Source of the DNA: Actinomycetota bacterium
Lineage (GTDB): Bacteria; Actinomycetota; Thermoleophilia; Gaiellales; F1-60-MAGs149
NCBI GenBank assembly: GCA_947478745.1
Contig: CANJXE010000003.1
Coordinates: 1 to 44,320, forward strand
Length of the DNA stretch: 44,320 nt
Direction: 5' to 3'
This document shows, one piece after another, positions 1-44,320 of the stretch (position 1 is the stretch's first letter; every line of letters starts with the position of its first letter). A program made the position numbers and the translations under genes. The notes below the pieces were generated by a model that worked only from the letters and a program-made list of their open reading frames with translations, made no database searches and was not told where the DNA came from.

Positions 1-815
1 GCGTGCGGCAGGTACCCCTGCTCGCGAAACTCCTCGACGCTCGCCGCGCCATGGCGCTTCGACAGCCGCTTCTTGTCCGGTCCCAGGATCATGGAGAGAT
101 GCGCAGTCGTCGGGAAGGTTCCGCCGAGCGCCTCGATCAGCAGCTTCTGACGCGGTGCCGACGGCAGCAGATCCTCGCCGCGGATGACGTGGGTGATGCC
201 CATCGCCATGTCGTCGAGCGGGTTGGCGAGCTGGTAGGTCGGTGCGCCCCCGCCCCGCATCAGCACGGTGTCGCCCAGCAGGCGGTGCTCGAACGCGATG
301 CGACCGCGGACCAGGTCCTCGATCACCGTCTCGCCCTCGAGCGGCGTGCGCAGGCGGATGATCGCGGGGCGCCCCTCGCCCTCGAAGCGGCTGATCTGCT
401 CCGTCGTGAGGTCGCGATGCAGACGCGTGGGCGCGGCCGGATCATCGGTGTGACGCGCCGCAGCGCGCGCGGCCTCGAGCTCGTCGGGCGTCTGGTAGCA
501 GCGGTAGGCCAGGCCCTGCTCGAGCAGCTGGTCGACGGCAGCCTGGTAGCGCTCGGACCGCTCGCTCTGCAGGTACGGCCCGTGGGGCCCCCCGAGCCGC
601 GGCGACTCGTCGAAGTCGAGACCGAGCCAGTCGAGCGACCGCTGGATCTGCTCGATCGCGCCCTCGGCCTCGCGCTCCGTGTCCGTGTCCTCGATGCGGA
701 GGACTGCGACGCCGCCGTGGTGGCGGGCGAAGAGCCAGTTGTAGAGCGCCGTGCGCACCCCGCCGACGTGGAGGAACCCGGTGGGCGAGGGAGCGAAGCG
801 GACGCGGACAGTCAT
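1..815 (-). CDS. gltX: Glutamate--tRNA ligase, 5' part (runs off the window start; absent from the ORF track)
   Basis: Manual translation from ATG 815: MTVRVRFAPSPTGFLHVGGVRTALYNWLFAR...LRIEDTD...THVIRGEDLL...KRLSKRHG, giving the HIGH and KMSKS-type motifs. Confidence 0.96.
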   Translation of the reverse strand, partial: MTVRVRFAPSPTGFLHVGGVRTALYNWLFARHHGGVAVLRIEDTDTEREAEGAIEQIQRSLDWLGLDFDESPRLGGPHGPYLQSERSERYQAAVDQLLEQGLAYRCYQTPDELEAARAAARHTDDPAAPTRLHRDLTTEQISRFEGEGRPAIIRLRTPLEGETVIEDLVRGRIAFEHRLLGDTVLMRGGGAPTYQLANPLDDMAMGITHVIRGEDLLPSAPRQKLLIEALGGTFPTTAHLSMILGPDKKRLSKRHGAASVEEFREQGYLPH

Positions 816-926
816 GCACGGAAACGTACCGATCAACCCGGGATCGTCACGCACCAGTCCCGGCGATCAGTGCCGGGGGCGCACCCCGGCGCACGCGTCC
901 GCGAGGCCGCTTCGTATGCTGACGGG

Positions 927-1802
927 GTGATCGCAGGCGCCCACGTCTCCTCGGCCGGTGGCCTGCACAACGTGCCGGCGCGTGCCGCTGCCATCGCTGC
1001 CGATGGCGTGCAGGTCTTCATCCAGAGCGCCCGCACGTGGAAGCCCACCGCGCACCGGCCCGAGGACCTCGCCGTCCTGCGCGCGGCGCGCGAGAGCGGC
1101 CAGGTGCAGTACATCGTCTGCCACGCGATCTACTTCATCAACCTCGCCACCGACGAGCCCGCGCTGCTCGAGAAGAGCCGCGCTGCGCTCCTCAACACGA
1201 TCGACGTCGCCAATGCCATCGCGGCCGACGGGATCGTGCTGCACGTCGGCTCGCACAAGGGGCGCGGGCTCGAGGCGACGCTGCCGCAGATCGTGGCTGA
1301 GCTCAAGGTCGCGCTGGCGCACCTCGACGGACCGTGGCTCCTGCTGGAGAACTCCGCGGGCGCCGGCGGCACGATCGGCCGCGACCCGGTCGAGCTGGCG
1401 AGCATCATCAACGCCGTCGACCACCCGCGCCTCGGGCTCTGCATCGATACCTGCCACGCCTACGTCTCGGGCGTCGACGTGACCGATCCACAGCAGCTCG
1501 ACGCCCTCGTCGAGCAGCTCGACACGCTCGTCGGCATCGATCGGCTGCGCTGCCTGCACGTCAACGACGCGGCCGCAGCCTGTGGATCGAATCGCGATCG
1601 CCACGCCAACGTCGGCGAGGGCGAGATGGGCGACGGGCTCGCCCTCACCCTCTCCCACCCCCTGCTGGCCGACCTCCCGATGCTGCTGGAGACGCCCGGG
1701 CATGAGGGCAACGGGCCGGATGCGCAGGAGATCGCAACCCTGCGCGCCCTGCACGCCGCAGGCCTCAAGCGTCGTCAGGCGAAGCAGAAGCGCGCACGCT
1801 GA
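927..1802 (+). CDS. nfo: Endonuclease IV (AP endonuclease family 2)
   Basis: GAHVSSAGG, HAIYFINLA, LLENSAG, CIDTCH, HVND, DRHAN and LETP metal-binding motifs. GTG 927 lies 6 nt after TATGCT; the long upstream extension in the ORF track overlaps gltX. Confidence 0.95.
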   Translation: MIAGAHVSSAGGLHNVPARAAAIAADGVQVFIQSARTWKPTAHRPEDLAVLRAARESGQVQYIVCHAIYFINLATDEPALLEKSRAALLNTIDVANAIAADGIVLHVGSHKGRGLEATLPQIVAELKVALAHLDGPWLLLENSAGAGGTIGRDPVELASIINAVDHPRLGLCIDTCHAYVSGVDVTDPQQLDALVEQLDTLVGIDRLRCLHVNDAAAACGSNRDRHANVGEGEMGDGLALTLSHPLLADLPMLLETPGHEGNGPDAQEIATLRALHAAGLKRRQAKQKRAR

Positions 1803-2145
1803 TCGTGAAGGTGCCGCCCTCGGGCGGCTCGCGGAACTCCGGATTCACGCACCCGATCTCCGGCAGCCGCTGCGGATAGGCGGCCTCGACCCGGGCGGAG
1901 CAGATCGCCAGGGGCACACGCGCCGCCCGAATCGCGCCGAATGCGCGCCCGTCGGCCAGACACGACTCGAGCGCCGCCAGCTCCACCTCGGCGCGGTGCA
2001 CGCCCTCCACGCAACCGACGTAGCGACGGCCATCCTTGGCGTCGTACGCGTACAGGCGAGAACAGCCAAGGCAGGCGACCGGATCCACGACCCAGTCGCA
2101 GTAGACGCGACAGCGTCGGCAGGAGGAATCGCGATCGATCGCCAT
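1765..2145 (-). CDS. Cys-rich hypothetical protein (9 Cys, CxxCxxxC), possibly metal- or Fe-S-binding
   Basis: 126-aa ORF co-oriented downstream of gcvH with protein-like composition; overlaps the nfo 3' end by 38 nt. Confidence 0.7.
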   Translation of the reverse strand: MAIDRDSSCRRCRVYCDWVVDPVACLGCSRLYAYDAKDGRRYVGCVEGVHRAEVELAALESCLADGRAFGAIRAARVPLAICSARVEAAYPQRLPEIGCVNPEFREPPEGGTFTISVRASASPDDA

Positions 2146-2187
2146 GCGCCCATCGTGGCACGCCGGCAGGACCGGCGTGGCGGAGAC

Positions 2188-2571
2188 CTAGAGCAGGCCC
2201 TGGTACGCCGCGGCGTCGAGCAGCGTCTCGACCAAGCTCGGGTCGTCGAGCTTGACGCGAATCAACCAGCCCTGGTCGTACGGATCCTCGTTGACGAGCT
2301 CCGGCGACTCGACGGCCTTGTCGTTGACGGCCGTGACGGTGCCGCCCAGCGGAGCGATCACGTCGGAGACGGCCTTGACCGACTCCAGCGAGCCGTACGA
2401 GCTATCGGCGTCGACGTGCGAGCCGACCGCAGGCGGCTCGAAGTACACGACCTCGCCGAGAGCGTCCTGTGCGTGCCATGTGATCCCGAAGATCGCCTCG
2501 TCGCCGTCGGCGCGCACCCAGTCATGATCTCGGTGATAGCGCAGATCAGCGGGGTAGCTTTCCTCAGCCAT
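2188..2571 (-). CDS. gcvH: Glycine cleavage system H protein
   Basis: YPADLRY...HDW, GITWHAQDALGEVVY, lipoyl-Lys motif ESVKAVSD, VNEDPY. Confidence 0.97.
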   Translation of the reverse strand: MAEESYPADLRYHRDHDWVRADGDEAIFGITWHAQDALGEVVYFEPPAVGSHVDADSSYGSLESVKAVSDVIAPLGGTVTAVNDKAVESPELVNEDPYDQGWLIRVKLDDPSLVETLLDAAAYQGLL

Positions 2572-2574
2572 GGC

Positions 2575-3675
2575 TCAGGACTCCTTCTTGTAGAACGGCA
2601 GGGGAACGACCTCGGCGTCGCGCTCGCGACCGCGGATGTCGACCTGCAGCGTCGTGCCGGGAGCCGCATGCACGGGCGAGATGTAGCCCAGTCCGATGCC
2701 GCGGTCGACGCTCGGGGAGAGCGTGCCGCTGGTGATCGTGCCGATCTTCACGCCGTCCTTCAGGATCGCGTAGCCCTCGCGCGGAATCGCGCGATCCAGC
2801 AGCTGGATGCCGACGAGCTGGCGCTTGACGCCCTTGGCGACCTGCTTGTCGAGGACGGTGCTGCCGACGAACTCGCGCCCGAGGTGCACGAAGCGGCCGA
2901 GGTTGGCCTCGATCGGCGTCGTCTTCGCATCGATGTCGTGACCGTGCAGCGGGTATCCCATCTCAAGGCGCAGCGTGTCGCGCGCGCCGAGTCCGCTCGG
3001 CACGACGCCGTGCTCCCGGTGAGCCAGAATGCCGTCCCAGAGGTCGCCAGCGCGATCGGCGGCGCACATGATCTCGACGCCGATCTCGCCGGTGTACCCC
3101 GTGCGCGCGACGCGGCAGGGAACCCCGGCCACCATGCGCTCGACGATGGTGAACGGCTTGATCGTGTCCGGTGCCGGCGTCTTCTTCTGCCAGACGTCGG
3201 CGAGGAGATCCAGCGTCACGGGGCCCTGGAGCGCGATCATCGCGGTCTCGGCGCTGATATCGGTGACGACCGCGCCGCGGTGCTTGAATGCCTTCAGGTG
3301 CTCGAAATCGGCCTTGATGTTGCCTGCGTTGACGACCAGCAGCCACGTCTTGTCCGGCAGCCGGTAGACGATCAGGTCGTCGATGATGCCGCCCTTCTCG
3401 TTGAGCAGGAACGAGTACTGCGCCTGCCCCTCGTCGAGACGGTCGATGTCGCTGGCCAGCGCCTTGCGCAGCAGTCCCTCGGCACCCGAGCCCGTAACCT
3501 CGAGCTGGCCCATGTGCGAGACGTCGAAGATGCCCGCACGGGCGCGCACGGCACGGTGCTCCTCGTTGATGCCCACGTAGTAGACGGGCATCTCCCAGCC
3601 GCCGAACTCGACCATGCGGGCGCCGAGCTCCTCGTGGCGGTCGTACAGCGGGGTGCGGTTGAGGCTGCTCGTCAT
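2575..3675 (-). CDS. gcvT: Glycine cleavage system aminomethyltransferase T
   Basis: RTPLY, FGGWEMPV, FDVSHMG, RTGYTGE, GLGARDTLRLEMG. Confidence 0.97.
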   Translation of the reverse strand: MTSSLNRTPLYDRHEELGARMVEFGGWEMPVYYVGINEEHRAVRARAGIFDVSHMGQLEVTGSGAEGLLRKALASDIDRLDEGQAQYSFLLNEKGGIIDDLIVYRLPDKTWLLVVNAGNIKADFEHLKAFKHRGAVVTDISAETAMIALQGPVTLDLLADVWQKKTPAPDTIKPFTIVERMVAGVPCRVARTGYTGEIGVEIMCAADRAGDLWDGILAHREHGVVPSGLGARDTLRLEMGYPLHGHDIDAKTTPIEANLGRFVHLGREFVGSTVLDKQVAKGVKRQLVGIQLLDRAIPREGYAILKDGVKIGTITSGTLSPSVDRGIGLGYISPVHAAPGTTLQVDIRGRERDAEVVPLPFYKKES

Positions 3676-3678
3676 GGT

Positions 3679-3732
3679 TCAGCGATGCGGGGGTCGGGCG
3701 TGCGCGGTGTCCCTATCGCGTACGAACTGCAT
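3679..3732 (-). CDS. Putative leaderless 17-aa upstream ORF (MQFVRDRDTAHARPPHR) preceding gcvT
   Basis: TAGTAT (3745-3740) + 7 nt + ATG 3732; the stop lies 3 nt before the gcvT ATG, and gcvT lacks an obvious SD. Confidence 0.35.
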   Translation of the reverse strand: MQFVRDRDTAHARPPHR

Positions 3733-3877
3733 TGCCGAGATACTACCGCGTTCTGTCCCTTGATGCGTGGTGCCCGTCGCAATGTCACGGTGCTGTTGCA
3801 GATCGCCCCTCGACGACACGGGATCGGATGGCGGTGTAGCCTTCAAGGGCAGTGGGCTGATCGCCCGCTCCTCGCGT

Positions 3878-4675
3878 ATGCGGATTCTCCTGCTGATCAT
3901 CACCGGCCTGGCGCTCATCGCCCCGGCCACGGCTCTCGCCCAGACGCCGCCGTTCACGCTGTTCCCGGTGATCGGGGGCGCGCACTACACCGATGACTTC
4001 GGCGATGGACGTGCGGGCGGCAGCCACGAGGGCAATGATCTGCTTGCGCCCTGCGGCACGCCGACCGTTGCCGTGGTGCCCGGCACCGTCACGCTCGACT
4101 GGGGCGATCGCTCCGGCTGGATGGTGACGCTCAAGGGCAAGAGCAGCTGGTACCGCTACATCCACATGGATGGCCGCGACGGCCCCCGCAGCGCGCTCGC
4201 GAAGGGCCTGAAGGACGGCTCGCGGGTCAAGGCCGGTCAGATCATCTCCTACGTCGGCGATACGGGCGATGCCAGCGGCGGCCCCTGCCACCTCCACTTC
4301 GAGCTGCATCGCGGCGCCAACGTCTCGTCGCCGTATGCGTACCTCCAGACGGCGACGATCATGCAGCTCGATCCGGCCGACCCGGTCAGCGCGAATGCCG
4401 TCACCCCGCAGGTCTCGCTGACGATCACGGGCGTCGTCGCCTGGACCGCGACGGTCGCCGGCGAGGGACGCCTGATCATCCGCCCCACGGGCGTTTCGTC
4501 GTCCGACGGCACGAAGCTGTCGCATGCCGGCACGATCGCGCTGCGCGCCAGCCCGTCGCTCTTCCCCGCCGCCTCCGTTGGCCGCTCCGTCACCGTCACG
4601 ACCACCGCCGTCGGGCTGACGACCGCGCTGCAGGACATCGTGCCGCTGTCGTGGACAGCGGCCACGGTCACCTGA
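3878..4675 (+). CDS. Secreted M23 family metallopeptidase
   Basis: Signal peptide MRILLLIITGLALIAPATALA; HEGND (HxxxD), YIHM and HLHFE (HxH) motifs; beta-rich C-terminal extension. Confidence 0.9.
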   Translation: MRILLLIITGLALIAPATALAQTPPFTLFPVIGGAHYTDDFGDGRAGGSHEGNDLLAPCGTPTVAVVPGTVTLDWGDRSGWMVTLKGKSSWYRYIHMDGRDGPRSALAKGLKDGSRVKAGQIISYVGDTGDASGGPCHLHFELHRGANVSSPYAYLQTATIMQLDPADPVSANAVTPQVSLTITGVVAWTATVAGEGRLIIRPTGVSSSDGTKLSHAGTIALRASPSLFPAASVGRSVTVTTTAVGLTTALQDIVPLSWTAATVT

Positions 4676-4676
4676 G

Positions 4677-5321
4677 TCAGTCGATCCGCAGCGCCATGCC
4701 GATCTGGTGCCGGAGGTCCGGTAGCCAGGCGGCGTCGATCGTGTGCACCACCGGCGTCTCGCGGTAGGTCACGTCCATGCCCGCAGCCAGCAGCTCGTCG
4801 CGTGCCGATCGGCCGAACGAGACGTCGATGACCGGATCGATGCTGCCGTGCACGATCGTGACGGGCGGGCGATCGGGCGACGCCAGGTCGAGCGGATGCC
4901 GCTCGACGTGCGGGATGAAGCCCACCATCGCCAAGAGCGCGGCGGGTGGCGTCCGGTTGGCGGCGAGCGCCATCGCGTAGGCCATCACGCAACCCTGCGA
5001 GAAGCCACCGAGGACGATGCGCTCCTCGGGCACGCCGATGCGATCGGGCAGGCCGTCCAGCCAGTCATCGAGCAGCTGCACCGACGCCAGGAAGGTCGCC
5101 TGATCGGGGTGGCCGACGCGCGGCACGACGTACCAGTGCCAACCGCCGGTGCCCAGGTCGAGCGGTGCGCGGGGCGTGACGCCGACCAGGCGCTGCTCCG
5201 GGTCGAGCACCTCGATGATCGGCAGCAGGTCGTGCTCGTCGGCGCCGCGTCCATGAAAGAGCACCAGGGCGCCCTCGGGCTCGCCGCGAGACGGTCGAAT
5301 GCGCTCGACGATCCCGCTCAT
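4677..5321 (-). CDS. Phospholipase/carboxylesterase (alpha/beta hydrolase, MhqD/YpfH-like)
   Basis: FHGRGADE, GFSQG nucleophile motif, HGSIDPVI, HTI; its start overlaps the upstream dioxygenase stop (ATGA). Confidence 0.9.
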   Translation of the reverse strand: MSGIVERIRPSRGEPEGALVLFHGRGADEHDLLPIIEVLDPEQRLVGVTPRAPLDLGTGGWHWYVVPRVGHPDQATFLASVQLLDDWLDGLPDRIGVPEERIVLGGFSQGCVMAYAMALAANRTPPAALLAMVGFIPHVERHPLDLASPDRPPVTIVHGSIDPVIDVSFGRSARDELLAAGMDVTYRETPVVHTIDAAWLPDLRHQIGMALRID

Positions 5322-6229
5322 CGGTACGGCGCCCAGGGGTCGGGGATCGGGGCGAGCCGCTCCTCGAGCAGGGGGCGCAGATGCTCGTGCTGGCGCGGCA
5401 GGCACAGCGAGGCGCCGAGCGTCTCGATCGGCTCGTCGACGGCGAAGCCCGGACCGTCGGTGGCGATCTCGAACAGCACGCCGGAGGGCTCGCGGAAGTA
5501 GATCGAGCGGAAGTAGTCGCGATCCACGATCGGCGTGGCCTGCACACCGGCCTCGGCGGCGCGGCCGAGCCAGTGCACATGGTCCGTATCCGTGCTGGCC
5601 CACGCCACGTGGTGCGTCGTTCCCGCACCGCCGATCGCCGCCTCGCCGCCTGCGTGCACGAGCTCGTAGGCGGCGCCGTGGCCGGCCGCCTCGGTCCACC
5701 AGATGCCGGCGTCGTGCTCGAAGCCGAGCGACGCCAGCACGGCGGCGCTGCCCTGCGGATCGCGGGTCTGGGCCTGGACGCCGATCATCCGACGCAAGGC
5801 GACCTCGCCGGGAACGTGCGGGGCCTCGGCGTGCGGCAGGTGCGCGCTCTCGGGGACGGCGATGAGCCGCGTCACGAGGCCCTCGTGGTCCCAGACGTTG
5901 AGATGCGCCGCGCCACGCTCGGTGGTCGCGCGGCCCGCGAGGTGGCGTTCCCACCAGTCCAGCGCGTCTTCACCGGGCACGCTCCAGTCGATCCGGGTGA
6001 CCATGCCCTCGCCCGCGCGGCCGAGGCGCGCTCCCGGGTACTCGAAGAAGGTCAGCGCGGTGCCGGGCGCGCCCGTGCGGTCGCCGTAGTACAGGTGGTA
6101 CGCGCCAGGGTCATCGAAGTTGACGGTCTTCTTCACGAGCCGCAGGCCCAGCACCCCGCCGTAGAACTCGGCGTTGCGCGGACCGTCCGCGGTGATCGCC
6201 GTGACGTGATGGATGCCGTGCAGGCGCAT
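5318..6229 (-). CDS. Ring-cleaving dioxygenase, VOC family (MhqO/MhqA-like)
   Basis: GIHHVTAI, LVKKTVNFDDP..YHLYYGD, LTFF, HHVAW, DRDYFRSIYFREPSGVLFEIAT. Confidence 0.93.
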   Translation of the reverse strand: MRLHGIHHVTAITADGPRNAEFYGGVLGLRLVKKTVNFDDPGAYHLYYGDRTGAPGTALTFFEYPGARLGRAGEGMVTRIDWSVPGEDALDWWERHLAGRATTERGAAHLNVWDHEGLVTRLIAVPESAHLPHAEAPHVPGEVALRRMIGVQAQTRDPQGSAAVLASLGFEHDAGIWWTEAAGHGAAYELVHAGGEAAIGGAGTTHHVAWASTDTDHVHWLGRAAEAGVQATPIVDRDYFRSIYFREPSGVLFEIATDGPGFAVDEPIETLGASLCLPRQHEHLRPLLEERLAPIPDPWAPYR

Positions 6230-6233
6230 GGGA

Positions 6234-6440
6234 CTACTGCTCGTCGTTCGGCCGGATGACACGACGGTTGTAGAGCCGCGCACCGAGCGCACCGGCACCG
6301 CTGAGGAGGGCCAGCAGCGCCGCATTCTGGTACGTGTCCGGCCACGCGATGAAGAAGTGCAGGAGCGCGAGGGCCCCGAGTCCGAAGAAGTAGCCGAAGC
6401 CGAAGGTCGCGAGATAGTCGATGATCGGGCGCTGCGTCAT
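6234..6440 (-). CDS. Small two-TM membrane protein
   Basis: 68 aa with two hydrophobic segments followed by a basic tail; fills the gap between argD and the dioxygenase. Confidence 0.65.
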   Translation of the reverse strand: MTQRPIIDYLATFGFGYFFGLGALALLHFFIAWPDTYQNAALLALLSGAGALGARLYNRRVIRPNDEQ

Positions 6441-6481
6441 ATCCTCAGTGTCGGGCACCTGCCGGACGGGCGCAAACCGGA

Positions 6482-7654
6482 TCAGTCGCGTGCGGCGAGG
6501 ACGGTCTGCAGCGTCGCGATCGCGAGGTCGATCTGATCGGCGTCGATCACGAGCGGCGGGATCAGTCGCAGCGCCGACTCCGTGACGGCGTTGACCAACA
6601 CGCCGCGCTCACGCAGCGCCACGGCCACGCCTGCGGCATCGCCGGCGGCCAGCTCGACCGCGACCATCAGCCCCGCGCCGCGAACGTCGGCGACGCCGGG
6701 CACCGACCGCAGGCCGCTGGCCAGACGGTCTCCCATCCGCTGCGCGTTGCCGATGAGGTCATCGTCGGCCACCACGTCCAGCGTCGCCAGCGCGCCGGCG
6801 GCGATCGCCGGCGAGCCGCCGTACGTCGTGCCATGGTCGCCGGGCCGGAACCCGGTGGCCAGGTCGCGCGACAGGACCGCGCCGATCGGCAGACCGCTGG
6901 CCAGGCCCTTCGCCAGCGTGATCACATCGGGACGCACGCCGGACCGCTGGAACGAGAACCAGGCGCCGGTGCGGCCGATGCCCGTCTGCACCTCATCGAA
7001 GATCAGCAGCGCGCCGTGCTCGTCACACGCAGCACGCGCCGCCATGAGCAGCTCGTCGGAGATCACGTTGACGCCCCCCTCGCCCTGGATCGGCTCGATC
7101 AGGACGCCGGCGGTATCAGGTCCGATCGCGGCGCGCAGCGCCTCCACATCAGCGCGCGGTACCTGCTGGAAGCCGGCCGGGAGGGGCTCGAACGGGTCCT
7201 TCTTCGACGCTCCCCAGGTCGCGGCGAGCGCGCCCATCGTGCGGCCGTGGAACGCGCCCTCGAGGCTGACGATGTGGTGCTTCCCGTCTCCCCCGACCTC
7301 GCGCCCGTGGCGCCGGGCCAGCTTGATCGCGGCCTCGTTGGCCTCGGCCCCCGAGTTGCAGAAGAACGCACGCTGCAGGCCGCTCAGCTCGCAGAGCCGC
7401 TCGGCGAGCGCCACGGCGGGCTCGCTCCAGAAGAGGTTGGAGACGTGCCCGAGGGTCGCCGCCTGCTCCGCCAGCGCCGTGGCGGGTGCGGGATGCCCGT
7501 GTCCGAGCGTGACCACGGCGATGCCGGCGACGAGATCCAGGTAGCGGTTGCCCGCGTCGTCCCAGACCCAGCACCCCTGGCCGCGCACGAGCGTCAGGGG
7601 TCGCGGCGGGTAGTTCGTCATCATCACGTCGCCGCCGCGACGGGCGATGCTCAT
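6482..7654 (-). CDS. argD: Acetylornithine aminotransferase
   Basis: NSGAEANEAAIK, FHGRT, EPIQGEGG, DEVQTGIGRTG, LAKGL; ATGA overlap with the argB stop. Confidence 0.95.
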   Translation of the reverse strand: MSIARRGGDVMMTNYPPRPLTLVRGQGCWVWDDAGNRYLDLVAGIAVVTLGHGHPAPATALAEQAATLGHVSNLFWSEPAVALAERLCELSGLQRAFFCNSGAEANEAAIKLARRHGREVGGDGKHHIVSLEGAFHGRTMGALAATWGASKKDPFEPLPAGFQQVPRADVEALRAAIGPDTAGVLIEPIQGEGGVNVISDELLMAARAACDEHGALLIFDEVQTGIGRTGAWFSFQRSGVRPDVITLAKGLASGLPIGAVLSRDLATGFRPGDHGTTYGGSPAIAAGALATLDVVADDDLIGNAQRMGDRLASGLRSVPGVADVRGAGLMVAVELAAGDAAGVAVALRERGVLVNAVTESALRLIPPLVIDADQIDLAIATLQTVLAARD

Positions 7655-8328
7655 GGCCGCACCTGCGTGCCGGCGCCGATGCGGACGCACCGCACGCCGC
7701 CGGCGAGCGCGGCATTGCAGGCCTCGAGCTTCGGGAGCATGCCGCCGCTGACGGTGGGCGGTGCGGCGGCCGAGATCGTGGCCAGCACGTTGCCCGCCTC
7801 GTCCAGCACGCCGGGAACGTCAGAGAGGAAGGCCAGCTCGTCGGCCCCGAGGGCGATGGCGATGGCCGAGGCGACGTCGTCGGCGTTGACGTTGAGCAGC
7901 CGCGGCGAGGTGCCTTCGCGACCGATCGGGGCGATCAGCGGCAGCCGATCGGCATTCCACGCCGCGCGAATCACCTCGACGTCGACGACTGCGGGCTCGC
8001 CGACCAGGCCGAGCTCGCGCCGGCGCAGGCACTGGAGGAGCTCGCCATTGCGAAAGGGCTGTGCCTCTCGGCCGAGCTCCCGCAGCTCCGCCACGAGCGC
8101 GTCGGAGACGTCGGCGAGAGCAACGCGCGCGCAGGCCAGCGTCGGCAGATCGGTGTAGCGGCGACCATCGACCCAGCGGGCCGGGATGCCACGCGTCTCC
8201 ATCAGCGCGGTGATCTGGGCGCCACCGCCATGCACCAGCACCAGCGGACGGCCGTCGGCGGCAGCGATCGCATCAGGCAGCAGCGCAAGCGCATTGCCAC
8301 CCAGCTTCGCGACGAGGGCGCCGGTCAC
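7651..8328 (-). CDS. argB: Acetylglutamate kinase (compact)
   Basis: KLGGN, VHGGGAQI, GRRYTD, NVNAD, SDVPGVL, GGMLPKL. Confidence 0.93.
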   Translation of the reverse strand: MTGALVAKLGGNALALLPDAIAAADGRPLVLVHGGGAQITALMETRGIPARWVDGRRYTDLPTLACARVALADVSDALVAELRELGREAQPFRNGELLQCLRRRELGLVGEPAVVDVEVIRAAWNADRLPLIAPIGREGTSPRLLNVNADDVASAIAIALGADELAFLSDVPGVLDEAGNVLATISAAAPPTVSGGMLPKLEACNAALAGGVRCVRIGAGTQVRP

Positions 8329-9512
8329 GTCGTGTACTCCGCGTTGAGCTCGACGTACAGCTTGGAGAGATCAGAGGCCCAGATGACGGCACGTCCGTCG
8401 CCGAGGCCGAGGTCAATTGCGATCTCGACGGTCGCCTCGGCAGCGGCGGCATCGACCAGCGCCTGCTCCACGCCCTCGACCGCGGCGCCGTCACGGCAGA
8501 GCAGGTGCCCGCCGATCGCGATCGCAATCCGGTCGGCGTCGATGCGCTCGCCCGTCACCCCGAGCGCCGCGATGATGCGACCCCAGTTCGGATCCCCGCC
8601 GTTGAGCGCGCACCGCACGAGCTGCGCCTCGCCGACGGCGTAGGCGATGGCACGAGCTGCGCGATCGTCCTCGGCGCCGGTGATCTCCCAGCGTGCGATG
8701 CGGTGCGCTCCCTCGCCGTCCCGGACGATCTGGAGCGCGAGGTCCTCGCAGACAGCGCGTACGGCAGCGGCGACCAGCTGGAGACCCTCGGCGTCGAGGG
8801 CGCCCTCCACCACCCCGCTCGCGAGCAGCGCGACGGTGTCCGAGGTCGAGGTGCAGCCATCGACGGTGATGCAGTTGAAGGTGGCATCGACGGCCGCGCG
8901 CAGGAGCTCGTCGGCCTGGGTGGCGCTCAGCGGCGCGTCCGTGGTGATGACCGCGATCATCGTGCCGAGGTCGGGGCGGATCATGCCGGCGCCCTTGGCG
9001 ATGCCACCGACGCGGATCGCGCCGAGCGAAGTCCGGACGTCGCACTGCGCCAGCTTCGGGGCGGCATCCGTCGTGGTGATCGCCAGCGCGGCGTCGTCAC
9101 CGCCGTCGTCGGCGAGCGCCGCGAGGGCCAGCCCGATGCCGGACTCGACCTTGTCCATCGGAAGCGGCACGCCGATCACGCCCGTCGAGGCGACCAGGAC
9201 CTGCGCGGCCGGGCAGTCGAGACCGGCGGCGACGAGGGCGACCATCCGCTCGGCGTCGCGCATCCCGCGCTCTCCGGTGGCGGCATTGGCGTTGCCGCTC
9301 TGCACGATGATCGCACGGATCTCGCCGTTGGCGATGTGGGTCCGCGAGACCATGACGGGCGGCGCGGCGGTCGCGCTGCGCGTGAAGACGGCCGCGGCCG
9401 GCACCGCGCGTTCGGCGACGATCAGCGCCACGTCGGGGCGACCCGAGGCCTTGATGCCGGCGGTGACACCGGCCGCGCGGAAGCCGCGGGGATAGAGCAC
9501 GCCTACGGCCAC
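8325..9512 (-). CDS. argJ: Ornithine acetyltransferase / N-acetylglutamate synthase
   Basis: GNANAATG, STGVIG, TTD, KGAGMI, DGCTSTSDT, DGEGA, DPNWGRI, NAEYTT. Confidence 0.96.
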   Translation of the reverse strand: MAVGVLYPRGFRAAGVTAGIKASGRPDVALIVAERAVPAAAVFTRSATAAPPVMVSRTHIANGEIRAIIVQSGNANAATGERGMRDAERMVALVAAGLDCPAAQVLVASTGVIGVPLPMDKVESGIGLALAALADDGGDDAALAITTTDAAPKLAQCDVRTSLGAIRVGGIAKGAGMIRPDLGTMIAVITTDAPLSATQADELLRAAVDATFNCITVDGCTSTSDTVALLASGVVEGALDAEGLQLVAAAVRAVCEDLALQIVRDGEGAHRIARWEITGAEDDRAARAIAYAVGEAQLVRCALNGGDPNWGRIIAALGVTGERIDADRIAIAIGGHLLCRDGAAVEGVEQALVDAAAAEATVEIAIDLGLGDGRAVIWASDLSKLYVELNAEYTT

Positions 9513-10459
9513 AGACCCCGCACCGCCAGCCCGGCCGTCTCCTCGACGCCGAGCATGATGTTGGCATTCTGAATGGCCTGGCCTGCGGCGCCCTTGACGA
9601 GGTTGTCCAGCGCTGAGGCGATCACCACGGTGCCCGTCCGGTCATCGGCCCAGACGTTGAGCCAGCAGACGTTGGAGCCTGCGAGCTTCTGCGGCGCGGG
9701 ATGGCCGCCGAGCTGCACGAAGGGCTCATCCGCATAGCGCTGCGTGTAGAGGTCGTCGAGGTCGGCCTGATCGAGCGTGCTGACGGTGCGGACCTGCGCG
9801 GTCACCAGCAATCCGCGGCTCGTCGGCAGCAGGTGCGGGACGAACGTGGCCAGCTGCGGAGCGCCGGCGAGGGACCCGAGCTCCTGCTCGATCTCCGCGA
9901 GGTGGCGATGGCCGGTGACGGCGTAGGGCGTGATCCCGTTGTACAGCTCGGGCAGGTGGGTCTTGTCCGTCGGCGTGCGCCCGGCACCCGTGACGCCGGA
10001 CTTGCCGTCGAGGTGCACCGGTCCGTCGATCAGCCCGGCCTCCGCCAGCGGCGCTACGCCGAGGATCGCCGCGGTCGCGTAGCACCCGGGATTGGCCACC
10101 GCACGGGCCACGCGCACGCTCTGGCGGTGGAGCTCCGGCAGGCCGTAGGTCCAGCCGTCGACGCGGAAGTCCGAGCCGAGGTCCACGACCTGCGTCCCGA
10201 GCTCCAGCAGGCGCTCGCCCAGGCTGCGCGACTCGCCGTGCGGGAGCGCGAGGAACACGACGTCGCACTCGCTGAGCGCGTCGGCGTCGATATCGTCGAA
10301 GCCCTCGCTCCGCGCTTGGAGCACCGCGGGCCGCAGCGACGGGTGCGCCGTGAGGATGCGGATCAGCTCCTGCCCGGCATACCCGGATGCGCCCACGACT
10401 CCGGCGGTGAGCGGCCGGGTGTCGGGCTCGTTCGGGGTCGGTGCGGTCGTGTACTGCAT
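9503..10459 (-). CDS. argC: N-acetyl-gamma-glutamyl-phosphate reductase
   Basis: GASGYAG, LALPHG, YGLPEL, ANPGCY, SGVTGAG, DNLVKGAAGQA. Confidence 0.95.
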   Translation of the reverse strand: MQYTTAPTPNEPDTRPLTAGVVGASGYAGQELIRILTAHPSLRPAVLQARSEGFDDIDADALSECDVVFLALPHGESRSLGERLLELGTQVVDLGSDFRVDGWTYGLPELHRQSVRVARAVANPGCYATAAILGVAPLAEAGLIDGPVHLDGKSGVTGAGRTPTDKTHLPELYNGITPYAVTGHRHLAEIEQELGSLAGAPQLATFVPHLLPTSRGLLVTAQVRTVSTLDQADLDDLYTQRYADEPFVQLGGHPAPQKLAGSNVCWLNVWADDRTGTVVIASALDNLVKGAAGQAIQNANIMLGVEETAGLAVRGLWP

Positions 10460-10509
10460 GAGGGAATCTGGAGTCTCGCACAGGCCCGGCAACAGCCAGG
10501 CCAGCGCCT

Positions 10510-11565
10510 CTAGCGACGGCGCTTGCCGCGGCTGCGCTGGTTCATGTGCATGCGCTGCAGCACCTCGAACTCGTCGAGGGAGCGTCCGGAACCGACCGCC
10601 ACGCACGTCAGCGGCGACTCGGCCACCTGCACCGGCATCTGCGTCTCGGCGCGGACGCGCTCGTCGATGCGCGTCAGCAGCGCTCCGCCGCCGGCGAGCA
10701 CGATGCCCTTGTCCATGATGTCGGCCGCGAGCTCCGGCGGCGTCTGGTCGAGCGTCGACTTGATGGCACCGATGATCTCGATCAACGGCTCCTCCAGCGC
10801 ACTGCGCACCTCGATGGACGTCAGCAGGATGGTCTTGGGAAGGCCGGTCACGAGGTCGCGCCCGCGCACCTCGCACGTCGCGTCCTCGTCGGCGCGCGGA
10901 TACGCGCTGCCGATCTCGATCTTGACCTGCTCTGCGGTCTGCGTGCCGATCAGCAGCTTGTGGGCCCGCTGGACGTACTTGACGATGGCATCGTCGAGCT
11001 CGTCGCCGCCAACGCGAATCGACTGGGCCACGACGATGCCGCCCAGCGAGATGACGGCCACCTCGGTGGTACCGCCGCCGATGTCGACGATCATGTTGCC
11101 GGAGGGCTCGGAGACGGGGAGTCCGGCGCCGATCGCGGCGGCCATGGGCTCTTCGATCAGGTAGGCGACGCGGGCACCGGCGGACAGGGCCGCCTCCTCC
11201 ACCGCGCGCCGCTCGACACCGGTCACGCCCGACGGGACGCAGACGACGACGCGGGGATGCGCCCAGCGGTTCTGGTGCACCTTCTGGATGAAGTGGCGGA
11301 GCATCTCCTCCGTCACCTCGAAGTCGGCGATGACGCCGTCCTTGAGCGGGCGAATGGCAGTGATCGACGCTGGCGTGCGACCGAGCATGCGCTTGGCCTC
11401 GATGCCGACGGCGAGCACGGTGCGCGTCATCTGGTCGAGCGCGACCACCGACGGCTCGGAGAGCACGATGCCGCGGCCGCGCACGTAGACGAGCGTGTTC
11501 GCAGTGCCGAGATCGACAGCCATGTCGCGACTGCCGAATCCGAAGGTCCAGTTCCTGATGCCGAT
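10510..11565 (-). CDS. mreB: Rod shape-determining actin homolog MreB (start proposed at ATC 11565; first ATG at 11523)
   Basis: [46 protein letters not shown]. The upstream in-frame FGFGSRD is MreB-like. Confidence 0.96.
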
Positions 11566-11610
11566 TGGGAGCTCCCTTGCGGCAGGATCTGCCGCTTCAG
11601 GTCACGGATT

Positions 11611-12201
11611 CTACGCCCGATCCGCATTCCCTCCCGCGACCACGAGGCTGATTCCCTCGGCGGCGAGCAGCTGGCCGAGCAGCGCGACCGGCAGGCCGAC
11701 GACGTTGGCGTAATCGCCGACGACCGACGCGACGAGCGCGGCACCGGTCTCCTGGATGGCGTACCCACCGGCCCGCCCCCTCCACTCTCCGCGCTTCACG
11801 TAGGCATCGAGCTCGTCGTCGTCGAGCGCGATCAGGCGCACGCGGGTCTCTGCGACAAGGACGCGCTCCTGCGCCCCGATCAGGGCGATGCCCGACAGGA
11901 CGCGGTGCTCGCGCCCGGCTAGGTGCGCGAGCATCGCCCGCGCTGCGGTGGCGTCGGCCGGCTGGCCCAGCACCTCGCCTCCGTCGACGACCACCTCCGT
12001 ATCGACACCGAGGACGGGGCGATCGGTCGTGCGCTGCGCGACGGATCGCGCCTTGCCCAGCGCGCGCTCCTGCACCACCTCCTCCGGCGTTCCCGGGATC
12101 GGCACCTCGTCGTAGTCAGGCCGCTCGATGCGAAAGGCAACGCCCAGCGCGGTCAGGATCGCCCGGCGCTGGGGCGAGGTCGATGCGAGGACGAGGTCCA
12201 C
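11611..12201 (-). CDS. maf: Maf family nucleoside triphosphate pyrophosphatase
   Basis: LVLASTSPQRR, LGVDTEV, AGGYAIQ, NVVGLP. Confidence 0.93.
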   Translation of the reverse strand: MDLVLASTSPQRRAILTALGVAFRIERPDYDEVPIPGTPEEVVQERALGKARSVAQRTTDRPVLGVDTEVVVDGGEVLGQPADATAARAMLAHLAGREHRVLSGIALIGAQERVLVAETRVRLIALDDDELDAYVKRGEWRGRAGGYAIQETGAALVASVVGDYANVVGLPVALLGQLLAAEGISLVVAGGNADRA

Positions 12202-12219
12202 GCCCGGAGTATCGGTGAT

Positions 12220-13119
12220 CTACAGCTCGAGGCCGTGCGACGCGACGTGCTCGGCGAAGCCAACGGGCGTGAACCCGAACTCCTGCTGCACCCCGTCGAG
12301 GCTCGCCGCGACGTTGTCGTTCTCGAGCAGCTCGACCGCGGCCGGCGTGACCGGCGGGTTCGGCAGCACCTGCAGCAGCTTGGCCTGCAGCTTGACGATG
12401 CCCATCGGCGCGTGGACCTTGCGGACCTTGGGCTTGCCCATGCCGCGGCCGATGATGTCGAGGATGTCGTCGTACTCCAGCGCCTCGACGCCGCCGAGCT
12501 CGATGTAGCGCCCGAGGCGGGAGTCGCCGTTCAGGCAGTCCTGCGCCGCGCGGCACACGTCGTCGACGTGGATCATCTGGATGCGCGTCTTGCCGTTGCC
12601 CGCGACGGGCACGATCGGGCCCTTGACGAGACCGGCCATGGCGGCGATGAAGGGCGCGTGCGGACCGAACTGGACGGACGGCTGCAGGATCGTCCACGGG
12701 ACGCCAGCGGCCTTGAGGCCCTCCTCGCCGCGGCGACGCCCGGCGAGGTACGGACCCGGCTTGGAGCCGCCGCTGTCGATGCCTCCGAAGTGGATGATGC
12801 GCCCCGCGCCGGCAGCGGTGGCCGCCTCGGCGAGGGCGATGATGCCGTCGGCGTTGATCAGGTCGTAGCCGCCTGCAGGGGCCTTCTTCTCACCGGTGAT
12901 CGCCGCGCAGGAGATCACGGCCGACACGCCCTCGCAGGCGCGCCGCAGCGATTCGGGATCGCCGAGGTCGCCGACGACGAGCTCGGCGCCGGGGGCGACC
13001 GTCGCGTCGGGGCGACGCGCCATGGCGCGCACGGACAACCCGGCGCTGGTGAGCCGTCGGGCGAGGCGTCCACCGATGAAGCCGGTGGCGCCGGTGATGA
13101 GGATCGGGCCGTCAGTCAT
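12220..13119 (-). CDS. NAD(P)-dependent epimerase/SDR (NDUFA9-like)
   Basis: ILITGATGFIG Rossmann motif, GDLGDPESL, WTILQPS..FG, IHVDDV. Confidence 0.88.
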   Translation of the reverse strand: MTDGPILITGATGFIGGRLARRLTSAGLSVRAMARRPDATVAPGAELVVGDLGDPESLRRACEGVSAVISCAAITGEKKAPAGGYDLINADGIIALAEAATAAGAGRIIHFGGIDSGGSKPGPYLAGRRRGEEGLKAAGVPWTILQPSVQFGPHAPFIAAMAGLVKGPIVPVAGNGKTRIQMIHVDDVCRAAQDCLNGDSRLGRYIELGGVEALEYDDILDIIGRGMGKPKVRKVHAPMGIVKLQAKLLQVLPNPPVTPAAVELLENDNVAASLDGVQQEFGFTPVGFAEHVASHGLEL

Positions 13120-13123
13120 GGGC

Positions 13124-13690
13124 TTACTGTGCCACGTTCGGTCGTGCGTCCGCGGCGACCGAGCTGGTCGCGAGGCGGCGCATGCCGAGCAGGGCACGGC
13201 TCTTGACGGTGCCGAGCGGCGTGTTCGTGCGCTCGGCGATCTCCGGGTACGTGAGGTCGCCGTAGAAGGCCAGGGCAAGCGTCTCGCGCTGGGCGTCGGG
13301 CAGCTCCTTGAGCGCTTCGGTGAAGTCCATGCGATCGACGAGCTCGTTGTCGTGGGAGTCCTGCGTGATCTCGCGACCCTCGTGCTGGGCGAGCGGCGGG
13401 CGAACCGCGGCGCGGCGCGTCCAGTCGACGGCACGGCGCGCGGTGATCGTGCGCAGCCAAGCGGCGACGGGAGCGACCTTGGGGTCGTAGCGCTCGGCGC
13501 TGCGCCAGGCGTCCAGGAAGATCTCCTGCGTCAGCTCATCGGCGCGGTCCATGTCGCCGGTGCGGCGACGAGCGTAGGCGCGAACCACGGCGAAGTAGCG
13601 CTTGTAGAGCTCCGCGTATGCGTCCATGTCGCCCTTGGCCGTGCGGGCCACGAGCGATTCGTCTGTGTCGGTGGGGCGGATCAGTGCCAT
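13124..13690 (-). CDS. ECF sigma-70 factor (SigK-like), no adjacent anti-sigma
   Basis: Region 2 ADELTQEIFLDAW...WLRTITARRAVD; region 4 LPDAQRE...TYPEIAE...PLGTVKSR; SD AAAGGGA upstream of ATG 13690. Confidence 0.93.
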   Translation of the reverse strand: MALIRPTDTDESLVARTAKGDMDAYAELYKRYFAVVRAYARRRTGDMDRADELTQEIFLDAWRSAERYDPKVAPVAAWLRTITARRAVDWTRRAAVRPPLAQHEGREITQDSHDNELVDRMDFTEALKELPDAQRETLALAFYGDLTYPEIAERTNTPLGTVKSRALLGMRRLATSSVAADARPNVAQ

Positions 13691-13853
13691 GAGGAGATTC
13701 CCTTTCAGCCTGTCGGTAGATCTATTTATACACCACTTAGTCGGGAATACAAGTAGTTCGTGACTAAAAGATGGATATATCTCTGCCGGCTGGCGTGTCG
13801 AACCCCTCCACACGCGTACACTTCGGCTCCAGCACGGCGTTTGCGTCGTCCCC

Positions 13854-13924
13854 GCGGGTATAGCTCAGTGGTAGAGCAGCAGCCTTCCAAGCTGAATATG
13901 CGAGTTCGATTCTCGCTACCCGCT
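13854..13924 (+). tRNA. tRNA-Gly (anticodon TCC), CCA not encoded
   Basis: Acceptor stem GCGGGTA/TACCCGC, D-arm GCTCAGTGGTAGAGC, anticodon loop CTTCCAA, T-arm GCGAGTTCGATTCTCGC. Confidence 0.97.
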
Positions 13925-13977
13925 CTTTGCGGCCGACTACGCGGCGGTCCGCCCCGCCCGGGTCTAGCGTCGGCGGC

Positions 13978-15285
13978 ATGGCAGGTGGCTGGCAGACGCT
14001 GACGGGGTTCCGCGACCGAGCCGATGCCGGGCGAGCGCTCGCCGCCTCCTGCCGCGACGCCGATCTGCCGCTCCCCGTGGTGCTGGCACTGCCGCGCGGC
14101 GGCGTCCCCGTCGCGGCGCCCGTCGCCGAGATGCTCGGCGCCCCGCTCGACGTGCTGCCGGTGCGCAAGATCGGCTGCCCGGGCAACCCGGAGTTCGGCA
14201 TCGGCGCCCTCGCCGAGGGTGGCGGGCTCTACCTCGATGAGGAGTCCGTCGAGCGACTCGCCCTCTCGCGCATCGAGGTGCAGGGCGCGATCGACCATGC
14301 GACACGCGAGCTCGACGCGGCGATCCGCCGGTTTCGGACGGGGCGGCCGCCGGTCGCCCTTGACGGCCGCACCGCGGTGATCGTCGATGACGGCATCGCG
14401 ACGGGCGGCACGGTGCGCGCCGCGATCCGCGCCGCCCGCGGCCGGGGCGCGGCGTCGGTGGCTGTGGCCACGCCGGTCGGCGCACCGGACACCGTGCAAC
14501 GGCTGCGCAGTGAGGCCGACGTCGTCATCACCCTGCTCGAGCCGCTCGACATGGGAGCGATCGGCTGGTTCTACGAGCGCTTCTCCCCCGTTTCCGACGA
14601 CGAGGTCATCGCCTTGCTCGACCGTGGCCGTCCGGCCGTGCCGGCCCGCGAGGTGCTGATCCCGACGACCGATGGCGAGCAGCTGATCGGGGACCTCGAG
14701 GCGCCGCGACGCACCATCGGCCTCGTCATCTTCGCCCACGGCAGCGGCAGCAGCCGTCGCAGCCCACGCAACCGAGCCGTGGCCGCCCGGTTGCGCGAGT
14801 CCGGCTTGGCGACGCTGCTGCTGGATCTCCTGACACCGCTCGAGGGTGAGGATCGCGGCCACGTGTTCGACATCCCGCTGCTGGCGCGACGACTCGGTGA
14901 TGCGATCGCCTGGGCCGACTGCGATGCGGCCACCCGCGGGCTGCCGCTGGGCCTGTTCGGTGCCAGCACGGGCGCGGCCGCGGCGCTGATCGCCGCCGCC
15001 GCCGATCCCGAGCACGTGCGCGCGGTCGTGTCCCGCGGTGGGCGCGTGGACCTGGCCGAAGCCGCGCTGGACACGGTCCGCTGTCCCGTGCTGCTGCTCG
15101 TGGGCGGCGCCGACCACGAGGTCCTGATGCTCAACCGCGAGGCGCGCACGCTGTTGCGCTGCGCGTCCCGGCTGGACGTGATTCCCGGCGCCACGCACCT
15201 GTTCGAGGAGCCAGGCACGCTCGAGGCGGTCGCCGAGCGTGCCGCGGGCTGGTTCGCCGGCCAGCTCGCGCCACCGCCGCAGTAG
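13978..15285 (+). CDS. Phosphoribosyltransferase fused to a dienelactone-hydrolase-like domain
   Basis: FRDRADAG, LALPRGGVPVA and VIVDDGIATGGT (PRPP loop), followed by FAHGSGSSR.SPRN, GASTG, VSRGGR and ATHLFEEPG. Confidence 0.9.
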   Translation: MAGGWQTLTGFRDRADAGRALAASCRDADLPLPVVLALPRGGVPVAAPVAEMLGAPLDVLPVRKIGCPGNPEFGIGALAEGGGLYLDEESVERLALSRIEVQGAIDHATRELDAAIRRFRTGRPPVALDGRTAVIVDDGIATGGTVRAAIRAARGRGAASVAVATPVGAPDTVQRLRSEADVVITLLEPLDMGAIGWFYERFSPVSDDEVIALLDRGRPAVPAREVLIPTTDGEQLIGDLEAPRRTIGLVIFAHGSGSSRRSPRNRAVAARLRESGLATLLLDLLTPLEGEDRGHVFDIPLLARRLGDAIAWADCDAATRGLPLGLFGASTGAAAALIAAAADPEHVRAVVSRGGRVDLAEAALDTVRCPVLLLVGGADHEVLMLNREARTLLRCASRLDVIPGATHLFEEPGTLEAVAERAAGWFAGQLAPPPQ

Positions 15286-15294
15286 AGTCCCGGC

Positions 15295-16218
15295 ATGACC
15301 GCCGACCTCGCAGCCGACCGCATCCGAACCCGCAACGCGATCGGACCGTGGGGCGCCTGGTCCTTCGGGTTCGCCTACGCCCCGGCTGCTGCGATGCGCC
15401 CTGCGGCCCAGGCGATCGAGGCCGCTGGCTATGGCTGCCTCTGGTACCCCGAGACGCTCGACAGCCACGAGGCCTACACCAACGCCGCCACGCTGCTGGC
15501 GGCCACCGAGCGCCTGCACATCGCCACGGGCATCGCCAGCATCTGGTCGCGCGATGCCCGCGCCTCGGTCCAGGCCGCCCGCACGCTGGCCGATGCCTCC
15601 GACGATCGCTTCATCCTCGGCCTCGGCGTCAGCCACCGCCCCCTGATCACCGCCCGCGGGCACGTCTACGAGAAGCCCGTCGCCACGATGCGCGCGTACC
15701 TCGACGCGATGGAGCAGGCCGGTGACGCGGTCCCGCTCGGCGACGACCAGCCGCCAATCCACGTCGTACTCGCTGGCCTGCGCCCGCCGATGCTCCGCCT
15801 CGCCGCGGAGCGCTCGCTCGGCGCGCACCCGTACCTCGTGACCGTCGACCACACGCGCCGCGCCCGCGAGGTGATGGGGCCCGAGGCCCTGCTCCTGGTG
15901 GAGCACAAGGTCGTGCTCGAGACCGATCCCGTCGTCGCCCGTGCACGGGCCCGCGCCGATATCGCCTGGTACCTCGAGGCCGAGCACTACGCCAAGAACC
16001 TCCTGTGGCTGGGTTTCGACGAGGAGGACCTGGCCAACGGCGGCTCCGACCGCCTCGTCGACGAGCTCGTCTTCTGGGGCGACGAGGATGCCATCGCCGC
16101 GCGCCTGCGCGAGCACCACGCCGCGGGCGCCGATCACGTCGCGATCCATCCGGTCCACGACGACGCCGACCCGCTCGGCGTCGAGACCTTCGCGCGCCTC
16201 GCGGCGCACCTGGGCTAG
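15295..16218 (+). CDS. LLM-class oxidoreductase, probably F420-dependent (TIGR03620-like)
   Basis: LLAATERLHIATGIASIW, RFILGLGVSH, P.MLRLAAERSLGAHPY, AGADHV. Confidence 0.88.
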   Translation: MTADLAADRIRTRNAIGPWGAWSFGFAYAPAAAMRPAAQAIEAAGYGCLWYPETLDSHEAYTNAATLLAATERLHIATGIASIWSRDARASVQAARTLADASDDRFILGLGVSHRPLITARGHVYEKPVATMRAYLDAMEQAGDAVPLGDDQPPIHVVLAGLRPPMLRLAAERSLGAHPYLVTVDHTRRAREVMGPEALLLVEHKVVLETDPVVARARARADIAWYLEAEHYAKNLLWLGFDEEDLANGGSDRLVDELVFWGDEDAIAARLREHHAAGADHVAIHPVHDDADPLGVETFARLAAHLG

Positions 16219-16862
16219 GTCGTCACGATCGTCAGGCGCCAGGGCGCATCGGCGCGCTCCGGCGACTCGAGCTCGCAGGGGAACCGCTGGCGGATCAGGG
16301 CGGCGAGCGCCTCGACGGTCGCTGGCTGCTCGCCGGACTCCGCGACGTACCGCGCCACCTGGCCACGCGTCTTCTTGGCGTCATGGGAGACGACCGTCCG
16401 CTTGCCCGCCGCCTCGCGCACCACCGCGACGTGCGCCGTGCGCTCGGCCAGCGCGCCGCTGGGGCGCCAGGCCGCCACGTAGGTCGCGGAACGGCAGTCG
16501 AGGATCGCACCCCGTCCCGCCGCCTTGGCCAGCTCGGGCTCGAGCAGCGGCCGCCAGCGCTTGGCGTCGATCTCGCGGCGGTAGGTCGCGATCCGATCGC
16601 CCGGCCGCACGGCGCCGTACTGCGCGGAGATGATCACGAAGCGCCGCTGCACTGCGGCCGGCAGCGACGGCAGGTCGAGGGCCTGGTAGAGCACGCCCGT
16701 GTAGATGTCGCGCGCGAGCCCGGTGGGCGTCTCGCGCAGCACGGGCGTCAGGAGCCGCTCGCGCTCGGCGGTCAACGAGGGGAACGAGAGGCACGAGAGA
16801 TCGAGCGGGCGGCCCTTCGCGGGCTGGGCCTTGCCCTCGCTCGGTGGCAGGAGAAACAGCAC
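16215..16862 (-). CDS. yaaA: Peroxide stress protein YaaA (DUF328), compact
   Basis: LLPPSEGK, YTGVLYQAL, SAQYG.VRPGD.I..YR, DCRS..Y, VSHDAKKTRG. Confidence 0.88.
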   Translation of the reverse strand: MLFLLPPSEGKAQPAKGRPLDLSCLSFPSLTAERERLLTPVLRETPTGLARDIYTGVLYQALDLPSLPAAVQRRFVIISAQYGAVRPGDRIATYRREIDAKRWRPLLEPELAKAAGRGAILDCRSATYVAAWRPSGALAERTAHVAVVREAAGKRTVVSHDAKKTRGQVARYVAESGEQPATVEALAALIRQRFPCELESPERADAPWRLTIVTT

Positions 16863-16938
16863 GGGACGATCGTCGCAGGCGGTGCCTCGGGCGCCGGACC
16901 GGCGCGGTCCCCCCACGGGCGGATGCGACACTGCGGCC

Positions 16939-17667
16939 ATGGCCGGCTTCGTCGATGTCCACTCCCACGTCGTGTTCGGCGTCGACGATGGCGCGCACAG
17001 CCTCGACCATGCGGTCGAGCTGCTGACCGAGGCCCGCGACACCGGCACCCGCCTGATCTTCGCGACGCCGCACATCGTCCCGCCGTACCACGGCTGGAAC
17101 GCCTCCCAGCCGCGCATCGCCCGCATTCGCCGCCACTTCGCCGCGCTGCGGGACCGCGCGCCCAGCGGCATCGAGGTGCGTCTCGGCTACGAGGTGACGG
17201 CGCGCCCGCACCGGCTGCGGGCTGGCGACGACATCGCGCGCTTCCGTCTGGAGGGCACGGAGCTCGTGCTGATGGACGGCCCGCAGGCCGCGCCCTGGGT
17301 CGGCGACTCGACGATGGAGCGGCTGGTCCGCCGGATCCGCGCCGAGGGACTCACGCCGATCCTCGCGCATCCCGAGCGGCGGGCCAGCTGGCGGCGCGAG
17401 CCGCCCGACCCCGGCTTCGCCGAGCGCATGAAGGCGGCCGGCGCGCTGCTGCAGGTGGACGCCTCGGGCCTGACGGGCGCCGATGGGCCCAACACCGACG
17501 TCGAGGCTCGCCGCCTCCTGGCCGAGGGCCTGATCGACCTGATCGGCTCCGACGGACACGGCAGCCGCTCACCCGCACGCCTCGATGTGGCCCGCACGAT
17601 GGCCGCCGAGGTGGTCGGCGACGCAGCCGCCACCCGCCTCGTCGACGGCTCCGCCCTCAAGCTCTGA
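16939..17667 (+). CDS. CpsB/CapC/YwqE-type PHP tyrosine-protein phosphatase
   Basis: DVHSHVVFGVDDG, ATPH, LAHPER, GSDGH. Confidence 0.88.
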   Translation: MAGFVDVHSHVVFGVDDGAHSLDHAVELLTEARDTGTRLIFATPHIVPPYHGWNASQPRIARIRRHFAALRDRAPSGIEVRLGYEVTARPHRLRAGDDIARFRLEGTELVLMDGPQAAPWVGDSTMERLVRRIRAEGLTPILAHPERRASWRREPPDPGFAERMKAAGALLQVDASGLTGADGPNTDVEARRLLAEGLIDLIGSDGHGSRSPARLDVARTMAAEVVGDAAATRLVDGSALKL

Positions 17668-17693
17668 CGACGCCGGGGACTAGAGTGCCTCCC

Positions 17694-18950
17694 ATGGAAT
17701 CGTCCTGTGACGTGATCGTGATCGGCGCCGGCCTCGGCGGTCTGCGCGCAGCGCGGGATCTCGCCGATCAGGGACACTCCGTCGTCGTCCTCGAGGCGCG
17801 CGATCGCGTCGGCGGGCGCGGCCGCACCAGCCACCTCGATGGACGTCTCGTCGAGCTCGGCGGCTCGTGGTTCACGCCCGAGCACGTGCAGGTGAAGGCA
17901 GAACTCGAGCGGTACGGACAGGCGACGCGTGACTTCCCCACGCAGCTGCACGCGCGCTGGCGCACCGCCGGCGAGCTGCGCCGAGGCCTCCCCGTGCCGT
18001 GGCACGAGCTGCCGTCGCTCGAGCGAGCCCTGGTGCAGGTCGCGGCCGACGCCGCCGCGTACACCGCGGGCACCTTCACCGGTGCGGATCGCTCGGCGCT
18101 CGAGTACATCGACGCGCTCGAGCCGACGCCTGGCGTGCGGGACTTCCTGCTGGGCTGGTGGCAGCTGATGGGCGGCGCCCCGCCCGCGTCGGGATCAGTT
18201 GTCGATGCGATCGGACCGATTGCATCGCACGATGGACTCAGCGGCCTCGTCACGTGCCTTGCCCACGGCCCCGCCGGCGGCTGGAGCGCCCTTGCCGAGG
18301 CGCTGGCCGCCGACGGCATCTCGGTGGAGCTCGACGCTCCCGTCACCGCCGTGCACATCGCGGACACCGCGACCTGCACCACTGCGGATGGACGCACGTG
18401 GCACGCCCGGGCCGTCGTCATCGCCGTGCCGGTCAACTGCCTGCCGGCCATCACCTGCACACCGGGCTGGCCCCAGCCCGTCGCCGAGGCCGCCGGCGCC
18501 AACGCCGGCGCGGCGCTCAAGGTCCTGATGCTCGTCCGTGGCATCGAGCCGCACGGCATCGCCGTCGGTGTCGGCCACGGCCTGCACTGGTGGTACGCCG
18601 ACGATGCCGTCGACGACGTGGTGCGCGTGACGGGCTTCGGCTGGACCACCGCCGACTTCGATCCCGCCAGCCGCACCGATGTCGAGCGGGCGCTGCATGC
18701 GTTCTTCCCCGAAGGTGAGCTCCTGGAGTTCACCCACCATGACTGGGTGGGCGACAGGCACTCGCTCGGTACCTGGCTGACGGCGCCCGCGGGTCGGGCC
18801 GACCTCGTGAATCCTGCGCGCTTCGCGCCCTTCGCGTGCGCCGCGTTCGCGGGCTCCGACGTGGCACACGAGGAGGCGGGCTGGTTCGAGGGAGCGCTCG
18901 TCAGCGGCGCAGCCGCTGCTGCGCAGATCCACACGCTCTTGCTCGGCTAG
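17694..18950 (+). CDS. Flavin monoamine oxidase family protein (6-hydroxy-L-nicotine oxidase-like)
   Basis: IGAGLGG, LEARDRVGGR, ELGGSW, HDW, AGSD...GWFEGA..SG. Confidence 0.9.
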   Translation: MESSCDVIVIGAGLGGLRAARDLADQGHSVVVLEARDRVGGRGRTSHLDGRLVELGGSWFTPEHVQVKAELERYGQATRDFPTQLHARWRTAGELRRGLPVPWHELPSLERALVQVAADAAAYTAGTFTGADRSALEYIDALEPTPGVRDFLLGWWQLMGGAPPASGSVVDAIGPIASHDGLSGLVTCLAHGPAGGWSALAEALAADGISVELDAPVTAVHIADTATCTTADGRTWHARAVVIAVPVNCLPAITCTPGWPQPVAEAAGANAGAALKVLMLVRGIEPHGIAVGVGHGLHWWYADDAVDDVVRVTGFGWTTADFDPASRTDVERALHAFFPEGELLEFTHHDWVGDRHSLGTWLTAPAGRADLVNPARFAPFACAAFAGSDVAHEEAGWFEGALVSGAAAAAQIHTLLLG

Positions 18951-19012
18951 AATCTGCGCGTTCGACGGCGCGGGACAGCGTGCCGGCATCCTTCCCAGCG
19001 CTGCCGGAGATC

Positions 19013-20278
19013 ATGTCCATGCCTGTCCAGACCACGTCCGCCGAACGGCCGATCACCGAGCCGATTCCCCTCGAGCAGCGGCGCCTGACCGGCTTTGACG
19101 TCGCGGTCCTCTGGTCGAATATGGGCATCAGCCTGCTGGGCATCGTGGCCGGCGCCGGCCTGATCGCCTACGGCGCCGGCTCCACGCGGGCGCTGATCGC
19201 CACGCTGGTCGGCGGCGTCATCGGCGGACTCATGCTGGCGGCGGCCGGCGCCCTCGGCGCCGCCTCGGGCCAGCCGGGCATGGTCGTCCTGCGCCGTGCA
19301 CTCGGCGATCGCGGGTCGTACCTCCCCACCGTCCTCAACATCCTCCAGGGCTTCGGCTGGGGCACATTCGAGATCCTGGTCATCGCCGAGGCGGCGCGCA
19401 TGATCGTCGGAGCGGACGCCCGCTGGCCGTTCGCCGTCGCCGCGGGCGTGATCGGCACCGCGCTGTCGATCATCGGGCCGGAGAACGTCACCCGCCGCGT
19501 GCTCAAGCGCTTCGTGACGCCGCTGGTCGCCATCGCGATCATCTACCTGCTCCTGCGCCTCGCCATCGACGGCACGTCGAGCGAGCTCGGCACCGCCGCT
19601 GCCGGCGGCCTCGGGCTGATGGCGGCGATCGACCTCGTCGTCGCCAACTTCGCCTCCTGGCAGCCGCTCGTGCCCGACTACACGCGCTTCGCCCGCTCGG
19701 TCAAGGGCGCGGCGCTCGGCGTCGGGCTCGGCTTCGGCATCGCCAGCACGCTCACCTTCGCGGTCGGCATCCTCGCCGCGGTCCAGGCGGGCGGCATCGA
19801 CTCGGCCTCGGCCGGCGTTGCGGTGATCCTCGCCGTGCCGCTCGGGATGCTCGTCGCCTCGGTGCTCGTGGTCGACGAGTCCGAGAAGGGCTTCGCGAAC
19901 ATCTACTCCACCGCCGTGTCCGTTCGCAACTTCGCCCCGCGCGCGCCGCAGACGCCGATCATCATCGCCATCGGCGCGATCGTGACGCTGGGCGCCGTGA
20001 CGGTCTCGCTCGACCGCTTCTTCGACTTCCTGTACCTGCTGGGCGCGGTGTTCGTCCCGCTGTTCGGCGCCGTCTTCGCCGATCGCATCCGGCCCGTGGC
20101 CCCCCACGCCACGATCGTCGCCTGGGTCGCGGGCTTCCTGCTCTACGAGTGGCTCAGCCCGACGCGCATCCTCGGCGTCTCGGACCACGTCTCACCGCTG
20201 CTGGCGGGCGCGCTCGGTGCCACGCTGCCGGCCTTCCTGCTCGCTGCCGCGATCCGGCTCGCCTGGCCGGCGCGCTAG
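19013..20278 (+). CDS. NCS1 purine/cytosine permease family transporter (CytX-like)
   Basis: About 12 hydrophobic segments; LWSNMGIS, LGDRGSYLPTVLNILQ..GW, SWQPLVPDYTRF, FANIYS. Confidence 0.87.
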   Translation: MSMPVQTTSAERPITEPIPLEQRRLTGFDVAVLWSNMGISLLGIVAGAGLIAYGAGSTRALIATLVGGVIGGLMLAAAGALGAASGQPGMVVLRRALGDRGSYLPTVLNILQGFGWGTFEILVIAEAARMIVGADARWPFAVAAGVIGTALSIIGPENVTRRVLKRFVTPLVAIAIIYLLLRLAIDGTSSELGTAAAGGLGLMAAIDLVVANFASWQPLVPDYTRFARSVKGAALGVGLGFGIASTLTFAVGILAAVQAGGIDSASAGVAVILAVPLGMLVASVLVVDESEKGFANIYSTAVSVRNFAPRAPQTPIIIAIGAIVTLGAVTVSLDRFFDFLYLLGAVFVPLFGAVFADRIRPVAPHATIVAWVAGFLLYEWLSPTRILGVSDHVSPLLAGALGATLPAFLLAAAIRLAWPAR

Positions 20279-20595
20279 GTTCGGCATGCGGTCACACGCC
20301 ATTGCGAACCGAACCGACGAGGTTCGATTGAACCCGGATAAGGATCAGGGCGAATCGCCTGGGCCCCTGCGCCGAACGTCGTGCGGGCGGAGGCGCGAAG
20401 ACCGAAGGCCGCCCTGCCCGCCATCGACGGGCTGTCGTTCGTGACGCCGTGGACCATCCACCCTCCCGACGTCGCCTTCTCACTTCCCTCCCTGCACGCC
20501 GGCACGCCGGTCCAGAGCAGCCCCGCATCGAGCAGATCGGCCATGGAGCCATCGCCATGCCCAAGTCGCCGAGTGCTCGTACGCAGGACATTGGC

Positions 20596-22320
20596 CTATG
20601 CCTCGTCGCGGATCAGGTCCCCCTCGTAGACGCTGATGGCGGCCGTGACCACGCTGCCGCCGCCCTCGTGCGATTGCAGCGTCCAGCGCCGTGCCGTTGC
20701 GGCATCGAGCACCTCGGAGCCGAGGCCGCGTCCGCCGTGCTGGGGACCTACGCCGTTGTCGGTGACGATCACCACCACGTCGTCGCCAGCTCTGGCCATG
20801 CCCACGTTGGCGGCAGTCGCATGACCGTGCACCACAGCATTGGCCAGCGATTCGCGGAGGACCTCGGCAACCGCCGCTGCGGGTGCGGATAGCGACCCTG
20901 CCGCCTGGACATCCCAGGTGATCACGAGCAGGCGCGACCAGTCGCGCTGCGCGGTGTCAACGACCTGCGCGAGCGAACAGGGTCCGGTCGCCGCTGGGTC
21001 ATCCGTCAGGGCAAGCGCGGTCTCTGCGTCGCGCATGGCGACTTCGAGTCGCACCACGTCCCCGCCGAGCGCCGCCTCCCGCACCGCGTGGCTCGCGTTG
21101 ACCAGGCGTGGCTGCAGCGTGCCGTGAAGGTGGGCGGCGAGTTCGCGGCGTATCCGTGCATGCTCTTGGTTGAGGGCCAGCTGCGCCACCTCGCGTTCGA
21201 CCACCATTGCCTCCAGGTCGGCGATGGTGTCACTGGCGATGTCGCTGGCGGCTGCCGGGATACCGCCGGCGATGAGGAGCAGCGCGAGCAGCAGCACGGC
21301 GGGAGCGAAAGCGGCGGCGCTGTTGCCGAACCACACCGCGCTCAGTGCGATGATGGGCACTGGCGCCGCGAGGACCGCGCCGACGACCACAGGGACCGTG
21401 AGACCTGAACGCGCGCGGATGCACCTTCGCCCCACGCGGAACACGACGCCGATGGACACCAAGGCGACGACGGCCAGCACCAAGGCACCCGCCCAGCCGG
21501 AGGTCGCCAGAATGAGCGGGGTGGAGATGAGCACGAACCCCACAGAGGGCACGAGGATGGGCAGGGGGTTGCGTCTGGCCTCGAACGCGGCCACCTGACG
21601 CCATGACATCGATGGATAGTCCTGCCGCGGGGTAACCCACAGTCCGTGACTGAGCGGCCGCACGCTATCGCGTGCCGTGTCCATGAGCAGGTCGGCAATC
21701 AGCTCGGCGTCCGTCTCGCCTCGCGCACGCATGGCCGCCGCTCTGGCGCGCGACGCATCCAGGTGCTGATCGACGGTGCCTCTCAGCACTGCGCGCGCGG
21801 TCTCGATTGCACCGGATGCCCGCAGCCGCTCGGCCTCGACCTCGACATCACGGGCGATGAGGCGCGCGCGCTCGCCGGAGTACCAGGCGCGAGTGGCGAA
21901 GACGTAGGCCAACGCCGGCAGGAGGATGGCGACGATCACAATCCAGATGCCTGTCGTGCGGATCAACAGGCCTTCGACCGGCTGCTGCCCCTGCGCCCCG
22001 CGGATGGCGATGACGTAGGCGGGGCGCGCGAGCGCCAACACCCCGCCCAGCACCACGACCGCCCAGATGGGCACGGGCCTGACGCTCCGGTGCTTGAACA
22101 CCGTGAGGTGCGCCAGCAGCAGCACGGCTCCCGCCAGCAACCACTGGACGACAACGAACAGCGGGGTACCACCCGGTGCGACCCCGGACCCGAGCGCCGT
22201 GACATCGGCCAGGGCCACGCCAACGACGAGGAGCACGCAGAGCACGGCATACCCACGCAGCGAGATGGCCCAGCGACCGCCGATACGCTCGCGTGCGCTA
22301 GGGGGCTGGTGGCTGGTCAT
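20596..22320 (-). CDS. Multi-TM sensor histidine kinase (NarX/DesK-like HisKA_3 type)
   Basis: H-box ELAAHLHGTLQ, N-box RESLANAVVHG, G-boxes DNGVG and GLG; two TM clusters. Confidence 0.85.
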   Translation of the reverse strand: MTSHQPPSARERIGGRWAISLRGYAVLCVLLVVGVALADVTALGSGVAPGGTPLFVVVQWLLAGAVLLLAHLTVFKHRSVRPVPIWAVVVLGGVLALARPAYVIAIRGAQGQQPVEGLLIRTTGIWIVIVAILLPALAYVFATRAWYSGERARLIARDVEVEAERLRASGAIETARAVLRGTVDQHLDASRARAAAMRARGETDAELIADLLMDTARDSVRPLSHGLWVTPRQDYPSMSWRQVAAFEARRNPLPILVPSVGFVLISTPLILATSGWAGALVLAVVALVSIGVVFRVGRRCIRARSGLTVPVVVGAVLAAPVPIIALSAVWFGNSAAAFAPAVLLLALLLIAGGIPAAASDIASDTIADLEAMVVEREVAQLALNQEHARIRRELAAHLHGTLQPRLVNASHAVREAALGGDVVRLEVAMRDAETALALTDDPAATGPCSLAQVVDTAQRDWSRLLVITWDVQAAGSLSAPAAAVAEVLRESLANAVVHGHATAANVGMARAGDDVVVIVTDNGVGPQHGGRGLGSEVLDAATARRWTLQSHEGGGSVVTAAISVYEGDLIRDEA

Positions 22321-22951
22321 CCGATGCGCCGCTCAGCGAAAAGTACGCGCGGGTCATCTGGACTCGCGGGTTGCGCATGGGATCTCCGGCGATTCCCAGC
22401 CTGTGCGCGATGCGGTTGATGGTGCGCTCCACCGACGCCTCGGTGACCGACCGGGCGCGCGCGATCTCGGCATTGGTGAGGCCAAGCGCCACCAGCCGCA
22501 GGATCTCCGTCTGCGCGTCGGTGAGCTGCAGTGTCACCACCGGGCGCCCCGCGGGCGCCCGGCCCGCCGCACCCATGCGCGCGACAGCACGGTCCATCAC
22601 CTCCACCAGCATCGTGAGGTCCGACACGGTGTCCTTCACCACGTAGTCGGCTCCGTCGGGCAACTGCGCCAACTTGGCACCCGCCAGACGGGGGTCGCGA
22701 TACGAGGTGAGCACGACCACGCCGAGGTCGGGGCGCTGCCGACGCAGGGCGTGGGCGATGACGATGCCATTGGGCCCGGTGCCCAGATCGAGGTCGGTGA
22801 GCAGGATGTTGAATGCCACGCGATCGGCGGCGGCCAGCGCCTCTTCGGCATCCGCGCACGCTGCCACCACGAGCGCGCCCCGTTGCTCGAGCGCACCTTC
22901 CATGGTGCTGCGAAGCAGTGTGTCGTTCTCGACGAGCAATACACGAAGCAT
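22298..22951 (-). CDS. LuxR/NarL-family response regulator
   Basis: RVLLVEND, TDLDLG (phospho-Asp), VLTSY, YVVK; HTH LTDAQTEILRLVALGLTNAEIA; TAGAGT + 7 nt + ATG 22951. Confidence 0.92.
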   Translation of the reverse strand: MLRVLLVENDTLLRSTMEGALEQRGALVVAACADAEEALAAADRVAFNILLTDLDLGTGPNGIVIAHALRRQRPDLGVVVLTSYRDPRLAGAKLAQLPDGADYVVKDTVSDLTMLVEVMDRAVARMGAAGRAPAGRPVVTLQLTDAQTEILRLVALGLTNAEIARARSVTEASVERTINRIAHRLGIAGDPMRNPRVQMTRAYFSLSGASDDQPPAP

Positions 22952-23044
22952 GATGATGACTCTAGGCGGGGCACGTGTGGGGGTACCTTGGCAATCCGGC
23001 ACTTTCGCGGTCGCACCATCGCCGACACGGCTATCTTGCCTCCC

Positions 23045-24538
23045 ATGGTCACTTCGGTACCAACGACTCCCCCATCGTCCCGCCTCCGTTGCACGCGTGC
23101 GTGCGTGGCTCTTGCTGCCATCCTCATCGGCTTGGCCGTGATGGACGGAGCCGCTCATGCCGCCCCGCCCGCCAACTTGAGCGGCCAGAACATGAGCGGC
23201 CAGAACCTGAGCGGACACAACTTCGCAGGTGCCAACCTGCAGGCTGCCGATTTCCGCAATGCGAACCTATCCGGCGCCAACATGCAGGGTGCTGATCTGC
23301 GAGGGGCCAGCTTCAGCGGGTCGAACATGAAGAATGCCGACCTCCGCGGTGCCAAGATGAGCGGCGCCAACATGATGCGGGCGAACCTGCGCAAGGCGCG
23401 GTTCGGCCCCGTGCCGGCGAAGAAGCCGAGCGGGCGCAGGTGGTTTCACGCGCTGTTCGGCATGCGGGTGACAGCAGACCCGGAAACGCGCGCCGCGGCA
23501 TCGTGCGGAACGTCATGCGGCGGAGCCGACCTGACGGGGGCCAATCTGATCGGCGCCTCGCTCGTGGGTGCCGACATGTCGCGAACCATCCTCATCGGGG
23601 CCTCGCTGCAGACTGCCGACTTCTCCTACGCGGGCATGCCGGGAGCCAACCTCACCGGCGCGATTGTGGCCGGCACCAAATTCGGCAGCGTGGCGTCGGC
23701 CGCTGGCCTCATCAGCGGCTACCTGGTGGGCACGCCGGCATCGCGGCCGCCCGGGTACACCCTGTTCAACGGGTACCTCATCGGTCCCGGAGCGAACATG
23801 TCAGGCGCCTCCCTCCCGGGGGCGTCGCTGTCGGGCCTCAACCTCGCGGGTGTCAACTTCACGGGTGCCAACCTGAGCAACGCGGTGTTCGGCACGACGC
23901 AGGGCGCCATGTTCATGAATGCGAACCTCAACGGGGCAAACTTCGGCAACCAGGACGCACGGTTCAGCAACTTCAGCGGGGCCAGCCTGTCGAACGCGTA
24001 TCTCTACCAGGCGAAGCTGAGCAGCGCTCGCCTGATCGGCGCCAACCTGAGCGGCGCAAATCTGGAGGGAGCAGACCTCACGGGGTCCGACCTCCGCGAC
24101 GCCAACATCGGCAAAGCGCGCATCTACCGGACCAACCTCACCAATGCACTCACCGTGGGCGCCTCGTTCGACGCGCCCGCGTCCAACGGCTCGATCACCG
24201 GCCGGCCGTTGAGCCTGCCGGCGCAAGTGGTCCTGTCCGGAGGCGCCATCTACACGACGCACGGCACGTACCAGGGGTTCAACCTCTCCGGGGTGTCCTT
24301 GGCCGGGGCCAACCTCACCGGCAGCAACTTCCACAACAGCTCGTTCACCAACGTGGACTTCACCGGCGCCAACATGAGCACCACCGACATCACGAACATC
24401 ACCTGGAACGGCGGCAACATCTTCACCAACGCCAATTTCAGCGGCGCAAGCCAGTCGTATGCGAAGTACGTGGGCGGCAACACATGGTCGAACACCACCT
24501 GCCCCAACGGCGTGGTGCAGAACTCGAGCTGCTGGTAA
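23045..24538 (+). CDS. Secreted pentapeptide-repeat protein 1
   Basis: Signal-like N-terminus ending AHA; dozens of A(N/D)LxG repeats; C-terminus WSNTTCPNGVVQNSSCW. Confidence 0.88.
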   Translation: MVTSVPTTPPSSRLRCTRACVALAAILIGLAVMDGAAHAAPPANLSGQNMSGQNLSGHNFAGANLQAADFRNANLSGANMQGADLRGASFSGSNMKNADLRGAKMSGANMMRANLRKARFGPVPAKKPSGRRWFHALFGMRVTADPETRAAASCGTSCGGADLTGANLIGASLVGADMSRTILIGASLQTADFSYAGMPGANLTGAIVAGTKFGSVASAAGLISGYLVGTPASRPPGYTLFNGYLIGPGANMSGASLPGASLSGLNLAGVNFTGANLSNAVFGTTQGAMFMNANLNGANFGNQDARFSNFSGASLSNAYLYQAKLSSARLIGANLSGANLEGADLTGSDLRDANIGKARIYRTNLTNALTVGASFDAPASNGSITGRPLSLPAQVVLSGGAIYTTHGTYQGFNLSGVSLAGANLTGSNFHNSSFTNVDFTGANMSTTDITNITWNGGNIFTNANFSGASQSYAKYVGGNTWSNTTCPNGVVQNSSCW

Positions 24539-24549
24539 TGGGAGGTCGC

Positions 24550-25551
24550 ATGACGACTCGCGCAACCGTGGTGGTCGGGCTGCTCGCTGCCCTCGCGCTC
24601 GGCGGGCTTGCGACGGCAGGGTCGGCGCTCGGCGCCTGCGCGCCAGGCGAGGACGCCTCGTGCTCCGGAGCCAGCCTGAAGGGCCGCGACCTCTCGGGGC
24701 AGTCATTCCCGGGAGGCGACTTCCGGAAGGCCAAATTGCAGGGGGCCGATCTCAGCAAGGCCGACTTGAGCGGTGCCAACCTGAGCAAAGCCGACCTCAC
24801 GGGCGCCGACCTGCGGGGCGCCAACCTGGCCGGGGCCAAACTCAGGGGCGCGAAATTGACGAACGCCCAATTCAACCCTCCGCCGGGCGCAGCGCGGCGT
24901 GAGCGGGCCACGGCGAGCTGCTCGCCCAACTGCCAGGGCGCCAACCTGCAGGGGGCCGACCTCACGTACGCGGACATGAGCGGCGCCAACATCTCGTACG
25001 CAAGCCTGCAGCGGTCGAACATGACCGGCGCCAATCTCACCTCGGCCAATCTGGTTGGCTCAGTGATGAACAATGCGAAGTTGATCTACGCCAACCTGAG
25101 CAACGCCAACCTGACCAGCACCACCATGTATGCCGCCCGACTGAGCGGCGCGAACCTGAGCGGCACCCGCCTGCCGGCGATGCCGTCGTCGCCGAACGAC
25201 ACGCCGTTCGCCGACGTGCTGTCAGGAGGGCTGGTGGGCACGCCGGTGTTCGCCGACTCGAACTACCGCATCGTCGGCGGCTATCTGGTGGGTCCGCAGG
25301 TCAATCTCACCAACGCCTACCTGTTCGCCGCGAACCTCAGTGGCCTGCAGCTGCAGGGCGTCACCTTCGCGGGGGCCGACCTCGAGTACGCCAACCTGAG
25401 CGGGTCCAAGCTGGGGATCGCCAATGAGCCCACCAGCTTCGCGGGAACCGACCTCGTGGGCGCGAACCTCTCGGGAGCCGACGTCACCGGAGCCACGTGG
25501 CTCAGCACCAAGTGCCCGAACGGCACGGTGCAGAGCGCAGCCTGCTCCTGA
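24550..25551 (+). CDS. Secreted pentapeptide-repeat protein 2 (alternative start 24538)
   Basis: GGAGG before ATG 24550; signal peptide; A(D/N)LSG repeats; C-terminus WLSTKCPNGTVQSAACS. Confidence 0.88.
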   Translation: MTTRATVVVGLLAALALGGLATAGSALGACAPGEDASCSGASLKGRDLSGQSFPGGDFRKAKLQGADLSKADLSGANLSKADLTGADLRGANLAGAKLRGAKLTNAQFNPPPGAARRERATASCSPNCQGANLQGADLTYADMSGANISYASLQRSNMTGANLTSANLVGSVMNNAKLIYANLSNANLTSTTMYAARLSGANLSGTRLPAMPSSPNDTPFADVLSGGLVGTPVFADSNYRIVGGYLVGPQVNLTNAYLFAANLSGLQLQGVTFAGADLEYANLSGSKLGIANEPTSFAGTDLVGANLSGADVTGATWLSTKCPNGTVQSAACS

Positions 25552-25775
25552 CCGTCTTCGCCCGACGCACCCGGTGCGACCGTCGCCACTCTCCCGACAC
25601 GGGTTCAGTGCTGAGCGCCACGCGCGGCGATTCTGCACCCCAGCTCATTCGACGCCGGTAACGACCACCCGCTCTTCCCCGCTCCGTACGCAGGTCAGCG
25701 CATTCGGTATCGATTTGCACCCGGGTCCAAATCAGCGCACTTGCCGACTTCGGTTCCGGGTACGGGTCAGCGCTG

Positions 25776-26402
25776 CTAGCGGGTGCCCCAGAGTCGATCG
25801 CCGGCGTCGCCGAGACCCGGGACGATGTAGCCCACCTCGTTCAGGCACTCGTCCAGCGCCGCCACGTGGATATCCACGTCCGGGTGATCCGTCTGCATGC
25901 GCTCAACGCCCTCGGGTGCAGCCAAGAGCGACAGGAGCTTCACCCGGTGCGCGCCGCGCTCCTTGCAGACCGCGGCTGCGTACGACGCTGAACCACCCGT
26001 GGCGAGCATGGGATCGATGATCAGCATCACGCGCTCGCTGAGGTCCTTCGGCAGCTTCTCGTAGTACGAGACGGGCTGCAGGGTCTCCTCGTCGCGGTAC
26101 ATGCCGAGAAAGCCGACGCGCGCCACGGGGATCATCGCCAGCACGCCGTCGAGCATGCCGACTCCGGCCCGCAGGATCGGCACGACCCCGACCTTCTTGC
26201 CGGAGACCTTGCGGCCGATCGTGTCGGTCAGCGGCGTCGTCACCTTGACGTCCTCGAGCATCAGGTCGCGCGTCGCCTCGTAGGCCAGAACACCGGCCAG
26301 CTCGCTGGAGAGGGCGCGGAAATCGCGCGTCGAGGTCTCGACGTCGCGCAGCAGCGTGATCTTGTGCTGGACGAGCGGGTGATCGCAGACGTGCAGGGTC
26401 AT
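25776..26402 (-). CDS. upp: Uracil phosphoribosyltransferase
   Basis: HPLVQHK, VPILRAG, DPMLATGGS, YIVPGLGDAGDR. Confidence 0.97.
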   Translation of the reverse strand: MTLHVCDHPLVQHKITLLRDVETSTRDFRALSSELAGVLAYEATRDLMLEDVKVTTPLTDTIGRKVSGKKVGVVPILRAGVGMLDGVLAMIPVARVGFLGMYRDEETLQPVSYYEKLPKDLSERVMLIIDPMLATGGSASYAAAVCKERGAHRVKLLSLLAAPEGVERMQTDHPDVDIHVAALDECLNEVGYIVPGLGDAGDRLWGTR

Positions 26403-26431
26403 GGCGCCATGCTACCGATCCGGGCGACCGG

Positions 26432-27679
26432 CTAGAACCGCCGGTCCGGACGCATCGGTGCGACCCACGCCGGCGAGGCGCCGTCGAGGATCATGTCGGC
26501 GAGCAGCGCTCCGGTGGACGGGGCCAGCGTGACGCCGAGCATGCCGTGTCCGGTCGCCAGGAAGAGCCCGTCGAGGCCGGGCACGGGACCGAGCAGCGGC
26601 AGCGAGTCCGGCGTCGCCGGCCGCCAGCCCGCCCAGCCCTCGACCGCGGTCTCGCCGGGCAGCGGGTGCCAGTCCTTGAGGAACGTGCATGCCTCGTCGA
26701 CGATCGCGCGGACGCGCCGGTCGTCGACCACCAGGTCGCGGCCGGGGAGCTCGAAGGTGCCGGCGATGCGGACGCCCTCGTCGAAGCCGCTGATGCCGAT
26801 CTTGGGCTCCGTCAGGTAGAGCGCCTGCGACGGGCGCGTGCCCTCGCCGCGAAGCGTGATCGAGTAGCCCTTGGCGGGAACGATCGGCACGTCGAGGCCA
26901 AGCGGGCGCAGCAGTGCCGGGCTGAGCGCGCCGGTCGCGACGATCACGCGGTCGGCGACAATCGGCTCGCCGTCGGTCTGGATCGTCCAGCCGCCGCTCA
27001 CCTGCTGCAGCCCGAGGACGGCCGTGTGCTCACGCACCTCCTGCCCGAGCTCGACGAGCCGGTCGGCCAGCGCGCGCATCAGCGACTGCGGCTGCACGTA
27101 GCGGTCGATGGTGGTGCGCACGACGAACTTCACCTCGTCGCCGATCGCCGGCTCGATCTTGCGGGCCTCCTCGACCGTGAGGGTCTCGATCTCGCCCTCG
27201 AAGCCGATCTTCTTGAGATCCTCGAAGACGGGACCGAACCACGAGATCCCCTTCTCCGTCTTGCCGAGCGTGAGGATGCCGCCGGAGTGCATCTCGAACG
27301 GCACGCCGTCGGCGGCGTAGGCGTCGAGCACCTCGAAGGTACGGCGGTTGAGGTTGTGCAGCGCCTCGACGCCCTTCAGGAAGCGCTCGCGCGAGGCGGC
27401 ACCGCGGAAGGCCCACAGCCACTTCAGCCAGCGCGTGTCGAGCTCGGGACGGATCACGAGGGCGCCGTTGGGGTCGAACGCGCTCTTCATCCCCATCATC
27501 AGCGTGCCGGGCGAGGCGAGCGGGAACGAGATCGTCGGCGAGACCCAGCCGGTATTGCCCTTGGAGGCGGCCTCGCCGATCACGTCCTTCTCGACGATCA
27601 CGACTTCGACGCCCCGCTTGGCCAGCGACCAACCGCAGGCCAGGCCCACGACGCCGCCACCGATGATCGCCACGCGCAT
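26432..27679 (-). CDS. FAD-dependent D-amino acid dehydrogenase/oxidase (DadA-like)
   Basis: IIGGGVVG, ASKGNTG, PAKGYS, WAGWRPATPDSLP, ATGHGMLGVTL. Confidence 0.9.
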   Translation of the reverse strand: MRVAIIGGGVVGLACGWSLAKRGVEVVIVEKDVIGEAASKGNTGWVSPTISFPLASPGTLMMGMKSAFDPNGALVIRPELDTRWLKWLWAFRGAASRERFLKGVEALHNLNRRTFEVLDAYAADGVPFEMHSGGILTLGKTEKGISWFGPVFEDLKKIGFEGEIETLTVEEARKIEPAIGDEVKFVVRTTIDRYVQPQSLMRALADRLVELGQEVREHTAVLGLQQVSGGWTIQTDGEPIVADRVIVATGALSPALLRPLGLDVPIVPAKGYSITLRGEGTRPSQALYLTEPKIGISGFDEGVRIAGTFELPGRDLVVDDRRVRAIVDEACTFLKDWHPLPGETAVEGWAGWRPATPDSLPLLGPVPGLDGLFLATGHGMLGVTLAPSTGALLADMILDGASPAWVAPMRPDRRF

Positions 27680-27707
27680 GACGCCACGATAGCGATCCTG
27701 CCCGCCC

Positions 27708-28853
27708 TCAGGTCGCGACGACGCCGGGGGCGAGCTCGGCGAGACCCACCCGGGCGGCGTCGAGGCAGGTGCGGCAGGCCGCCGCTGTCTCCACCGCGTT
27801 CGGACGGCCGGGCCGCTCGCCCCGCCTGTTGGCGTGCGCCAACTCGTAGGCGGCCGCCTCGTACTGGTAGAGCAGCCGCCGCGCCTCGCGTCCGGCCCGC
27901 CGGGCCTTTCGGCGCATGCGACCCCGCGTGCGCCCGCCTTCGATCAGCTGCTCGTAGGCGGCCTGATCCAGCGTGCCGCGCTCGACCTCTGGCTCGAGCC
28001 CCTCGCGCAGGATGCGGCGCTCGCGCCGGGCGCCGGCGATCAGGAGCGCCAGGCCGATGATGACCAGCGGCAGGTAGCCGGCGACGTAGGCGATCGGCGC
28101 GGCGCCGACCGTGGCCGACAGGTTCCACAGGGCGTGCAGCGCGATCGCGAGGAGCAGCCCGACGACCACCAGCGCGATACGCCAGCCGCGCCAGCCGCGC
28201 CGCTTGACCGCGAGCCCGATGGCGATGCCCGTCATGGCGGTGAAGATCGGATGGCACAGCGGCGTCAACAGTCCGCGCAGCACGAAGGTCACGGTCATGT
28301 CCTCCGCCCCGCCCTCGCTCCACGCCGTCGCGTAGTAGAGGACGTTCTCGACGGTGGCGAAGCCGAGCGCCACCCACGCGGCGTAGACGATCCCATCGTG
28401 CACGCCGTCGAGGAAGCCGGGGCGGCGCCGGATGACGAACAGCAGCGCGAGTGCCTTCGCGCTCTCCTCGACGACCGGCGCCGAGGCGATCGTCGCCGCG
28501 TCCTCGCCGAGCAGGAGGCCGACGCCGGTGTTGACGACCAGCGCGATGGCCGTGGCCGCTCCCGCGCCCCACAGGAACGTGCGCAGGAGGAGCCGCGTCG
28601 GCTCGGGCTCGAAGCGGTCGAGGCGGATCAGCACGGCGGCCACCAGCGGCACCGGCAGGAACGCGAGCACCAGTCCGAGCCCGACGGGAACGAGGCCGTC
28701 GAAGGCCGTCACGGCGAGCACGAAGACGAGCAGGAGCGCGGGCAGGATGATGCCCTCCGCCCGCAGCGTCCGAAGCGACCGCCGCTGGCGGCGCATCACG
28801 AGCGCGATCTTCTCCGGCACCTCGGCCCCGACGACGGGCACGGCCTCGTGCAT
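27708..28853 (-). CDS. PrsW family intramembrane metalloprotease
   Basis: DRFEPEP, APVVEESAK, GFATVEN, HPIFT, LHALWN. Confidence 0.92.
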   Translation of the reverse strand: MHEAVPVVGAEVPEKIALVMRRQRRSLRTLRAEGIILPALLLVFVLAVTAFDGLVPVGLGLVLAFLPVPLVAAVLIRLDRFEPEPTRLLLRTFLWGAGAATAIALVVNTGVGLLLGEDAATIASAPVVEESAKALALLFVIRRRPGFLDGVHDGIVYAAWVALGFATVENVLYYATAWSEGGAEDMTVTFVLRGLLTPLCHPIFTAMTGIAIGLAVKRRGWRGWRIALVVVGLLLAIALHALWNLSATVGAAPIAYVAGYLPLVIIGLALLIAGARRERRILREGLEPEVERGTLDQAAYEQLIEGGRTRGRMRRKARRAGREARRLLYQYEAAAYELAHANRRGERPGRPNAVETAAACRTCLDAARVGLAELAPGVVAT

Positions 28854-29854
28854 CAGGCCATATCGACCACGAGGCGGCCCTTGACCTGCCCCTTGAGGAT
28901 CGCCTTGGCCTGGGCCGGGAGCTCCTCGAGGGAGCAGCCGCTCGTGATCTCGTCGAGCAGCGACAGGTCGAGCTCCTCGGACATGCGCTGCCAGGCGATC
29001 ACCCGGCGCTCGTACGGCATGGCGACGGAGTCGATGCCGAGCAGGTTCACGCCGCGCAGCAGGAAGGGCATGATGTGGCCTTCGAACGTGGCGCCACCGG
29101 CGAGACCGCAGGCGGCGACGGACGCGCCGCGCTCGAGCTGGCGGATGACGCGCGAGATCGTGGATCCCGCGACCGCGTCGATGCAGCCGGCCCAGCGCTC
29201 GGACTCGAGCGGTGCGCTCGAGTCCTCGGCCAGCTCCTCGCGCGTCACGATCTCCGTGGCGCCGAGGCTCTTGAGGTAGTCGCCGAGCTCGGGGCGGCCG
29301 GTGCTCGCGGCAACCGCGTAGCCGTTGCGCGACAGCAGGGCGATCGCGACGGAGCCGACGCCGCCGGCGCCGCCCGTGATCAGCACCGGCTTGTCGCCAC
29401 CGGGCTTGAGGCCATGCTCCTCGAGTGCCATCAGCGCGAACATCGACGTCAGGCCGGCCGTGCCGATCGCCATCGCCTGCCGCGTGGTCATCGTGGCGGG
29501 GACGTGGACGAGCCAGTCGGCGCGCACGCGGGCCTTCTCGGCGAAGCCGCCCCAGTAGCGCTCGCCCATGTGCCAGCCGGTCACCACGACGCGGTCGCCC
29601 ACGGCGTAGCGGTCGTCGGAGGACTCCTCGACGACGCCCGCCAGGTCGATGCCCGGAATGTGCGGGAACTTGCGGGCCAGACGGCCCTTGTTGCCGTCGA
29701 CGACGAGGCCGTCCTTGTAGTTGAGCGTGGAGTGCTCGACCTTGACGAGCACCTCGCCCTCGGGCAGATCGGAGACGGCGAGCTCCTCGATCGCGGCCGC
29801 GACCTTGCCGTCCTCGGTCTCGCGCATCATCAGTGCCTTGAAGGTGTCAGCCAT
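28853..29854 (-). CDS. MDR oxidoreductase, YhdH/AcuI (acryloyl-CoA reductase-like)
   Basis: STLNYKD, PGIDLAG, AIGTAGLT, GGAGGVGS, PFLLRGVNLLGIDS. Confidence 0.92.
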   Translation of the reverse strand: MADTFKALMMRETEDGKVAAAIEELAVSDLPEGEVLVKVEHSTLNYKDGLVVDGNKGRLARKFPHIPGIDLAGVVEESSDDRYAVGDRVVVTGWHMGERYWGGFAEKARVRADWLVHVPATMTTRQAMAIGTAGLTSMFALMALEEHGLKPGGDKPVLITGGAGGVGSVAIALLSRNGYAVAASTGRPELGDYLKSLGATEIVTREELAEDSSAPLESERWAGCIDAVAGSTISRVIRQLERGASVAACGLAGGATFEGHIMPFLLRGVNLLGIDSVAMPYERRVIAWQRMSEELDLSLLDEITSGCSLEELPAQAKAILKGQVKGRLVVDMA

Positions 29855-29947
29855 GGGGAATTCCTGCTCCGTGTCGGTCTCGCCGCGTAGCCTACGCGCT
29901 GGGCGCGCACGATGGCGCATGCAGCCGGGCGGTGCGAGAATCGGTGC

Positions 29948-30238
29948 ATGCGCCGTCCAGACCTCCCGTCCCCGGGCAGCCGCCCGTCGTTCCTCCGGTC
30001 GCGTGGCAGCGTCGGCTCGGTCGGCTCGCTGGCCAGCGCCGGGTCGATCCTGTCGGCCTTCAGCGCCGGCTCCATCCTCTCGCTCGCGAGCGCGGGCTCG
30101 ATCCTGTCGCTCGCCAGCGCGGGCTCGATTCTGTCGGCCTGCAGCACCGGCTCGATCCTGAGCATCGGCTGCAGCGGCAGCATCCTCAGCATCCGCCGCG
30201 ATGGGGCGATCCTCAACCGCGTTCGCAGCGAGGCCTGA
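29948..30238 (+). CDS. Small Ser-x-x repeat protein with nonapeptide units (SAGSILSLA)
   Basis: 96-aa ORF; differences between repeats are largely synonymous in this frame; followed by a terminator-like hairpin. Confidence 0.7.
   Translation: MRRPDLPSPGSRPSFLRSRGSVGSVGSLASAGSILSAFSAGSILSLASAGSILSLASAGSILSACSTGSILSIGCSGSILSIRRDGAILNRVRSEA
30034..30195 (+). repeat. Six degenerate 27-bp coding tandem repeats
   Basis: Units such as cagcgccgggtcgatcctgtcggcctt / cagcgccggctccatcctctcgctcgc / gagcgcgggctcgatcctgtcgctcgc. Confidence 0.85.
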
Positions 30239-30245
30239 GAACGCA

Positions 30246-30271
30246 GAAGGGGCGCCCGGAGGCGCCCCTTC
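30246..30271. terminator. Intrinsic terminator-like hairpin between convergent genes (T-containing tail on the nrdJ strand)
   Basis: Perfect 11-bp stem GAAGGGGCGCC-cgga-GGCGCCCCTTC. Confidence 0.8.
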
Positions 30272-30297
30272 GACGGTTCACACGGTGATCGTGCGAC

Positions 30298-33200
30298 TCA
30301 CGAGCAGCCGCTCGTCTCGCCGCAGCTGATGCACTTGAGGCACGTGCCGTTGCGGACCAGGGTCATCTGACCGCAGTTGACGCAGGCATCGCCCTCGTAG
30401 CCCTTGAGACGGGCCTCGTCGCGCTCCGTCAGCAGCGGCGCGGGGCGCTGCTTGAGACGGGCCTTCTGCGCCGGCGACGGCGAGCCGCCGGCCGGGGCCA
30501 CGGGCGTCGACGCGACGGCCGCGACCGTGCGATCGAGCCGCTCGGACTTCGGCGTGCCGACATCGTCGCCACGAAGATCCTGATCGTCCACGTGCGACAG
30601 ATCGTTGCGATCGAGATACGAGATCGCGACCTCGCGGAAGATGTAGTCGATCACGCTGGTCGACATCTTGATCCGGTCGTTGCCGACGACCATGCCGTTC
30701 GGCTCGAAGCGGGTGAAGACGAAGGCATCGACGAACTCCTCCAGCGGCACACCGTGCTGGAGCCCCAGCGAGATGGCGATGGCGAAGCTGTTCATCAGGG
30801 AGCGGTACGCCGCGCCCTCCTTGTGCATGTCGATGAAGATCTCACCGAGGGTGCCGTCCTCGTACTCGCCCGTCCGCAGGTACACCTTGTGTCCGGCCAG
30901 CGTGGCCTTCTGGGTGTAGCCGGCACGACGATGCGGCAGACGACGACGCTCGCCCATGATCTGGACGGCGCGCTCGGCAGCCTGCTCCACGCTCGGCAGC
31001 TCGGTCGGGACCTCGAACTCCGCCCCGACGTCGAGCGCCTCGGCGGCCGCACCGGAGAGCGGCTGCGAGAGCTTCGAACCGTCGCGGTAGAGCGCGTTGG
31101 CCTTGACCATCTTCTTCCACGAGACCCGGTAGCACTCGGCGATGTCGGAGATCGACGCCGAGGCCGGCAGGTTGATCGTCTTCGAGATGGCGCCCGAGAG
31201 GAACGGCTGCGCCGCAGCCATCATCTCGATGTGCGCCAGCGCGCGGATCGCACGGGTGCCGAGGCGACCGCACTTGTTCGCGCAGTCGAACACCGACAGG
31301 TGCTCGTCGCGGAGGTGCGGCGCGCCCTCGACGGTCATCGTGCCGCAGACCGCCGTGTTGGCCTCGTCGAGCTCGACGTCCGTGAAGCCCAGGGCCGTCA
31401 GGAGGTCGAAGCCGGGGGCGTCGAGATCCTCGCGGTCGATGCCGAGCTCGCTGACGATCGCGTCGTCGCCCACCGTGTAGCGGGTGAACGCGAAGCGGAT
31501 GTCGAACGCCGTCGGCAGCGCGGTCTCGACGGCGGCCAGCATGGCCTCCGTGAAGCCGAAGCCGCGCAGGGCCTCCGGGTGGATGTGCGGCACGCCGTCG
31601 AGCGAGCCGGTGCCGACGCAGTACCGCACGATGTCATCGACCTGCTCCGGCGTGTAGCCGAGGTGGGCCAGCGCCGGCGGGACCGACGCGTTGACGATCT
31701 TGAAGTACCCGCCGCCGGCGAGCTTCTTGAACTTGACGAGCGCGAAGTCGGGCTCGATGCCCGTCGTGTCGCAGTCCATCACGAGACCGATGGTGCCGGT
31801 CGGTGCGATCAGGGTGACCTGCGCGTTGCGGAAGCCGTGCATCTCGCCGAGGGCGAGGGCGCGGTCGGCCTCGTAGCGGGCCACCTCGAGCAGCTCGGGC
31901 TCGCAGTACGTGGCGTCGATGCCCTCCGGCGTCACGCGCAGGCCCTCGTACTCCGCGGCGTCGGCCGCGTAGGCGGCGCGGCGATGGTTGCGGACCACGC
32001 GGAGCATGTCGGCCTTGTTGCGGTCGTAGGCGTCGAACGTGCCCTGCTCCGCGGCCAGCTCGGCGCTCGTGGCGAGCGACGTGAAGTGCATGATCGCGCT
32101 GACGGCACCGCAGAAGGCGTACGCCTGCGGGGAGTCGTAGGCGAGACCGCGCTGCATCGAGAGGGCGCCGAGGTTGGCGTAGCCCAGACCGAGGGTGCGG
32201 TAGAGGTACGACCGCTCGGCGATCTCGCGGCTCGGGAACTGGGCCATCAGGACGGAGATCTCGAGCACGATCGTCCACAACCGGCTGGCGTGGCGGAACA
32301 TGACGTGGTCGAAGCTGTCGCCCTGATCGAACTTCATCAGGTTCATCGAGGCCAGGTTGCACGCCGTGTCATCGAGGAAGACGTACTCGGCGCACGGGTT
32401 CGAGGCGACGATCGGACCGTCGGTCGGGCACGTGTGCCACTCGTTGGTGGTGTCGTGGAACTGGACGCCCGGATCGGCGCAGAGCCAGGCGGCCTCGCAG
32501 ATCTGGTCCCACAGGTCGCGGGCCCGCAGCGTCTTGCTGGCGGCGGGGGCACGGCCCTGCGTCTCGGCCTTGGCGAGCTCGGTGCGGTCGTACAGCGGCC
32601 ACGCGGCGTCGCTCTCGACGGCCTCCATGAACGCATGCGTGATGCGGACGGAGTTGTTCGAGTTCTGGCCGGAGACGGTCAGGTAGGCCTCGCCCTGCCA
32701 ATCGGTGTCGTACTCGTCGATCAGCAGCTCCTTGACCCCCTGCTTGCCGAGGTCGAGCGTGCGCTGGATCGAGGCGTCGGGCACGCCGGCCGTGCGGGCA
32801 CCGCGGACGGCCTGCGCCAGCGCCGGGTTCTCGCGGGCGATGAAGCGGTCGTCGCCCTCACCCTCCTGCGTCGCGGCGAGCACCGCGTTGAGATGGCGGT
32901 TGAGCATCTTGGAGCCGGCGACGAGCGCCGCGACCTTGGTCTCCTCGACGACCTTCCAGCGGACGTACTGCTCGATGTCCGGATGGTCCAGGTCGAGAGT
33001 GACCATCTTGGCGGCGCGACGGGTCGTGCCACCGGACTTGATGGCGCCCGCGGCGCGGTCGCCGATCTTCAGGAAGCTCATCAGACCCGACGAGCGTCCG
33101 CCGCCCGACAGGCGCTCCTCGGAGCCGCGCAGCTTCGAGAAGTTCGAGCCGGTGCCGGAGCCGTACTTGAAGACGCGTGCCTCGCGGACCCACAGGTCCA

Positions 33201-33837
33201 TGATGCCGCCCTCGTTGACGAGGTCGTCATCGACGGACTGGATGAAGCAGGCGTGCGGGGCCGGGCGCTCGTAGGCCGACGTCGAGCGCTTCAGCTCGCC
33301 CGTCTTGGGCTCGCAGTACCAGTGGCCCTGGGCCGGGCCGGCAATGCCGTAGGCCCAGTGCAGGCCGGTGTTGAACCACTGCGGGGAGTTCGGCGCGGCG
33401 ACCTGGAGGGCCAGCATGGCGGACAGCTCGTCGCGGAACGCCAGCGCGCCCTGCTCGTCGAAGTAACCGTGCGTGAAGCCCCAGTAGGCCCAGCAGCCGG
33501 CGAGGCGGCCGAAGACCTGGCGCGCGTCGTTCTCGCCGACGAAGCGCTGCTCCTCGGGGAGGGCGTCGATCACGGAGGCGTCGGGCTCGTGGCGCTGCAG
33601 CCATGCGGGCACGCCGTCCTCGGCGACCGGCTTCAGCGCGGCGGCGACGCCGGCCTTGCGGCAGTACTTCTGGGCGAGGATGTCGATAGCGACCTGGCTC
33701 CAGGCCTCGGGCGCCATGATCGTCGCCTCGAAGGCGACGGATCCATCGGGGTTGACGATGCGCGACGTGCGCTCGACGAAGGGAATCCCGTCGTAGGGGT
33801 CCTTCCCCTCTGTGGTGTAGCGGCGCTCGATCTCCAT
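30298..33837 (-). CDS. nrdJ: Adenosylcobalamin-dependent (class II) ribonucleotide reductase
   Basis: [58 protein letters not shown], and a C-terminal Cys cluster ending SGCS. Confidence 0.97.
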
Positions 33838-33985
33838 CTGCTTCTTCCTCCTGGTCCCGCCCGATCGGCGAGCTGCTCGTATCCTAGAACCCGCTCACTC
33901 GACGGGGATGACAAAGGTAGCGCGCCCATCGGACGGATGCCCGGCAGGAGTCGGACACCCCGTCACGAACCCCTACTATCCCTGT

Positions 33986-35239
33986 ATGGATGTCGAGGAG
34001 GCACTCCGCACGATCGGCATCGTGCTCGCCGTCGGTCTGATCGCCGTGCCGATCGCAGGGTACCTGCGCCTGCCCAGCATGGTCGTCCTCGTGCTCGCCG
34101 GCATCATCGCCGGCCCGCAGGTGATCGACCTCGTCGACGTGCCGATCGATGCCCCCGGCCCCTCGCTGCTGTTCTCGATCGGCGTCGCGCTGATCCTCTT
34201 CCACGGTGGCATGGGGATCTCGGTCCGCGTGATCTCGCGGACGGCGATCGGCCTGCTGCTGCTGGCGATCCCCGGCGTGATGGTGACGGCGGCGATCACC
34301 GGCGCGGCGATCCAGCCCCTGTTCGCCGTGTCGTGGCCGATCGCGCTGATGGCCGGGGCCGCCCTCGCCTCGACCGACCCCGCGATCCTGGTGCCGCTGT
34401 TCGAGCGCCTCGGCCTGCGCCCGCGCGTCGCGCAGACGGTGATCGCCGAGAGCGCGATCAACGATCCGATGGGCACGATCCTGACGCTGACGCTGTCCGG
34501 CATCGTCGTCGCGGGCGGCCTGACGACCAGCGCGTTCTCGGCCAACAGCCCGCTGGCCGACTTCGTGCGCAGCATCGGCCTCGGCCTGCTGATCGGCATC
34601 GTGGGCGGCGTCCTGATCGCGCTGCTGCTCTCCAACCGGCGCTTCGGCGTGCTGCGCGAGTCCGCGGCCGCGACGCTGCTTGCGATGGTCGCCCTCGCCT
34701 ACGCGACCGGCGAGGCGACGGGCGGCTCGCCCTACCTGGCGGCGTTCATCGCCGGCCTGATCGTCGGCAACAAGGACCTGCTGCGGATCGATCACGACCA
34801 CGAGCAGGAGCGCGTGCTGGACACGTACCTGTCCCAGACGGTCGACATCGTCGTGCTCGGGATCTTCGTCGTGCTGGGCCTCAACCTCGACGTGCGCGCG
34901 CTGATCGACAACCTCTGGGCCGGCCTCGCGGTGATGGTGGTCTTCATCTTCATCGCCCGCCCCGCCACCGTGGCGATCGCCCTCGGCCTCGATCGCCGAG
35001 CCGGCTGGACGCGCCAGGAGGCGGTCTTCATCACGTGGTGCCGCGAGACGGGCGTCGTCCCTGTCGCCGTGGCCAGCATGCTGCTCGCCGAGGGCGTGCC
35101 GGGCGCGCCGCTCGTCGCGACGCTCGTCACCTTCGCCGTCGTCACCACGCTGCTCCTGCAGGCGACGACCGCTGGCTGGCTGGCCCAGCGCCTCGGGCTG
35201 GTGGAGGCGCGCCCCGCGCTGCTCGAAACCGGCGGCTGA
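33986..35239 (+). CDS. CPA1 cation:proton antiporter (NhaP/CvrA-like)
   Basis: LILFHGG, ASTDPA, ESAINDP, ARP; multiple TM segments; TACTAT + 6 nt + ATG. Confidence 0.9.
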   Translation: MDVEEALRTIGIVLAVGLIAVPIAGYLRLPSMVVLVLAGIIAGPQVIDLVDVPIDAPGPSLLFSIGVALILFHGGMGISVRVISRTAIGLLLLAIPGVMVTAAITGAAIQPLFAVSWPIALMAGAALASTDPAILVPLFERLGLRPRVAQTVIAESAINDPMGTILTLTLSGIVVAGGLTTSAFSANSPLADFVRSIGLGLLIGIVGGVLIALLLSNRRFGVLRESAAATLLAMVALAYATGEATGGSPYLAAFIAGLIVGNKDLLRIDHDHEQERVLDTYLSQTVDIVVLGIFVVLGLNLDVRALIDNLWAGLAVMVVFIFIARPATVAIALGLDRRAGWTRQEAVFITWCRETGVVPVAVASMLLAEGVPGAPLVATLVTFAVVTTLLLQATTAGWLAQRLGLVEARPALLETGG

Positions 35240-35255
35240 CCCCACCCTGCTCCGA

Positions 35256-36215
35256 TCAGTCGGTCGTGACCACTGCACCCTGCGCCGCAGCGAGCGTGTC
35301 GAGCACGACGCGCGCGCAGTGCGCGACCAGCGCAGCCTCGGCACCCGGTGTGGCGTCGGCGATGTGCGGCGTCAGCACGACGTTGGGCAGCGCGCGCAAC
35401 GCCGGCGGCACGTGCGGCTCAGCCGCGAAGACGTCGAGCCCCGCGCCCGCGATGCGGCGCTCGACCAGCGCCTCGATCAGCGCGTCCTGGTCCACCACGC
35501 CGCCGCGCGCCGTGTTGATCAGGACCGCCCCGGGCCGCAGCAGTGCGATCTGCTCGCGCCCGATCAGACCGCGCGTCTCGTCGGTCAGCGGGCAGTGGAG
35601 GCTGATCACGTCGGCCCAGGCCAGCAGCTCGTCGAGCTCCAGACGGGCGACGCCGAGCGCCGCCTCGTCCGCGGCGCCGAGCGGCCGCGGCGAGGCGTAG
35701 CGGACGTCCATGTCGAAGGCGCGCGCACGGCGCACGAAGGCGCGGCCGATCGCCCCGAGGCCGATCACCCCGAGACGCCGGCCGTAGGCGTCCTGCGCGG
35801 CCAGCGGCAGGTATCCGCCCTGCTCCCAGGCGCCGCTGCGCACGATTGCGTCGTTCTCGACGATGCGGTGCTGGACGGCCAGCAGCAACGCCATCGCATG
35901 GTCGGCCACGGCCTCGGCGTTGGCGCCGACCGGCCAGGCGAAGGCGACGTGGCGGCGGGCGAGCGCGTCGCGATCGATGCCGTCCACCCCCACGCCGAAG
36001 TTGACGACGCAGCGCAGCGCCGGCATGCGGTCGAGCAGCGCATCGTCGATGCGCTCGCCGAACGTCCAGATCCCCCACGTCCGGGCCAGGTCCTCCGCGG
36101 AGGTCGGCGGCAGCACCGGGCCGTCGAGGAAGCGCACGTCGCAGCGCGCGAGCACCTCGTCCATCAGCCCGCCCGCCAGGCGGTAGCGCACGAGCAGGAG
36201 CGGCTTAGCGGGCAT
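35256..36215 (-). CDS. D-isomer-specific 2-hydroxyacid dehydrogenase
   Basis: GVGVDGID, VIGLGAIG, INTARGGVVD, LDVF..EP, TPHIA. Confidence 0.92.
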   Translation of the reverse strand: MPAKPLLLVRYRLAGGLMDEVLARCDVRFLDGPVLPPTSAEDLARTWGIWTFGERIDDALLDRMPALRCVVNFGVGVDGIDRDALARRHVAFAWPVGANAEAVADHAMALLLAVQHRIVENDAIVRSGAWEQGGYLPLAAQDAYGRRLGVIGLGAIGRAFVRRARAFDMDVRYASPRPLGAADEAALGVARLELDELLAWADVISLHCPLTDETRGLIGREQIALLRPGAVLINTARGGVVDQDALIEALVERRIAGAGLDVFAAEPHVPPALRALPNVVLTPHIADATPGAEAALVAHCARVVLDTLAAAQGAVVTTD

Positions 36216-37125
36216 CGCTCTCGATGTCGGCGACGAGCCGCTCGAAGTCGGGACCGTCGAACTCCAGCGTGGCGCGATCATGCTTGTCCATCAGCCATGC
36301 CCAGAAGTCGAAGTCGATGTCGGAGAGGTTGTGCTGGATGACGCCCCACAGCGTCCATCCGTACTTGGACATCAGCCCCCACATCCGCGCTCGCGCCAGC
36401 TTGGCCGGCGTGGCTTCGCCCCAGTAGGCGGCGACGAGCTCCTCCAGCTGTGCGAGCGACAGGTCCGACTCGCTCCAGACGTTGCCGAGCTCGAACGACG
36501 CCTCGTTCATGCCTGAGTACTCGTAGTCGATCAGGCGGAAGCGGGCACCATCCCAGAGGAAGTTCTCGGCCAGCAGGTCGTTGTTGCACGGCACGAGCGC
36601 CTCGGGCCTCGCGCGCATGGCCTGCTCGAGGCGGCGCACCTGGGGCTCGAAGTCGTCGTAGCGGTCGGGCAGCGCGAAGCCGCGCTCGCGGCACACCTCG
36701 CGGTAGCCGGCCTGGATGCGGAACATGTCGAAGGGGTCGCGGAAGGCGGGACCGGCGTGCAGCTGACGGATGACGGCGGCGGCCTCGCCGAGGCGATCCC
36801 CCCGCTGCATGGTCTCGCGAGTCATCGTCTCGGTGTCCGCGAGGAACTCGATCACCAGCATGGCGTTCTCCGGCTGGTAGGCAATCACCGCCGGGGCGAC
36901 GCCCGCCGCGGCTGCGGCGACGGAGTTGGCGTGCTCATTGTCGCGATCGATCGCCAGCAGGCCCGTATCCGGGTCCGACAGGCGCACCACGAAGGAGCCC
37001 GATGAGGCATCCACCCTGAAGTTGTGGTTCGTCAGTCCACCCGACAGCGACGTGACGGTGCGCTCGCCCCGCAAGGCATCGACACCGTCGAAGAGCGCTG
37101 CGAGTCGTGCGTCATCGAGATCCAT
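36205..37125 (-). CDS. Choline/ethanolamine kinase family phosphotransferase
   Basis: LSGGLTN.N, CNNDLLAEN (Brenner motif), LIDYEYSG; strong SD GAGGAGG. Confidence 0.88.
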   Translation of the reverse strand: MDLDDARLAALFDGVDALRGERTVTSLSGGLTNHNFRVDASSGSFVVRLSDPDTGLLAIDRDNEHANSVAAAAAGVAPAVIAYQPENAMLVIEFLADTETMTRETMQRGDRLGEAAAVIRQLHAGPAFRDPFDMFRIQAGYREVCRERGFALPDRYDDFEPQVRRLEQAMRARPEALVPCNNDLLAENFLWDGARFRLIDYEYSGMNEASFELGNVWSESDLSLAQLEELVAAYWGEATPAKLARARMWGLMSKYGWTLWGVIQHNLSDIDFDFWAWLMDKHDRATLEFDGPDFERLVADIESDAR

Positions 37126-37176
37126 GGGCTCTCCTCCTCGGGTCGGGAGCGTACCCGAGGGCGCTAGTGTGCGCCC

Positions 37177-37659
37177 GTGGACACCGGATGGAATCACTGG
37201 CTGCCGAAGGTGCTGCAGGAGGTCCTGGGTGCGCTCGACGCCTCCGAGACGCGCCGCCGCAAGGCCTTCACGGGCCTGGCGGCGCCCGCCGATGCCCTGG
37301 GCCTGCTCGAGTGGGAGCGCTTCCGCCTGGTCGCGCCCTCCCGCCTCGACGTCCCGGCCGTGCCGAGCGATCTCTCCGCCGACGACGCGGTGCTGCTGCT
37401 GGAGGGTCTGGGCCTGGCCGAGGGCGAGCCGCCGCGCCGGATTGCGCATCCCGACCCCGTCGAGACGGTGCTGACGCTCGAGCACGAGGATGTGCGCGAG
37501 CTGGAGCGCCTGCGCGCGGCGATCGAGCCGGGTGCCATCACGACCCCGACCGAGGCTCTGCCCGACCTCGGCGCCGCATTCGGCGGTGCCAAGGTCGGAC
37601 GCAACGATCCGTGCCCCTGCGGCTCGGGCCGCAAGTTCAAGAAGTGCCACGGCGCCTAG
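37177..37659 (+). CDS. SEC-C motif protein with an uncharacterised N-terminal region
   Basis: C-terminal [21 protein letters not shown]; TAGTGT + 6 nt + GTG. Confidence 0.85.
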
Positions 37660-37674
37660 CGGCGCCGCGCTGCC

Positions 37675-38760
37675 TCAGAAGACGCGCTTGCCGAAGGCGA
37701 GACGATCCTTGTAGTAGCCCTTGTCCCAACGGGCGAGCGCGATGCCCTGCCCGGAGGACTGGATGAAGAGCTGGCTGGAGATCGCCATGCCGGTGTGGCC
37801 GATGCTGCCGGAGGCGGCCGTGACGCCACCGCTGCCGAACAGGAGCACGTCGGCGGGGGCGATCTTGTCGGCCGTCAGGCGCTGCTCGGCCGGGGTCTTG
37901 CCAGCCATCTCGTAGGTGGTGCGGCCACCCAGCGCCTTGGCCACCGTGACGGGCGAGGTCGGGTCGAGCGCCGTGACGCGCCACACGAACCCGGAGCAGT
38001 CGAACCCGCCGGCCGTGTTGTAGCCGAACAGGATCTGCGGCTTCTCGGAGGTCCCGCCCCAGATGTAGGGCATGCCGATGAAGTCGAAGCCACGCTGGAT
38101 GGCATCGTGCTGCGGGCCGGTCGTGGCCGGCAGGAGCGCCAGCAACTCGACGGTATCGATCGCGTCCTGCTTCTCCCAGCCACCCCACTGCAGAACCTGC
38201 GAGGCGCTCCAGATGGCATCGCCGCGGGCGGCCTGCTCGTACCAGGCGTGCTCCTTGGCGTCATCGACCTGATCCAGGTTGGTGCGGAGGCGCAGGAGGC
38301 GCGCAACGATCTCGTAGCCGACGCCCGGACGTGCGACGTACCCGGTCTGGGTGATCAGCTGCTCAGCGCGGACGGCGGTGGCGTCCAGCCCCGCCGCGCT
38401 GACGAAGGCCCGATCCACGTCGCCCAGCGTCACCGGCTGACCGGCGGCGATCTGCCGCGCACGCTTCGCCGACTTCGGGAAGGCCGCGGTGACGAACGCC
38501 GACAGCGACGGCCCGTCGAGCACGCCGTCCGGATCGATCGCGTCTGCCGTGACACCCGGGAACGCTCCCGTATTGAGCACCGTGACGATCGCGCTGCTCA
38601 CCCAGGAACGCGTCGTGGGGGGCTGCGTGGAGATCGCAGCCGCGACCGGGCGCTTCTTCACCGGCTTGCGCTTCTTGCGCTTCGCGTCTGCGATGCCGCT
38701 GAAGGCGACGAGCGCGATCAGGACGAGGGCCGTGGTCTTGGTGAGGCGGGAGATAGTCAT
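37675..38760 (-). CDS. Secreted NlpC/P60 peptidoglycan endopeptidase
   Basis: Signal peptide followed by a Lys/Arg-rich stretch; GMPYIWGG, FDCSGFV and GHTG catalytic motifs. Confidence 0.92.
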   Translation of the reverse strand: MTISRLTKTTALVLIALVAFSGIADAKRKKRKPVKKRPVAAAISTQPPTTRSWVSSAIVTVLNTGAFPGVTADAIDPDGVLDGPSLSAFVTAAFPKSAKRARQIAAGQPVTLGDVDRAFVSAAGLDATAVRAEQLITQTGYVARPGVGYEIVARLLRLRTNLDQVDDAKEHAWYEQAARGDAIWSASQVLQWGGWEKQDAIDTVELLALLPATTGPQHDAIQRGFDFIGMPYIWGGTSEKPQILFGYNTAGGFDCSGFVWRVTALDPTSPVTVAKALGGRTTYEMAGKTPAEQRLTADKIAPADVLLFGSGGVTAASGSIGHTGMAISSQLFIQSSGQGIALARWDKGYYKDRLAFGKRVF

Positions 38761-38789
38761 CGTTGTGATAGACGCTTAAGGGTCTCTCT

Positions 38790-38905
38790 GTCACCCTGAG
38801 GCTGGGTTCCTCAGGTGGGGATCGAGACTCTAGGTGCCCCCCACTCTACAGCGCAAGCTCCAGGCCGTTGCGCTTTCGTAACTGTCTCGACCAAACCCTG
38901 AGGGT
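38790..38905 (-). ncRNA. Candidate structured 5' leader RNA of the NlpC/P60 gene (family not recognised)
   Basis: Three nested helices (CCUCAGG/CCUGAGG, GGUCGAGAC/GUCUCGAUC, AGCGCAA/UUGCGCU) plus a competing downstream CCUCAGG. Confidence 0.45.
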
Positions 38906-39014
38906 GGGCCAAATAATTGGCATGGATACAGGTAAAACGACGTGATTCGACAACGTAACGAGAAGATCACGATGGCACCAAAAGTCTCAACCATTACCTG
39001 AGTAATGTGCGATT

Positions 39015-39035
39015 GAGGGTGAGACTGGCACCCTC
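39015..39035 (-). terminator. Hairpin 15 nt downstream of the hisA stop (possible terminator)
   Basis: GAGGGTG-N7-CACCCTC; no strong U-tract. Confidence 0.45.
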
Positions 39036-39050
39036 TGCAAAGGTCGAGGG

Positions 39051-39803
39051 TTACGCTTGAGCCTGCAGCAATGCGGCCATGCGCGACGGGTCGTCGAGCA
39101 GCGCGCGACCGACGACCGCGCCGGCGCATCCGAGCGCGCGAGCATCCCGGACATCGGCGGGCGTGGTCACCCCACCCGCGGCGATCACGGCCACCCCGGG
39201 CACCGCCGCGAGCACGCGCTCGAGCAGCTGGAGGTCCGGACCGCCGAGCGTGCCGTCGCGATCGATGCCGGTGATCAGCAGCGTCTCGACGCCGAGCTCG
39301 ACGACGGCGCTTGCCGCGATCTCGACGGCGACCCCGGCGTCCTCGACCCAACCGTCGACGCGCACGGTCCCGTCGCGGCTATCGAGGGCCACCGCGATGG
39401 CGCGACCGTGACGGGTCACGAGACGCTCGAGCTCGTCCGGCGAGCGCAGGGCCATCGTGCCGATCAGCACGCGGTCGACGCCCAGGTCGAGCAGCGCATC
39501 CACCGCTGCCGCAGAACGGAGCCCGCCGCCGACCTGGAGCACGGCGCCCGCCGGCTTGCCCGCAGCGAGGGCGGCGATGACGGAGCGATTCGGCTCAGCG
39601 GGCAGTCCCGTGCGTGCGGCATCGAGGTCGATCACGTGCAGCGCGGTGGCGCCGGCCTCCCACCCCATGCTCGCCCGCACGCAGGCGTCGTCCAGCTCGT
39701 TGGTGAGGAGCTGATCGAACTGCCCGTGCAGGAGGCGCACCGCTCGGCCGTCGATCAGATCGATGGCGGGATAGAGGCGGAAGGGATCGGCGCTGGTAGT
39801 CAT
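39051..39803 (-). CDS. hisA: ProFAR isomerase HisA
   Basis: YPAIDLIDGRAVRL, LHVIDLD.A, QVGGGLR, GW, TGIDRDGTL.GP, AGGV. Confidence 0.94.
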   Translation of the reverse strand: MTTSADPFRLYPAIDLIDGRAVRLLHGQFDQLLTNELDDACVRASMGWEAGATALHVIDLDAARTGLPAEPNRSVIAALAAGKPAGAVLQVGGGLRSAAAVDALLDLGVDRVLIGTMALRSPDELERLVTRHGRAIAVALDSRDGTVRVDGWVEDAGVAVEIAASAVVELGVETLLITGIDRDGTLGGPDLQLLERVLAAVPGVAVIAAGGVTTPADVRDARALGCAGAVVGRALLDDPSRMAALLQAQA

Positions 39804-39804
39804 T

Positions 39805-39822
39805 GTGTTAGCATGCTAACAC
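39805..39822. promoter_or_regulatory. 18-bp perfect palindrome: putative YerC/HisR operator and bidirectional promoter
   Basis: GTGTTAGCATGCTAACAC occupies 18 of the 20 bp between the divergent hisA and yerC start codons. Confidence 0.75.
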
Positions 39823-39823
39823 G

Positions 39824-40138
39824 ATGACCAAGACACCTGACACGAACGACTGGCGCACACCGTCGGTCGAGCAGCTCGCCGACACGCTCGTGTCGATCCA
39901 GGATCGCGAGTCGATGCTGGCCTTCCTGCGCGACGTCTGCTCGCACAACGAGCTGTCGACGCTGGCGCAGCGCCTCGACGTGGCGCGTCTCGTCGATGCC
40001 GGCATCCCCTACGCCGAGATCGCCCGTCGCCTCGGTGCGTCCACCGCCACCGTCACCCGCGTGGCGCAGTGGGTCCGGCACGGCGAGGGCGGCTACCGCT
40101 CGGTGCTGGACGCCGAGGCGGAGGTCCCCGGCGCATGA
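39824..40138 (+). CDS. YerC/YecD TrpR-related repressor (putative HisR)
   Basis: FLRDVCSHNEL..LAQRLDVA.L, HTH YAEIARRLGASTATVTRV, GEGGY; first gene of the his operon. Confidence 0.9.
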   Translation: MTKTPDTNDWRTPSVEQLADTLVSIQDRESMLAFLRDVCSHNELSTLAQRLDVARLVDAGIPYAEIARRLGASTATVTRVAQWVRHGEGGYRSVLDAEAEVPGA

Positions 40139-40995
40139 TCAACGGCATCCTGCGCATCGCCGTCCCCTCCAAGGGGCGCTTGGCCGAGCCGACGCTGACG
40201 CTGCTCCGTGCAGCCGGCCTTCCGATTCCGTCCGATGATCGGCGCCTGCTGGTGCCGATCCCCGACCAGAACGCCGAGATCCTCTTCGCCCGCACCGATG
40301 ACATCCCCACGCTGATCCGCGACGACGCCGCCGACGTCGGCGTCGCCGGCTCCAATCAGCTGCTCGAGCACGGCAGCGATGGCGTGGAGGAGCTGACCCG
40401 GCTCGGCTTCGGCGCCTGCAGCCTCGTGCTGGCCGTCCCCGGCGACTCGCCGATCGTCGGCGTTCACGAGCTCGCCGGGCGCCGCATCGCCACCTCCCAC
40501 CCGGTCGTCCTCCGGTCCTATCTGGCCGAGCAGGGCATCGCCGCCGAGGTGGTCACGCTGACTGGCTCGATCGAGCTCGCCCCGATGATCGGCGCCGCCG
40601 AGGCCGTCTGCGACCTCGTCTCGACCGGCGAGACACTGCGGCAGAACGGATTGCGGCCGATCGAGACGATCCTGCGCTCCGAGGCGGTGCTGCTGACGGC
40701 CGCCAAGCGCCGCGATGCCGCCGGGGTTGACGTGCTCCGCACTGCGGTCGAGTCCGTGCTCGCAGCGCGTCCCAAGCGCTACCTCATGCTCAACGCCCCC
40801 GACGGCGCCCTCGACGCGATCATCGCGCTGCTGCCCGGCATCGACGCGCCCACGGTCCTGCCGCTGGCGCGCTCCGACATGCACGCCGTGCACGCCGTCG
40901 TCGATGCAGCAGATCTGCCGCGACTGCTTCATCCTCTCAAGGAGGCCGGAGCCTCCGGTCTCCTCGTCCTGCCGATCGAGCACCTGATTCCATGA
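40135..40995 (+). CDS. hisG: ATP phosphoribosyltransferase (long form)
   Basis: LRIAVPSKGRL, RTDDIP, GFGAC.L, GSIELAP, DLVSTGETL, plus the C-terminal regulatory domain (PGIDAPT, GASGLL). Confidence 0.96.
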   Translation: MINGILRIAVPSKGRLAEPTLTLLRAAGLPIPSDDRRLLVPIPDQNAEILFARTDDIPTLIRDDAADVGVAGSNQLLEHGSDGVEELTRLGFGACSLVLAVPGDSPIVGVHELAGRRIATSHPVVLRSYLAEQGIAAEVVTLTGSIELAPMIGAAEAVCDLVSTGETLRQNGLRPIETILRSEAVLLTAAKRRDAAGVDVLRTAVESVLAARPKRYLMLNAPDGALDAIIALLPGIDAPTVLPLARSDMHAVHAVVDAADLPRLLHPLKEAGASGLLVLPIEHLIP

Positions 40996-42695
40996 CCGAA
41001 CTCGACATCCCCTGGATCCGCCCCGAGCTGGCCCAGCCCTCTCCGTACCGCTGGCAGGAGGGGATCCCGGCCGGCGACGTCGCACGCTTCGACCTCAATA
41101 CGCTGCCGCTCAACCCCTCGTGGTGGCCCGGCATCGCCCGCACCATTGCCGCCCAGTCCGTCAGCTCGTATCCCGAGGCCGACTACGCGCCGCTCAAGCG
41201 GGCGATCGCCGGCTACCTCGGCATCGATCCCACCTGCGTCGTCCCGACCGCCGGCGGCGACGAGGCGATCCTCCTGACCGCCTGGCTGGCGCTGGGTCGT
41301 GGCGACCGCGCCGTCGTGGGACGTCCGACCTATCAGCTGCACGCCAACAGCGTGCGCATGACCGGCGCCGAGCTCGATCTCGTCGATCCGCTGCCGGGCC
41401 CGACGCTCCGCCTCGATCTGGCGACGATCGCGGAGAAGGCCAAGGGCGCCCGCCTCGTCTGGCTCTGCTCGCCCAACAACCCGACCGGCGAGGACATTCC
41501 CGCTGACGTGATCCGCGAGATCAGCGCCAACTGCTCCGGCCTCGTCTGCGTCGATCAGGCCTACCTCGAGTTCGGCGGCGCGACGGACCATCTCCCCCTG
41601 CTGGCGGAGCTGCCGAACCTCGTCTTCATCCGCACGTTCTCCAAGGGCTGGGGCATGGGCGCGCTGCGGGCGGGCTACGCGATCGCCAATCCGCTCGTGG
41701 CCGGCGCCATGGATGCCCTGCGTCCGCCCGGCTCGCTGTCCACCGGTTCGGCGCTCGGCGCCGAGCTGGCATGCGCGCACGCCGACACGATGCGGAGCGA
41801 CGCGGCCAACTACCGTGCCGAGCGCGAGCGGTTCAGCGCCGGCCTGCGCGAGCTCGGTCTCGACCTGATCGGCGAGGCGGGCAACTTCGCCTGCGCGCGC
41901 ATTCCCTGGTCGGGCGACGAGCTCTTCGCGAAGCTCGCGCCTCAGGGGCTGATCGTCCGCACCTTCGGCCACGAGCCGCTGCTCGCCAATGCCTTCCGCG
42001 CGTGCGTCTCGCTGCCCGCCGACAACGATCGCCTGCTCGCCGCCCTCGCCGACCTGCTGGCCAAGCCCGCGCCGGCACCCGCCGACCCGCTGGTCGGCAC
42101 CAGCACCTTCGGCCGCGGTGCGCTGATCGAGCGCCGGACCAAGGAGACCGACATCCGCCTGCGCACCACGCTCGACGGCAGCGGCAGCGTCTCCGTCGCC
42201 ACCGGCGTCGGCTTCCTCGACCACATGCTGACCGCGCTCGGGCACCACGCCCTGCTGGACTTGGACCTGACCTGCACGGGCGACACCGACATCGATCCGC
42301 ACCACACCGTCGAGGACTGCGGCATCGTCCTCGGCCAGGCGATCGACGCCGCCCTCGGCAACCGCGCCGGCATCCAGCGCTTCGGCGATGCCTCCGCCCC
42401 GCTCGACGAGGCGCTGGGCCGCGCCGTCGTCGACTTCTCCGGGCGCGGCTCGAGCACGGTGCGCATCGCCTTCAGCGGCACGACCATCGGCGAGCTGCCC
42501 ACCACGCTGATTCCCCACCTGATCGACTGCATCGCCGTCAACGCCCGAGCCACGATCCACGTCGAGGCCAGCGGCGAGGACGACCACCACGTGGCCGAGG
42601 CGGCCTTCAAGGCCCTCGCCCGAGCGCTGCGTCAGGCGTGGGCGATCGACCCGCGCCGTGGCGCCCAGATCGCCTCGACCAAGGGCTCGCTCTGA
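40992..42695 (+). CDS. hisC-hisB: Fused histidinol-phosphate aminotransferase / imidazoleglycerol-phosphate dehydratase
   Basis: N-terminal part: YP, CSPNNPTG, DQAY.EF, RTFSK..G...LRAGY. C-terminal part from about nt 42111: RRTKETDI, GFLDHML, HHTVED, DEAL, HHVAEAAFK, STKGSL. No intervening stop. Confidence 0.93.
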   Translation: MTELDIPWIRPELAQPSPYRWQEGIPAGDVARFDLNTLPLNPSWWPGIARTIAAQSVSSYPEADYAPLKRAIAGYLGIDPTCVVPTAGGDEAILLTAWLALGRGDRAVVGRPTYQLHANSVRMTGAELDLVDPLPGPTLRLDLATIAEKAKGARLVWLCSPNNPTGEDIPADVIREISANCSGLVCVDQAYLEFGGATDHLPLLAELPNLVFIRTFSKGWGMGALRAGYAIANPLVAGAMDALRPPGSLSTGSALGAELACAHADTMRSDAANYRAERERFSAGLRELGLDLIGEAGNFACARIPWSGDELFAKLAPQGLIVRTFGHEPLLANAFRACVSLPADNDRLLAALADLLAKPAPAPADPLVGTSTFGRGALIERRTKETDIRLRTTLDGSGSVSVATGVGFLDHMLTALGHHALLDLDLTCTGDTDIDPHHTVEDCGIVLGQAIDAALGNRAGIQRFGDASAPLDEALGRAVVDFSGRGSSTVRIAFSGTTIGELPTTLIPHLIDCIAVNARATIHVEASGEDDHHVAEAAFKALARALRQAWAIDPRRGAQIASTKGSL

Positions 42696-42696
42696 C

Positions 42697-43302
42697 GTGA
42701 CCCCTGTCACGGTCGTCGATTACGGGGGCGGCAACGTCCGCTCGCTGTGCGCCGCGCTCGAGCGCTCCGGCGCCGTGGTGCAGGTCAGCGCCGACCCTGA
42801 GGTGGTCGCCGCATCCGAGCGGCTGATGCTGGCCGGGCAGGGTGCCGCCGGAGCCGCCATGCGGGCGCTCACGGAGACCGGCCTCGACGAGGCGCTGCGC
42901 GACGCCGCCGCGCGCAACGTGCCGCTGCTCGGCGTGTGCGTCGGGCTGCAGGTGCTCTACGAGTACTCCGAGGAGGACGACTGCGCGGGCCTCGGGCTGT
43001 TGCACGGCTTCGTGCACCGGATTCGCGGCGCCGAGCGGCTGCCCCACCTCGGCTGGAACGACGTCGAGCCGGTGCAGCAGCACCCGCTGACCGCCGACCT
43101 GCCCGCCGTCGCCTACTTCGCACACTCCTACGCGGTGACCGCGGACATCCCGTCTGCGCTTGCGATCACCCGCATCGACGAGGCCTCGATCGCCTCCGTG
43201 GTGGCTCGCGGCTCGGTGGCCGGTGCGCAGTTCCATCCCGAGCGCTCGGCCGAGGCCGGCCGCCAGATGCTCCGTCGCTTCCTCGCCTGGGATGGCCGCT
43301 GA
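42697..43302 (+). CDS. hisH: IGP synthase glutaminase subunit
   Basis: [36 protein letters not shown]. Confidence 0.95.
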
Positions 43303-44051
43303 TGCTGCGCCGTCGCATCATCCCGTGCCTCGACGTCTCCGGCGGGCGCGTGGTCAAGGGCGTCGAGTTCGTCAACCTGCGCGATTGCGGCGAGCCGATC
43401 GAGGCCGCCCTGCGCTACGCCGAGCAGGGCGCCGACGAGCTCTGCTGGCTCAACATCACCGCCGGCGACGAGGCCTGGCACGAGCTGCTCGAACAGGTGG
43501 CCGGCGCCGGCACCCGCATCGACGTGCCGCTGACCGTCGGCGGCGGCATCTCCGACGAGCTGCACGTGCGCGACCTGCTCAGCGCCGGCGCCGACAAGGT
43601 CTCGATCAACAGCGCGGCCCTCGACCGTCCCGATCTGATCACCGAGTGCGCCGAGCGCCACGGCTCGCAATGCATCGTCGTGGCGATCGATGCCCGGCGC
43701 ACCGGCGACACCTGGGAGGCCGTGGCCTCGGGCGGCCGTCGCTCCACCGGGCGCGATGCGGTCGAGTGGGCCGCCGAAGCCGTCGCCCGTGGGGCCGGCG
43801 AGCTGCTCGTCACGAGCATGGACTCGGACGGCACGCAGCAGGGCTACGCCCTCGAGCTCTACGAGCAACTGCTCGACGAGGTGTCGGTGCCGATCATCGC
43901 CTCGGGCGGCGCCAGCTGTCCGGCGGACATCGCCGACGTCCTGCAGCTCGGAGTCTCTGCCGCGTTGGCCGCCAGCATCTTCCACGATGGCCTACACACG
44001 GTCGAGGAGGTGAAGCGCGCATGTCGGGAACGGAAGCTGCCGATCCGCTGA
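43302..44051 (+). CDS. hisF: IGP synthase cyclase subunit
   Basis: [53 protein letters not shown]. Confidence 0.96.
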
Positions 44052-44320
44052 GCCTCGACGGCGAGCCCCGCTTCGACGGGGACGGCCTGATCCCCGCGAT
44101 CTGCCAGGACGCCGTCGACGGTTCGGTGCTGATGCTGGCGTGGATGAACGCCGCTGCGCTGGAGCGCACGCGCACCACGCGCCATGCCTGGTTCTGGTCG
44201 CGCTCGCGGCAGGAGCTGTGGGAGAAGGGCGCCACGAGCGGCAACGTGCTGACCGTCCAGGAGCTCCACCTCGACTGCGATCAGGATGCCCTGCTGCTGC
44301 TGGTCTCCCCCGCCGGACCC
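44021..44320 (+). CDS. hisI: Phosphoribosyl-AMP cyclohydrolase HisI (possibly HisIE), runs off the window end
   Basis: Manual translation from ATG 44021 after GAGGAGG: GLIPAICQD...VLMLAWMN...[18 protein letters not shown]...DCDQDALL. Confidence 0.93.

Follow-up and report, generated by a model that had tools for sequence, protein, structure and literature searches.

We report that an 18-bp palindrome in the his locus of a freshwater Gaiellales bacterium (1,649,678-base genome, 70% G+C) probably serves both as the operator of HisR, a TrpR-family repressor, and as the back-to-back core promoters of two divergent transcription units, hisA and hisR-hisG-hisCB-hisH-hisF-hisI. On this reading, HisR is predicted from the sequence to bind positions 39804-39823, histidine would act as corepressor by analogy with HisR of Ruminococcus gnavus, and transcription of each unit would start at the A of its ATG or 3 nt upstream. 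The case is a new example of the HisR repressor family described in 2022 and does not reveal a new mechanism.

Organization of the his locus

The window, by which we mean the whole stretch of DNA analysed (44,320 nucleotides), ends within the operon, and its final part contains the following features.

39051-39803, minus strand: hisA, encoding ProFAR isomerase (250 aa), alone in its divergent unit; PF00977 3e-54, TIGR00007 2.2e-58
39804-39823, no strand: entire hisA-hisR intergenic gap, 20 bp, coextensive with the full predicted HisR site
39805-39822, no strand: perfect 18-bp palindrome GTGTTAGCATGCTAACAC, putative HisR operator
39809-39814, plus strand: TAGCAT, candidate -10 element for hisR; a TGT just ahead of it makes it resemble an extended -10
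39813-39818, minus strand: TAGCAT, candidate -10 element for hisA by symmetry, overlapping the plus-strand hexamer by 2 bp
39812-39817, plus strand: CATGCT, alternative candidate -10 element at exactly -12 to -7 of the hisR ATG, predicting a leaderless start at A39824; minus-strand mirror at 39810-39815
39824-40138, plus strand: hisR (yerC-type TrpR-family gene encoding a candidate repressor of 104 aa), which heads the operon; PF01371, TIGR02531
40135-40995, plus strand: hisG (long form), its ATG overlapping the hisR stop (ATGA); PF01634 3.9e-46 and PF08029 3e-22
40992-42695, plus strand: hisC-hisB fusion (aminotransferase and IGP dehydratase), 567 aa; PF00155 6.4e-38 (residues 42-351) and PF00475 3.4e-54 (residues 404-546)
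42697-43302, plus strand: hisH, start GTG 42697, or 42658; PF00117 2.6e-16
43299-44051, plus strand: hisF; PF00977 8e-71
44021-44320, plus strand: hisI (PRA-CH), truncated where window and contig end; PF01502 4.1e-26

An initial annotation, made from the sequence, had described a 20-bp gap between hisA and a yerC gene of which 18 bp form a perfect palindrome, and this is exact to the base: the hisA start codon (as its reverse complement) occupies 39801-39803 and the hisR ATG 39824-39826. It had placed TAGCAT 9 nt and CATGCT 6 nt before the ATG on each strand, which agrees with the hexamers at 39809-39814 and 39812-39817 and their mirror images, and had noted the absence of a Shine-Dalgarno sequence; the gap indeed contains no GGAGG-like stretch. 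Because an in-frame TAG within the palindrome precedes each ATG by 12-15 nt (15 nt for hisA), the annotated start codons of hisA and hisR are the only ones possible.

We considered whether hisA might encode the bifunctional enzyme PriA (HisA/TrpF), a possible reason for its separate unit, and rejected this candidate: hisA scored 112 bits with TIGR01919, whose cut-off is 306, and trpF (PF00697) was found in all three near-complete genomes of the same genus. A hisE (PRA-PH) domain lies at the start of a small contig (C123) of the same genome. All 13 sequencing runs listed for window positions 39300-40400 are of DNA; they come from lake and freshwater samples and from one sludge metagenome with a small share.

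Identity of the regulator

By its sequence, the protein encoded by hisR is a member of the HisR family. It matched PF01371 (9.7e-21, 74.1 bits; cut-off 27) and the YerC/YecD model TIGR02531 (7.8e-21, 74.3 bits; cut-off 42.2), whereas the model for TrpR proper, TIGR01321, returned 26.6 bits, under its cut-off of 67.25, so the protein is not TrpR proper. In a phmmer comparison, residues 8-96 aligned with residues 3-91 of Eubacterium eligens HisR (PDB 3G1C; E 5e-16), and further PDB matches were 3KOR (5.6e-16) and 3FRW (5.8e-15). The helix-turn-helix of HisR proteins is reported to keep Ala80, Thr81 and Arg84 of TrpR, with Arg69 replaced by Tyr and Ile79 by Thr (PMC9413887). Numbered by analogy with that report, the window protein has these HisR residues: its segment ..PYAEIARRLGASTATVTRV.. 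aligns with ..TYLDIAEKTGASTATISRV.. of 3G1C, its recognition helix contains the string GASTAT-V-T-RV, and Tyr stands in place of TrpR Arg69. One position that is mostly Ser in HisR is Thr here. Residues S73, T74, T76-A81 and W83 are invariant across 14 proteins of the order.

Conservation and uniqueness of the palindrome

Judged by comparison across related loci, the palindrome is under selection. Every one of the 20 same-genus loci has a 20-bp gap, in one of five 20-mer variants, and contains CATGCTAACACGATG; within the palindrome, 16 of 18 columns do not vary and identity averages 0.98 per column, versus 0.63-0.65 at flanking third codon positions (ungapped flanks). Beyond the genus, 80 further loci were compared, drawn from Thermoleophilia (Gaiellales), Acidimicrobiia (Acidimicrobiales) and Chloroflexota; in 78 of them a 20-bp dyad with a site-model score of at least 12 bits lies between divergent hisA and hisR(-hisG), so conservation at orthologous loci, by which the initial annotation had proposed to judge its reading, was found in both samples. 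A set of 67 unique sites yielded the consensus CRTGTTAGCATGCTAACAYG, whose 12-bp core columns are biased by the method of site picking and whose flank columns are unbiased. Outside the -10 hexamers, T occupies -7 in 61 of these sites and A occupies +8 in 62, and just 17 of the 156 generic leaderless promoters in the bacterium's own genome have T at the matching position.

The site is also rare. A search for the 18-mer with up to three mismatches gave a single hit in the window, where 0.01 were expected (100 shuffles), and a single hit in the entire genome. Scans of this genome for second sites with GTTAGCATGCTAAC (at most two mismatches), TTAG-N4-CTAA, GTTA-N6-TAAC and TTTA-N6-TAAA returned the known site or nothing. 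Across relatives, the 12-mer core with at most one mismatch had exactly one match in 28 of 41 genomes, each time adjoining hisR, and none in the nine relatives that lack hisR; in a class-wide sample, the site adjoined hisR in 20 of 29 hisR-positive Gaiellales, and none of eight hisR-negative genomes had a match. This co-occurrence of regulator and site is partly trivial, because hisG too is missing from each Gaiellales genome tested that has no hisR (4/4 in genus g4, 78-88% complete; 5/5 in family f2, 92-98% complete). No his-positive, hisR-negative control genome was found in the Gaiellales tested, and PF00977 matches in genus g4 reached at most 43 bits, far under genuine hisA or hisF. At the level of the class, the 12-mer with at most one mismatch is not specific: hisR-less families match it at about the rate of a reversed control pattern, and in one family (f7) conserved matches lie upstream of a MarR gene.

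A scan for further sites upstream of hisD had been proposed, and none emerged. The gene was not found in this genome (87.65% complete) and is unlinked in all three same-genus genomes examined; no site precedes it in the three loci inspected, and the closest upstream match to the 18-mer has 8-9 mismatches in two of them (G022 and G008).

Probable promoters within the palindrome

The genome is strongly leaderless, and both promoters therefore very probably lie within the operator. Genome-wide, TANNNT precedes candidate start codons at -12 in 156 cases and at -13 in 81, versus 3-11 at other offsets; at -15, the register of TAGCAT before both genes, 25 cases including hisA compare with a background of about 3-11 per offset, and CANNNT at -12 occurs 46 times versus 13-22 at in-phase neighbouring offsets. 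Both hexamers fall short of the ideal: the distance of TAGCAT from the ATG exceeds that of the dominant register of the genome by 3 nt, and CATGCT lacks the first T. Judged by sequence, the TAGCAT register would place the hisR start at A39821, with a 3-nt leader ACG. Relatives offer parallels for both registers, since family g5 carries TAAAAT-N6-ACGATG in the register of the hisR TAGCAT, and loci with CTAAC-ATG carry TAGCAT or TAACAT in the register of CATGCT. A consensus scan of 38600-40300 returned 0 promoters and 0 terminators, a result of little weight for this host, as the scan is tuned to TTGACA/TATAAT.

Alternative explanations

One unlikely alternative is that the palindrome is conserved solely as two overlapping, opposed -10 elements, which are necessarily pseudo-symmetric, and that HisR binds elsewhere or does not regulate these genes. 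TAGCAT and CATGCT are identical on both strands, TGT ahead of TAGCAT resembles an extended -10 element, the genome makes heavy use of leaderless TANNNT promoters, bidirectional promoters built on -10 symmetry are reported to be common in bacteria (PMC12825309), and two overlapping -10 boxes could by themselves account for the central 10 bp (TAGCATGCTA). What argues against a role as promoter only is symmetric conservation past both candidate hexamers, at -9 to -5 and +6 to +10, which the generic promoters of the genome do not share. The N positions within the hexamers (G/A, C ... G, C) are moreover conserved over two phyla, the layout agrees with the published HisR motif, and no other conserved non-coding element adjoins hisR; in two Chloroflexota loci (L128 and L116), the dyad is retained even though the hisR start lies 31-55 nt away behind a GGAGG. 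Still less credible, and in our estimate highly improbable, is that transcription comes from inside the opposite gene and the palindrome forms a 13-bp mRNA hairpin that buries the AUG for translational control or serves as a processing site. The predicted fold is strong (-17.8 kcal/mol, z = -3.65, matched by 0 of 200 shuffles), with UCAUUGUGUUAGC pairing to GCUAACACGAUGA, start codon included, but such a fold is expected of any perfect DNA palindrome, and there is no Shine-Dalgarno sequence to mask. Moreover, changes among the genus loci show no compensation: in 5 of 20, the left half carries C for T4 or A for G7 while the right half stays constant. Both the genome-wide leaderless signal and relatives with 14-bp gaps, which hold TAACAT or TATCAT in the exact -12 to -7 register, point to starts within the dyad, and the scan of 38600-40300, with the tuning noted above, offers no promoter-like site for transcription from within the neighbouring gene.

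The remaining question concerns the signal to which a HisR bound at this site would respond. The ligand might not be histidine but another compound, such as an intermediate of the pathway, or the role of the site might lie mainly in promoter orientation or noise; we judge this improbable. In its favour, histidine dependence has been assayed for a single HisR, that of R. gnavus, and HisR2 paralogs have been described that control non-histidine regulons (PMC9413887). Of the aligned residues, about 40% are common to the clade studied here and the Firmicutes proteins of solved structure, and one acidic position of a conserved helix differs (FFED in 3G1C versus FLRD here). Against it stands the strict physical and phyletic linkage of HisR to his genes, and activation is hardly possible from a site centred over both -10 elements.

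Proposed mechanism

The reading we prefer, a HisR operator that is also a pair of core promoters, would work as follows. Each strand presents a -10-like hexamer within the dyad (TAGCAT and/or CATGCT), followed 6-9 nt downstream by a start codon and lacking a Shine-Dalgarno sequence, an arrangement from which the two mRNAs are predicted to be leaderless or to carry a leader of at most 3 nt. With ample histidine, a HisR dimer carrying the amino acid would occupy the dyad, masking the two -10 hexamers along with the two start points and denying access to RNA polymerase in either orientation, thereby shutting off hisA, the six enzyme genes and, by negative autoregulation, hisR itself. When histidine falls, HisR would depart and leave polymerase free to bind either way round.

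A bolder reading, plausible to us but not quite probable, is that a 26-bp symmetric module (CAT-n-18-bp dyad-n-ATG) forms the complete control region of both units, combining the two core promoters, the starts of transcription and translation, the stops that fix each frame and a single operator. Polymerase orientation choice and one histidine-loaded HisR dimer would then set the output of the whole locus, and versions of this compact, regulated bidirectional promoter, 14 to 40 bp long, would have persisted in Thermoleophilia, Acidimicrobiia and Chloroflexota, perhaps through transfer of a cassette between phyla. If true, the module would be among the most compact natural regulated bidirectional promoters.

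The core of the initial annotation, an operator that doubles as overlapping divergent -10 boxes, thus appears sound on comparative evidence from protein family, conservation, uniqueness and the leaderless character of the genome; some of its wording does not stand. To speak of a switch for both halves of the his pathway was an overstatement, because hisA alone faces six genes and hisD, located elsewhere in the genus genomes examined, lacks a site; nor is the gap minimal, as related loci appear to carry hisA-hisR gaps of 14 bp. Its description of HisR as a prediction made mainly in Firmicutes is outdated, given a reported 492 genomes that include Proteobacteria and in vitro binding for one protein (PMC9413887).

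Comparison with known systems

Ashniev et al. (2022, BMC Genomics 23:558; PMC9413887) describe HisR, comprising orthologs of B. subtilis YerC, as a TrpR-family histidine repressor; R. gnavus HisR binds its site in vitro only with histidine, and in Proteobacteria hisR is reported to head the his operon with a site immediately upstream. The locus studied here shares with the published systems a PF01371 protein of about 100 aa and, prospectively, autoregulation. The published consensus cacTTTAnnnnnnTAAAgtg is a 20-bp palindrome with a TTTA-N6-TAAA core, and the window site tGTGTTAGCATGCTAACACg is likewise a 20-bp palindrome upstream of his genes, with a TTA-N6-TAA core; relatives in family g5 carry TTTTAGCATGCTAAAA, an exact TTTA-N6-TAAA. 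However, the window site fits just 7 of the 14 specified positions of that consensus, which is of Firmicutes type, and its outer positions read tGTG...CACg rather than the published cac...gtg (PMC9413887). It also differs in filling the entire gap between divergent genes that lack Shine-Dalgarno sequences, which makes it a candidate for control of the divergent hisA too, and no histidine transporter or second site was found here, in contrast to published HisR regulons.

HisR in Actinobacteria is reported in the main text of PMC9413887 for Coriobacteriales and Eggerthellales only, with hisR never clustered with his genes. That main text contains 0 mentions of Thermoleophilia, Acidimicrobiia or Gaiella, and our literature search linking HisR or TrpR with these three names found no paper, PMC9413887 being the one article found to use HisR in the sense of the regulator; judged from the main text, supplementary genome lists aside, the lineage is new for HisR. 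The HisR regulon, reported from Firmicutes, some Proteobacteria, Coriobacteriia and Synergistetes, would thereby come to include uncultivated Thermoleophilia, Acidimicrobiia and Chloroflexota from freshwater and soil. To our knowledge, almost no transcription factor-operator pair has been described in Thermoleophilia, Acidimicrobiia or Chloroflexota of this kind. With one site per genome and a regulator of about 100 residues, the HisR-site pair makes an easy, well-defined test case and could give the Gaiellales their first experimentally anchored promoter and operator.

E. coli TrpR belongs to the same fold family and offers a close parallel, as a dimer that binds a roughly 20-bp dyad over the -10 region, uses an amino acid as corepressor and regulates its own gene; its Trp-contacting residues are reported not to be conserved in HisR (PMC9413887). 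It differs in its operator consensus, TGTAcTnGTnnACnAgTACA, and the target pathway here is that of histidine.

The architecture is, finally, a clean natural example of a candidate repressor on two overlapping, opposed leaderless promoters, and as such should help both studies of bidirectional promoters and the building of compact synthetic control elements for high-G+C hosts. In the bidirectional promoters described by Warman, Grainger and colleagues, a short pseudo-symmetric element can drive divergent transcription, with polymerase bound in one orientation at a time, and at PacrA/acrR the auto-repressor AcrR shuts off both RNAs (PMC12825309). Start spacings of 18, 10 or 23 bp are reported as common there (PMC12825309), whereas the spacing predicted here is about 15 bp in the TAGCAT register or 21 bp in the CATGCT register, with two predicted leaderless mRNAs and 20 bp between their start codons.

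A palindrome in the hisA-hisR gap

The palindrome between the divergent hisA and hisR genes is a real, well-supported feature. The HisR family and its mechanism are already published (Ashniev et al. 2022, PMC9413887); new here are the lineage, set against a main text that places actinobacterial HisR only in Coriobacteriales and Eggerthellales and never clustered with his genes, the motif, which reads as a lineage-specific variant of the HisR site, and the architecture, in which one stretch of a 20-bp gap is predicted to be both operator and bidirectional promoter, the latter of essentially leaderless type. A full-text literature search that paired HisR or TrpR with Thermoleophilia, Acidimicrobiia or Gaiella turned up nothing beyond this paper. 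The layout of gap, palindrome and start codons proposed in the initial annotation was borne out to the base on reading the sequence:

39801-39803, minus strand: hisA start codon (hisA, PF00977, 3e-54)
39804-39823: hisA-hisR intergenic gap, 20 bp
39805-39822: perfect palindrome GTGTTAGCATGCTAACAC, the inner 18 bp of the gap
39824, plus strand: hisR ATG; 104-aa TrpR-like YerC/YecD protein (PF01371, 9.7e-21; TIGR02531, 74.3 bits, cut-off 42.2)
Downstream of hisR, plus strand: hisG (long form), fused hisC-hisB, hisH, hisF and hisI (Pfam/NCBIfam)
40992-42695, within this run: hisC and hisB as a single 567-aa ORF (aminotransferase, residues 42-351; IGP dehydratase, 404-546)

Both start codons are unambiguous, because each reading frame has a TAG within the palindrome, 12 nt ahead of the ATG for hisR and 15 nt ahead for hisA, and no alternative start intervenes. 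Stop and start codons overlap among the genes after hisR, and hisI is truncated by the contig end. A PRA-PH (hisE) domain near the start of another contig of the assembly (C123, 1,955 bp; positions 204-455) is probably the continuation of this cut-off hisI, as a hisIE fusion. The idea that hisA split off as a dual HisA/TrpF enzyme (PriA) was rejected, as trpF is present in all three near-complete congeners checked.

Conservation of the palindrome

Allowing up to three mismatches, the 18-mer matched once in the window (0.01 expected from shuffles) and once in the entire assembly (1.65 Mb, 129 contigs, 87.65% completeness, 70% G+C). The nearest loci, at 84-86% protein identity, come from MAG records titled Gaiellales, Thermoleophilia or Actinomycetota, and the stretch is present in lake and freshwater metagenome DNA runs, the top-matching of which may be the source sample itself and so adds no independent support.

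The palindrome is conserved at orthologous loci, as the initial annotation's reading anticipated. The gap measures 20 bp at every one of 20 same-genus loci, all of which carry the string CATGCTAACACGATG, and 16 of the palindrome's 18 columns do not vary; the changes in the other two (T4 to C and G7 to A) both fall in the half nearer hisA. Mean column identity is 0.98 in the palindrome versus 0.63-0.65 at flanking third codon positions, the latter somewhat understated by an ungapped comparison of the first ~21 codons on each side, and protein identity at these loci is only 75-86% for HisR and 62-79% for HisA. A wider profile search, limited to a single genome for each species, yielded at least 567 relatives, of which the best 80 loci, titled Gaiellales, Gaiellaceae, Acidimicrobiales, Limnocylindrales, Chloroflexota and similar, were examined. 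Searches with tblastn located hisA at 74 of these 80, and at 76 a hisG that follows hisR; a gene-start rule that failed in a handful of loci called hisA divergent in 74/74. An iterated site model scored at least 12 bits within 220 nt before the hisR match in 78 of the 80, and one of the two exceptions (L130) has N bases at the site position. Among 110 pooled loci, 109 matched at least 8 of 12 core positions, yielding 67 unique 22-mers with the consensus nCRTGTTAGCATGCTAACAYGn. The 12 core columns of these 22-mers are biased by site picking, whereas the flanking columns are unbiased and symmetric (C at -9, 55/67; T at -7, 61/67; A at +8, 62/67; G at +10, 58/67).

At four Acidimicrobiales loci (L090, L104, L108, L134) and one in Limnocylindrales (L092), the hisA-hisR gap is filled by tandem or overlapping half-site copies, e.g. 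TTGCATAGTAGCGAAGTAGCATAGTAGCATGCTGATATG, a pattern that may reflect binding of several HisR dimers or a shift of the operator. A MAG titled 'Bifidobacterium breve' (CAMDVX010000050.1) contains a hisA/hisR locus of Gaiellales type that shares the palindrome and has 76% HisR identity; this title appears to be a labelling error.

A predicted HisR operator

Residues 8-96 of the window protein align with Eubacterium eligens 3G1C (E 5e-16), which Ashniev et al. treat as HisR, and also with 3KOR and 3FRW. Its helix-turn-helix region, PYAEIARRLGASTATVTRV, shares the marks that PMC9413887 gives for HisR in comparison with TrpR (Tyr for Arg69, Thr for Ile79; Ala80, Thr81 and Arg84 kept), and the recognition helix does not vary among 14 proteins of the order. 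TrpR proper was rejected, its equivalog model scoring 26.6 bits against a cut-off of 67.25, and on these sequence marks we file the protein as HisR.

HisR operators are described in PMC9413887 as 20-bp palindromes, with the consensus cacTTTAnnnnnnTAAAgtg in Firmicutes, Coriobacteriia and Synergistetes and TGTAnTArnnnnyTnTTACA in Proteobacteria. The window 20-mer, tGTGTTAGCATGCTAACACg, has the TTA-N6-TAA core in common with the published consensus and agrees with it at 7 of the 14 positions that are specified; the complete TTTA-N6-TAAA, GTTTTAGCATGCTAAAAT, is carried by family g5, which belongs to the same order. Given a conserved dyad of the family's architecture that adjoins the regulator gene and precedes his genes, the site is a predicted HisR operator by the standard comparative-genomics criteria of PMC9413887. 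The same paper reports that Ruminococcus gnavus HisR bound its site only with 0.75 mM histidine present. Since this HisR alone has been assayed so far, another effector is conceivable for the family member studied here, if improbable.

Leaderless promoters and candidate start registers

Promoter grammar was sampled at 9,231 candidate starts in this genome, namely ATG and GTG codons located in the initial 40% of open frames that reach 450 nt or more and have a GC3 of 0.85 or higher. The hexamer TANNNT began 156 times at -12 and 81 times at -13, compared with 3-11 times at most of the remaining offsets, which makes leaderless transcription one of the genome's major modes. C stood at -1 in 111 of the 156, and TAGGCT, TACCCT and TACGCT were the commonest hexamers. 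So sharp a signal is a useful guide to promoters in this uncultivated genus of Gaiellales. Transcription of hisR could begin in either of two registers, both of which are candidates:

39809-39814, plus strand: register A, TAGCAT, followed by 6 nt to a predicted start at A39821 and a 3-nt leader, ACG
39812-39817, plus strand: register B, CATGCT, at exactly -12 to -7 of the hisR ATG

The register A arrangement recurs in family g5 (TAAAAT-N6-ACGATG), and TAGACT-N6-ACGATG precedes two other genes of this genome; TANNNT began at -15 in 25 cases, at least four of which in fact sit at -12 from an ATG lying one codon earlier. For register B, CANNNT began at -12 in 46 cases versus 13-22 at in-phase neighboring offsets. 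Relatives whose site ends in CTAAC-ATG or GATAAT-ATG place TAGCAT, TAACAT or TATCAT exactly at -12 to -7 of both start codons, and at two loci (L099, L127) the first ATGs are just 14 bp apart, with later in-frame starts also present.

In either register the operator would span both -10 elements and both start points, such that a single HisR dimer should exclude polymerase in both orientations. This proposed arrangement matches the PacrA/acrR bidirectional promoter, where AcrR is reported to repress both RNAs (PMC12825309). Register A predicts starts about 15 bp apart and register B 21 bp, compared with the common spacings of 18, 10 and 23 bp for divergent starts given in that paper.

Alternative explanations

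The main rival holds that the conserved palindrome is merely two opposed promoters, and the central TAGCATGCTA can indeed be read as a pair of TANNNT hexamers that face opposite ways and share 2 bp. However, T stands 3 bases before the hexamer in just 17 of the 156 leaderless promoters, whose hexamer-flanking positions are G+C-rich and unremarkable, whereas the equivalent dyad position is T/A in 61-62 of 67 his sites. The N positions of the hexamer (G/A, C ... G, C) are moreover conserved over two phyla, and the dyad is kept in two Chloroflexota loci (L128, L116) in which hisR starts 31-55 nt downstream behind GGAGG. Symmetric flanks, conserved N positions and persistence of the dyad are expected of a dimeric DNA-binding protein and not of promoters alone, leaving promoters as the sole cause unlikely. 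Less likely still, and by a clear step, is an RNA hairpin that buries the AUG in a read-through transcript: the fold is stable (-17.8 kcal/mol, z = -3.65), but the same fold arises from any palindrome, there is no Shine-Dalgarno sequence to mask, and natural site variants are not compensatory.

Regulon and phyletic distribution

A switch for both halves of the his pathway, as the initial annotation had it, is an overstatement. hisD lies on a different contig in all three same-genus genomes checked, and in two genomes (G022, G008) it has no his site upstream and carries its own TAGGCT-N6-ATG leaderless promoter; the predicted regulon is thus local, comprising hisA and the hisR operon.

hisR homologs occur in 32 of 41 related genomes. 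At up to one mismatch, the central 12-mer of the site has exactly one match in each of 28 of the 41, always beside hisR, and none in the nine without hisR; sites in the other four hisR-positive genomes are more degenerate. In a class-wide sample of 201 genomes (192 at least 90% complete), hisR was present in 33, mostly Gaiellales (29/37 in families f1, f2 and f5). Twenty of these 29 have a single site within ~100 nt of hisR, eight have no match at up to one mismatch and one has an unlinked match only, and none of eight hisR-negative f2 genomes has a match. HisG was absent from all hisR-less Gaiellales tested (4/4 in genus g4, 5/5 in family f2; 78-98% complete), so that the co-occurrence of hisR and site comes without a his-positive, hisR-negative control. 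A PF00977 search of the four g4 genomes gave weak matches only (up to 43 bits), and all nine genomes probably belong to histidine auxotrophs in which regulator and pathway were lost jointly. hisR is gained or lost along with his genes, as expected of a gene inside the operon.

At class level the 12-mer is unspecific, its rate in hisR-less families being about that of a reversed control pattern. Family f7 has a conserved look-alike (L155, 1490-1520, in genome G052; also L156, L157 and L159-L161), TTTGC-N3-CTAAC-GGTTAGCRTGCTAAC-nTTT, that contains the 12-mer core at up to one mismatch. Window his proteins and HisR gave no tblastn match at these six loci. At L155, the one locus read, a MarR-family gene (PF01047, 3.6e-13) begins ~50 nt downstream of the element and is followed by a long membrane-transporter-like ORF; the element is probably a MarR operator or a promoter merely resembling a HisR site.

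In one genome of the genus (G004, locus L152), the inverted repeat GTTAG-GGCAGT-CTAAC is found ~75 nt ahead of hisD, directly next to the start of a divergently oriented gene. It consists of his-operator half-sites with a spacer of 6 nt rather than 4 nt, and was seen in this one genome only.
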